A DNA stretch of 63,055 bases, the filler included, from Collodictyon triciliatum (lineage: Eukaryota), in NCBI GenBank assembly GCA_043381765.1. It is 19 parts of 19 records of this genome, joined end to end, with 100 filler letters (N's around TTAATTAATTAA, not from the genome) between each part and the next. Parts side by side here need not be neighbours in the genome. Positions count along the whole stretch, not along the records: positions 59,841 to 63,055 come from JBHJMP010007635.1; 18 more parts are not named here. One strand, 5' to 3'. How positions within the stretch are numbered: position 1 is the first letter of the stretch; every line of letters starts with the position of its first letter. A model generated the notes under the pieces. That model worked only from the letters and a program-made list of their open reading frames with translations, did not search any database and was not told where the DNA came from. A program made the position numbers and the translations under genes. Positions 1 to 63,055 of the stretch are shown piece by piece.

Positions 1-50
<50 letters not shown>

Positions 51-170
51 TTATTGTATTCTTTTTCTTTTTTTTTTTTTTTCTTTTCCTTTTTGATACA
101 CTTTTCTTAACTTTTTTTTTTTGGGAAAACGAACAAGATTAGATAGGGAGATATATAGATATATGCATAC

Positions 171-2736
171 ACAGAGAGAATCTTGAGTCCATAAGGGTCA
201 CTATCCACCAATCCGAGGATGGGCAGGTGCAGCGTCTCTTTGAGCTTTTTCAGGAAAAGTCTATGAGAGGCATAGCACTCAGTGTCAACGATTCGTAGTA
301 CTACTTTCATAGAGGATACTTTTTGTAATAAAAACATGCATGAAAACGAATGGCCTGTATATTTATTTACCAACAGCTCGAAAATTATCCAATATCATTA
401 TAATCTTATTTAAAAAAATGGGCATGTGAATTCAGTCTGATATGAGAAATCATGTGAACCTGGTGGCGACGTCAGGTTGCCCTTTTGCCTATTAACAAAT
501 GGAATTTATGACTAATTAAATATTGTACCATGTTATTAATCCTTTTAACTGAGAAATAATTCAAAAAATATGGATTTATCAAACACATGTGAAATCCACA
601 CAGGCTAATAGGACACCCAAAGAAGGGGTAGAAGAAAAAAAAAAGATGACATACTGTAACCATGATGCATGGATATTTGTTGTAAAAGCGGTCTTCTGCC
701 AGGCGAGAAAAAGCGGCATCCTTTTCGATAAGCAGGATGAACTCAGCCTTTCAGTTTGTATAAAATGTCTTTAGAAAAAAGAAGAAAAATTCAAGCAACA
801 AAAGCCGTTTCCAGCATCAATACTGCAGGGAAATATGGCATTACCTTGCTACTGACGATAGTGAGCTTGTCCATGTAAGGCGGAATAATCTTGCCACCCA
901 CACCCATTTGTGAGCAGTCGATTCTGTCTCCTACAGAAAACAAAAAAAAGTACGAAAACACAAACCGTCGAAGCAATCAGTGGCAATTTAACATGTAGGA
1001 CTGGTGTGACTATGTAATCTCAAAGAATGCATATAAATAAATGCTTGATTATGCACGTAGTTAACAAAGTTGTTACCATCCTCAATGAAAATAAGATTTC
1101 CAAGGACAACTCCCTTTCCAGAAGCGACGACTAGAAGAGAGAAAAAGGAAATTTGAGCTGCTAATCTTTTTGTATGATTTCTGCCGTGGTTGATTTTATT
1201 CTAGAATTGAATCTCTGAAGACTGAGACCCAAAGGAAAGATAAACGCTTATTCAGCGCAGGCTTACTTGATAAGTAAGGGCCATGTAAAAGAATCAAGGT
1301 GCGATAATCTTATTCTAGAAAATTGGAGACATACCATTGAGACTTGTACGGGTACAACCAATCATACAGGCCATGTCTTCAAGGATGATGTCGCTTTCAT
1401 TTTGCTCTTTGAATAGCTTAACATCTGAGCATATATCAGGGATGAGTTTTTATAGTTATGATAGCTTGTCAAATGAAACCACCTGAATAAAACATATCAC
1501 GCTTTGTACAGTGAATTTTCTTCGAACACAGTTCATGAGTTAGCTGAAGCAGTCTTGTGGTAATTGCAACCTTCCTGATAGATTGAAATTGTGTTTATAT
1601 ATTAATTATTATTACTATATTAATATCATTTTAATCATTGGTATTATTAATTTTGCTGTTATTATCTATAATTTATATCGCATGATTCCTTATTCAAAAA
1701 GGGATGATTTATTGATGGTAAGATATTGATTTTTCCGTAGTGTTTTAAGCAAAACGTGTTGAATTGAAATTACCTTGATGTTGATACACTGGCAAAAGGG
1801 CGATCAGATGTTTTGGTCTATATTTACGTTCGTTAGATATTGATCCAAAACCGACAGTATGTGCACGCATTATTATTTCATTTATGAATTTTGATGTTAC
1901 ACCAGTAACAGTTGATTAAATAAAGAATTTTTTGAAAGACAAATTTTCAATTTCTTATTACTCCCAACGCGATTCGATCCATCTCAGGAATATAGACTTG
2001 ATTGGAGGACGACCTACTAGGGACTTCGTAATTGAAACCTAGCAAAGTGTGAATAGTGAGAACATATTACAAAAAATGTGTGTGATTCGAGAAAAAAATG
2101 GCCTTGTTACATAATTGTTCATCGACATACTAATGGTTATATATCTGCAACTTACCGTCGCCAGACATGATTGTTCGACATGTTTGAAGAGTAATTCGTT
2201 CTATCTCTGAAAGAACTTGGTCGTCGTCCAGCTCTTTTACCTCTGCCTTAACCTTCTCTTGCAGTCCGAGAGATTGGAGCGTGTGAATGCTGTACAATTT
2301 ATTTTATTCATTTCATCTTGAAACAGAAAAAGAACAGAGGAGGCTAATATATTACGGCAAAGAAGCATGCTTCTTATCCTAGCAAGTATCTGACAAGTTT
2401 TCAAACATATTACAGATGTGAAATAGAACGGTATCTGCACCGTGCTGAAATAAAGCATTGGTGAGCCGAAGGTATTTTCCAGATTATAACGTACGTCTTT
2501 GAAGAATTCTTTTGCCTCTCTTGAGCAGTTAACTCACGAACACGTTTCAAGACCACCTCCGGCTCGAGATTTTCAGGAGCAATGAAAAGCTCCTCCTCTT
2601 CTCCTGAATCCTCCGATCCCTCGTCTCTTTTCTTCGTCTTTCTCGTCTTCTTTACGCCTGCGGCACTTGTGGCCTTCGTTCGCCTAACTTTGGGCGAGTC
2701 GTCTTCGTTTGCAGCAGCTTTCTTTCTTGGAGGCAT
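171..2736 (-). CDS. TOP6A: DNA topoisomerase VI subunit A (SPO11-3/TOP6A type), multi-exon, 3' end missing
   Basis: Hand-spliced GT-AG exons give MPPRKK...[22 protein letters not shown]...[21 protein letters not shown]...[13 protein letters not shown] (catalytic Tyr)...GCTRTSLNV...[10 protein letters not shown]...[69 protein letters not shown]. These motifs match plant SPO11-3/RHL2 rather than meiotic SPO11-1/2. Confidence 0.93.
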
Positions 2737-3143
2737 TTCCAGGGTTCTAAGGGCGACAAAGATGGAAAGAAAGGAAGGAAGGATAAAAGATATAAAAATA
2801 AATAATAATATAATACTCGTATCAATATGTGCAGAGCTCATTTCTCTGTTGATGGTTGCTCATTTCTCCGCGATGGTCTTCGAACCCTGGCTCGGCTGAT
2901 CATCCGCTTTCGCCTGCGGCTGAGGCTGTCGCGATCGTGGGTTTGTTTTGTTGATTCGTGTTTTTTTTTTTTTGCCGAGACTTTGGCTGGCCGGTTCGAA
3001 TATTTAAAAGTTCGAATGTGGGATTTTTCTCCGCAAATGGACGATTAGTCTTCGCCGAACCAGGAGACTTTCCGCGCGTTCAATTGCACAAAAATGACTC
3101 AGTTTTTCATCATAAAAAAAAGAAAAGAGAAAAAAGAAAAAAG

Positions 3144-3226
<83 letters not shown>

Positions 3227-3326
3227 NNNNNNNNNNNNNNNNNNNNNNNNNNNNNNNNNNNNNNNNNNNNTTAATTAATTAANNNNNNNNNNNNNNNNNN
3301 NNNNNNNNNNNNNNNNNNNNNNNNNN
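3227..3326. other. Artificial contig linker N44-TTAATTAATTAA-N44 (first of 18 in the window)
   Basis: An identical 12-mer with stops in all six frames sits centred in 100-nt N blocks about every 3.3 kb. Confidence 0.98.
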
Positions 3327-3464
3327 TTTCTCTCTCTTTTCTCTCTCTTTTCTCTCTCTTTTCTCTCTCTTTTCTCTCTCTTTTCTCTCTCTTTTCTCTC
3401 TCTTTTCTCTCTCTTTTCTCTCTCTTCTCTCTCTCTTCTCTCAACATCTTCCATGTCCTCGCAG

Positions 3465-3703
3465 AGGTCCACATGGGAGTGAAGGGCATCGTCCGCACAA
3501 CCACCGGCGTTCCGCTCCGCGCCACAGTCACCGTGACCGGCCGCGCACACAAAGTCTACAGCGACTCCGAGAACGGCGATTACTACCGCATCCTGCTTCC
3601 CGGCACATACGAGCTGCAGGCCCAAGTGACCGGCTACGCCTCGCAGAAGAAGACCGTCACAGTCTCGGCCTCTGCTGTGTCTGTGCTCGACTTTGTCTTC
3701 TAA
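3465..3703 (+). CDS. Last exon of an M14 (carboxypeptidase D/N-like) metallocarboxypeptidase, transthyretin-like C-terminal domain
   Basis: VHMGVKGIVR...GVPLRATVTVTG...SDSENGDYYRILLPGTYELQAQVTGY, preceded by a polypyrimidine tract and cag. Confidence 0.8.
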
Positions 3704-4546
3704 ACCAGATGCCGCACTGAGCGAGATAAACTCGAGCATTTGATTAATGCGTAAACTCTCCTTTTTTTTTCTTTTTTTTTTGTTTTGTTTTTTGTTTTTT
3801 GTCTTCTGTTCTTTTGTATTTTTTTGTTTTTTGTCTTTTGTCTTTTGTCTTTTGTCTTTTGTCTTTTGTCTTTTGTCTTTTGTCTTTTGTCTTTTGTCTT
3901 TTGTCTTTTGTCTTCTGTTTTTTGATTTTTGTTTTTTTGTTTTTTGTCTTTTGACAACTCAAAGACAGAAAGTAGGCAAGTGCCCTGGTCACTCTATTTT
4001 TATTACTTTATCCGCTCACCTATTCACCGTGAAGCGCGAGGACGCCAACGCAGCCAAGTTTTAAAACAGACGAGTCAGTCCTTGGAGTTGATGGAAAGCC
4101 GAACCGAAGAGCGGGAGAAGCAAAGAGATGAGGTTTGCGCTTGCAGTTTGCAAAACACACAGTGGTTCATTTGCTTCGCTGCCGGGATGGCGATCGGAGG
4201 GGGACCAAAGTGAGTTGCAGGAAAGAGAGTCGGAGCTAAGAATGAACTTGTTTTCAGATCGAGGCTGCCTTTGAGGCTTTGGACGGATCTCTTCAGACAG
4301 CCTTTGACACTTATCGGCGCCGCATAGAAAAGCTGCGAACGCTGGAAAAAGACGCAGTATACATTTGCCAATACCATTTTTTTTTGGTTGTGTTATATCA
4401 ACTTTGCAACAAATAAATAAATATGAAAATAAACAAATAAACAAATAATTATGAAAATAAATAAATAATATGAAAATAAAATTAAACAAATAAACAAATA
4501 AACAAAGAATAAACCATATGTAAAAAACTAAGGCAAAAGTGCAAAC

Positions 4547-5752
4547 ATGAGTATTTCATGGCAGATTCGAGCAAAGCATGCCGTCATCGCAAAACAAAGC
4601 TCTCTCAATGAGCAATCACTGCTTGTTCAAACACGCCACCTTGCAAGGATACAAAGCTGCGATCCAGAACGAGACCCAGAGAGCATATACCGTAACACGA
4701 GCGCATCGCATCTAGTGTCGCTGCTAAAGAGCCTGAAAGTTGTAAAGGAAACCAATTCTTTGAGTTTGACCCCACTGAGCTACGGGCTCCTGTCATACAG
4801 ACCCGGCGCCAAGACAATACATGTGTCCCTTACCGAAGAAGATCACAAGGATGAGTCAAAGAGCATCAGATTCTCAAGCTTTGGCCATGTCGGACGCACG
4901 ATAGAGTCGATTCAGGAGGCTGTTCAGGTGTATGGGACTGAGGGAAGCAGCGAAGGGCAGTTCCGTTGCCCGCTCGGAATCGCCATCCATCCACAGAACA
5001 TGAACATCTATGTGGTAGAATGGGATAACTACCGCGTTCAGGTCTTTGATCCGCAGTTTCAGTTTCTAAAATCTGTCGGCTCTCTTGGGAAAGGAGAAGC
5101 CCAGTTTGACTACCCACGCGGAGTTACAGTCTCGCCCGAGGGCCGTGTTGCTGTCACCGACCACAATAATAACCGTGTGCAGATTTTCGACTCAAACCTC
5201 AACTATCTCTTCTCCATCGGCAAAGGCAACCACAAGCACGAAGTCTCTCCAAAACACGGGGCTTTACAATCGCCATACAGCGCAATATACGACGCGGACG
5301 GCAATCTATACGTCGCAGACAAAGGAGGCCGACAGATACAAAAGTACAACCACGATGGAGAATATATCCAAAGCATCGGAAACAGCGGCGATGTCCTCGT
5401 GAAAGATGTCGAGTCAATAGCTGTTTTGTCGAACGGCGACCTTTGTTCTGCTTCATGCTCCTGCGATGAGTTGGTCGTGTTCACACCTGACGGTCAGTTC
5501 GTTCGCTCGTTCGACATTGAGAGGCTTTCTAGCCATGTAAGCATATGCAATGGTTATGATGACAGCGTCTTTGTGAGTGACTTTGAAAAGAACTTCATCG
5601 CTGTTTACGATAGGGAGGGGCATCTTGTGAAGAAGATTGGTGAGTCATACCCAGAGAGCATGCGATTCAGAAATCCTCGTGGGTTGACATTTGGGCCGGA
5701 CAATAAGCTCTATGTCTGTGATTACAGGAATAACAGAGTGCACATTTTCTGA
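4547..5752 (+). CDS. NHL-repeat beta-propeller protein, intronless, 401 aa
   Basis: Repeated NHL motifs: GQFRCPLGIAI...IYVVEWDNYRVQVF, QFDYPRGVTV...VTDHNNNRVQIF, FRNPRGLTFG...LYVCDYRNNRVHIF. Confidence 0.9.
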   Translation: MSISWQIRAKHAVIAKQSSLNEQSLLVQTRHLARIQSCDPERDPESIYRNTSASHLVSLLKSLKVVKETNSLSLTPLSYGLLSYRPGAKTIHVSLTEEDHKDESKSIRFSSFGHVGRTIESIQEAVQVYGTEGSSEGQFRCPLGIAIHPQNMNIYVVEWDNYRVQVFDPQFQFLKSVGSLGKGEAQFDYPRGVTVSPEGRVAVTDHNNNRVQIFDSNLNYLFSIGKGNHKHEVSPKHGALQSPYSAIYDADGNLYVADKGGRQIQKYNHDGEYIQSIGNSGDVLVKDVESIAVLSNGDLCSASCSCDELVVFTPDGQFVRSFDIERLSSHVSICNGYDDSVFVSDFEKNFIAVYDREGHLVKKIGESYPESMRFRNPRGLTFGPDNKLYVCDYRNNRVHIF

Positions 5753-6652
5753 GTCACGCAACAAACATATGGGAAAAAGAATAAAAAAAAATTATGATAA
5801 AGATACCATCGAGTTGTGGACAGAGGCCATCTAAAATCTTATCTTCAACAGAATAGAAAGACAGAGCGAAGCTGTGCGATGCAATTTTGTGATGATGATG
5901 ATGAAAAGAAAGAAAAAACAAGGAGGTTATTTTGCCTAGATGCAACAGTTTCCTTGTCTCAACCAGATTTCTTATTTGCTCTTTATCTTGCTAACGCTCA
6001 AGGATACATCCCACCCACAGCCCATTTCGCATTGCACCAAGGAAGCTACGTGCGACTCTTCTGTTGATATTTCACTCATAGTTTGAGCGAGTTTACATCA
6101 ATATACACATATCTTTCCCCGTGTTATTAAGCCGAAGAAAAGAAAAAGTTAGATTATTATTGTTGTTGTTGTTGTTGTTGTTGCCGCAACCTCGTTTTGT
6201 TTGAAGGCGCTGGACTAAACGATAAAAAGTCGTTGTGTATAATTCCAGAATCGCATTTGCCCGAGAATCAACACTGGAAAGGAACTGTCTTTGATTCCGC
6301 TTCGTTGACTTGTCCTTTTTTTCTTTTTGGTGTTTGTATGTATATATATTGATTGCCTGACTTTTCGTCACGGAAGCAAACGAGTTATTTTTTTTTATTT
6401 TTTTAATCTTCGTTTTCATTGTATTCATATTACATAAATTTGTCTTTTTATCTCTTTTTAATCAATATGTGATGAGTTCCTCTCTGAACAACCACGCAGC
6501 TATTTCAACACCCCCTTTTTCCCCACGGCTTAATCTTTATTATCCTTTTTTTNNNNNNNNNNNNNNNNNNNNNNNNNNNNNNNNNNNNNNNNNNNNTTAA
6601 TTAATTAANNNNNNNNNNNNNNNNNNNNNNNNNNNNNNNNNNNNNNNNNNNN

Positions 6653-6760
<108 letters not shown>

Positions 6761-6764
6761 TCAG

Positions 6765-9576
6765 AAAAATGATCCCATCAGCATCGCCTGTATCAGATTT
6801 GAAATCGGGAAAGGACATTTGATGGCAGGACGACTACCCCTCTCTAGATATGTTTGTCACAAAATTGATTCATTTGCTCCAAAAATTACAAAATTTTCAA
6901 TATGGTTTATCTTCTCATTAGGTTTCTGTATTTTTTTTTATTTAAAAATTGCCATTCAGACATCGTCCGATTTGTATAATCTTCGAGCTAAATGATTATT
7001 GTTTTTTTTTTTTTAAAAAAAAAAAGCAGACCATAGTCGTTCGGAATCCACTAAACCCATTTGATTTTCAATAGCTTGTCTTCCAGGCCTTTAAAATACA
7101 TCAGCGAGCCGTCTCTGTCCCTAACCAAGAAAATAAAAGCTCATGGTCTCTCAATAACTTAGTAAGTAACAGAGAAAGTTGATAGAGCCTGTATTTGTAT
7201 TATGCACTAATTTAAAGAAGAATGAATAATACAATCATATTACATTCATTAATTACGGTTAAAAACATAGTTCATCTGTTGTTCAAGCAAAAGGTGCTAC
7301 TCAGAAGGTGCGCATGCCGTTGTGCCCCTCAGCACTCAAAATCTGTCCGATGATTTCGGTATTACCCTGTTGTATGTAGCACAGTTTGCCTATGAGGACT
7401 GCGTAAGTGATTCGTTGTACTAGTTGCATCAATTCTGGTTAAGTTGTAAATTCATTTCCACTATGCATTTAAATGAAACAATAAAAAAAAATTTTTTAAC
7501 TATAGTCGATAGAAGATTTTTTCATGCATCTGGGAACTTTATCTGGTGTCAAACTGACCGCTGAGGACAAGTAATTTACAACATTCGGCGAATGTCATAC
7601 AACTGGGACACGATTTAAATTTTCTATAGATATTAAAGCAGATTATGCTGATTTCTTTTACACATTCTATTATAGTGTCATGAAGCTTACCCTTCTCGCC
7701 ATTCATTCTGCCTGTATCAAAAAACAAGACTTCAGTCATCTGCTTGATGAACTACAGCATGAAGCATCATCCATGAAGACATCTTGGAGAATGTACGTGG
7801 AATAGCATTTTGCACGGTTTTCACTCTCTAATAATTTGATATTAGCCTACCGATAGTCTACTACTACTGCTCCAAGTGTTATCTCATATTGTGTAATTTC
7901 AATGCTGCAAGGTTAAAACAGTCATCCTATGTTTCGAAATAAATGTAGCCTCATTTTTTTTTTATCTCTGCACATAGTGTCAAACCATTCACTATCAAAA
8001 TTTGACACTTACAGAGTTTCTGTTGACAAAGCCCTTAAGTCTCTTCAAACTCAAGGAGATTATCGATTTTGCATGGAATCTCTACGTCTTCTGAGCTTCA
8101 TTGAAGCACTTCAGGTAAACTATATATGTAATGAATTGTAGCTTTTCAAAATACAGAAGTAATCAATTTCATAAATAAGACTTTTTCTTCACGAACTTTT
8201 TTAATTTTTAAATCCAACAACATTAATAATTCTTTGACTTCCACTCTCAAAACTATGACTAAACGATGTGCACTTTCGATTTAGGTCCGAAGAAAAGAAA
8301 TGAATTCAGCCGCCGATGTTTTATTGGCTTATGAGCGTGATATGACTGAGTTACATGGAAAACAAATGTACTGGATTGATAAAGCGTGGATTTTGATGGA
8401 AAATAATTTTGTAGCCGAAGCTTGGAAGCTATTGAAAGTTTGCAATTTATTTTCATCGCTCCACATTTAGTCCATTTTAAAATTGATTCATTTCAGACAT
8501 AATTGGCTTTTGGTGTTCTACTTTCACAATATTTACGATTCCAGCATGGGGAACTATATAATAATAATAATAATATTTCACAGGAAAATACACGAAAAGG
8601 AGTCTACTTACAGTACTTGCGCACTTCGGATATCTTGAGGCTACGAGGTATATGTTTAGAGGCGTCGATGCAAATGAAGCAAGACCAGGATGCCATGACC
8701 CATATCAAGGAAATCATGGCCTTATTTTCTTATAAGGACGTAAAAATGGCCAATTTTCCTTTATTGAAGGACGTTATTTCATGGAAGTTAGAGGGGCCTG
8801 CAGCAAAAGAACTACAACATCTTCTTTTCCCAAAGCTGAAATCTGTTCCTCTATCATACAGAATATTCAACTGTCTTGCTTCATTAGTTCAAGCGTCGAT
8901 GACATTTTTCAATCGTTGGGTGGCCGAGCACAAAAGTAAAGCGGATGAGACTTCATTTTGGCAAGAAACCACCGAAGTCGCACTCGAGCTCTTGGAGAAA
9001 TACTCACAGTACAATGCTTTTGCAAAACCTAGATACTTGCTCTTAAATGGAATATACAGACATCTTCGAGGAAAATCTCGCGCTGGGAAAGACCTATTCA
9101 TGGAATGCATAGCTGTGGCTGAGGATTTACGATTACCACGCGAACGAGCTTTGGCGCATCTGCAGATGGGGATTTTCGAATCTTCGATAGGGAAAGCTAG
9201 AATGGAAGTAGACAAGGCCACGTCACTCATGATACAGGCAGGTTTTGAGAATGCAAAGGACATCCTTCCTTATTTCATTTCAATCGAACAGTCATACCGA
9301 GAAAGCCTATTTTCTGCGAATGAAGCGATGTCAGAGAATTCTTTCTGTAAAGAGGCAAGCATAACAAACACACACAACACCGTCCTGGATTTAGAGGCTG
9401 TGGTAGAGCCAGCAAATCACCCTCCAACAAAACCAGTAACCCAGGACCATCTCACAAACCCGCCATCTCAGATTTCTAAAGAGAAACATAGAGCCAGCTC
9501 GAGCGCAAAAGTTCCACCAAAACCACCAAAACCAGCAACAAACGCTTGGAATCTGGATGAAACCTCCTTGAAATAA
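6765..9576 (+). CDS. 3' part of a multi-exon TPR-like helical protein resembling the C-terminus of STAND-type (ADCY10-like) cyclases
   Basis: Several GT-AG exons plus a long last exon with AKPRYLLLNGIY..LRGK...A...AEDLRLPRERALAHLQMG. No cyclase or P-loop domain is present in this contig. Confidence 0.45.
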
Positions 9577-10089
9577 GATGTCGAAATGAGTTGGATGCAA
9601 GGGTTTTCTTTTTCTTTTTCATGAAAACCTGGTTCGTATTATCTTTATTTTCAAAATTGATTTGGATTCTTTGAACATGTTTGAGAAACATGCTTTCTCT
9701 TGCACAATCGCGCTCCTTCTCACAATTATTCCTTTATTTCCTTTAGTTTTGGGTGACTCAAATACATATATATTCTCTTTCTCTTTCTCTTTCTCTTTCT
9801 CTTTCTCTTTCTCTTTCTCTTTCTCTTTCTCTTTCTCTTTCTCTTTCTCTTTCTCTTTCTCTTTCTCTTTCTCTTTCNNNNNNNNNNNNNNNNNNNNNNN
9901 NNNNNNNNNNNNNNNNNNNNNTTAATTAATTAANNNNNNNNNNNNNNNNNNNNNNNNNNNNNNNNNNNNNNNNNNNNAAAGAAAAAGAAAAAGAAAAAGA
10001 AAAAGAAAAAGAAAAAGAAAAAGAAAAAGAAAAAGAAAAAGAAAAAGAAAAAGAAAAAGAAAAGGAAAAAGAAAAAGAAAAAGGAGAAA

Positions 10090-13020
10090 ATATCAAATCC
10101 TTTTCAATCACGGTGTTTAATATAGTTACATGTGTTTCTGGAGTTTCTAGGGGGTTGAGGTTGTTTGGCGATGTATTCATCTTGGAAGGCGATTAACTGA
10201 CGATAAATGGGCGCTAATGATGGGTTTGGTTGGGTTCTTACCTAAATAATAAAAATCATATCAAAGGGTAATAAAATAGATACTCGTGTACATCTTACAA
10301 AAGCTGCGTATAATAGAATATCGGAATAAGAATAAAACGGAGCGCCAAAACATTATTAATGACATTGTTTACCGCACTTCCTGCGTATTTACCACCAGTT
10401 GTTTCAACCAAAGTTTTGATTTTAATTCTGCTTTTATGTAAACGCAGGTAACTTAATCCTTGATTCTCGATGAGGAAACTGATTATTATCTCTGTTTTCC
10501 GAAATATTTGAAGAACAAAATAAGGTATCATCGGAAAGAAATGGTGTACATATATGCGGTATATTTTAGAATACAGTCGATCCAATATGACCCGTTTATA
10601 ACAACATACTTTCGACTCTATCAAACTGTAATGATAAGAAGGATAGCTGAGACACTATTTCTCGTCTGTATTTTCTCCATGCTCTTTGAATGACATTGAC
10701 TGGGGTTAACCGAATCGTTAATCACCCATTTTTACATCATTCTGACAAGTAAAAATAAACCAAAGGCATTTATGTATGTCATATTATTTGATTTACCTCG
10801 GTGCAAAAACAACTTAACCGCTAGGACCGCTCGAGAAACGTCTTTACAACTCAAAAGAAAAGATACAATTACTTCCAATCCACGTCTTTTCTTTCTTGAT
10901 TTCCACATTCTAACATAATTGAGGAGCACCCTATGATTTCATATAGCGAATAAAATTAATGCAATTTTTAAGCGTTTTTGCTTTTATTAATACTCTATGA
11001 GATGCAAAATAACACATGAAATAACAAAATAATAATAATAAAAAAAGACTTGTTCAATAGACCCATAGCTTTCAATTTATATAGAGCTCTTATTCTTGCT
11101 TGGTATCTTCGAAACTTCCGTTGTATTACGATTGCTGCCCAGTTTTGCTTCATTTTCATCATTTTTCTTTGATTTGAGTCCTGCGTTTGTTAAATAGCAA
11201 AGTTGGTTTATTCAAAAATACATTAAGAAAATAAATTTCAAAATATTAAATGTTCATTCACATTTCTTCCATTTCAAAATAATAGTAATGACAATTGGTG
11301 ATTACATGCAGAGCTCTAATGAAGGTCTTTAGCGTTGTTAATTAAATATGGGGTTAGTATGGATACATAATTTTTGTCCTCAAAAAGAAAAAAAAGAGGA
11401 GAGGAAAGTAATACTTGTTGCCTTAAAACAACAGCCAAAACTATAGCCCAAAAACGCTTTGCATGTATTTTATTCCAGTTAGATGCCAGTATTTCTTTCT
11501 CTTGTTGGATCTATTCGATGGGATGGACGAACATCAGGTTTGAATGTTCATAAAGATAGCTAATATAATTTTATTTATAACATTTTTAAATTCACTTGAC
11601 ACAATTTTTATCCTATTATCTACTCGAAAATATTTATTGAACAAAATTAGTGATAAATTAAAATAAGACAATAAAAAAAATTATACAAAATAGGGATAAA
11701 ATAGGGGTAGGAATGGTAAGGAAGCATACTTTTTCGAATATACTTCGTGAAACGGGTCGTTCTTTGATACTCTTTTGTTGCACATATGTTTCTAATTTTT
11801 CTTGCCGAAGCTGTTCAATTTCATGTTTCCTAGTTAAAGCCTGCTGTGCTCTCGCTGTATGTTTTTCGACCTAGGTTGTACATATTTTATTAATTTGTGG
11901 TAATTTTAATTTCAAGCACAAACAGTGGGAAAACGATAACAAAATTATCTACTATAAGAATATGTCATACAATCTCGTCTCTGCTTCTACTAGGAGACAG
12001 CGAGCTTAAGGACCTATGTAGGAACCCAAAAAAAAAAAAAAGGGTTTAAATTAAATATATGATTAACAATCATCCTAAGTATCGTAATTTTCATAGTAGT
12101 GAATATTTGGAATATTTAGAATTTAAGAATGGGCTTCAAATAATCTCCTACTTAATCCTTTGATGTTATTAAAAAAAAGGGGTGTAATATGTTTGTGTGA
12201 TTTATGATTTTGAGAAAAAAATTATCAAAGTTTTGAACTCACATTACTGAGCGAGAATAAAGACGTCTTGAGAAACCTGATGGTGAAGATAAAGGTCGAC
12301 TCATCTTATCCTGTGAGCTTGGCGACCTTCTGACTGAATAATTTAATTATTTTAATTGAATAAAACGCCTAAAGTTTTGGTTATAATTTTTTTTTTAAAA
12401 TACCAGAGCTATCGTTCTCTCGTGGAGAAGCTAAATATCTAATAAAAGATAGTCCTATAATTAGACTTTCATTTTGAGATGATGTCGGTGTCTACGAGAT
12501 GGATATTGCATATACGTCTGATGTGGGATGAGACATGATATATGATGCGTAAAATTACTGCTGAAATTTATCCAGGCCTAATTTTGGGATATTATGACTA
12601 GTGACGGATGGATTGATTCTGTGAACAATTTGAACTTCTGAAGGTCTTGATGGTGTCCTCGATGCTAGATTATCTAAGCATTAGTGTTTTGTATAAAGCC
12701 TACATAGTATTAGAAGTCGTGTGGAGTGAAGAGTTATTTTCCATAAGTTTTCTCATGTAAAGGAGATTATTTTAACCTTCTGCTTCAGTATCATCGTCAC
12801 AGAAATTACGACCAGATTGACTTAAGGTCGCTTTTGATATCGAATGCAGTTGATTGTTGTTGATTTGATTGATTGATGTTTAGGGGGTTTCAAATGTAAA
12901 CAAAGTAAAGAGCCGAAAAAATACAATAAAAGTCTTGCAATTTACCTATCATAGAATCAATTTTCATCAGGTTTCTATCCCACGATAATCTTCGTGCATC
13001 CCAGTTCTCAATCATAGTAG
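10090..13020 (-). CDS. Multi-exon hypothetical protein with S/R/P-rich region, coiled coil and IQ motif (partial)
   Basis: Minus-strand exons bounded by GT/AG include IQRAWRKYRR (about 10660-10695) and LLNYVRMWKSRKKRR. Boundaries are approximate. Confidence 0.5.
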
Positions 13021-13747
13021 GGGAGATCTTTTTTTTTTCAGAAAATTAAGTAGAGCATTTGTGTTGAGGGTGAGTTGTATCCTCGATATTATTATTTTAT
13101 TTATACTATTACTATTACTATTACTATTACTATTACTATTACTATTACTATTACTATTACTATTACTATTACTATTACTATTACTATTACTATTACTATT
13201 ANNNNNNNNNNNNNNNNNNNNNNNNNNNNNNNNNNNNNNNNNNNNTTAATTAATTAANNNNNNNNNNNNNNNNNNNNNNNNNNNNNNNNNNNNNNNNNNN
13301 NAAACAAACAAACAAACAAACAAACAAACAAACAAACAAACAAACAAACAAACAAACAAACAAACAAACAAACAAACAAACAAACAAACAAACAAACAAA
13401 CAAACAAACAAACAAACAAAGCCTGCAAATGTATGTTTATTATTTTCTGCCGACTTTTTCCTGTCTGCAATCTCCCAGTGAAGTTATCTCCCAAAGCACC
13501 AGGTCGCATCAGTTCAAAGAAAAAAGAAAAGCTATTACTTTTGCTGTTCACTTCGTACAGCTATGCGCAAACTTGTAAAGAATCGGTCATGACCAACTCT
13601 TCTCTTCAAAAAGGACATTCTCATAACCTCCTTGCACGGCTCTGAGTTTGCCTGCTTCTTCGCTCGATCTTTGTGTTTACTAGCAGCACTCTGATAGTTT
13701 CAATTCTCAATTAATTTGTCATATGTAAAGGAGCCCTTGGAGATCTT

Positions 13748-15590
13748 ATGCACCTACAGCGATTAATTTGTCTTGCAACATTGATTGCCTTTGCATATGG
13801 AATGTGCTTGGTCAGCGGGTCTGAGCGACTCGCCCACGATGCTTTTAGCCGTGCAGTCTATGGACTTGATGGACGGAGAGACAACTACGAACTCCTTCCC
13901 AAACAGCAAAAGTTGGGCGAGAGTGTGGTTGCGATTATACCAAAGTCTAAGGTAATTTTATGTTTTGCGGTATGGCGCCATAGGATAAAAACAAATCGTC
14001 ACCATTTTTTTCTATTTTATTTTTATTTTTACTAAACTTTATGTATTGGATTTTTATTGGATTTTTATTGGATTTTTATTGGATTTTTATTGGATTTTTA
14101 TTGGATTTTTATTGGATTTTTATTGGATTTTTATTGGATTTTATTGGATTTTATTGGATTTTATTGGATTTTATTGGATTTTATTGGATTTTATTGGATT
14201 TTATTGGATTTTATTGGATTTTATCCAAAAATCAAGTCAATATTTTGCGGGGAAAATATTCATTCTTCCAAGCATAATTTTCTTTCAACTTTACCGTATT
14301 TTTTTGTTTTTCTTTTGTTTTAGATGAGGTTTGCAAACAATATGTTCATGATAACAGACCTTACCACATGGAAGCAGAAAGGTGTATGCACGAAGGTTCC
14401 ATTTTCTAGCCAGGTATTGAAAACGTCAATTTTACTAAACGCAAAAATTGGATAATATAAAAACTTACAGCCCCTCTTGGTATTTTGCAAGATAGGAGAT
14501 GATAAATATAGTGGTTCTAATGCGATTGGGGGGGAACACTCACACACAAAGAAATAAAAATTGCACAATTTATTCACCCTTTTTATTTTAAAAAAAATAA
14601 ATAAAATTGGTCGTCAATAAAAGATGTCTACAGCTTCATGTAGTGGGTTTTTGGTGAGCAGAAATCAAGTAGTTACTTCCGCGGAATGGTTTGCATGGTT
14701 CATTCATATGTTTATTTACATATATTTTCAGATTTAATACGTTTATTTCAGTCTGACGATAAAGTACCAATCCTCCTTGAAACCCCCCTCTTGATTTAGT
14801 ATTAAAGACGAAGACGATTGTTCGCGGGTTTACTTCGTCTTCGATTTTGTCATGACAAATTTCGACCGTGTTAACTGGAGGTTTACTCGAGAACAGGTTT
14901 GTATTTATCACTGGAGAATATGTATCTGAGATATTTAACACACTCATTTCTCTGGACTTTCATGTACAAGTTTATCATACGCTTCATGAGATACTAAAAA
15001 GACTGATGAATTCAAAAAAAATGATAATTATATATATAATTATATATATTAAAGGTATTCGAATGCGCCTCGTTTGTCAGGAAAATGGATATCTACATCA
15101 ATTTTGCAATCATTACACTGCGTCATTCTGTACAACGAGATGTTTTAGCTATAGACTCATCATTGGTGAGTTATATTTCTGTCAAAACACAACTTCATAT
15201 TTTTTCCCATTATTCGATTCAAAGAAAACGCGCTCTCATGTTAACGCGAAAGTCAAGAATCATAATATTAGCGCTGTCTACTCCATTGGTCATATCGCTG
15301 GTTTACCGAGAAAATATATCGGAGGTGGAAACATTCAATACCAGTGGTCAAATACTGAAGCCTTTCGATATTTTATAACTGTGAGCCATCTAAAATGAAT
15401 GTTTTTTTTTTTTAAAAAAAAAAAAAAGGGCGTGTGATTTAATCGTAAATATTGCTCAAAAGTTACTTCAAAATATGAGGCTGTCACTATATTTCTTTTT
15501 AGAAAATAAATGTGATATTAAAGAAAATTTGCCATTTACTGTCGACAAAAGACGGCGACCTGTCAGAGTGCTCTTTGTAGCTCGTTTTAA

Positions 15591-15658
<68 letters not shown>

Positions 15659-16313
15659 TGAAGTCATCCTGAACTCGCTTTTTCTTTCAATATCAGGACC
15701 TAGATGCATTCGGCGAGAGTGAAGGGTCTCCTGTTTTCTACGAGCATAACGATCATGTGGCGGGGATAATGCTCCATCGCGCACCAGGATTTACTTGGGA
15801 TGAAACAGGTGAATGTCATAAACCTAGTACTTGTGCGGGTGTAGACCCGCTCAGTAAAAACTGCTTCGGGCAAAAAGTGGCTACGTTATCGGCCATCCAA
15901 TCATATATCCCGAAAGTATGCAATTTCGATGTGGATTGCGCAAACCATGGAGCTTGCACGAATGGCACATGCATTTGCAGTCCAGGATATTATGTATGAA
16001 ATTTTGATTGCTTCTTTTGTTAATAAGCTATACAATACGATAGTTTTATGCCAATAAGCCCATTAAGACCATTTGATAATGTCAGGGCGCTGACTGTTCA
16101 TTCAGATGCTCGCATGACATATGTAATAACAACGGTAAATGTGTTGGTTTGTGGGAATGTGAATGTGATGAAGGGTTTTCGGGAGATCTGTGCGGGGATG
16201 CTGGGACAAAGTGGACAGGTCAACAGGAAAATGGTGACCATATGCCATCGCCATCACTGTGTTTTATGGCGGTCACCATATGCTTTTGGATTCTTTTTCA
16301 ATGGATGCAATAA
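13748..16313 (+). CDS. Secreted trypsin-fold (bacterial S1-like) pseudoprotease with two EGF-like modules and a hydrophobic C-terminus
   Basis: Signal peptide MHLQRLICLATLIAFAYG. Spliced core CSGFLVSRNQVVTSAECIKDEDDCSRVYFVFDF...NFAIITL...IGHIAGLPRKY...DLDAFGESEGSPVF. EGF modules CANHGACTNGTCICSPGYYGADC and CNNNGKCVGLWECECDEGFSGDLC. Ends LCFMAVTICFWILFQWMQ*. Confidence 0.85.
14045..14224. repeat. Intronic 10/11-bp tandem repeat (ATTGGATTTT[T])n; representative of the simple repeats at most contig ends
   Basis: Seen directly. Others include (TTTC)n 6653-6762, (TTACTA)n 13105-13201, (AAAC)n 13302-13420, (TTAC)n 16481-16593, (ATT)n 23368-23469, (GTTGGTTTTT)n 59841-59940. Confidence 0.95.
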
Positions 16314-16493
16314 GAAATCTCAATAAAAAAAAATGGAATGAATATAACTAGGCATTTGTGTGGGAGTGGGTTTTTTTATAAAAAAAAAAAAATTAATTCA
16401 ACATGAGATGAACTTGTGAGATCTAAATGTACTGTCTTGAATGATTTCTCTGTCGTGATTTCGAAGTGCTGTAAATATAATTACTTACTTTAC

Positions 16494-16593
<100 letters not shown>

Positions 16594-17154
16594 NNNNNNN
16601 NNNNNNNNNNNNNNNNNNNNNNNNNNNNNNNNNNNNNTTAATTAATTAANNNNNNNNNNNNNNNNNNNNNNNNNNNNNNNNNNNNNNNNNNNNTTTCTAG
16701 TCTTATCCGAATCTTACTTAAAATAAAATAAATAAAATAAATAAAATAAATAAAATAAATAAAATAAATGAAATAAATGAAATAAATAAAATAAATAAAA
16801 TAAATAAAATAAATAAAATAAATAAAATAAATAAAATTAAAATAAATTAAATTAAAATAAATTAAATTAAATTAAAATAAAACAAAACAAAACAAAACAA
16901 AATAGAATAAAATAGAATAAAATAGAATAAAATAGAATAAAATAAAATAGAATAAAATAAAATAAAATAAAATAAAATAAAATAAAATAAAATAAAATAA
17001 AATAAAATAAAATAAAATAAAATAAAATAAAATAAAATAAAATAAAAAAGAAAACTGAAATAGACAAACAACTCCTTAACACATACGATAATATTTTGAT
17101 GCACGATTTTATTTTTAAGAAATAATTACTCTGATTGACTTATTTTCCTAATAG

Positions 17155-19693
17155 ACTTAAAAAAGCGGCTCGGGAACATGGGTGGGACGTGGTTCTTGTC
17201 GATCTTCGCTGGGGAACACACACGGATCAGCGCCGCTCGTCTATTGTAAGTTTCTACACGGATGTTGTTATATATATGCTCAGCAAAATCCATATCGATG
17301 AAAAGATGATTTTCTCGAGGGGTTCGTCTGTTTGGAATAGTTTTGTGCGGAGTTGGTTGCTTCGCTGCCTTTTGTCAGGGAGAGCTGTAAAATATTCCGT
17401 GAAACAAGGAACAAATAACCAATTTTTTCTCAGCATATCGACTGTATATCACTTACAGATGCTGAAGGAGGCTCTGACAGAGGTGACAAATAGTGATTAT
17501 TTCGTCAGCATCATTGGAGGAGGGTAATCCACCACTCATTGTAAATATGATCTTATTTAATTGAATCTGAGTACCTAAAGAAAGTCTACCAAACCGAAGT
17601 TATCACATGGATAATATTTATTTCATAACATAACTAGATTAATTTATTAGTCCCTCTAAAATTGGCATCCAAGGTAATTTTCGAATGTTATATATGAGCT
17701 ACATTTGACCTACTTGATATTTAGGTATGGTTGGAGACCTGATATATCCCAGATGAATGGATGGGACCAAGGTATAATCAAAGATTTTCCTTGGATCTCA
17801 CAATACGTTGGGTGCAGCGTGGAAGAGATCGAGGTAATAAGTCAAATCACATCGTATATTATTTAATAATCACAGAAGATTTTACAACACACTTTTTTCC
17901 CCTCTACTCATGTACATGTTAGATTCGAGCTGCCGCATTTGAAAATAATCCCAGGATTTCTCGCGTCTTTTTTCATATTCACCCAAGGCAAGTCGCACCG
18001 AAGCCAGAAACAATTGCTAAGAAAATGAAAAGAAGTCGAGAAGAAAAAATCAAGGTTACAACCTCAGCATCACCTACTTCCAAGTGCATACTCCTGTGAA
18101 GTTTTTATATTACTTGCTAACTTCTTATACACTATTATTATTCTTTAATCACTTTTTTTTTTAGAGCGATACTAAAAATGCTGCACGCATAGGACAAGAA
18201 ATTGAAAGAATTGAAAGAGGAAATTAGGGCGAAGTATTATGTCTTTAATGGAGATGACGATTTGTATGAAATGCAACAACTCACGCAAAAGATGATTATG
18301 TCATTAAAGGCTGATTTGAGCTCCACGATGACGGTGCGTGGTGAACCACTGATTTATTGCCCAACCATGCTATCAATTCTGAAAGAAAACATAAAACCTG
18401 AGTTCATCTATGTATGTCTTAAACTGACTTTTTTTTTAAAAAAAAAAAGAACATGCTCCCACGAATGCGATCTAATGAAATAATGAAGTTTGAACTGGCG
18501 CGAGGATTTTGTGGGAGAGAGAAGGAGCTTCAAAATGTATTTGAATTGGTAAGCATAATTTTACAACTCTGCAGGGGGTTTTCTTGGTGAAGTTTATCAA
18601 ATTAACGCATCTATTCTCAACAGATGGACTCTCAAAGAGAAAAAGAGCATTCGCCGATTGTTATCACAGGAGATGCTGGTTTGAGAGCGTATTTTCGGAA
18701 TATAATTATTTTATGGAATTATGATTCAGATCTAAAAAAAATCCCATTCATTTTCTTTTCTTTTTCTTTTATCTCCCTTTATGAAATACTGAAGTTCCTT
18801 CATCTTGCCTGTTAATTAATCAGGAGCCGGGAAATCTTCTTACATGGCTAAATTAGCGATAGAACTGTCAAAAAGACCAAATTCTATTGTTATATCACAC
18901 TTTGTCAATCCTGCCATCTTCAACGATTCTCTGGAGAGGCACATATCTTAAATTTACTTGATTCGATCTTCCTTTTTCGCAAGAAATTCGTTCATGTCCA
19001 AAATATTTACACCCATCTCCATAACGACGGATTTTATTTATCTCGATTGTAACCACCATGATTTCATCAACAATTAGTTTGATTGAGCTGTTGTATTCTA
19101 CACTTCACTCACAATTAAGTATACCGGATGTCCCTGAGTCAATCTCACAAAGTTAGATGCCTTGAATTAAATAAAAAGGATTATAATTTATTTATCCCTA
19201 TAGTGCCTATTTGAGCCTAGTGGATTCTAACATTAATTCAATTTATATCCCAACTTTGTATTTTCTTGCTATTCGAAGCCACTATTCATGAAACTCCGCT
19301 GGCATGATTGCCATCCTCATCCACGATTATCTGTCTTATAGGAGATCTATCCCATCCGGATGCATTTGCGCATATACCTTTCATTGCAAGATCAACCCAG
19401 AAACAGTATAAACTCCTTATTTTTACACCATCCAGTGCATTATTCATCCGTTCGCAACAAATTACGCGTTTTGATACTATCAGCTCATCTCTAATCAATT
19501 GCTTGCTCAATTTTTCAGGAGAACAACGATCTATTTGTTGATTGACGGGGCGGATATGATAAATGTAAAGCCAGGAGGGGACCTACCGTCAGAGCTGGGA
19601 TGGTTACCAGTAAAGCTGCCTCCAAATCTCTATGTCATCATATCAAGAACTGAACCATGGCTCCAGTCTGAAAAAACGAATCCGCAATGGAAG
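17155..19693 (+). CDS. DUF4062 + NACHT-like STAND NTPase (NPHP3/TEP1-like), partial
   Basis: VDLRWG, FVSIIGGRYGW, SVEEIEI, FVGREKEL, Walker A ITGDAGAGKSS (split by an intron), Walker B LLIDGAD, WLPVKLPPNLYVIIS. Confidence 0.85.
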
Positions 19694-20091
19694 GTATTTT
19701 GCACAGCTGCGTCGTCAAAGATTGATTTTTATTTTGGAATTTTTAAGCAATAATAATACTAATAATACTAATAATACTAATAATACTAATAATACTAATA
19801 ATAATACTAATAATACTAATAATACTAATAATACTAATAATAATACTAATAATAATACTAATAATAATACTAATAATAATACTAATAATAATACTAATAA
19901 TAATACTAATAATAATNNNNNNNNNNNNNNNNNNNNNNNNNNNNNNNNNNNNNNNNNNNNTTAATTAATTAANNNNNNNNNNNNNNNNNNNNNNNNNNNN
20001 NNNNNNNNNNNNNNNNACAAAAACAAAAACAAAAACAAAAACAAAAACAAAAACAAAAACAAAAACAAAAAACAAAAAACAAAAACAAAAA

Positions 20092-20164
<73 letters not shown>

Positions 20165-21706
20165 AAAAAAACAAAAAAACAAAAAAACAAAAAAACAAAA
20201 AACAAAAAACAAAAACCAAAAACCAAAAAACAAAAAACAAAAAACAAAAAACAAAAACAAAAAAACAAAAAACAAAAAACAAAAAACAAAAAACAATAAA
20301 ACAAAAAAACAAAAAAACAAAAAACAAAAAAATAAAATAATAAAATAACGTAATGAGTAGGAGATTGAAAGGAATAGTATATAGCCGATTTAAAATTTTA
20401 TATTCCAAAAATAGATTATGGTAGTTACGGATATTTGACCAATTATGTTCTTTTTTACTGAAGGAACTAATGGAAAGCGAGATTGCCATAATTGTGGTGC
20501 ATCAAGGTCTCGAGAATTTCTTTTTTTGTCCAACCCAACTGATTTCCGTTTTGGTGGCTCATTTCTTGTTGGGTTTGTGTGTGGATTGAAGGCAGATCAG
20601 AAAACTGCTTAGGTGAAGTTTTGTTATTATTCGGCAGTTTGGATAGATGTCTATCCGCAAAAGGCGAGCGTTACCAACGGCATTGCACATCAGAATAACA
20701 CAACCAACAGCATCAAAGTGAGATTCTTTTGTTGCGACATCACACCAATAACCAACAGCAAACGCACTCGAATCCTTCGACAATCTGCAATCAATGAGAG
20801 GAGCTCATGTGAGGAGCTGCTGCCTTTGTGTATCTTGTTCCTTTGACCTTTAAACAACATCGACGAGGCCGCCCGTGAAGCCAGCATTATTAAGAAGGAG
20901 AAAAAGAGACTTTGCAAATACTAATCCAAAATAAAATGCGAACATGAAGACAAAAGCACTTCCATCCTTTGGGCTTGCTTCAACCCTGCTGAGGACTTGG
21001 CTGCACTCTTCAGGCGAGCTTTTTCCGACACACTTTACGAAAGACACAGTGGAAGGAGAGCAAAAAACAATAGCATTTGTCCATGGAAAGTATAATGATA
21101 TGAGTGTGTTTTGCAATCGTATGTAGTCCTAAACTAACTGATGAATTATTAGGCCCGAGTCTGACTAATAGGCCACTGAATCCATATCATCATGCACAGT
21201 CATGCTATGCTTTTTTGAGGCCATTACGCATGCAACTAACACAATCATCTTCTTGGTCAAATAAATAGGACTGATATCTCCCCCTTGGCTTGTGTCTTGT
21301 GGGGCTTCTCGACCGCACTGCTATCCACACGGGGCAAGGAAGAAAAGCAGAATCTATTGAAACACAAGGCAATCCTTCCAATCTGCCTAATCCAGACTTA
21401 TTGCATTGATCAAGATGAGACTTTTTTTTTCATTATAAAACCATCATTGATTGATTCTCATTATTTGCCATGCTTTATTATTATTTTTTCAAGGGCCTGT
21501 CGCATTTCTCAGACCTTTTTTTTTGATAACCGAGGAATCTAGGAAGGGGTGGATCAAGCAAGACTTTTCATAACGAATACATACCATTTACTTTTCATGT
21601 GCCAACTTGTATCATATTCAGCAAACCTCTGTCTTTTAAAGACTTCAGCTTCTTAATGACTCTGTATGTCACATAGGCCCGCCATGCGTTAGTAAGGCTT
21701 TTGAAA

Positions 21707-22558
21707 TGATGGAAAACACAAGCCGCGACTCGTCGAAGGCTTCGCAAGTTGCAGCCAGTTCTTCTAGTTCCAACGCTGGCGCAGGAAACCCCAAGTTGCG
21801 CGGAAGTCTTGGAAGACCCGTGCAAGGAAGCCGCCTGTAAGTCTGTCTGAGCGGACAGTATTTTTGCACGGGGTCGAGCAAATCGTTTACAACAATAACA
21901 AGGCCCGCAGACTCACTGATGCGCTCGCCTCCTTATTGAAAGCGAACAAACTTTGGGAAGAGTCCATCCAATTGCGCTTACTGGACAGCGAAAGCCTTTG
22001 CCTGATTTCCTTCCACACTGCAGAAAACGCCCGAAAGCTTCTGGAGCTGAGGCAGGTAAGTTTGAGCGATATTACGAACCTCTTCGGCAGAAGTAAACTA
22101 ACAGAGACCCCTGTGATTCTCTACCAATTACCGCTGGGAGTGTGACACAACCCCTTCGTGAGGAGCTGAATCCGTTCAGACCGACCCACGTGGAGATCAA
22201 AATGGACAAAGGCTTCTTCACAGACACGGCCGTGGTGAAGCTTTTTTGTCACAAGAACCAGCTCCCTGCAAAGTTTACGGTCAAGGTAAAAAGTATTAAA
22301 AGCGCATCCTCAAAGAGCGTCTGCCAGCTGCGAACAAAGAACGACAAGTAAAAATCCCGCAAAAGAATACACCCACCAAGCAGACAAGCAGCAACGGGGT
22401 CAAGGAAGCCAAGGCCAGGCAACATCAAAGTCCGCAAGACTCACAGCAGATACACGCATACAGCGACAGCGACGATGACATGGAAGGAAATCTCGTTTCC
22501 TCTTCAGAATCCTCGCACTCGAGCCCTCCACCGCCAACACCGGACAAGCTCGCACATC
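21707..22558 (+). mobile_element. Degenerate non-LTR retrotransposon ORF1-like remnant, copy 1 (3'-truncated)
   Basis: Clearly alignable by eye with the reverse complement of about 56975-57826. Frameshifted ORF with RRM-like CLISFHTAENARKLL and VILYQLPL...LREELNPF. Confidence 0.65.
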
Positions 22559-22815
22559 TGCAATTCCGTCACCTCGAATAGAATCAAAAATCGCGTTGCA
22601 ATTCGCCACTCGTATAATGGTCTGTATGTGTGAATTTTTTTTTTTTTTATCAATTTTGGACTTTTTATCTACTGGCATCCAAAAAATAAACCAGTGCAAA
22701 ATTATATTGAGACTACATTTTTCTCTTCAACTCACACAACTAGACGGGTGACATTGGATAATTTTTTATACTTTCAAGCAGTTTGATGATAAAAAATATT
22801 CCTTTATTTATGTAG

Positions 22816-23176
22816 GTTTAACAAAAATCTATACGCGGGTGTCATGGAACCGTCAGAATGTGAAGTACTCGACGTCACAAAGCGGCTATTAACTTTTCTG
22901 TGCAGGACATCGAAGGCAAACATAACATAAGATATATTGTAGCTGCAGCACCCTTTGTGTTTCGACAATATACACCGTATTTTTAAGTTAAAAATCTAAG
23001 CCTAAGAATATGAATTCATACGTATGATTCCTATTTACTTCATAAATTTTTACTCTTTTCAAAAGATTATCATAGGGATGAAGCAATAACAGAAATGCCG
23101 AAAAAGGGACCAGTTTGGGTGCATTCTGGGGTTGTGTAGATGTTTCGAATCTTGCAAGGAAAGGTATGGACATCAA
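22816..23176 (+). CDS. Possible small exons of an unidentified gene
   Basis: GT-AG splicing gives FNKNLYAGVMEPSECE|DIEGKHNIRYIVAAAPFVFRQYTP|DEAITEMPKKGP. No family recognised. Confidence 0.3.
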
Positions 23177-23366
23177 GTAAGAAAGCAGGACTCTATTAAC
23201 ATGAAAAGCTCATGATGAAAGTATGCAAAATCTGTTAANNNNNNNNNNNNNNNNNNNNNNNNNNNNNNNNNNNNNNNNNNNNTTAATTAATTAANNNNNN
23301 NNNNNNNNNNNNNNNNNNNNNNNNNNNNNNNNNNNNNNAAAAACCTTGTTTATTTTTTTCACCAAC

Positions 23367-23470
<104 letters not shown>

Positions 23471-23473
23471 TAG

Positions 23474-26411
23474 GCCATCCCCTATACCTTAGGATAATAT
23501 TGGAAGAGACACTGAGCACATCGATACCTACCGAAGCCAGCCACATATTGGAGAAATTCCTCGCAGTATCTAATATTGATGACCTCTGGTCTGCTGTTAT
23601 AGACAACATGGAGAGCAACTATGGTTTGCTTAACACATGAGTTCATAAAGAAAAGTATCAAGTTACTGCCCACATATCTAAAATGAAATTATTTTGTAGG
23701 TGCTGATACTGTGAAAAAAACTCTGATGGCTCTTTCAATTTGTCGTCTGGGCCTGTCTGAGAATGAGTTGGAAAAGTATGCTGTAACGAGACTGAGAGAC
23801 GCGTATAACCACCGAAACTGGTATTTCTAGCTCAATGAAGCCATCTATTTTGTTTTGTGATATATATGCTCACGACAGAAAAAAAAAGTAGCCTTCGCTT
23901 GCATTTTGCTTAATTACATGGAAATCTAATTTGCGCTCATAAAGGAAAAATTTCGTCCTGGATTTGAGCCCATACCTGCATGTCAGGAACGGAAGGTGTG
24001 CATTGCAACTTTCTACAAACACTCTCTCCTTCTTATCATATAACTGACTTTCTATTCACAAACTTCAAACGCTATCTTTTCTACCATGTCATTCAATCCC
24101 TTCCTATTCAACTCTTTCTTTTAGATTGGTGATGGCTTTTCAATCGATGATGGATGCAACTACGTTGCGATATTGTTCAGATCCAGAATATGATACGGAG
24201 TCAAAAATTATGGCACTCTGGTTACATGAAGAATATAGCGAGATGGAGCTTGGGCCCGACATGACACGAGAAATATGTCGGTTGCTTCTGGAGAGCCAGT
24301 ATTTCGACTCGCTGTGTTCGTATCTGGAGAAGGAGAATGTACTATCGCGCAGAATACCTCGACTGAATCTTCCATACTACAATCGCCACATAAATGCACT
24401 ATTTATATTTATCTCTCATGGACATTTCTAAACAATATTTTGATTATTAGGTTATTCGCAAAATGCTATATTTCCATGAGGATGTGTTTGTTGGATGTTG
24501 GAAAATACTAGACAAAAACGGTTACGACCCTAAAATGCACCTGCTTCGACTGTTGAAGGTTCTCCCTTATATTTTTTTCTCTTCAAACACAGGGAATATT
24601 TTCCTAACCACTCATATATCCGATGCTTAATGAGACCCTCTTCTTTTTCATGAACAGGAGAAAACAGATGTTTCAAACTCTCTGCTCCGTTATTTCCAGG
24701 CACTGGGAGAACATCGGTTTCTTTTACCAATACTAGAATCCCGTATTGCAATGTGTGCTGATGATGGTACTGCACCTTGTGCATCATGCCATTCATCTTC
24801 ATATTGGCATTTTCCCCCGAAAACCCTATTGCTCCCTTTAAAACTTGGAGTCTTTTCAAGACATATTTACCTTTTTTTTAAAAAATATTTTACCATATTA
24901 CACCATCTACCGTGTAACTATATTCACAATGCCTCACTTATTCAGCCAGCAAAATCCCTGAGCTTGATACGATAGGAGACCTTTACGACAAGCTTGGAGA
25001 GTGCGTTCTCCTTTTAAAAAAAAAACATCCAATTATTCCGCGCATATTAAATTTCATATTTAACAAATCACAAAGTGGAACTACATTGACATTTCTGTAA
25101 TGAAAATATTACTGCCCTACACAGACACGATAATGCGATGAAGTCATATTCCGAGGCTTTGAAGCTCAAGCTTGAGGCTGAGGGTGTAGAATCGTACTCT
25201 CTTATCGAATCGTACAACAACCTTGGGCTAGTACACGAACATCTAAAGCAGTACGGCTGGGACCCTTGTCATTTCATTGTCATTTCATTGTCATTTCATT
25301 GTCATTTCATTGTCATTTCCTTCGTCATATCATTATGTTTTATCTTTACCTTTTCTTTTGTGCATTCACATTTGATAGGAAGATACAATATGATGGGATA
25401 TATCTTTCCAGTCCTTTTCAATAACATATTCCACAAAAGATACACCCAAGCGATGGACTATTACAAGAAATCGACCGACCTGACCATCCAGACGTTCGGA
25501 GAAGTGCATCCATCTCTTGCAACTCTATATTTTAACACAGGAATCCTTCTGGACTACGAGTCGAAGTTTCTTTTTTCTTCTCTTTCTTATCTACCGATTG
25601 GGTTTCAAAATTTTTTTCACTCTTTTTTCACCCTTTTTTCACCCTTTTTTTTTTATATGTGGATATGTGAATCTTAGAATGTTTGTGGGGAGGGTGAGAT
25701 GAAATTAAATTCCTTTATCATAACAGATTCTGTGAGTCACTTGAATACTATCAGAAGTGCCTCTCGATTCGCGAGAAACTCTATGTTCGAAACCATCCCG
25801 AAATTGTCTCTGCCCTTGTAGCGATAGGAAACAACTATTTGAATCAAAAGAGGTAGTAAACCGCCTTACTCCATTATTTCCTCCACTAATCCCGAACTAC
25901 TATTCAACACAAAGATAATTGAATTATGTTTGATACATAACCCGCATCATACTCATGCATGTTATGGAAATGCCAGGTCAGACGATGCCATATCCCACTA
26001 CAACCGCGCCTTTGAAATTGGGATGAAGTTGCATGGAGATACCCACAAAACTGTGAGTGATATTCTTAACCACATCGGCAACGCACACGCTATGCAGGAT
26101 AGGTATTATCATCACACCCTTTCTCCCCTCCTGTGATTAGACATATATATTCACAAATAGGGAACCGACATATCTCTTTATACCAAAGTAAATGATGAAA
26201 GCTATGTTATATATGATCGACCTTTTAATTTGTTAAAAAAGCAGTGCAATAAATATACTTCCTTCAAATATACTAATTCCTAATTTTTAAAGTTTCGAAC
26301 CCGCGTTGGATTATTATCTCCGGTCATACCAGATTCGATCAAAAGTACTCGACATTGACCACCCTGACCTGGCTATGTCCAACAACAATCTGGGACGGGC
26401 TTACTTGAAAG
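23474..26411 (+). CDS. Post-NACHT helical domain plus kinesin-light-chain-type TPR repeats (NPHP3-like), partial
   Basis: GHPLYLRIILEE, ICRLGLSENEL. TPRs such as SYNNLGLVHEHL, FGEVHPSLATLYFNTG, HGDTHKTVSDILNHIGNAH, DHPDLAMSNNNLGRAY. Confidence 0.85.
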
Positions 26412-26709
26412 TTGGAAAGTAAACACCCAATACTTTATTTTCTCCTGTTTTCCATCCATGTTTCATCATCCATTCGCAGAAATAGCAATTTCCAAAGAAA
26501 TGTTAATCTTTACGAATCCCTTGTAAAAGTGTATGGAAACAACTTTGATAACCATATTTTNNNNNNNNNNNNNNNNNNNNNNNNNNNNNNNNNNNNNNNN
26601 NNNNTTAATTAATTAANNNNNNNNNNNNNNNNNNNNNNNNNNNNNNNNNNNNNNNNNNNNTGTAAACAACCAATAAAATTCGAGGAGGTCCGTCCTTCCT
26701 TCCTTTACC

Positions 26710-29050
26710 TGTTATTTAAAGAAAAAGTAAAATATATTATGGACATAATGCATATGTTCCCAAAGAAACGAAAAAATTTAGTACACATACTGGCTCTTGT
26801 GTTTGGGATTCTACTTGAACAAGACCAACGGTTGTTCCAACCAGTTTTTTGGTTTCCAAGTTTGGTTAAGTCTCATTGTCTGAAAATAAAAGATAAATAC
26901 ATTAGAGCGGAAGATGAAGTAAACTCCATTAAAAAAGAGACGAGAAAGAAAGTGGCATTTTGATGGAATAATGAACACAACATTTATGCGTATAGTGAAT
27001 TTGTGACCAGTTCAAATATGAACATGCACACATATATATGAACATTACAAAGTCTGGTCAACATCAAATATACTTTCGTCTTCGCCGGTCTGGTGTGGTG
27101 TTTGGTCTGCAGCGAAAGGAAATAAATGAAGGGAAAGAATGGGACAGTCCACCTTGTGGTTTGGGGGAAAAATATTCCTCTGAAGGAATTGATTATGCCA
27201 TTTTGTTTCCAAGGAGGAACGCTCGATATCACGACAGGCCCGGAGTCCACTTGGCCATCCATTTCTTTGGAAAGCCTGGCTGAAAACCATGCATGTACGT
27301 TCAATTCACAGAGAAAGTGACCTCCATGACCATTGCTGGGTCTAGCTTGTAGAATCTGAGCTAGATGCACAAAATAAAAGTCCTTCATTATGAATTCTCC
27401 ATACCAACTACTTGAATAATGACAAAATTGTATTCTATAGCATGATTGTGGTTAAGTTGATTGGTATTTCCTCCAGCGAGAGAAGTATGAAGCATAAAAG
27501 AGGTTATGAATGGGGATTGAAAGAGGATTATTATTATTACTATTATTAATCAAGTCTGAAAGAAGCATAACAGAACAAACAGAAGAACTCAGTATATATA
27601 TATATGAAACCTTTCCGTCAACCGAGCCCACCACAAATCGCTCATTGTCTGGGTCAATAGCCAAGGACAACAACGGCGATGTGGACAGAATACCATTTTG
27701 GTAAACAAGCTGTTTCTGAAGGAGATTCCATACTTTGAAGCTTCTATCTTCGCTGCAGGTCACTAGAAACTCGTCCTTTTTGGCGCCAAAAACAGCACAT
27801 GTGATTCTTCGTTCATGACCTTCGAGAGGGATAACATGATTATTTGTCTAAAAATATGAATCAGATTGGTTTGTAGCAAGATATAAACAGATAAAGACTT
27901 TTCACTCACTGAGTTTTGAATTAAGAAACATATAACAAGGAATTCAATTAGCCAATAAAAAATAAAGAATTTTCTGACGGATACATAAATTAATTTTTTT
28001 TTTAAAAAAAAATTACAAGGTCTACCGAAACTTGAAAGATGTCAAACGTATTATCAGCGGCCAGTCCGACGAAGGTTCCGGTTGGGTCGAATGTTATGAA
28101 GGATGCATCACCATAATCCCGTGAAATGGGATGCAATTGTGTATCAACTTTGTAAACAATAAAAACAAAAACAATAATAGTGATAGAAAAGAAATCAAAT
28201 TGTTGGATGATACTGTGTTTTCTATGAAAAAAAACTCAAAACTAACAAAAGAAAATAGGAAAATGTTCATAAGATAACATAATATAACTAAGCATAACAA
28301 ACGTGTGTCTGGGGTTCAGAGTATATACCAAAGCAGCATTACGTCCTTTGAAACGGTTAACATTTGAAACAACTAATCATAATCCAAAAAGAAGAAGAAA
28401 ACTTCTATGAATAAACGTTTGAATTAGATACTTAATCATAAATTGTAGATCATTGAACATATATACTGGTTTATATGTTTTTGATATTGTCTAACGGGAT
28501 TATCGATTCCTGAATCCGAGAAAATGTGGGGCCAAATTGAAGCATAATTCTCGGCTGGGCGTTGATGCGCAGTTAATAAAGTGACAGGCTAAGATTGCAT
28601 GCGTATGAGCGATTCGGTGTTAATCACAACAACAGTATGAAACTTCTTAAAATTGTATTTTATTGACGAGATTGATCGACATGCAGAAAGGAAAGCATAA
28701 ATATGAATAATTTCATGTAATTCAGATATCAATGCAGAAGCATGATTAAACTGATTAGAAGGGCAAACGGACTACAAAAATATAGTCATGAGATGACGAC
28801 GAACAAATAATAAAAGGAACATTGAATAAAAAAGAAAAAGGAAAAAGAAAAAGAAAATTGAATCAAAAGAGAAGGTAATGGAAAAGGAAAAGGAAAAGGA
28901 AAAGGAAAAGGAAAAGGAAATATTCAACTCTTACTCTTTACCGTGATTTCGACAAATTCCTCAAAGGGCGCGGTGTGCTGCCGGCGATCGGTTCGAACAG
29001 TTGCTGGGAAAGCCCGAGGTTGGACACGCAGTCGACATCAGTTTCTTCTC
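26710..29050 (-). CDS. WDR27: WD40-repeat protein WDR27-like, 5' part
   Basis: LEGHERRITCAVFG...FLVTCSEDRSFKVWNL...LVYQNGILSTSPLLSLAIDP..ERFVVGSVDGK. The start is uncertain. Confidence 0.7.
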
Positions 29051-29981
29051 CATCATATTTCACTGCGCAGTCAAGAGAGGATTTATGCTGCTGTTATTTG
29101 GGACTCTTCACAACACGCTTGCTTTGAAAGCAGATATGCAGCGTTTCAGTCTGCTTCATCTCAGGCTTTCCTGCTTTGTGGGTTGCTGCGATTTCCTGTT
29201 TGATTAGTTATGATTCTGCTTGATCGAAGAAATTGGTTTGATCTGGAAAGACTGAAGATTCATGGAAATACAGCTTATTTGGTAGACTGATAATCGTTAG
29301 CTAAGGGAGGAAGTGCATCTGCAACGCCAGTAAATCTTTCATTTTTCTAATTTTTTTTCTCTTAATTCTGGTTTTTGAATGAGTGTTTGCTAGCTCTCAT
29401 ATTGGTCGGTGCAATAGTGTTTACTTGGGATTGAGGACGGCGATGCATTCCATATCAAAATGGGCATCACGAAGAAGACTGATGGCTGCGTAACAGGCAG
29501 GAGTGGGAGGTTTCTTGGTGAAGACTAGTGAATGGCAGTTATATGCTGTGTAAAGTTTTTGCCATCTCCTGATTCCCAAGAACACAAAATACATCGGTAG
29601 AAAAATAATAAGGTATCTAATACACTATACGCGATGAATGACATACATGAAATGACTGCAAAGAATGAGATTTGGATTCAAGCTTTTCTGGTGATGGCAT
29701 GTGTCAATAATCTATCCAGTGAATGATTATATATGGAACGTGGATTTCGTTAATTACCGCAAAGTCTTCCGTTTGACGGAGAAGGACAGTGGGTTTCACA
29801 GCATTTGCAAGAGACATCTGCCAGTCTCCAGAATAACCTTCATATTCTCCAAACGAGGTTGAGTCCCCTTTGAGTGGCGTGNNNNNNNNNNNNNNNNNNN
29901 NNNNNNNNNNNNNNNNNNNNNNNNNTTAATTAATTAANNNNNNNNNNNNNNNNNNNNNNNNNNNNNNNNNNNNNNNNNNNN

Positions 29982-30100
29982 CTATATCACAAGACTATAT
30001 CACAAGACTATATCACAAGACTATATCACAAGACTATATCACAAGACTATATCACAAGACTATATCACAAGACTATATCACAAGACTATATCACAAGACT
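29982..30100. repeat. 13-bp tandem minisatellite (CTATATCACAAGA), about 9 copies, cut by the contig edge
   Basis: Perfect head-to-tail copies with no spacers. Confidence 0.95.
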
Positions 30101-30244
30101 GACTCAGCTATGTTACGACTAGGTGCAGAACCGTCAATCGAGCTATTGTTGGTGGATTTATTCATAACATTTATGTGATAGATGGTTTGGCGAATGATTG
30201 GAAGTACAGCGTGGTTTGCGATGACAGGAGATGGAATGTTTCGA

Positions 30245-30757
<513 letters not shown>

Positions 30758-30789
30758 TCATCGACGAACATGAAGTGATGGCGCTGATA

Positions 30790-30796
30790 TTATATA
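30790..30796 (-). promoter_or_regulatory. Candidate TATA box of the H3 gene
   Basis: TATATAA in a GC-richer context about 135 nt upstream of the ATG. Confidence 0.4.
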
Positions 30797-31471
30797 CGCC
30801 GTTAGAAAACACACATCTAATTAAGGATAAGATTGATTCTGTGTTTTCTTATTTTGGATTAAACTTTCGAGAATATATAAATGTGGAAATTATAGTTGCT
30901 TGTTATTTTTTACGATTATATCCCTCAATATCTCCTAAATATTATACCACTAATATACATAATAATGCAGCATGTAGATGAGAAACAAATTTCTATTTTT
31001 GTTCCCTTCACCACCAAAACTCTCCATTTTGCTCGCGCAACCATCAAAATCCACACACAAGAAGGAAATGATAGAGGTAAAAATGAAAAAAGATGAAAAA
31101 AAGAAAGGAAGTTAGATGCAGAGAAAAAAACGCTAGTCGGTGGTGGGGATGCCCTGATTCCTGCTGCTCTCATTTTGTTGATTCCATATTTGAGGGTTCA
31201 AGCACAATTAGCGGGATGCAGCAGGAGACCATAAAGCGAAGAGCATCTGTCTCTTACACAATTTTTTTTCTCTTGCCATGTCACATTTAAAAAAAGGGAT
31301 GTATCAAAAGGTTATTTTTCATGATTCTTTATTTGCTCCAGGGTTCGGGTCTCTCGACCAGTCCAGATAAAAATAAAAAAAAAGAAATGTTCATATGTCA
31401 TAGGGTTCAGAGATGATGATGATATTTTTTTCTTCCATTCTATTTTTTTTTTGTTTTGTTTGTTGCTGTGA

Positions 31472-32827
31472 TTAAACAAAGAAGCTGACGAGAGTGATAA
31501 TCACTCCAAACAAAGAAAAGGCGATGATAGATTTTACCAACCACTCATGGCTCATGATTTTGTGAGTAAAAGGAGTGGTTTGGTGGTCAGGAAATACGCG
31601 GTTGCAGACTTTGATCGATTCCAATTGCAGAATGGCAGGAGCGACAAAGTTGATGAGGAATCCAAAAATCCCCACATACCGCAGAATAATGCTGATATCT
31701 CGAATGGCCATCGCACCAAGGACAGGAGGAACTGAAGACAAAAGCCGCAAGGCCAGTCTTCTCCGGCGGCTCAGCGGACGGTCCTCATTCATCAAGACCT
31801 CCTTCATGTTATTTGAGAGTGTGATGGCAGCTAAAGGGAACGCACTCAACACATCCAACGCTGGAAACAAGACAATCAAGTACGATATGAAGTAGGCGAG
31901 GCCAGGAGGATTTCCTTTTGGGCTTTTTCTGTAGTCATAATCAACCCAATTCAAAGAGCATTGGGACTCGACATAGTTGCGGTAGTATTCTACCACCACC
32001 ACACCCAGGGCGCAGTACAGGGTGAACGTGGAGGTCAAAAGAGCAGAGTATATTTTCCTCAACTTCATTCGATCCTTGATGGGATGGGTGAGGGTTGGGA
32101 CACCGAGCTGAAACATCTGGCTGAAAGCGACAATGGCAAACATGGAGCCGAATCCTGACCACTTGAAGGCCTCCACTGGGTCCTTGTCATCCACCGAAGT
32201 CGGGTCATCTGGGTCGGGTGGTAGTTGATTGTCGATACCATAGGCAGAGGTGGCTATCATGACAAAGATAGCTACATAGCGGAATGCTGCCAAGAAGACC
32301 TGAGTGGCAACCTGTTCGTGCAAATCCATGCATGAGAGGGGCACGACAATCGCACCAAAGACACCAAGATAGAAGAAGTAGAGAGAGTCACAATCTTCGC
32401 AAGTATTTCCGTTGTTGATGAAAGGAATGGGGATGTACGTTGCTGCAGACGTGGCAAAGACAGAGCAGTACGACCAGAGGGCGCCAAACATGTAGATACA
32501 CAGGATTGCCTCGTAGCCGCGCTGAGCCTTCTGCCCCAGGAAAAGACCGAAAAGCTCACCCAGCTCGAATTTTCTTGTACCAATCATATATTCAGGCTCT
32601 GGTGTCATGGCAAGAGCTTCTTCACCGGCCCCAACGTCCTGGATTTGTTGGGCCATTTGCAGAGCGTGTGTGCGGCAGAATGTCTCCAGAAGCCAGTTCA
32701 TAGCAATGAAGCTGATCAGTGTCGAGACAAGAAGAGTTAATATGCTGAGACCAACGCCTGCTTGCTCAAATGCCCACGGGATACTCAAAACCCCGACACC
32801 GACGATAAAGTTCATTCCATAGCAATC
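31472..32827 (-). CDS. Amino-acid transporter family protein (Aa_trans, TMEM104-like), long last exon
   Basis: NFIVGVGVLSIPWAF, about 11 TM segments, LFPALDVLSAFPLAAITLSNN. The 5' exon lies beyond the microsatellite. Confidence 0.85.
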   Translation of the reverse strand, partial: DCYGMNFIVGVGVLSIPWAFEQAGVGLSILTLLVSTLISFIAMNWLLETFCRTHALQMAQQIQDVGAGEEALAMTPEPEYMIGTRKFELGELFGLFLGQKAQRGYEAILCIYMFGALWSYCSVFATSAATYIPIPFINNGNTCEDCDSLYFFYLGVFGAIVVPLSCMDLHEQVATQVFLAAFRYVAIFVMIATSAYGIDNQLPPDPDDPTSVDDKDPVEAFKWSGFGSMFAIVAFSQMFQLGVPTLTHPIKDRMKLRKIYSALLTSTFTLYCALGVVVVEYYRNYVESQCSLNWVDYDYRKSPKGNPPGLAYFISYLIVLFPALDVLSAFPLAAITLSNNMKEVLMNEDRPLSRRRRLALRLLSSVPPVLGAMAIRDISIILRYVGIFGFLINFVAPAILQLESIKVCNRVFPDHQTTPFTHKIMSHEWLVKSIIAFSLFGVIITLVSFFV

Positions 32828-33399
32828 TTGAGGCAGGTATAGATTAATTGCAGTCGGTATGAGGAAAGGTAATGAAAATAGAAGGAAAAGAAAAAAGAAA
32901 AAGAAAAAGAAAAAGAAAAAGAAGAAGAAAGGAGAAAGGAGAAAGAAGAAGAAAGAAGAAGAAAGAAGAAGAAAGAAGAAGAAAGAAGAAGAAAGAAGAA
33001 GAAAGAAGAAGAAAGAAGAAAGAAGAAAGAAGAAGAAAGAAGAAGAAAGAAGAAGAAAGAAGAAAGAAGAAGAAAGAAGAAGAAAGAAGAAGAAAGAAGA
33101 AAGAAGAAGAAAGAAGAAAGAAGAAAGAAGAAGAAAGAAGAAGAAAGAAGAAAGAAGAAGAAAGAAGAAAGAAGAAAGAAGAAAGAAGAAAGAAGAAAGA
33201 AGNNNNNNNNNNNNNNNNNNNNNNNNNNNNNNNNNNNNNNNNNNNNTTAATTAATTAANNNNNNNNNNNNNNNNNNNNNNNNNNNNNNNNNNNNNNNNNN
33301 NNATCAAGTGACTTTTTGTTTGTATTTTTGGTTGGTAGGTGATTTAGAGTTGGGTGGGTGAGGGGGGGGGGGGGGGGGGGGGGGGAAGTAAGAAAATAC

Positions 33400-36390
33400 C
33401 TTTCAGAATAACGTAATTGATATTTGTTCCTTGTAATTGCGCTGCGATAACACAAAATTTAGATACCATTTTGAATAATTTTTCTTGGAAATTAAAAGGT
33501 TGGTACCTTGTTGAGCGACATTATGGAAGAATGCAGCAACGTGTGGGCCCACAACTTCACGCTTATGACAAATAATAGTAGCATATAGATTCTCTGCACA
33601 TGGCTGAAACATCATATGCATATTGTGAGATTTTGATTGAAAAGTGTGATAATGATGCCATCACAATCAGTAAGTGAAAAAGGAAGCATACAAAGGGACT
33701 CGTATAATAGTAAACGTGTCTAAAATGAATACCCTAAGTTTTTCCTTCCATGTATCAGCAGTTTGTTCGATATGATAAACTTCGGCATCCCTATAATAAA
33801 AAGAATAAAATATGTATTTGTCTATATTATTAAATCAAAATCCAATCACAGGCAAATAAAAGGCCTTGACTGATATATGGCGGTTTTTATTCAAATTATA
33901 TTTTATAGACTACAAACTCCTGCCACTCGGCCAAATCTTGGGGTGTATATAAGAAAAACTTTTGAACCAGTGTGTTGACTAGTGTATTAATCTTTTCGTT
34001 TGACCAGAAAAGATTAAGCCGTGCAACATGTTCTGAAATTTATTATAGAGGACAGCAGGAATTAAATATTGCATTTTATGCCCCTAATTCTTTCTTTTTC
34101 CTTTTCCCTTTCTTCTAAATCGATGCCTATGCATATTTCAAAAGAAAACCACGTTTTCTTCTTTCGCTTTTTCTCCCATGTAATCAAATGAGTGGTAAAA
34201 GTACCATCACTGGAGTTAACATAATCCGGTGTTTCGAAAACACACTTATAAAAAAGCATGGCGTGGACGGCTGCACCTTCATATGGCGTTACATTCGGTC
34301 TATTATTCAAGTTTAGTCAATGATCTAAATAATAATGATTGCAGTTGCATACTAACATAATTATTGGCTCGCATCTTCACCGACTTACACTTCTGCCAAC
34401 TTTGTCAGAAATGCAAAGTAAACTTCACAGATAGGAATAACTTGGTTTGCAGCCAGAAGAGAGTATGCGTGTGATTCAAAGACATCCAAAATCAGCTGCA
34501 GTATATGATACTTTAGTAATTTAACAATTAAAAGATTATAAAAAGCATTTAAAGGCTTATGTGGGGTTTCCCCATGAAAGCAGACTGCTAAACCTTTCCA
34601 AACAGATGAAGAGTTTTATCGACATATGATATGGACGGATGGTTGAGAGGGAGCGAGCACTCTAAATACCCCAAAAATGTAAAATTTACACAAGTATTAC
34701 GATTGATGTACCTTCAATCTTCCAATTTGAGTTATAAAAAATATGATTTAAAATAGAACAATATAGGCATTACTATGCCTTAGCAGAAAAAGGATAATTA
34801 CTAAGTTGGATGAATGCAATCAATTTCGAGCGAATAAATTCCATGGAAGACACTGCATTTGCCTTCATGGATTTAGTGAGAGGAATATCACAAAAGGTAA
34901 TTAATGGAGTTCAGAATAAGTTTGATTATATTTGGGTTCTAGCTTACATGTTCATGAATACTTTGGACGCCAGATGATAAAAGTCGACGAAAAATCTAGT
35001 TGTGTGAATGTCAAATATATGCTGTAAGTGAATATCACAAAATGCTCGAACATGCTAAGTAATGTAAGAAACATCAATAGAGCGTTCGGAAAGTGTAATG
35101 AAAAATAGAAAGGTATTACCTTGGAGCAAAGATTGCTTTTGTAGTAGGATGATAGTGATTGCTCATTTGTGACTTGTTCTCCAGAGCAAGCTCTGAATAG
35201 CATGTCTAATTGAATCCAAAAAAATGAAGCGTTTAGAATCTTGCATATCAAAATCATATATTCAACGCCAAATCAATCATGCAAATATATTTGATTTTGC
35301 TAAAAGTAATGTATATGTAAAATTTACCAATCTCTTGAGCCCACATCGTCATCAAGGGAACCAAGAAAACTCCAGCAAACTATTCGATACAAAAATAAAT
35401 TAAGTGATCTTATGTGTTGATTGTACTCTGGAAGAAAGGAAGAAAGGAAAAGAAACAAAAAGAAAGAAAGGAAATGGAGGGGTAACTAACATTAATTTCT
35501 TTACCTGTTGAAAATGGATTCTACCAGCTGCGAGTCGTTTTGAGTTCAGCTGTTTAACAATGTGATACAACACCAAAAGTCCCCGTTGTATATGGTGATT
35601 TGTTGAACCAGAGAGAAGGCTCACAAGAGTTGTTACAAGATCAGGCCTATTTTTTTATTATTTTTCGGTTAGACAAAAATTAATCATACAGTATCCAAAG
35701 AGACAAGCAGGAAATGCAACGGCGATTCTAGTTAAGTATGAATGTAGTGATTATAACATGATACATTTTTAAAATAATAATATATAAATAAATAAAAATG
35801 CCTAAATTATAAAGATGATTTCACCCTTTCTTTTAAAAAAATCAATAAAGTGAACGATTTAGTTTCTGTAATTTGTCTTAAATGGATCAATGATTATTAT
35901 TGGTTTTTGTGTTACCATTGATTGGGGAAATCTTCACGCGCGATCTTTGAAATGAGAACTGCAACATGAATAGCCAACTATACATAATCATTTGTATGCA
36001 TATTATGTACTCTGGGAGGTTGAGACTACTAGTAATCAAAAAATGCACTAAAGGTATGTTTGGCCATTGATTAACCTTCTCATCATCAAGTAAAAGAATC
36101 GAAAAAATTCCGGCTCTGATTTGGTTCTTTTCCTGAGTGTTTATACCACTGCACAGAAGGATATAGTTACATAATGGGTAACAGCAACCGATAAAATACG
36201 CAGTGGTGTTTGTTAGGCTAGTTTTTCAACTCAAATATTTATGATGGTAGGTTATTAAGACATGGAGTATGTGCATAATATGGAACCCATTTGTTCGTTG
36301 TTTCCATTGACGATTGACAGTATTTTTCATGGAGATGACCGCCATCAATCGCGTAGCATTTGTAAAACTTGAATTCTTTACAAGTTCCTA
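33400..36390 (-). CDS. IPO11: Importin-11-like karyopherin, N-terminal exons
   Basis: AVISMKNTVNRQWK, EKNQIR, AVLISKIAREDFPNQW, LLVLYHIVKQLNSKRLAAGRIHFQQ, PQDLAEWQ, KEKLRPCAENLY. Confidence 0.8.
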
Positions 36391-36439
36391 TGCCAATCGT
36401 CGTGCATGATTGCAGCATTATTATTACTATTACTATTAC

Positions 36440-36523
<84 letters not shown>

Positions 36524-36623
36524 NNNNNNNNNNNNNNNNNNNNNNNNNNNNNNNNNNNNNNNNNNNNTTAATTAATTAANNNNNNNNNNNNNNNNNNNNN
36601 NNNNNNNNNNNNNNNNNNNNNNN

Positions 36624-36685
<62 letters not shown>

Positions 36686-36834
36686 AAAAAAACAAAAAAA
36701 CAAAAAAGAAATACCTCATAGAAGACATCCATATTAAGTTTAAAAAACGCTCATGAAAACGCATAAAAACACACTAAGGAGCTTCTAACCGAGTTTCAAC
36801 GTATCCCATCGTTCGCTCGTAGCTCACAAACTAG

Positions 36835-39725
36835 GAATTCGCTTTTGAGTGATGATGGTGTGTCCGAGACAGCATCTTCAATGACGCAAGTGGACATGTC
36901 CGATGCTTACTTGCGACCATTGTACGCCTTTTCGTATTCTGACAGCTGGTCTGGCTTCTTTCTCGGACCTGTAATCTCATTCCCAAGGTAAAAAGAACAA
37001 ACTTTGTTTATTTGAATCACGATGTTCGTATGTGCGGTTATGTGAATGAGTTTGCCATGAGATATATTGCTTGGCTATTGACGCGCATGGTCTCTGGGCT
37101 CTTCATTACTATTGCCACAAATTATCATGGACTGTATGAGATTCGTGACAAACTCCTTTGGCAACATCTATCAGTTAATGATGAGTCAGGAACACAAGGA
37201 TGGAAAGTAAGGAGGGTCCATTTAATTATTTTTTTTTATCAGGAACTTCCGCCTGGCACTTGTCCGCCTGATTTACCCGCTTCTATTTTCTGGAGTCATC
37301 TCAGTGCTGATGTTCTTCATGATTTGGATTTGGTATGAAGGTATGGATAATAGATTTTTTTTATTAATATTCGAGAACTTGCTTTTATCTGGTATTCAAA
37401 GGACATTGCTTTATATTATCAGTAGATTTTTTCTTTGGTTTCTTTTCAACATATTATCAGTAGATAAACCTCCCTTTCGCTCATTCTGTCATTTTTTTTT
37501 TTGGAAAATGTCGCTACTCGGTTGATAGAAGGAAGGTCTAACTTCGTATGGGAAAGACTTCCAATCCATATTACCTTGTCAGTGCTTACATCTGCTTTCT
37601 GGATATCTTCAGCATGCATATGTTTCCCTAATGCATTCCCGCAAAACCGAATCAAAGTAAAACATATTCGAATTTGAAATAAGACAGCTAGAATATCCAT
37701 GCTTACATAATTCTAACCAAGATCTAAAAAAAGAAGAAAATAATGATAAATGCCCGGTGGCGAAATATCTAGAAAATTTCATAGTATATTGTACTTATTT
37801 TATGAACCTAGGTAGTCTCTGCTTTGTTTTTTGGCCTGGTTATACTTTTTTCAGGATTGTTTGCCATTTGCGTAGCTTTAGGCGCGGAAGAATTGTCGTT
37901 AACAGAAAGACAAGGCAAGATTAATGATATTTTGATTATTTTTTTTTTTTTTTTGCATTTTTACCACTATACCGCATCCTACATGTAAATATTTCTCTTC
38001 AGGTCTTTAATGCCATTATTATAATAGGAATTCGTATAACAATTGCTTTACTACGATCTTTCTCTGGATTCATCGCCATCCCATATTCATTTTACAAGGA
38101 TGAAATTAAGTATGTTCTCATATTGAACGAGGAACAAACCAAACCTTTGAATGCGCAAAGTATGCACGAGCCTGATCATTATTTGTAAGGACTGTAAATC
38201 ATCCCATAAATGAAAGCTTTTGACTATCATCTCGTAAGTTTAAAGGAAGAGCTGACTAATATTTTCTATAACTTGGTCATACACCAAGGCAAAATTCTCC
38301 ATTTCAAACAAACAGACAGGCCCATCTGTTAAGGATATCTGAAAACAAAAATGGTAACGCAAATAAATAGCATTCGCAATAGCATAATTTCAACATTTTG
38401 ATACAAATTCACTATCCTGCACAAAATTGAAAGGAAGAAAATAAAAAAAACATTTTGATACAAATATTCATGATAGTTCTATTTAGGATACTTTCGTCCA
38501 CTGGTTAAAAAACTTAGTGATATTAAAACTTGCTGTATGATTGTTATCGTCCTGAGTTCGATCTTTTTGGGTTATGTCTACTTTGAATTAGCCAGGAGAG
38601 AACAGTACCTTATCATTTTAGGGATTGTTCTTTTTTGTGTCTACGCATTGTGGCTTGACAGGTCTTATAAAATTTCTTTCCAAGGCCTCTGAAACCATAG
38701 CTTAATTACGCTTGCTCATTTACTACCCTCCAAATTGATTTTGCCCTGCTGCATATATCGTTTGTATATTTTTTTTAAACCATCTCAATTTCAGTTTACT
38801 TGAAATTTCCACCATTTTCTATTTAAGTAGCATTGTTTATAATATTCCCTTTATCTTTTAGAGACAAAGACTACGTCTGTCATAGCCCATACTACTTGGT
38901 AATCTACATGTGTGTAGCCTTAGGAGCGTGGCCAAGCGCAGCTATATCTCTCATATTTTATGTGGACATATTTGGTGTCGATTACATATTCTTAGTGTAT
39001 CTGGTTTACTCTATTTTATTCTTGGCCATGTCGTCGGTGATGCTTTCTCTTACAAGCCACGCAGCAGATGGAACATCGTTTCATATCTTGTTCATGGTGA
39101 TTCAGGTATACATACTTTATCTACAGATTATCGATATCACAACGGTTAGCTCCATCCAGGAATGAAAGCCAACTTTTTCGCAATCGAGGGTGGTCAACCA
39201 CTCTTTGGTTTTTTTTTTTTTTGTTACTCAGCTTTATTCTATCTTGGTTTCTATGCTTTTGTTTGATGCTTTTATACTCTGTATAAAGTATATAATCATC
39301 ATCGCTGCGAGAGTATCTGAATATGATTCTGAATTTGCGGGAATACTCATATACCCACCGCAGGTGTTTGACGAGTTTGTTGGACTTCTGCTGTATCTGT
39401 TTCTAGAAGATTCCGTAGTTGGATTCTACTGCTTGTTGGGGTGTCACATAGCTAGAGTATTTGCCCGCAATACTGGGATGACAGGGAGAGTGTTCTATGG
39501 TTTTGTAGAGTAAGTGATCAGAACACACTGTTTTTTCAGCGATATATTGAACGTTGTAAACACCATCTGTATAGATAATACAAATCGACATGTATGAATT
39601 TAAGTTACTTACAAGCCAACCTCCTTGCTACGTGAAGGTGCCGCTCACCTGTTGTGTTGACGTATAACCTCGTTCTGTTGGCAACACAAGACTTCTTGGT
39701 GGTTCTCTGCTCTCTCTCAGCGATT
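36835..39725 (+). CDS. Multi-exon polytopic membrane protein of unknown family (partial)
   Basis: A series of hydrophobic exons (for example 38861-39105, 39232-39510) with splice signals. Confidence 0.55.
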
Positions 39726-40886
39726 ATTGCAGGTTTTCTTTCATTTATCATTTCATTTATCATTTCATTTATCATTTCATTTATCATTTCATTTATCATT
39801 TCATTTATCATTTCATTTATCATTTCATTTATCATTTCATTTANNNNNNNNNNNNNNNNNNNNNNNNNNNNNNNNNNNNNNNNNNNNTTAATTAATTAAN
39901 NNNNNNNNNNNNNNNNNNNNNNNNNNNNNNNNNNNNNNNNNNNTATTTATTTTATTATTTATTATTTATTATTTATTATTTATTATTTATTATTTATTAT
40001 TTATTATTTATTATTTATTATTTATTATTTATTATTTATTATTTATTATTTATTATTTATTATTTATTATTTATGAAAAGGGAAATAATGTTTGCTTTTT
40101 GTTTTTTATTGCGAGGCCCAAAGACAAGCACAGTTATGGTGAATGCAACACATGTTGAAGAAAGTCTAATACCAACAAGGATGGAGTGTTTGTGAGCAGA
40201 AAGAAATTAAAAAAAGTGCTTTTCAGCTGCTTGGTGTGTTGGATTCATATGCAGATATTCAATAAATGAATAAGTAGGAAGACGAAGGGTTTATGAAACT
40301 GCCTTCTCAGCCATTGGACTGCTGATTGTGCAGTTTTGCTTGTGTACTTTTCGCGTCAGGCAGCCTGTCACACGGCAGTTTTGCTGTATTTATTTCTTTG
40401 TACTTTGTACTGATGGGGAAAAAGGGAAATGAAAATGAAAATGAAAATGAAAAAGGAAAAGAGTTGAACTGATCTTTCTGTCTGGTTTATATCTGGAAAA
40501 TATTGATATATTGTATTATTTGAGTAATTATGGACTTAATATCTATATTGCACATTATATATATATGCAAAATGACAATATTATGCATAATTATATTTGT
40601 GTTATTTGATTGCCATAAACACACGGCTCGCATCAGTCATCTCGTTCCAACCGCGCACACACAAACAAACAAAACAGCCTATTCTCTATTTTCTATGAAG
40701 TCGATTTCCGCTGCAGCTTTGTTTTCTTTTCACCTTGAAGACTCAACGCCCGCGCAGTGAAGATGTGATCAGGCCAAACTAGCTTTATCAAAGAAAAAGA
40801 AAGCTTGAGAGAGAATATAAAAGAAAATACTTTCGGTGCATACACCCAGATGAGAATCTGGGTTCTTGGGTCTCCCCTTTTCACCT

Positions 40887-40981
<95 letters not shown>

Positions 40982-41037
40982 TTTGGGAGGGTAACCTTTT
41001 TCTAACTGCCGTGTTTATTGATTGCACCAAAGGCTCG

Positions 41038-42977
41038 ATGCAGCGCGCACAGACACTGGCGACTCTCTACCAGCACAAGAAGGAGAAGGAAAAGCTCGGA
41101 GGGGAACGTCGGCGGTATTCGATGGCGATCTTCTTCGTCGTCCAAGTCCTGATCCTCGTCTTCTTTTCGATCTTTACGAGGCACACAAACACAGCGGCTC
41201 CCGAACGTCATTATCAGGAATACATCGCCTTTTCCAGCGACTACATTCACTACAGCAACCTCATGATTATGACCATTATTGGATACACGCTGTCTTATGT
41301 CTCCAGTGTATGTATCTTCGCTCTGTTCCATTGCATTATGTCTATATTTCCCTATACTTGCAATTGCTATCGTTATATAATCCGTCCATCCATCATTCTT
41401 TTTTATGTATCAAAAGTGGATCAAAAGTGTACCATGCATTTATTGGCTATGTTTATTTTTTTCATGTGCTAGTATGAATGCAAAATCATTTATTTATTTA
41501 TTTATTTATGTACAAAGCAAACACACATATATCAGATTCATTACGCACGGCTTCTGACTTATAAAACCCAATCGATAGGCGACGGGGGGAACATCAAGTG
41601 GGATGATTCACGCAGCTGCCGCGTTCTTGACTCTGCAATGGGGGATTCTCGTTTTTGAGTTTTGGAATCGAGTCAGTTCGGGCGACTTTGACCACACTTA
41701 CCACTTGGACATCGAATCGCTGGCCGATGGATGCTATGCGACTATCACTGTTTTGATTAGCTTAGGGTGCGTCAATGGGCAGATTTCCATTGTCCAATCG
41801 CTGTGGAGCTCCCTCTTCCAAGTGGTTTTCTATGCATTTAACCACTTCCTTTTGAGTTTGCTGAATATCTCCAAGTGGGAACGTAATATCTACGTTCATT
41901 TATTCGGGGTTGTCTATGGTCTCGGAAGTTTGTACTAACTCTACTTTGAAAAGAACTATCCAGTTTATGAAAAAGAAATATAATATGAAATTATATTTAC
42001 GATACTAATTCTGCTCTCATGATGGATGTACAAAATATACATAACCTACTCTATCTGAAATACACAGTATCCTAATCATATATTCTTTCCAAAAACACAC
42101 ACACATATATAAATAGTGATGATTGGCTTACGTCCTTGCGTCCATGCGTCTGTTGTCCAGCAAAAGAAGGTTGGGAATGATTTCACGTCCAAGTTTGCTT
42201 TGCTTGGAACATTGATAACCGTGGTCACATTCCCATCCTTCAACGCTGCTTTCCAGCCAGTGGAGTTCCAATCGAGAGTGGTTTGTAACACATACTTGGC
42301 CTTGGCATCCGGAATCGTCTGCAGCTTTGCTACCTCTGTGATTCTGAGCCCAGAAGCACAATTCAAGTATGAAAAGATACGCTCGGGCATTCTCGCAAGC
42401 GGGGTTGCAATCTGCGGCTCCATCGCACCTCTCTGTGGACCAGCCGCCGCAGCCGGCGTTGGACTTGTCGCGTCGATGTCTGGCCTTCTTGTGGACCACT
42501 TTGCGAATGAAATGCTTGTGGATGTGTCAAACACACTTTCATCCCACTTCATTGGAGGCACGGTTGTTGGTGTGTTCGGCTCGGTGATTGCTGCAGCAAG
42601 TGTTGATGGCGACGGGAGTTTCTTCGGCCTCGAGTATGACGACTACTTTGACTCGAAATCAAACACACCCGGAAATTACGTGGCTGCCTTCTTTGTGACA
42701 GTCTTTGTTGCCTTTGTGCCGTCGTTTATAATCTCCTTGACCCTTGGGATGGGAGGCTGCTCGCCGAAGAAAAACTTTACCTGTTTTGAGGATATGGACG
42801 TTCTCTCAGACTATGACTGGATGATGCCAAAGACCCGCAGCTTCAAAATCAAGCAATACAAAAAGAAGGAAAGCTTGTTGAGCATCATCGCCGTGATTTT
42901 GGGGTTCAAGGACCCCTATGCAGACAGCGAGGTTGGGGATGCAGAGGCGCAGAGGGACCTCCATGTTACGTTGAGCG
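41038..42977 (+). CDS. Divergent Rhesus/Amt-family ammonium channel; the gene probably continues past the contig
   Basis: FLTLQWGILV, DIESLADGCYATITVLISLGCVNGQIS, YVHLFGVVYGL, LGTL...FPSFNAA, NTYLALASG, GILASGVAI, SHFIGG. Possible donor G|GTAAGT at 42978. Confidence 0.85.
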
Positions 42978-43550
42978 GTAAGTGCTAATTCGTGTCGCAC
43001 TGAGTGTTAAATTGTTTTTACTGTTTTTTACTGTTTTTACTGTTTTTTTACTGTTTTTTTACTGTTTTTTTTACTGTTTTTTTACTGTTTTTTTTACTGT
43101 TTTTTTACTGTTTTTTTACTGTTTTTTACTGTTTTTTTACTGTTTTTTTACTGTTTTTTTACTGTTNNNNNNNNNNNNNNNNNNNNNNNNNNNNNNNNNN
43201 NNNNNNNNNNTTAATTAATTAANNNNNNNNNNNNNNNNNNNNNNNNNNNNNNNNNNNNNNNNNNNNGAAAAGAGAGAGAAAAGAGAGAGAAAAGAGAGAG
43301 AAAAGAGAGAGAAAAGAGAGAGAAAAAGAGAGAGAAAAGAGAGAGAAAAGAGAGAGAAAAAGAGAGAGAAAAAGAGAGAGAAAAAGAGAGAGAAAAAGAG
43401 AGAGAAAAGAGAAAAAAGAGAGAAAAAAGAGAGAGAAAAGAGAAAAAAGAGAGAAAAGAGAAAAGAAAAGAGAAGAGAGAAAGAGAGAGAAAAGAGAGAG
43501 AAAAAAGCGAGAGAAAAAGAGAAATAGAGGGGGTGGGCAGGCGACGGCAA

Positions 43551-44040
43551 CCTGGACGGAGGAAGAGATGAGGGCAGAGGCAGAGGCAGAGGCGGGGGCG
43601 GGGGCAGGGGCGGGGGCGGAGGCGGCCAGGGGGTCAGCGGCGGGGTCTGTGAGGAGGGAGCCGGCGGCGGTGTGTGCGGCGGCGGTGGCGAGCCAGGTGT
43701 GGACGCGGCGGGTGTGGACGACGGCGGGGGTGGTGTGGTGGAGGAGGGCGTGGAGGGAGTCGAGCCAGAGGGCGGGGTCTGCGGCGGGGGCGACGTAGCG
43801 GTTGCTGCTGGTGGGGTGGACCAGGCACAGGCACTGCGGGTGCTGCCGGAAGCGCGTTGCCTCGCGGATCACGGCAATGAACTCCCGCAGCAGCCAGTGG
43901 CCCCGCGGCCCGCTCGCCTCGTCCGCAGAGAACACCACCCGGTCGAACGTCACCCGCGCGTACCGCCGCTTCCACCCGTGCAGCCGGCTCCCCCGCTTCT
44001 CCACCCACCCTTCCACAACAACCTCGCTGCTCTGCGCCAT
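43551..44040 (-). CDS. PH-domain protein, first exon (very GC-rich)
   Basis: VVEGWVEKRGSRLHGWKRRYARV...ALWLDSLHALL, followed by donor CAG|GTTGCC. Confidence 0.8.
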
Positions 44041-44158
44041 CCCCTTCTTCTCCGCTCCGCTCGCTTCTTCCCACGCGCCTAGGTTTTTTTTTTGTTTTTT
44101 GTTCTTTTCTTTTTCTTTTTGTTCTTTGTCTTTTGTTATTTTATTTAATTTTCTATTT

Positions 44159-44214
<56 letters not shown>

Positions 44215-45116
44215 TCTGCTGTGTTGACAGATGTCTTCCTCGTTGATCTATGAGTTGTGTACGCCTGTGTGGCTGATTATGTCTGGATTGATCTGATCTA
44301 AACAGCGAAATGCGTTTTGGTGGTGCGTCTGTGTTTGGGATGATGGAGCGGGGTTTATTCGGTTTGTTTTGTTGCTGTGGCGCTTTTTCTAAATCACACG
44401 TGCGCCTATGAGGCGGCTGATGGCTTTTGGAGGTCGGNNNNNNNNNNNNNNNNNNNNNNNNNNNNNNNNNNNNNNNNNNNNNNNNNNNNNNNNNNNNNNN
44501 NNNNNNNNNNNNNNNNNNNNNNNNNNNNNNNNNNNNNNNNNNNNNNNNNNNNNNNNNNNNNNNNNNNNNNNNNNNNNNNNNNNNNNNNNNNNNNNNNNNN
44601 NNNNNNNNNNNNNNNNNNNNNNNNNNNNNNNNNNNNNNNNNNNNNNNNNNNNNNNNNNNNNNNNNNNNNNNNNNNNNNNNNNNNNNNNNNNNNNNNNNNN
44701 NNNNNNNNNNNNNNNNNNNNNNNNNNNNNNNNNNNNNNNNNNNNNNNNNNNNNNNNNNNNNNNNNNNNNNNNNNNNNNNNNNNNNNNNNNNNNNNNNNNN
44801 NNNNNNNNNNNNNNNNNNNNNNNNNNNNNNNNNNNNNNNNNNNNNNNNNNNNNNNNNNNNNNNNNNNNNNNNNNNNNNNNNNNNNNNNNNNNNNNNNNNN
44901 NNNNNNNNNNNNNNNNNNNNNNNNNNNNNNGGGCGAGGCGGATTCTTTGTCTTTTCAAGTCGCTCTTGCGCTTTCTGTTGAGTGTCGTGTGTGGTTTGGT
45001 TGGTTTGAGAGTACATAAAGAAAAGAAAAGACATGGATTTTCAGATAAACTTGGGTGGATTCAAAGAATAACTGATTTAGAAAACTACCGGACATATATA
45101 CATGTATATCTATTAC

Positions 45117-46325
<1,209 letters not shown>

Positions 46326-47342
46326 GAGCTGTGGATTCTCTGTCTGACTATGCCGCAGAGATAGAAATAAAGAAAGAAAAGAAAAGAAAAAGAAAACTTT
46401 AAGCAGTTTAAAATTGAACTATTCCAGTAAACGCGAAGTGTTTTTTTTTTTTTTTTTTTTTTGTTTTTTTTTTTTNNNNNNNNNNNNNNNNNNNNNNNNN
46501 NNNNNNNNNNNNNNNNNNNTTAATTAATTAANNNNNNNNNNNNNNNNNNNNNNNNNNNNNNNNNNNNNNNNNNNNTTTCACGTTTTACAATTTACACCTC
46601 GTAACGGAAAGTCCAAATTTATTGTATAGATTTTTTATTTTTTATTTTTTATTTTTTATTTTGCAATTGCTCGCTCTCTTTCAGTGTGCGAGGTGGTGGT
46701 GATTTTGGGATTAGTATATCAGCCATAGTTTGTATGGACGCTACTTGGTGGCCGGGTGGCGGAGAAGTAGTCGGTAATGAGGAACTGCATCCTGCGAATT
46801 GGCCTGTAGCCTGGGTCTTGTGCTTGCATGAGAGTGGCAAGGCGATATTTAATCTCTTTCTCGGCCTCTTTCCACATGTCTCTCCTCATAGGTTTGAGTA
46901 ATAAAAAAAAAAAAAAAAAACATGAGGGCGGCGAAGGAAGCTACTGAAGAAAGAGATTTGTATGATGGCACCCGCCTGTTATCGAGAATGGGTGGCTGGT
47001 TGTTGATTCTTGCTTTGCATGAGTATATGCGTGCTATCCACATAGCTCACAGCAAATGACCTTGCGTGCTTGCCTAGAGTGTTGTCTAGATACTCAAAAT
47101 ACACTTTTTGTGATCTAAATAAAATAAAAAGGAACAAAACAATATTTACGATTCGAAGTAAAGAGACGAAACTTTGCCAACACATTAATCAAGAGGATAA
47201 AACCATTGCACACGAGCCACTGGAAAAATGCAAAATTTATAAAACCAAAAAGATATGTGTGTCTTCTTTTCTTTTCTTATTTGATTGGATTTTTATGGGA
47301 TTTTAAAACATAGACATCCTTATAATGACGGCAATGAGAATT

Positions 47343-49345
47343 TTAAGGATTTTTTGTTTCAAAGATACTTGATTGGCTATTCAACCAAGAAATCAATTTC
47401 ATCACAATCTTCGATTGCAAACGAGAGAGCTTAAAAGGCTCATCGGCCAAGTCTGTCTCTAAGGTATCCATTATATCTTTTCCACATAGTTCATATTCGA
47501 TAACGGCGTTGACAAACGCTTCTGGTTGCTTGGCTTGCCTCAGATAGTCTGCAAGTTCTTCTGTACCCATTTCTTCTGGTTTGCATGTGAGAACAGGGAA
47601 TTTAGACGTTGAGCTTATCCGCATACTATGACCGACATCATTTTTGGTGGATAACGCGTTCATACTACTCTCTCCAATTTTTTGGGGGTTAATTTGATAG
47701 CCGTTTGGTTGTACTTTTGCTTCTGTTGACAATACACTGCGCACACTTGATGTCTCAGATTTTGATGCTGTCGTGGAATAATCTGTGTCTTTGGAACCGA
47801 TTATATTGAAACCAGACTCTTCTGATATGCTGTCAGGATTTTCAGAGTCTTGAGCGACTGCATCCGTTAGCTCATTAAAATCTATGCCCGTGTGCCTTTG
47901 AAGGTCTCCTCGTGAATTAGTCAAGGCCAGCTCTGATCCCTCTCTCGAATCTGTTTTTACTGTTGGAGTGGATTCGTTTGTGTCATGGATCTTGGACGCT
48001 CCATCTCTCTTCAACAAAAACCTATCTACCAAGGCATCAGGAGCCTCTTCTGTTCGTAATGTGCTCAGACATCCCTGGATATGATTCCAGTCTATTTTCG
48101 ACCACTTTTCCTTGAAAGTTTCATAATACACTTTTTGAGAGAATTTCTCACATAGTTGCTGATTCTCAATTCCAGCTGCGATGATAATCATCCTCATCTC
48201 GCGCTCTCCGAATGTGGCAGGCAAAAATGTTTGCAACACCCCTCGAATCACTAGTGTTCTACGATTTTCACTATGATATTCATAGTCAGTCAAAATTAAG
48301 GTTAGACGACTAAATTCACATCTTTTTTCCGGATTGACATCTAAACACACTCGAATCATATTTTGAACCCCAATAGCGTGATCGTTCCCCAGACTTAGAT
48401 CTTTTTGCTCCATCTCATCCTCATTAGGTGGGTTCGCGTGCAAAATGAGCCACATCACCACCCCAAATCCATATACATACCAACTTTCTGTAAAATGACG
48501 AGTCTCTAAGTCACGAGAACGAAAGTCTCTGGTTAGAATTTCTGGGGGGCTATATAAACCTTGATTGATTAGATTGATATCGCAGATAGATACAGGTCCT
48601 GATAATTTAGCGATGGCCGCATTATCATTACCAAAAACCATGATATTTTTTGTACACAGTAAAAACTTCCAGTCAGGTTCTCTAATTTGCTCTAGTAGGT
48701 AACACATGGCTGATGATATTTGGTTTAGAAGTTTGTATTTTGGGACTAGATGGATTCTCCTACTGATGATGAAATCATAAAGTGATGATACGGGGGCTTC
48801 AAATAGTATCTGACAAATCGTTTGGCTAACGTAGTATGCCAAGATCACGCTGATGTATTGATGTTGCAGGTTTGTGTAAAGTTCCAGTTTGGTCAAAATT
48901 ACTCTTTTTTCGTCACCTTGAACTGTTTTCAATACAACCTGTTTCTTTTCAAAATCTGCAAGGTAGGCACCCTTAAATGACTCGCTTTTGGTCCAATGAC
49001 TCGAATCTATTATCCTTGTGAGTGGGATGGGTTGCAAATTTCTGTGGCTTTGGTCTTGATTAGAAATTTTAAAGAAATCTTCCTTCACAAGACCTATTTC
49101 GCTCCCAATGTGCGCGACATAATACCCACTGTTTATTAAGTTGATAGTATAAAAAAAATCGGGTTGAGCCTCAAGAGCAGAGAATTTTAAGAGAGCAACA
49201 CCAAAATAATATTTTCGATAAAATAACAGACATTATCAGTCATAAGTTTTGCGTGTATAATCAAGTCGTCTATAAATTTGATGGGAAATATACCTTTGAG
49301 GAGTTTTTTCCATCAGAAGTAGCTGTGTCTCTTTGAGAACCCCAG
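47343..49345 (-). CDS. TKL-like pseudokinase with Ser-rich linker and C-terminal SAM-like domain (5' partial)
   Basis: VVLK, LQHQYI, YSPPEIL, VYGFGVVMW, CLDVNPEKR. HRD and DFG are absent. C-terminal MGTEELADYL...IEYELCGKDIM...LSRLQSKIVMKLI is SAM-like. Confidence 0.75.
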
Positions 49346-49892
49346 GGTAAGTCTCTCCTTCTCCTTTATAATAGCATAGAAATTATATTCAAATTATTAA
49401 AAAAAAAAATTAAAATTGAAGCGCAACAAAGCTAGAATATTTCATTTCAAGTGAACTAAATTTAACCCTCGAATGATTTTATAGCAGTGATGTAATGATT
49501 CTGTAAAAGAATATTTAGATAGCCGAAAGCATTTCATTATCTCTGTAGATTGTACGCGATTTTATACATTTAAATTTTACATTAATTGAGATGCCCATTT
49601 TTAATACGATATATGTATACTTTTTTGCTTTTCTGCTTTTTTATTTTTTATTATTTTTTATTATTTTTTATTATTTTTTATTATTTTTTATTTTTATTTT
49701 TTTATTTTTTTATTTTTTTATTTTTTTATTTTTTATTTTTTATTTTTTATTTTTTATTTTTTATTTTTTATTTTTTATTTTTTATTTTTTATNNNNNNNN
49801 NNNNNNNNNNNNNNNNNNNNNNNNNNNNNNNNNNNNTTAATTAATTAANNNNNNNNNNNNNNNNNNNNNNNNNNNNNNNNNNNNNNNNNNNN

Positions 49893-52800
49893 TTGATGGC
49901 ATATGTCATCCAAGTGATTGAATATCCAACTTCAGGTGGGAATATTGTAAGCACTAAAATTCTCACTATTGTTCGACCCAACTACGGTGGAAGTAATTCT
50001 TACAGACTATTTGCTCAAATGATTTTGATTGTTTTTGCAGTTGGTCTGTTCTTTCATGAAATCGACCAGGCTGTTGAAGAAGGAATCAAGTTGTATATGG
50101 CCTCGATTTGGAACTGGATTGACATGCTTATCGTTCTTTTTTTATTTCTAAGTGTTGGTTTGCATCTATACATCGATAACCTCGCCTTTTCTCACAACTT
50201 TGAAGGTGTTTCAACAAGTGAAGATTTTTCTTTATATCATGACATTGTTCGATTTGACTCCATCAAGCAGAATTTTTTAAGTCTACTGAACTTCTTTGCA
50301 TGGACAAGACTTCTTTACTTCCTACGCATCCAGAAAAATATATGTTTGATGCTTAATGTAATTCACAAAATGATTGGAGAAATGGTGATATTCCTTATAA
50401 TGATATTTGTCTTCATGGCTGCTTTCGGGACTGCCATTTACGCTGTTGTTGGGAGAAATGTCGTATATCTTTCATCAACCGAGTATCTGATTTACAGCTT
50501 CACCTCTTTTATGTTTGGTGGACTAAATTTCGAAGATATCTACATGGCAAGTCCTGTTCTTGGTCCAATTCTATACTTTGGATTTCTCTTCATGTTCAAT
50601 ATTCTTCTAATTAATCTCTTGATTGCTGTTCTCAGCAACAAATATGAAGAAATCATCGCCGACTCAAAGAGGGAATATGATCTTGTATTTACGGATATAG
50701 TTCTAGAAATGCGAGAAGATACAATGCCAGCCCCAGTGAATCTGTTGCGCCCATTGATGCCAATTTATAGAATTACAAAATCTCTTGGATTTATCATGTA
50801 TCGTCGCCTGAGAAAGCCTTTTCGCTGGGCAACTTATGAGAGGCGGGAATGCTGGGCACATCTGGACTATAATCCGGACATGAAACCCCATCAATTTTTT
50901 TGTTCCTATTTTGTCCCCTTCACTGAGTTCAGTCGAAGAACAGATATATTCGCTGTTAGGGTATACACTATATGGGTCGATATTTTGACCTCTCTTTTGG
51001 GGATACCTATCGGGCTCATTTACTTTATACTTGCTCTCATTGTGGGTATAGTTTACTGGGCTCTGATTATTTTTAAAATCGGTATGGTTTTGTTTATTTT
51101 TTTACAATATTATGTTTTTTCTTAGAGCTATAAAATATCTTTCATGCTTGCAGTGAACTTATAAAATTTTATTTTTATGAAAGTCGTTGTATTTTCTGTG
51201 GAATATGTGCTAAAGAAGAGCGACAAGTAAGCTACAGTACAAATAAATGATGTGATTTAATCCTATTTGTGCAGAGTCTAATCTAATCACATTTGAAACT
51301 AGGAGGGGATTCATCGACATAATTGCCAATGTGTGGAGTATAATTAACAATATAAGAGAGGTTGGCCCATAATCAAGAAATAATTAACGCACGATACCTA
51401 ATTCTTTGTATTATATGTAATGAATGTTTATAAAACTCTCATTGTAGGATCAATATACCCTGCTTCAATCCATTTTCGTCTTTTACGTGAACATGCATCG
51501 TTATGGAGTGATAACATCAGCAATAATATTCTCTCCGCTTTGGTACACGTTCTTCTTAATCGGATTCTATAGAAGAATCAAACCAGCTGTGAGTTTTATC
51601 CTTTTGACTCTGTAACTGAGTAAAAATGAACATGTTTCCTGAAAGGTCTAACAGAATCTATTATTTGATTCATTTAAACATTGGATATCTATTATAAAAT
51701 GTGATTGTATTCATAATTACTAATTACTTCTTGCCCCATAATTTCTTTCAAAAAATTCAGAAAGCAATGCGTGAGTTGTTTTATTTCATTTGTGAATGTA
51801 TACTAGTCGTGAAAATTTAAGTACCATATTCTAATTTTTTGCAAATAGTTAGGGAAATGTATGATAAATCAGATTCCAGGGATTCAGAAAAACCAACAAA
51901 TACTGCAAAGAGTTCGAAGAACACAACATATGATATTATCCTACAAAAAGACTTTTCGTTGCCCGCTAAGGTCTATGACGATGTCTCCGTAATTTTGGAG
52001 AAGCTTGGCATATTTTACTTTGAAGTCCAAATGCTTTCCGCGGGCTGTTTTGAGATTGGATTTGCCTCTAAGAAGGAAAAAAGCATATATTACATTTCTG
52101 ATGAATTGGTCTTTAATCATCAAAAGTATCAAAGAAAATCAGATGATACACTTGGTCTAGGTGTTCTAAAAAATGACGCCGAATATACGTATTTTTATAC
52201 CCTCAACGGGAAGGCATATAGGTTTTACACAAAAACCCCCGAATTTCTAAGAGACCTGAAAGACTTCAGCGAAGAGCTTGTCAAATTTAAGGGGGAAAGT
52301 GACAAAGCTATACATCCATTCGTCAAAATTCAATCTTTAGGTGGTGCCGCACTTGTAAACCTGGGAGACAAGCCTACTCGACTGGATTTTGAGCGGGCTC
52401 ATCCCAATATTCGGTCGAATAGATTGATTCCATTTGGAAATAATTTACCTCTCATTTCGTGGGACGGTGCATACGTAAGCTTCTGTGAAGGTTCCCACTC
52501 CAGCCTCGCTTTTGGAGAGAACCCAATCCCTTTCATATTTGCAAAAAAGAGAAAGGACAGCATCATGTCGAAAAAGAAAGCATTGAAGTACAATTCAAAC
52601 TTCAAATCTGAAAAAAGAGAGAATGACCAAGTTTCGAAAAAGACTAATTACCAAGATTTGAAAAAAGAGCCAGATGCTATTGTGTTCTTTAGATCAATTT
52701 TCGAAAAAATTGATTCTTTTATGGACCGTAGTGACTTCTTTGGGTATATGTTTATGATTGAGATTATATCGTTCGCTCCTGGGATAGAAGTTATTTATGG

Positions 52801-53108
52801 ATTTACCAGTGAACTGCGCAGAACAAATACGACTGAGGGCTGCCTCGCAGGAGATATGCGACGTATGTTCTGTGCCAGCATTTCTGATGAAGGGATTGTT
52901 ACCTGCCGAAAAATAAATGAGTAAACTCAAATTTGATTATTTTTTTTTTATTGTATAAAATTGTATATTTTATGACCTATCAATGATAACTCTTTTTTTT
53001 CTTTTGCGAACGTAACAGAGGAATAAAAATCTGGAGACCGGTTGAAGGAGAGAAAAAAGAATTCCAAAGGAAAATCAGAAATGAACTGAGGCTCTACGCT
53101 AAAGTGTC
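49893..53108 (+). CDS. Polycystin/TRP-like cation channel with downstream SPRY-like domain (internal fragment)
   Basis: YMASIWNWIDM, FAWTRLLYFLR, FMAAFG, ILLINLLIAVLSNKYEEI, then FYFEVQMLSAGCFEIGFA and YFYTLNGK. Confidence 0.8.
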
Positions 53109-53422
53109 NNNNNNNNNNNNNNNNNNNNNNNNNNNNNNNNNNNNNNNNNNNNTTAATTAATTAANNNNNNNNNNNNNNNNNNNNNNNNNNNNNNNNNNNN
53201 NNNNNNNNTCTCTCTCTCTCTCTCTCTTTATTCTCTCTCTTTATTCTCTCTCTCTCTTTATTCTCTCTCTCTCTCTCTTTATTCTCTCTCTCTCTCTCTT
53301 TATTCTCTCTATATTCTCTCAATTCTTTCTCTTTATTCTCTCCTCTCTTGTTTTGTGTCCTAAATTTCATTCTCGTTAAAAAATCATGCTTATCCTATAG
53401 CTCTTGAACAAGAAGACTCCAA

Positions 53423-56272
53423 ATGTCCTTCTCTGTCCAAGGCATTCGTGAGTTGATGTCATCTCTACACTCACGAAGGCATGAAGATCAAGAAGGTTCA
53501 GGCTCCCCGTCCATTTCCCAGAGCAGGGATTCTCATTCTTCAGACGGTCCTGCCACTGCCAGCGATAAGATTCCTCTACTGCCAAATGCATCGGAGAGTG
53601 TTGGTGAAGAACATACTCTGAAAACTCCAAACTCTGAAATTCCAAACGGGTTGGAACAAAAGGAAAATAAATTACAAGGATGGGCTCCAGTGAACTCACC
53701 TGTGACGAAGGCAAAATCTATCACCATTACTGAACCTTACAGCTTCAAGCCTTTTTCATCATACGATCAATTAACTGACGTCGAAGTGTTGGGTATTTCT
53801 GAAGAGACATCACTCAATTCATTGCACCATCTGCCAAGGACTGTGACGTCTCTTTCTCTTTCTTTTAGATCCAATTGCGAGTTTAACATTCCAGAAAGCA
53901 TTATTCTGCTTAAGGACCTTGTTACTGTGGAGCTCACATATGCAGAGTCTACCCCAGAAAATCCAAGTAATACAACGGATGAGGGGACGGGCGCTGGTCC
54001 TCCGAATCCATCGGGGTCTAATCAACACGATTCATTTCCTTGCCAGACCACAAAGAGCTTGATGGAGAAGAAACAGACCCTCATCGAAGCACCACCTCAT
54101 CTAATTAAATCAATCACCATCCTCGGTGGTCTCTATTCGTTGAGGACTTTGAAGCTCCGTCACAACAAACTTTTTACTATCCCCGCAGAAATAGCATTAC
54201 TCTCTAATTTAGTTTGCCTCGACGTCAGTAACAATCAGATAACAGACATATCTCATGATATATGCAGACTAAATCACCTTGAGGAATTGTGTTTGGATGG
54301 AAATCCCGATTACCATACCCTAGTTGAAAGGTTACCAAAAGATTTGACTCCCTTTATTCGGATTGAATTTGAACCAGGCCCAGAAAAAACTGAATATAAG
54401 GTTATCTATGAGGTAAAGACCAAGGGAATCCGAATTAGAACGCACGATAGTAGTAAGTGTGTTGAATTAACATTAAAATATCTAAAGAATGAAACCCCAT
54501 TTAAGGACATCAGAAAACTTTCCTGGAGAGACAACCAAATGACCGAAGTTTCAGATAAGATCCACTCTCTCCTATCTTCAATAACCATCCTTGACCTGAC
54601 AAACAACAAGCTTGAAAATATAGATAGTTTGTTATTACACTTGAGCAACTTAAAAGAGCTCCTTATTGAAGGCAATGAAAAACTGAGCATTACTTCGAGT
54701 CTGAAGCGCTTCTTGTCTCGCCTCCGATATTGGGAAGCTGATCAAATTTCTAGAGACGGTCTAATTACACAAAGTTCATCTTTCAGCGGTGGGGAACTAA
54801 TTTTAAGTGGTACCTGCAAGCTAAGCGACCTCAATTTTGATTACAAATCGCAGAGTACATCTGTAAGGTCTTTGGATCTTTCTGGAGATCCGTCTTCGCA
54901 ACAAAAGGTCAATATCATCCGGGACATGACAAACATAACCAAGCTGTGCCTTCGGAAATGTAGCCTTTTTGAATTGCCAGATGATTTGAAAGAGTTGAAG
55001 CGTCTTATAAGTGCTGATGTCTCTGAAAATATGCTTCATCATTTGACCGTTATTCCAGGTGATTGTCTTCGAGATTTAAACGCATCAAAGAACAATATTA
55101 GCGACACCTCTCAATTTAGGGAGTTTTCTTTATTAGAGGCCTTGAATTTATCATCGAACCAGGTAACATCGTTGCAGTATTTATCTGAAATATCTACATT
55201 AAACTCAATACGGGCTGCTGACAACAAAATTGAAGAATTGGGATATGAAATACTATATATGCCATCACTGAAGGAGCTGGATGTTAGCGCCAACGAGATA
55301 TCCAAATTTATACTTCCCGCGCAGACTCAAGTCCAATCACATGGCTGTATGGGGTTGACGAAACTTAACCTTCAGAAAAACAAATTGAAGCTAATTGAAA
55401 TTTTTCCTAACCTCCCTCAACTCAAGATACTTTTACTTGATTCAAATGGTCTTGGCGATATTCAATGCCTTTCCCACTTAATGCTCCTAGAATCTTTGAA
55501 TCTGGAAAGGAATGAAATATCAACACTTCCGAGTACAATTATTTTGACAAGGCTTACCGAGCTTAATATATCTCACAATAAGTTTTCGATTTTACCAGAT
55601 TACATCTCGACGATGACCTCCATTAAAATCCTATCATTTTCTGGAAATCAACTTGATTGGATACCAGATATATTCATGAGTATGAAATTGGTTGTAAGTT
55701 TATCATTCCACGGCAATTCGATTCAGTTTCTTCCCGATAGCTTTACAAACTTGCGTTACCTCGAGTATGTGGGAATGTCCTCCAACAAATTTACATCTAT
55801 CCCTACCGAACTTGCCGCCTTACAGAAACTTAAAACCCTGGACATTCAAAGCAACGACTTTACGCATATCCCTGAAAATATAGGAGACTTTCTGGAAATA
55901 GAAACAATAAAATTGACATGTTCGAATAGAAATGAGCAGAAATTGTGGAATTGCTTCCAAGATGGTGACAAAAATCAAAGCATCATGAGAGATGGTTTCG
56001 CGCCTTTAAGCCACTTTGCAAAACATCTGACCAGATTGACATCTCTTACATTGTCAAATAATAGGTTTCATGCATTTCCCGAACAAATTCAATATCTTAC
56101 TAATTTGATCCAGCTTGATATGAGTCATAATATGGTTACTTCAGTCCCATCTTTTGTGAGCAAGCTATCAAAACTCCGGACACTTTTTCTTGACTATAAC
56201 AAGCTTGAAATAATAGACGATCCCACAGTTGATTTATCTAAGGATGCAAAGGAGTGGTATCATGAACGTGAA
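53423..56272 (+). CDS. Large leucine-rich repeat protein (3' part missing)
   Basis: About 950 codons uninterrupted, with more than 20 LxxLxLxxNxL repeats. Confidence 0.92.
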
Positions 56273-56524
56273 GTTGGTGGGTCTCTCTACAATTTCTCTC
56301 TCTTTTTTTCTCTCTCTCTTTTTTTCTCTCTCTTTTTTTTTCTCTCTCTTTTTTTTTTCTCTCTCTTTTTTTTCTCTCTCTTTTATTCTCTCTCTTTTAT
56401 TCTCTCTCTTTTATTCTCTCTCTTNNNNNNNNNNNNNNNNNNNNNNNNNNNNNNNNNNNNNNNNNNNNTTAATTAATTAANNNNNNNNNNNNNNNNNNNN
56501 NNNNNNNNNNNNNNNNNNNNNNNN

Positions 56525-57826
56525 TTTGAGGGGACAGCGGGTCACTTTCCTTGCGTTTCTTGCTGGGCGACTCTGACAAAAAGCGATGCATCGTTGTTTG
56601 TCTGGAATTATCGGAAGTGGCGCTTGACCGTCCCCGGGTTTCAGAACCATGTGTAGCCGGCAGTAGACTTTGCTTAACCGGAGTATGGATACGCGTTTGT
56701 GGTTTTAGAAACATACGCTCCTGCTTGCTTGGATTCGACTTGCGCTGTTTGCTCTTGCTCCTTGGTTCTCGGTGCGACGGCTTAGAGCAGCGTAAACGGA
56801 CTATCTTTGGTGGGCGCTGGTTCTTGTGTTGCCTTCGCTTTGGAGTATCCTTTCGGATAAGTAACGAAGACTGCCTTGAGGCCTCCTATGTTAACCATAT
56901 TCACGCCAGTCTGAATGGGTAGTTTAAGGGGGGATTTCTTTCGGGGTTTGGAGATGCGCTGCTCTTGGGTCTTGCGATGTGCAGGCTTGTCCGGTGTTGG
57001 CGGTGGAGGGCTCGAGTGCGAGGATTCTGAAGAGGAACCGAGATTTCCTTCCATGTCATCGCCGCTGTCGCTGTATGCGCGTATCTGCTGTGAGTCTTGC
57101 GGGCTCAGTTGTTGCCTGGCCTTGGCTTCCTTGACCCCGTGGCTGCTTGTCTGCTTGGCAGGTGTATTCTTTTGTGGGGTTTTACTTGTCGCTCGTTGTT
57201 CGCGCCTGGCGGACGCTCTTTGAGGATGCGCTTTGGACATTTTTTTCCCATGACCGTAAACTTTACAGGCAGCTGGTTCTTATGACAAAGAATCTTCACC
57301 ACGGCTGTGTCTGTGAATAAGCCTTGTCCTTTTTGATATCCACGTGGGTCGGTCTGAACGGCTTCAGCTCGTCACGAAGGAGTTGCGGCCACATGTCCAG
57401 CGGTAGTTGGTAGAGCATCACCGAGGTCTCTGTTGGTTTATTTCTGCTGAAGCTGATTGTAATATCGATCAAACTTACCTGCTTCAGCTCCAGAAGCTTT
57501 CGGGCGTTCTCTGCAGCGCGGAAGGCAATCAAGCAAAGGCCTTCGCTGTCTGGTAAGCGCAATTGGATGGACTCTTCCCAAAGTTTGTTTGCTTTCAAGA
57601 AGGAGGCGAGCGCATCTGTGAGTCTGCAGGCCTTGTTCTTGTTGTAAACGACTTGCTCGACATCGTGCAAAAATACTGTCCGCTCAGACAGACTTGCAGG
57701 CGGCTTCTTTGCACGGGTCTTCCTAGACTTACGTGCAACTCGAGGGTTTTCTGCACCAGCGTTGGAACCAGAAGAACTGGCTGCAACTTGCTAACCACCT
57801 ACCCATCTCGGCTCGTGTTTTCCATC
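56525..57826 (-). mobile_element. Degenerate non-LTR retrotransposon ORF1-like remnant, copy 2 (runs to contig edge)
   Basis: Homologous to 21707-22558. Frameshifted. Basic Ser/Pro-rich tail ends SPSKKRKESDPLSPQ. Confidence 0.65.
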
Positions 57827-60009
57827 AGGCGCAGGCAAATTTCACAAAATGTTAAGAGTTCGTAACCGAATCAAATGATATGTAATTAGTCAAATTACAT
57901 AATGTTTTTTTCTCGAATTGATTTTCGGCGAAGAGAACCAACAATTCTTCGGGAAAATCAAATTTCTTCGGTAATCTCAAATACTGCTAGTGCATTCCTG
58001 TCCGATATGCAGATATACCGCATTCATATTAGTATTCATATAATCTAAAAAATGGATTTACTTAAGTAAAGGTAAGCAACTTGCTTGCTTGCTCCGCTGT
58101 GTTTCTGCTCCCCAGTCCCGGCAATTTGTTACTAAACACCTTCACATCATCAAATCTGGGGAAAAACTCATAATTTTTTTATATTCAGGACTTTTATGCA
58201 CCGTTCAATAATACTCGTTTTATATTGTAATTCTGTGCATGATGGTGGAGTTGTTGGCTTCAATGATACTCGTTATTTCATCCTGGATAGAATTGAGCAA
58301 CAGAATCATTCAATACGGCTGTTACAATCTGATTATATTCACCACAATATTTGTCTTTTTCTTTTTTAATTGTGCAAAATGGTGGAAGTTTTGGTCTTGA
58401 GTCGCTAGCCTTCGTTCACATGAGTGCTACTTGTGGGCCGAATGACAGAAAGTAAAGTCAGTTTTTTAGCAACTGCACCCTGCGTGTTGGTCTGTAACAT
58501 GGCTCTTATGCCTCAGCGAGATATGTAACACAAGGTTTAATCAATTTATCGACCTCTTTACATATGTCTGTCTTCTCACGGGTTCTGAGTTATAAAGAAC
58601 GTAAAGGTGGTAAAATAATGTGGAGAAACAATTACTGTATGTCATTCGCAGGCATTCTTAAATGATTTACATATAACCATCTGCTGTTTTCTGATACCAA
58701 CATACGTCAAAATATAAAAAACAGAATAATCATTACGGAAAATAGAAAAATTATGATTTGGCAAAGTCATCACGACTATTCTATTTTCTACTACCAACTC
58801 TGAGCCCCATCCACAAGTCATTTTTTTTAATTTTTCTACCCCATAAATCACATCTTATTACATAATACTTCGATGCCTTTCCTTCACAAATTTTAAATTT
58901 GCATCCCTTAATAATGATAATGCAGTGAATAAAGACTGCACAAAGAAAAGCTAAAAAATAATAATAAAAAAACCAGGAATGAATTGATAATTTTTCAGTC
59001 CAAGACAGCGTGACTTTACAAATTGCAACATAGCTATACAGGTTCTGTATGCTCATGTTCATTGATTTTTTTTATTTCTTATCTGCAATATCTGCTTAAT
59101 GTTGTGTTGGTTATATTTGCTATTGTAAATTTAATGCGGACTATATGTCAGCAATTCATGATGAATTTTGTTCCTTATTTTGTTTTCATGGCTCTGTTTA
59201 TTTTGTTTGTTCTGAATGATGTCTGTCTGAATATTGAGAAGTTTCTGACTTGTAAACGCGTCACAACATCAGAAAATGAACTTTACATATGTCCACGATT
59301 TCCTATGATTGCGGGCCGCTATGCCACTTTGTACTGTATCATACACACAAAATGTGTATTGGGTCTTTATTCATTTAAGAATTGTAAATTAACACAACCT
59401 ATATGTCACTATCGCGGTTGCTACACAGCGGTACGCGGTGTAATCTCTGAGAAAATAGACAAATATAGATGCACACAAACTGGCCAATTTTATTAGAAGG
59501 AATTTCGTTGTTTTTTTTGTCGAGAGAAATACATCTTATACATACATTTATGTGAATGTAATTATCATCTGGTTTTTTTGTAGTAACATTTTATAAACAT
59601 GAAAATTAGTGGTCTTTACATAAATGCTGTATGGAATGCTTAAGGTCAATTATAAATATTCTGTACAAAGCCAATACACGCGCTCTAGATTTACCACGAT
59701 AAACAAGTTGACATAGCAATATAACCTTGTGTACCTGTAANNNNNNNNNNNNNNNNNNNNNNNNNNNNNNNNNNNNNNNNNNNNTTAATTAATTAANNNN
59801 NNNNNNNNNNNNNNNNNNNNNNNNNNNNNNNNNNNNNNNNGTTGGTTTTTGTTGGTTTTTGTTGGTTTTTGTTGGTTTTTGTTGGTTTTTGTTGGTTTTT
59901 GTTGGTTTTTGTTGGTTTTTGTTGGTTTTTGTTGGTTTTTGGGTCGGGAGATCAGGTATGGTACTATCTAATCAGGAAGCAATCATATCTATCATTTATT
60001 TATGTTATA

Positions 60010-60135
60010 CTAGAAGGGACATAACATCTTTCGATTGGTAAACCTGATGCGCTAGTATCCAAGGCCTCACCACTTTTTCACAAAGGTTGTGTAGTGGTGA
60101 AGGCTGCCAGGAAAGACCCGACAGCCTTTTTTTTA
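60010..60135 (-). ncRNA. Candidate Fanzor omegaRNA scaffold
   Basis: GC-richer structured segment directly 3' of RuvC-III. Stems AAGGCTG/CAGCCTT (60100-60106/60122-60128) and TCACCACT/AGTGGTGA (60067-60074/60093-60100) with inner CACAA/TTGTG, plus an ATC-GAAA-GAT tetraloop. Confidence 0.55.
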
Positions 60136-60999
60136 GAGAAAGGTGTTTGCAGTTTTTGAAGAATTAAAAGAACTTTCTTGAGTATATTATTAGCGCTTTT
60201 AAAGTCCCTTGTCAAGAATACAGTTTATTTGCTTTCTGGGCGATTGCATTATTTACATATGAGACATCTATACAACTTTTTTTGAATATCCTTTCAGTCT
60301 CATATATTCCAGTTCTTTTTCGCAGTTGCAGCACATCTTGGAGGTTTTTAATTCATCTACACTAACTGTTTCAAAACGTTTGGATAGTATTTTTCGTAAT
60401 CCTCTTCCGATTGTTGGTATAAAATGTTTCATCTGGGGATTTTCTGCTCCAATCTCCATACATCAGTACAATATCCTTGCCAAATGTCTTTTCGATTCGG
60501 TCCATAAACATTTGTTCTCTTCTTTTTGTATTAACATAATGGCTCCATATAATCTTTCGAAAAGTTACTTGTTCATAAAATCTGGATAGTTCTATCTGAT
60601 ATCTTGATTTCATAGATAAATATTTTCGAATTTTTTTCATAATCGACCGTGCACGAATTAAATTTACCCAGTTCTGTCTCTAAATCGATTAAAGATACTC
60701 TTGATGTCTCAAACTGCTGATTCTCTTCAAAAGTGATGCAACCAAAAGAAAACAGCACTTTATAAATCTGTTGCCATGCATATCCCTGAGGAATTTTACT
60801 TTTCTCGCGCAAGAGTATTTTGTGATTTTCAAGAGATTTGCTATCATGTCTTTTTTGGTGTGCCGTGTAGCGTAATTTCTTACCTGTCTCATCCACCATG
60901 TAAACCAAATTAAACTTGCCTGCGTCCACTCAAACTATTTTTTTTTTTTTTCGCTATTAAAGATAACTGCTCTTCGGAAAGTTCATCTATATAAACATA
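60067..60999 (-). pseudogene. Fanzor1 (eukaryotic TnpB-like RuvC nuclease) pseudogene, C-terminal half
   Basis: Stitched frames read YIDELSEEQL..KIV*VDAGK (RuvC-I D, 60926-60924)...ETELGKFNSCTVDYEK...FYEQVTFRK...IEKTFGKDIVLMYGDWS...QMKHFIPTIGRGLRKILSKRFETVSVDELKTSKMCCNC (rearranged RuvC-II E, 60354-60352; Zn finger)...CK*C...FLTRDFKSANNI (RuvC-III D, 60206-60204). Four frameshifts and three stops. Confidence 0.9.
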
Positions 61000-61224
61000 C
61001 TAGTAAGAGTACCCGTGCTTCGCATCGGGAATAAAGAAGAAAAAAGGAAAGGAAAAAAGAAAAATGAAACGGATGAATCAATCGGAGCAACTAACACTGA
61101 ACATTTTATTCCTACTTATCTTGCTGCCCATGGGTAAATGTCTTGAGCCCGAATCCTATTAACACTTTCTCCAGTAGCTTCTTGTCAATTGCTACCCATA
61201 GGTCGATGACTAAAACTTGAGCCC
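61000..61224 (-). mobile_element. Helitron 3' terminus and subterminal region (5' end not located)
   Basis: The minus strand reads CCCGATGCGAAGCACGGG (hairpin, 61029-61012), TACTCTTA, CTAG|T. An imperfect internal direct repeat lies at 61121-61150 and 61189-61224. Confidence 0.75.
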
Positions 61225-63055
61225 TTTCCACCTTTCTTCAAGTGTCTCATCTTTCTCCTCATTTTGCAGTCGCTTTTCTTATTATTGTTTTTTACCCAAA
61301 TATCTGGAAATTTGATCGTCGCTCATGCTGACTGGACGCGATAAAAGACCTTTTTGATTATCTTCTTGCCCCGTCAAATCGAACTATATTGTTTTTTATT
61401 TTATTAATATGCCATCCGAGACTCAAGCCTCTTAAAACATCATTTACTATCATAAAAAGCCATCAATATTATGTCTCAATCATTTCAAATAGCATAAAAA
61501 CGTATTCCCTGTTCTTATGTAATTCTTTTAAACCGCTTCATTGAGAGGAACGTTTCACTCACTGGATTCATCATTTTATATATAACCTTAATACCTAATA
61601 ATAAAATATATATGTTGTATTGTTCTATGAGTTGCAATATAATATGTTTTGAGATCTCGCTATGATAGCAGGCTAGGAGTGTTGGAGTCGTCCGTGCCAC
61701 AGAGTTTCCCTCATTGCGCGTTGCAGGCTTATGCTCCGTGTGCAAAAGAATATCATTTCGCTTCTACCTTGCTCCATCAAAGGAGCCCGCTCCGTCTTAT
61801 TAGTAGGTTGTTGTACTCACGGGTCGGTGGCATCTGGCGTCTTGATCGTCAGTCTGTCTCGGTGCATAACTGTGTTGTAAGGGATGTAGTCAAGTGACCT
61901 TTTCGCTCTCTGGATTAGATGCGTCGGCCTCTTCGGTTTGCGTTCGGTCAGTAGGCATCCTACGGGGCAAGGCTGTGGCGCCGGTCTCCTGATTGGTGGT
62001 CTCGTCCTTATCAGGATCGCTCCTTCCAATCGCTTACTTCTTTGCTTTTTGTTCTTTTCGGCTTCAGAATGCGGTGGGTTAGAAGGAAAGAACACCAGTT
62101 AGATATTACTTTCAGGGGAATGTGTTCTGTGTCTCTCTGTGTGCTTGTTACATAAAGAGACATTTTTCTCAATTTATATAGTTTTTTATTGCTTGTTTCA
62201 ATTGCGTATCTCTCAGTGTCATAAATATGAGTTTACATATATTTTACAGAATTGGAATTTGGGCGTTGGAACAAACGAACGAGCAAATGCACCATTTATG
62301 GAATATATTTCGAATTTTTAATATTCTGATAAAACCACTTTGAACTGGATAACTTATTCAATTTTAGACCACAAAATAAAACAATTATCATATATACGTA
62401 TCGACAAAGTAAAAAGCGCAGGATTTGAGGGGTGTGCGTCATATGGCATCTCAACTCTTTACAACGCGCATGCCAACGTTCGGCAGCAAAACTTTTTCTC
62501 TTTTCCTGCTGCATTCTCGCAGATGCGACACGAGCGAAGAAGCGACACAACGAGGAAGAACAGAAACGAGACTCTTGGGGGCACTCAGTGTGCCTGTCAG
62601 ACTTCTTGCACTGGCGCTTCCCATACCCTGTTTGCTCGGCCCGACTCAAAGAGAGAAGTGTGCCGACCCGCTCATAGGACACGGAAGCCCTCGACAGGCG
62701 GTGTGACTGGTTCTCTTGGACTGAGATCAGGAGGAAACAGGATGCTTGACGCCGAGAGACAAAGGCTCTGCAACTCATGCGAGTCAGCGGATTAGATGCT
62801 GGTTTATTTTATCAGTCGTCCGCCTTGGGGGGTGCAGGCGAAAAGACGCTTCGGCTGGCCTTCTTCATGTTCATGAAGTTGCTCGCAGCCCGGTCGTCGC
62901 GGGCCATTTGTCTTTGGACGTTGAGAGCGGCCTGTGGCTGGGGTGCGCCCTGTATGCAGCGCAGGGATGTGCGTTTTTTTTTTTTTTTTGCAATTGGTAA
63001 ATAAACGGGCAGTTGCCAGGAAGACTACGATACTGCAAAGGAAAAAAAAAAGAAA

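Follow-up and report, generated by a model that had tools for sequence, protein, structure and literature searches.

The minus strand of the interval 60015-60999 is very probably a dead Fanzor1 gene copy of transposon origin, truncated at its 5' end and derived from a many-copy family that nests among the Fanzor1 elements of the giant-virus Tc1/mariner type. The interval lies within a window of 63,055 nucleotides (the whole stretch of DNA that was analysed), made up of 19 short contigs, most of them about 3.2 kb long, spaced by N44-TTAATTAATTAA-N44 linkers. The contig carrying the relic starts with 10.1 perfect copies of GTTGGTTTTT. The other contigs hold ordinary eukaryotic genes, which use the standard code and whose products include an LRR protein of 1022 aa, a kinase, a polycystin-type channel and NHL repeats, and no second copy resembling the relic was found elsewhere in the 19-contig window. 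The relic is a real but ordinary pseudogene, and the kind of element to which it belongs has been known since 2013.

Structure of the relic

A first-pass annotation of this DNA had described three short minus-strand ORFs that frameshifts would join into a single protein. The three ORFs exist, in different frames, with stop-to-stop limits of 60573-60929 (ORF1), 60371-60679 (ORF2) and 60268-60462 (ORF3); the ends at 60640 and 60459 initially given to the last two are their first ATG codons rather than their stop-to-stop ends. The joining itself proved correct. Relatives are collinear with the window through frames -3, -1, -2 and -3, and a read-through of the relic, with X at all seven breaks, aligns with P0039 (an intact database protein of 648 aa, from the same family) over its residues 341-643, with 184 identities in 308 positions (60%; E 3e-121). 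The extent of the damage, on the other hand, had been undercounted: the minus strand at 60081-60999 contains five reading-frame segments, joining into about 309 codons and disrupted by four frameshifts and three stops, and some 340 codons are missing (Table 1).

What the relic retains is the rear 47% of the gene, comprising the RuvC and zinc-finger region, plus a structured 3' tail. P0005 and P0006 match the window downward from 60999, and residues 341-359 of P0039 align to segment 0. The N-terminal 340 or so codons are absent: residues 1-340 of P0039 gave no tblastn match in the window, and neither did the N-terminal halves of P0009, P0011, L001 and L009. In P0039 and P0006 the N-terminal half is present.

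All of the motifs quoted at first pass (DAGK, GDWS, PTxGxGLR, VDELKTSK, TRD and a CxxC finger) were recovered; the relic reads, in order, VDAGK, GDWS, PTIGRGLRK, VDELKTSKMCCNC, CLIC and TRDFKSANNI. The in-frame TGA of segment 1 stands where relatives have Gly, and the same segment holds an insert of about 35 residues that is without counterpart in the giant-virus proteins compared. Two TAA codons interrupt the frame of segment 4, at 60249-60251 and 60225-60227, where P0001 has Glu and Gln, respectively; the segment is followed by a TGA at 60078-60080, near the position at which P0039 ends. Relatives read through the frameshifts, P0007 doing so at 60632, P0004 at 60436 and P0001 at 60276.

Table 1. 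Features of the Fanzor1 relic and its contig (positions along the window; homopolymer runs in plus-strand letters).
Feature	Position	Strand	Description
Fanzor1 relic contig	59841-63055		Last of the 19 contigs in the window
Segment 0	60940-60999	-	20 codons directly upstream of RuvC-I (YVYIDELSEEQLSLIA...); upstream limit of homology
Frameshift 0	60939	-	Extra base inside T14 run 60938-60951
Segment 1	60633-60938	-	RuvC-I region; catalytic Asp codon 60924-60926, in-frame TGA 60930-60932
Frameshift 1	60632	-	Extra base in T7 run 60631-60637; DYEK / IRKY
Segment 2	60437-60631	-	Helical stretch with YGDWS at its end; old RuvC-II glutamate position occupied by Gly
Frameshift 2	60436	-	Extra base in G4 run 60435-60438; GDWSRKS / QMKHF
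Segment 3	60277-60435	-	PTIGRGLRK, shifted catalytic Glu codon 60352-60354 (VDELKTS), first CxxC of zinc finger
Frameshift 3	60276	-	Extra base in or beside T7 run 60277-60283; GYSKK / LYRCLIC
Segment 4	60081-60275	-	Second CxxC, RuvC-III Asp codon 60204-60206 (TRDFKSANNI), C-terminal tail
3' end of repeat unit	60015-60130	-	Two stable hairpins at about 60063-60128, overlapping the last codons and the stop

Identity of the gene

The reading of this locus as a Fanzor1 relic was borne out by searches of the structure database, with the ORFs as well as with intact relatives. ORF3 matches residues 1136-1183 of Parasitella parasitica PpFz1 (9cf0; E 2.2e-4), and ORF2 matches residues 1094-1142 of the same protein, just before the ORF3 match (E 0.058), together with residues 843-916 of Spizellomyces punctatus SpuFz1 (8gkh; E 0.083). 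ORF1 alone gave no nuclease match in the PDB; in a phmmer search of 1.84 billion proteins it found 33 at E<=1e-3. A search with ORF2 for homologous proteins of greater length found none. Among the relatives, P0011 matches 8gkh (SpuFz1, over residues 14-607) at 9e-37, 9cf0 at 7e-34 and 9cer at 7e-16, and P0039 matches Guillardia theta GtFz1 (9cer) at 2e-28, 9cf0 at 3e-24 and 8gkh at 4e-23, with its N-terminal half included. The only nuclease chains among the PDB matches at E<=1 are Fanzor1s; no Fanzor2, TnpB or Cas12 chain appeared at that threshold in the searches with P0011 and P0039. Pfam searches with four pieces of the relic returned sub-threshold matches only (PF07282 on ORF3, E 0.048), and those to Telomerase_RBD and TBPIP were discarded as chance-level.

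In an alignment of 19 sequences the Asp, the Glu, the four Cys and the RD of the relic fall in conserved columns, as the first-pass proposal of a D-E-D active site had implied. The DPG of RuvC-I is found in 17 of the 19 rows; the relic has DAG, a Pro-to-Ala change with respect to its relatives, and P0004 is without this region. DAG also occurs in P0003 and P0005. With both motifs taken in the form that excerpts of their sources give, the relic agrees with that of Bao and Jurka and fits the regular expression of Yoon et al. except for the P of DPG, the strict expression failing and a version with D.G passing. The canonical RuvC-II Glu is replaced, YGDWS aligning with the GDWS/GNWS of SpuFz1 and PpFz1, and VDELKTSKMCCNC fits E-x6-CxxC; a section of PMC10530073 describes proteins with Gly or Pro in place of the canonical RuvC-II Glu. 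A C4 zinc finger and RuvC-III follow (CCNC ... CLIC ... TRDFKSANN), with a spacing that fits both published patterns as excerpted.

The Glu just before the zinc finger had originally been put forward as a mark of Fanzor1, a claim that does not stand. According to sections of 10.1101/2023.08.09.552727 and PMC10530073, Fanzor1, Fanzor2 and some TnpBs all have a Glu at this place, six residues ahead of the finger. The residue is therefore not a Fanzor1-specific mark; shared as it is with Fanzor2 and some TnpBs, it is necessary and not sufficient for the assignment. The call of Fanzor1, made from sequence comparison, is supported instead by the structure-database matches and by the N-terminal half of the relatives.

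SpuFz1 (8gkh), PpFz1 (9cf0) and GtFz1 (9cer) share the order of motifs seen in the relic, namely the Asp motif, G(D/N)WS, a Glu placed six residues ahead of the C4 zinc finger and RD..N, and P0011 and P0039 match these three proteins over nearly their full length, N-terminal half included. Unlike them, the relic keeps the rear 47% only, with 4 frameshifts, 3 stops and DAG, and its family has the insert of about 35 residues. Fanzor2 and the IS607-type TnpBs ('pro-Fanzor') share the shifted RuvC-II Glu and the DPG motif, as stated in part of 10.1101/2023.08.09.552727. The present case differs from these in having no serine-recombinase TnpA and in the N-terminal half of the family, which matches Fanzor1; no similarity to IS607 TnpB was found with the relic or its relatives, and next to the viral relatives lies a gene for a DDE_3 transposase.

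Other copies in public data

The relic belongs to a many-copy, diverged repeat family with at least one intact member, P0039, in public data. Contigs of public runs were aligned over 1068 bases, no run having more than 18% of the sampled words. In two organism-labelled runs, X2 and X5 (both small), 191 and 171 contigs, respectively, match the relic at 85-99+% identity. Distributed over the classes 99+, 95-99, 90-95 and below 90%, these number 26, 51, 74 and 40 in X2 and 20, 41, 60 and 50 in X5, and dozens of distinct variants are present per position. A subsurface metagenome contributed 32 matching contigs and a freshwater metagenome 2. At the protein level, the database fragments P0001-P0008 (68-291 aa) show 50-90% identity; a metagenome scan with P0004 yielded 3 loci of only 39% identity, which lie outside the relic's family. 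The earlier suggestion that this protist carries a Fanzor family of its own is supported by the contigs in the organism-labelled runs and by the fragments; as to 'protist', the other contigs of the window point to no more than a eukaryote with the standard code. Contigs of other copies diverge from the relic beyond 60997-60999 (n=3 in X2, n=1 in X3 and n=4 in X5).

The three stops of the relic are private or minority states, most family copies having sense codons at these sites. In X2, the change 60932 A>C, which turns TGA into GGA, accounts for 189.1 of a depth of 194.5; 60251 A>C (TAA to GAA) accounts for 262.7 of 268.3, and 60227 A>G (TAA to CAA) for 275.3 of 296. Figures at the three sites are similar in X5 and X3. 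As for the frameshifts, among the indels listed most family copies are without the extra base at two of the four. One base fewer at 60631/60632 is found, among the indels listed, in 36.4 of 52.2 depth in X2, 70.3 of 127.8 in X5 and 4.47 of 4.47 in X3; at 60434/60437 it makes up about half or more of the X2 and X5 depth (again among the indels listed). At 60277 the values, with the same restriction to the indels listed, are 65.9 of 206 in X2 and 56.4 of 203.6 in X5. The T14 run at frameshift 0 shows length variants of -3 and -4 in other copies.

The 3' end

Below 60015 the contig depth is 0 or about 2, and the drop in depth at 60015-60050 marks the 3' end of the repeat unit. Upstream of this limit the DNA is strongly structured: the 288 nt of the minus strand at 59943-60230 fold with -66.7 kcal/mol (z -3.11), and none of 200 shuffles was as stable. 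About 60 nt separate the hairpins from the end of family similarity, which falls between 60015 and 60050. The viral relatives described below keep hairpins at their 3' ends, with compensatory changes seen by eye, and the distance from the RuvC-III Asp to the 3' end, counted by hand, is about 185-190 nt in the relic versus 204-212 nt in L001, L009 and L010. A likeness of the relic's 3' end to the viral ends, noted by eye, was dropped when nhmmer profiles of the viral 3' ends (45, 70, 110 and 190 nt) found no match at 60015-60060; the sole nhmmer match inside the relic region, at 60121-60181 (E 30), is chance-level. Rfam likewise gave nothing at gathering score for the relic and one chance-level match (E 0.098).

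We infer that 60015-60130 is the remnant of an omegaRNA scaffold together with the right transposon end. This guide-RNA reading draws on the stability of the fold and on its position, since the profile of viral right ends misses the 3' end of the relic. Compatible with a dead Fanzor1 copy, though unlikely, is a role of the locus as a 'ghost' source of guide RNA, loading onto Fanzor1 protein made from intact copies. Ghost loci supplying guides are mentioned in part of Saito et al. (PMC10432273). In favour of such a role are the unusual stability of the relic's 3' 288 nt (z -3.11), hairpins placed where the viral relatives have theirs, and the right end, retained inasmuch as family similarity reaches to about 60015-60050; an intact family member, P0039, is known as well. 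The failure of the viral-end profile to find anything at the 3' end of the relic counts against it.

Giant-virus relatives

A scan of IMG/VR with an alignment of relatives produced 17 candidate loci, 16 of which were confirmed, on contigs of up to 254 kb; several of the loci lie on contigs named as giant-virus bins, and the loci carry intact ORFs of 595-651 aa. A scan of viral contigs with ORF2 alone gave 27 pattern matches and no confirmed one. The viral loci end in a conserved 28-nt motif, and in L001, L003, L009 and L012 an inverted copy of this motif is located 3.3-3.4 kb upstream. The element ends are fixed by L009 and L012, in which the same element is found in different flanks. A transposase of 339-346 aa with DDE_3 and HTH domains is encoded between the left end and the viral Fanzor1 gene. 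These features (a length of 3.3-3.4 kb, 28-bp inverted ends and a DDE_3/HTH transposase) match the plan of the mariner-type Fanzor1 transposons, represented by PGv-1 of Phaeocystis globosa virus and its relatives in the excerpted account of Bao and Jurka 2013 (PMC3627910), the comparison with PGv-1 being by description only. Unlike the mariner-type viral elements, the relic comes from a cellular assembly, where it occupies a short contig, and is one of a family with many copies; it has no surviving transposase or inverted end, and its 3' end shares no sequence homology with the viral ones. What type of element the host family represents is thus read from its viral relatives, since neither an inverted end nor a target duplication nor a transposase was found in the relic contig, in which no inverted repeat pairs with the relic's 3' end.

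In a maximum-likelihood tree of the RuvC half, the relic groups with P0039 and P0004 in a clade with support of 100/99. This clade is sister to the L001-L003 group (87/83) and lies inside a radiation of viral and metagenome sequences, a nesting that is moderately supported (87/83 and 85/89). Separating the two by forcing the other sequences together is rejected by an AU test (p 0.013), for a group that was named after the tree had been seen. The Fanzor1s in the tree are confined to viral, metagenome and relic-family sequences, and its root is arbitrary (P0027, on a long branch).

The resemblance to giant-virus Fanzor1s, proposed at first pass from motifs, thus holds, as the nearest other complete relatives are on giant-virus contigs and the relic nests among them in the tree; the virus-host exchange that had been read into it would account for the nesting. 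A more direct viral connection, in which the contig would itself be giant-virus DNA, as a contaminant or an endogenous viral element, and the relic hence a viral Fanzor1, would draw on these same two facts, namely that, the relic's own family apart, the closest complete relatives are those of giant-virus contigs and that the relic clade nests among viral Fanzor1s. We regard it as improbable. Two organism-labelled runs contain dozens of variants per position (85-99+% identity), as a cellular repeat family would and a single viral genome would not; the relic and the viral genes are only 58-64% identical in nucleotide sequence; the insert of about 35 residues after RuvC-I is found in the relic's family and in none of the 10 viral proteins compared; and no viral hallmark gene is present on the relic contig, 3.2 kb in extent.

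State of the gene

Judged by its four +1 frameshifts, its three nonsense codons, the Pro-to-Ala change in DPG and the missing WED/REC half, this copy cannot make an active nuclease. The WED/REC half is where a Fanzor1 would be expected to bind its guide RNA and the heteroduplex.

Some of the frameshifts could be artefacts, as all of them lie in or beside homopolymer runs, which are places prone to assembly error. At least part of them are probably real, since the remaining depth in independent runs shows the run lengths of the relic; and artefacts would in any case not rescue the copy, given that the nonsense codons and the truncation would remain. The truncation at about 61000 could for its part be an assembly join within a repeat, the contig being only 3.2 kb long and one of 19 joined. 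Introns between the segments were ruled out, the motifs being gapless across the junctions. A non-standard code in which TAA reads as Gln would open the tail of the relic; it was rejected because the standard code is evident in other parts of the window, where ORFs run for up to 1022 aa without a stop, and because relatives have GAA and CAA at the TAA sites.

That the gene is alive after all, its frame changes being homopolymer errors or short introns and its stops sense codons or errors, would accord with all four shifts being single extra bases in T14, T7, G4 and T7 runs and with the lack of the extra base in other family copies at the shift sites, and is nevertheless hardly credible: the junction motifs are contiguous to within one residue against P0004, P0007, P0001 and P0039, so that introns would not fit between the segments, three substitutions turn codons that in the family encode Gly, Glu and Gln into stops, use of the standard code is evident from the long ORFs free of stops in other parts of the window, residues 1-340 are missing, and the homopolymer lengths of the relic are also seen in much of the depth from independent runs.

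Discussion

The intact ancestor of this copy would, by comparison with its family, have been a protein of about 648 residues that bound a guide RNA for which the 3' end of the element itself was the template, with the guide scaffold spanning the end of the ORF and the right end of the transposon. It would have cut matching double-stranded DNA with a RuvC site composed of an Asp (RuvC-I), the shifted Glu and a second Asp (RuvC-III). The intact protein was, in other words, presumably a guide-RNA-directed double-strand DNA endonuclease of a transposon. To judge from its nesting among the Fanzor1s of giant-virus Tc1/mariner-type elements, the family probably entered or left this lineage through virus-host exchange of the transposon.

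By itself the relic matters little, as it represents a class of nucleases that is already known, with solved structures and demonstrated programmability. The presence of Fanzor1 in protists and giant viruses has been published (PMC10432273, in part), as have, in sections of the respective papers, its association with mariner elements and its spread by viruses (PMC3627910) and the rearranged active site, along with genomes containing up to 122 copies (PMC10530073). The relic's value is in what it points to, a many-copy cellular Fanzor1 family inside a giant-virus, mariner-type radiation; it adds one more case for the published idea that large viruses shuttle Fanzor1 elements between eukaryotes. 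The first-pass annotation had expected that intact copies elsewhere would amount to a new programmable nuclease. An intact relative does exist in the 648-aa P0039, which is a candidate Fanzor1 ortholog for testing; it would be another ortholog of a known class of nuclease.

A more far-reaching picture can be sketched tentatively. The source organism, apparently a freshwater microbial eukaryote, might possess a large and recently active Fanzor1 family that it received from giant viruses or passed on to them, with intact members of about 648 aa, similar to P0039, residing in its genome and dead copies such as the relic giving guides in trans; taken as a whole, this is possible but rather doubtful. 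If true, it would constitute a natural system of one nuclease and many 'ghost' guides, and would provide a new ortholog for genome-editing tests.

A minor observation concerns the database entries themselves. P0001 and P0004-P0008, all of them 'hypothetical proteins', look like frame pieces of decayed family copies, and P0001 begins in the wrong frame of the GDWS region. Some caution is in order when such sequences are annotated, in that 'hypothetical proteins' in the databases may be frame fragments of decayed Fanzor1 copies.

Complete Fanzor1 elements on giant-virus contigs

The giant-virus relatives of the Collodictyon Fanzor1 relic include complete elements of 3.3-3.4 kb, found at four of the IMG/VR loci compared (L001, L003, L009 and L012; see table). 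Each carries an intact Fanzor1 gene and a DDE_3/HTH transposase gene between 28-bp terminal inverted repeats (GGCGTTTTAAATG...AAGGGTGTAAAA). One and the same element is present at L009 and L012, and both its left and its right flank differ between these two loci. Between L001 and L009, the orientation of the transposase gene is reversed. At a further viral locus, L014, the terminal motif occurs three times (once in forward and twice in inverted orientation), which suggests that a second, short non-autonomous element, or a set of nested ends, lies beside its Fanzor1 element.

The ~150 nt leading up to the right end were compared by eye among viral loci L001-L015. Most of them have a conserved TTG(A/T)TTTTAC box with a variable hairpin after it. 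In L001-L003, the same visual comparison revealed compensatory substitutions (for example, CCGTG/CACGG, CTGTG/CACAG and TAGTG/CACTA) in hairpins lying within the last codons of the Fanzor1 genes. Judged by eye, the box and hairpins probably constitute the scaffold of the guide RNA in this viral family.

Coordinates of features in the joined Collodictyon stretch and at the viral loci
Feature	Location	Coordinates	Strand
Linkers between contigs	joined stretch	3227-3326, 6553-6652, ... 59741-59840	
Run of 493 Ns, separate from the linkers	joined stretch	44438-44930	
Tandem array	joined stretch	59841-59941	
ORF in GC-richer stretch	joined stretch	62296-62808	minus
ORF in GC-richer stretch	joined stretch	62322-62795	plus
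Complete viral element	L001	2636-5953	
Complete viral element	L003	2667-5950	
Complete viral element	L009	2422-5868	
Complete viral element	L012	2422-5868	
Terminal motif copies	L014	1825-1852, 5987-6014, 6818-6845	

Database proteins related to the relic

Several short "proteins" in the databases resemble the relic and begin in the wrong Fanzor frame before shifting to the right one (P0001, P0007 and P0008). These entries appear to be gene calls made on frameshifted pseudogene copies. Another Fanzor1 fragment, P0013 (378 aa), is called "6-pyruvoyl-tetrahydropterin synthase" by one source, a name that looks like a mis-annotation because the full DPG...E...C4...RD pattern is present in the sequence.

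Surroundings of the relic and make-up of the window

The contig bearing the relic opens with 10.1 perfect tandem copies of GTTGGTTTTT, situated ~75-100 nt past the point where the Fanzor repeat unit ends on its 3' side. The array could be a minisatellite at an assembly break or a telomere-like repeat. Upstream of the relic, positions 61650-62900 are richer in GC and contain open ORFs on both strands; this stretch has no Pfam match and does not resemble Fanzor proteins or transposases. The junction between the relic and this unrelated DNA is at ~61000.

The window as a whole (1-63055) consists of 19 short contigs, most of them ~3.2 kb, linked by N44-TTAATTAATTAA-N44. Since these linkers are artificial, "genes" flanking a linker are not genomic neighbors. 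Many long ORFs overlap on both strands in a GC-rich contig region (42000-45100), where Pfam matches include a PH domain and an ammonium transporter fragment.
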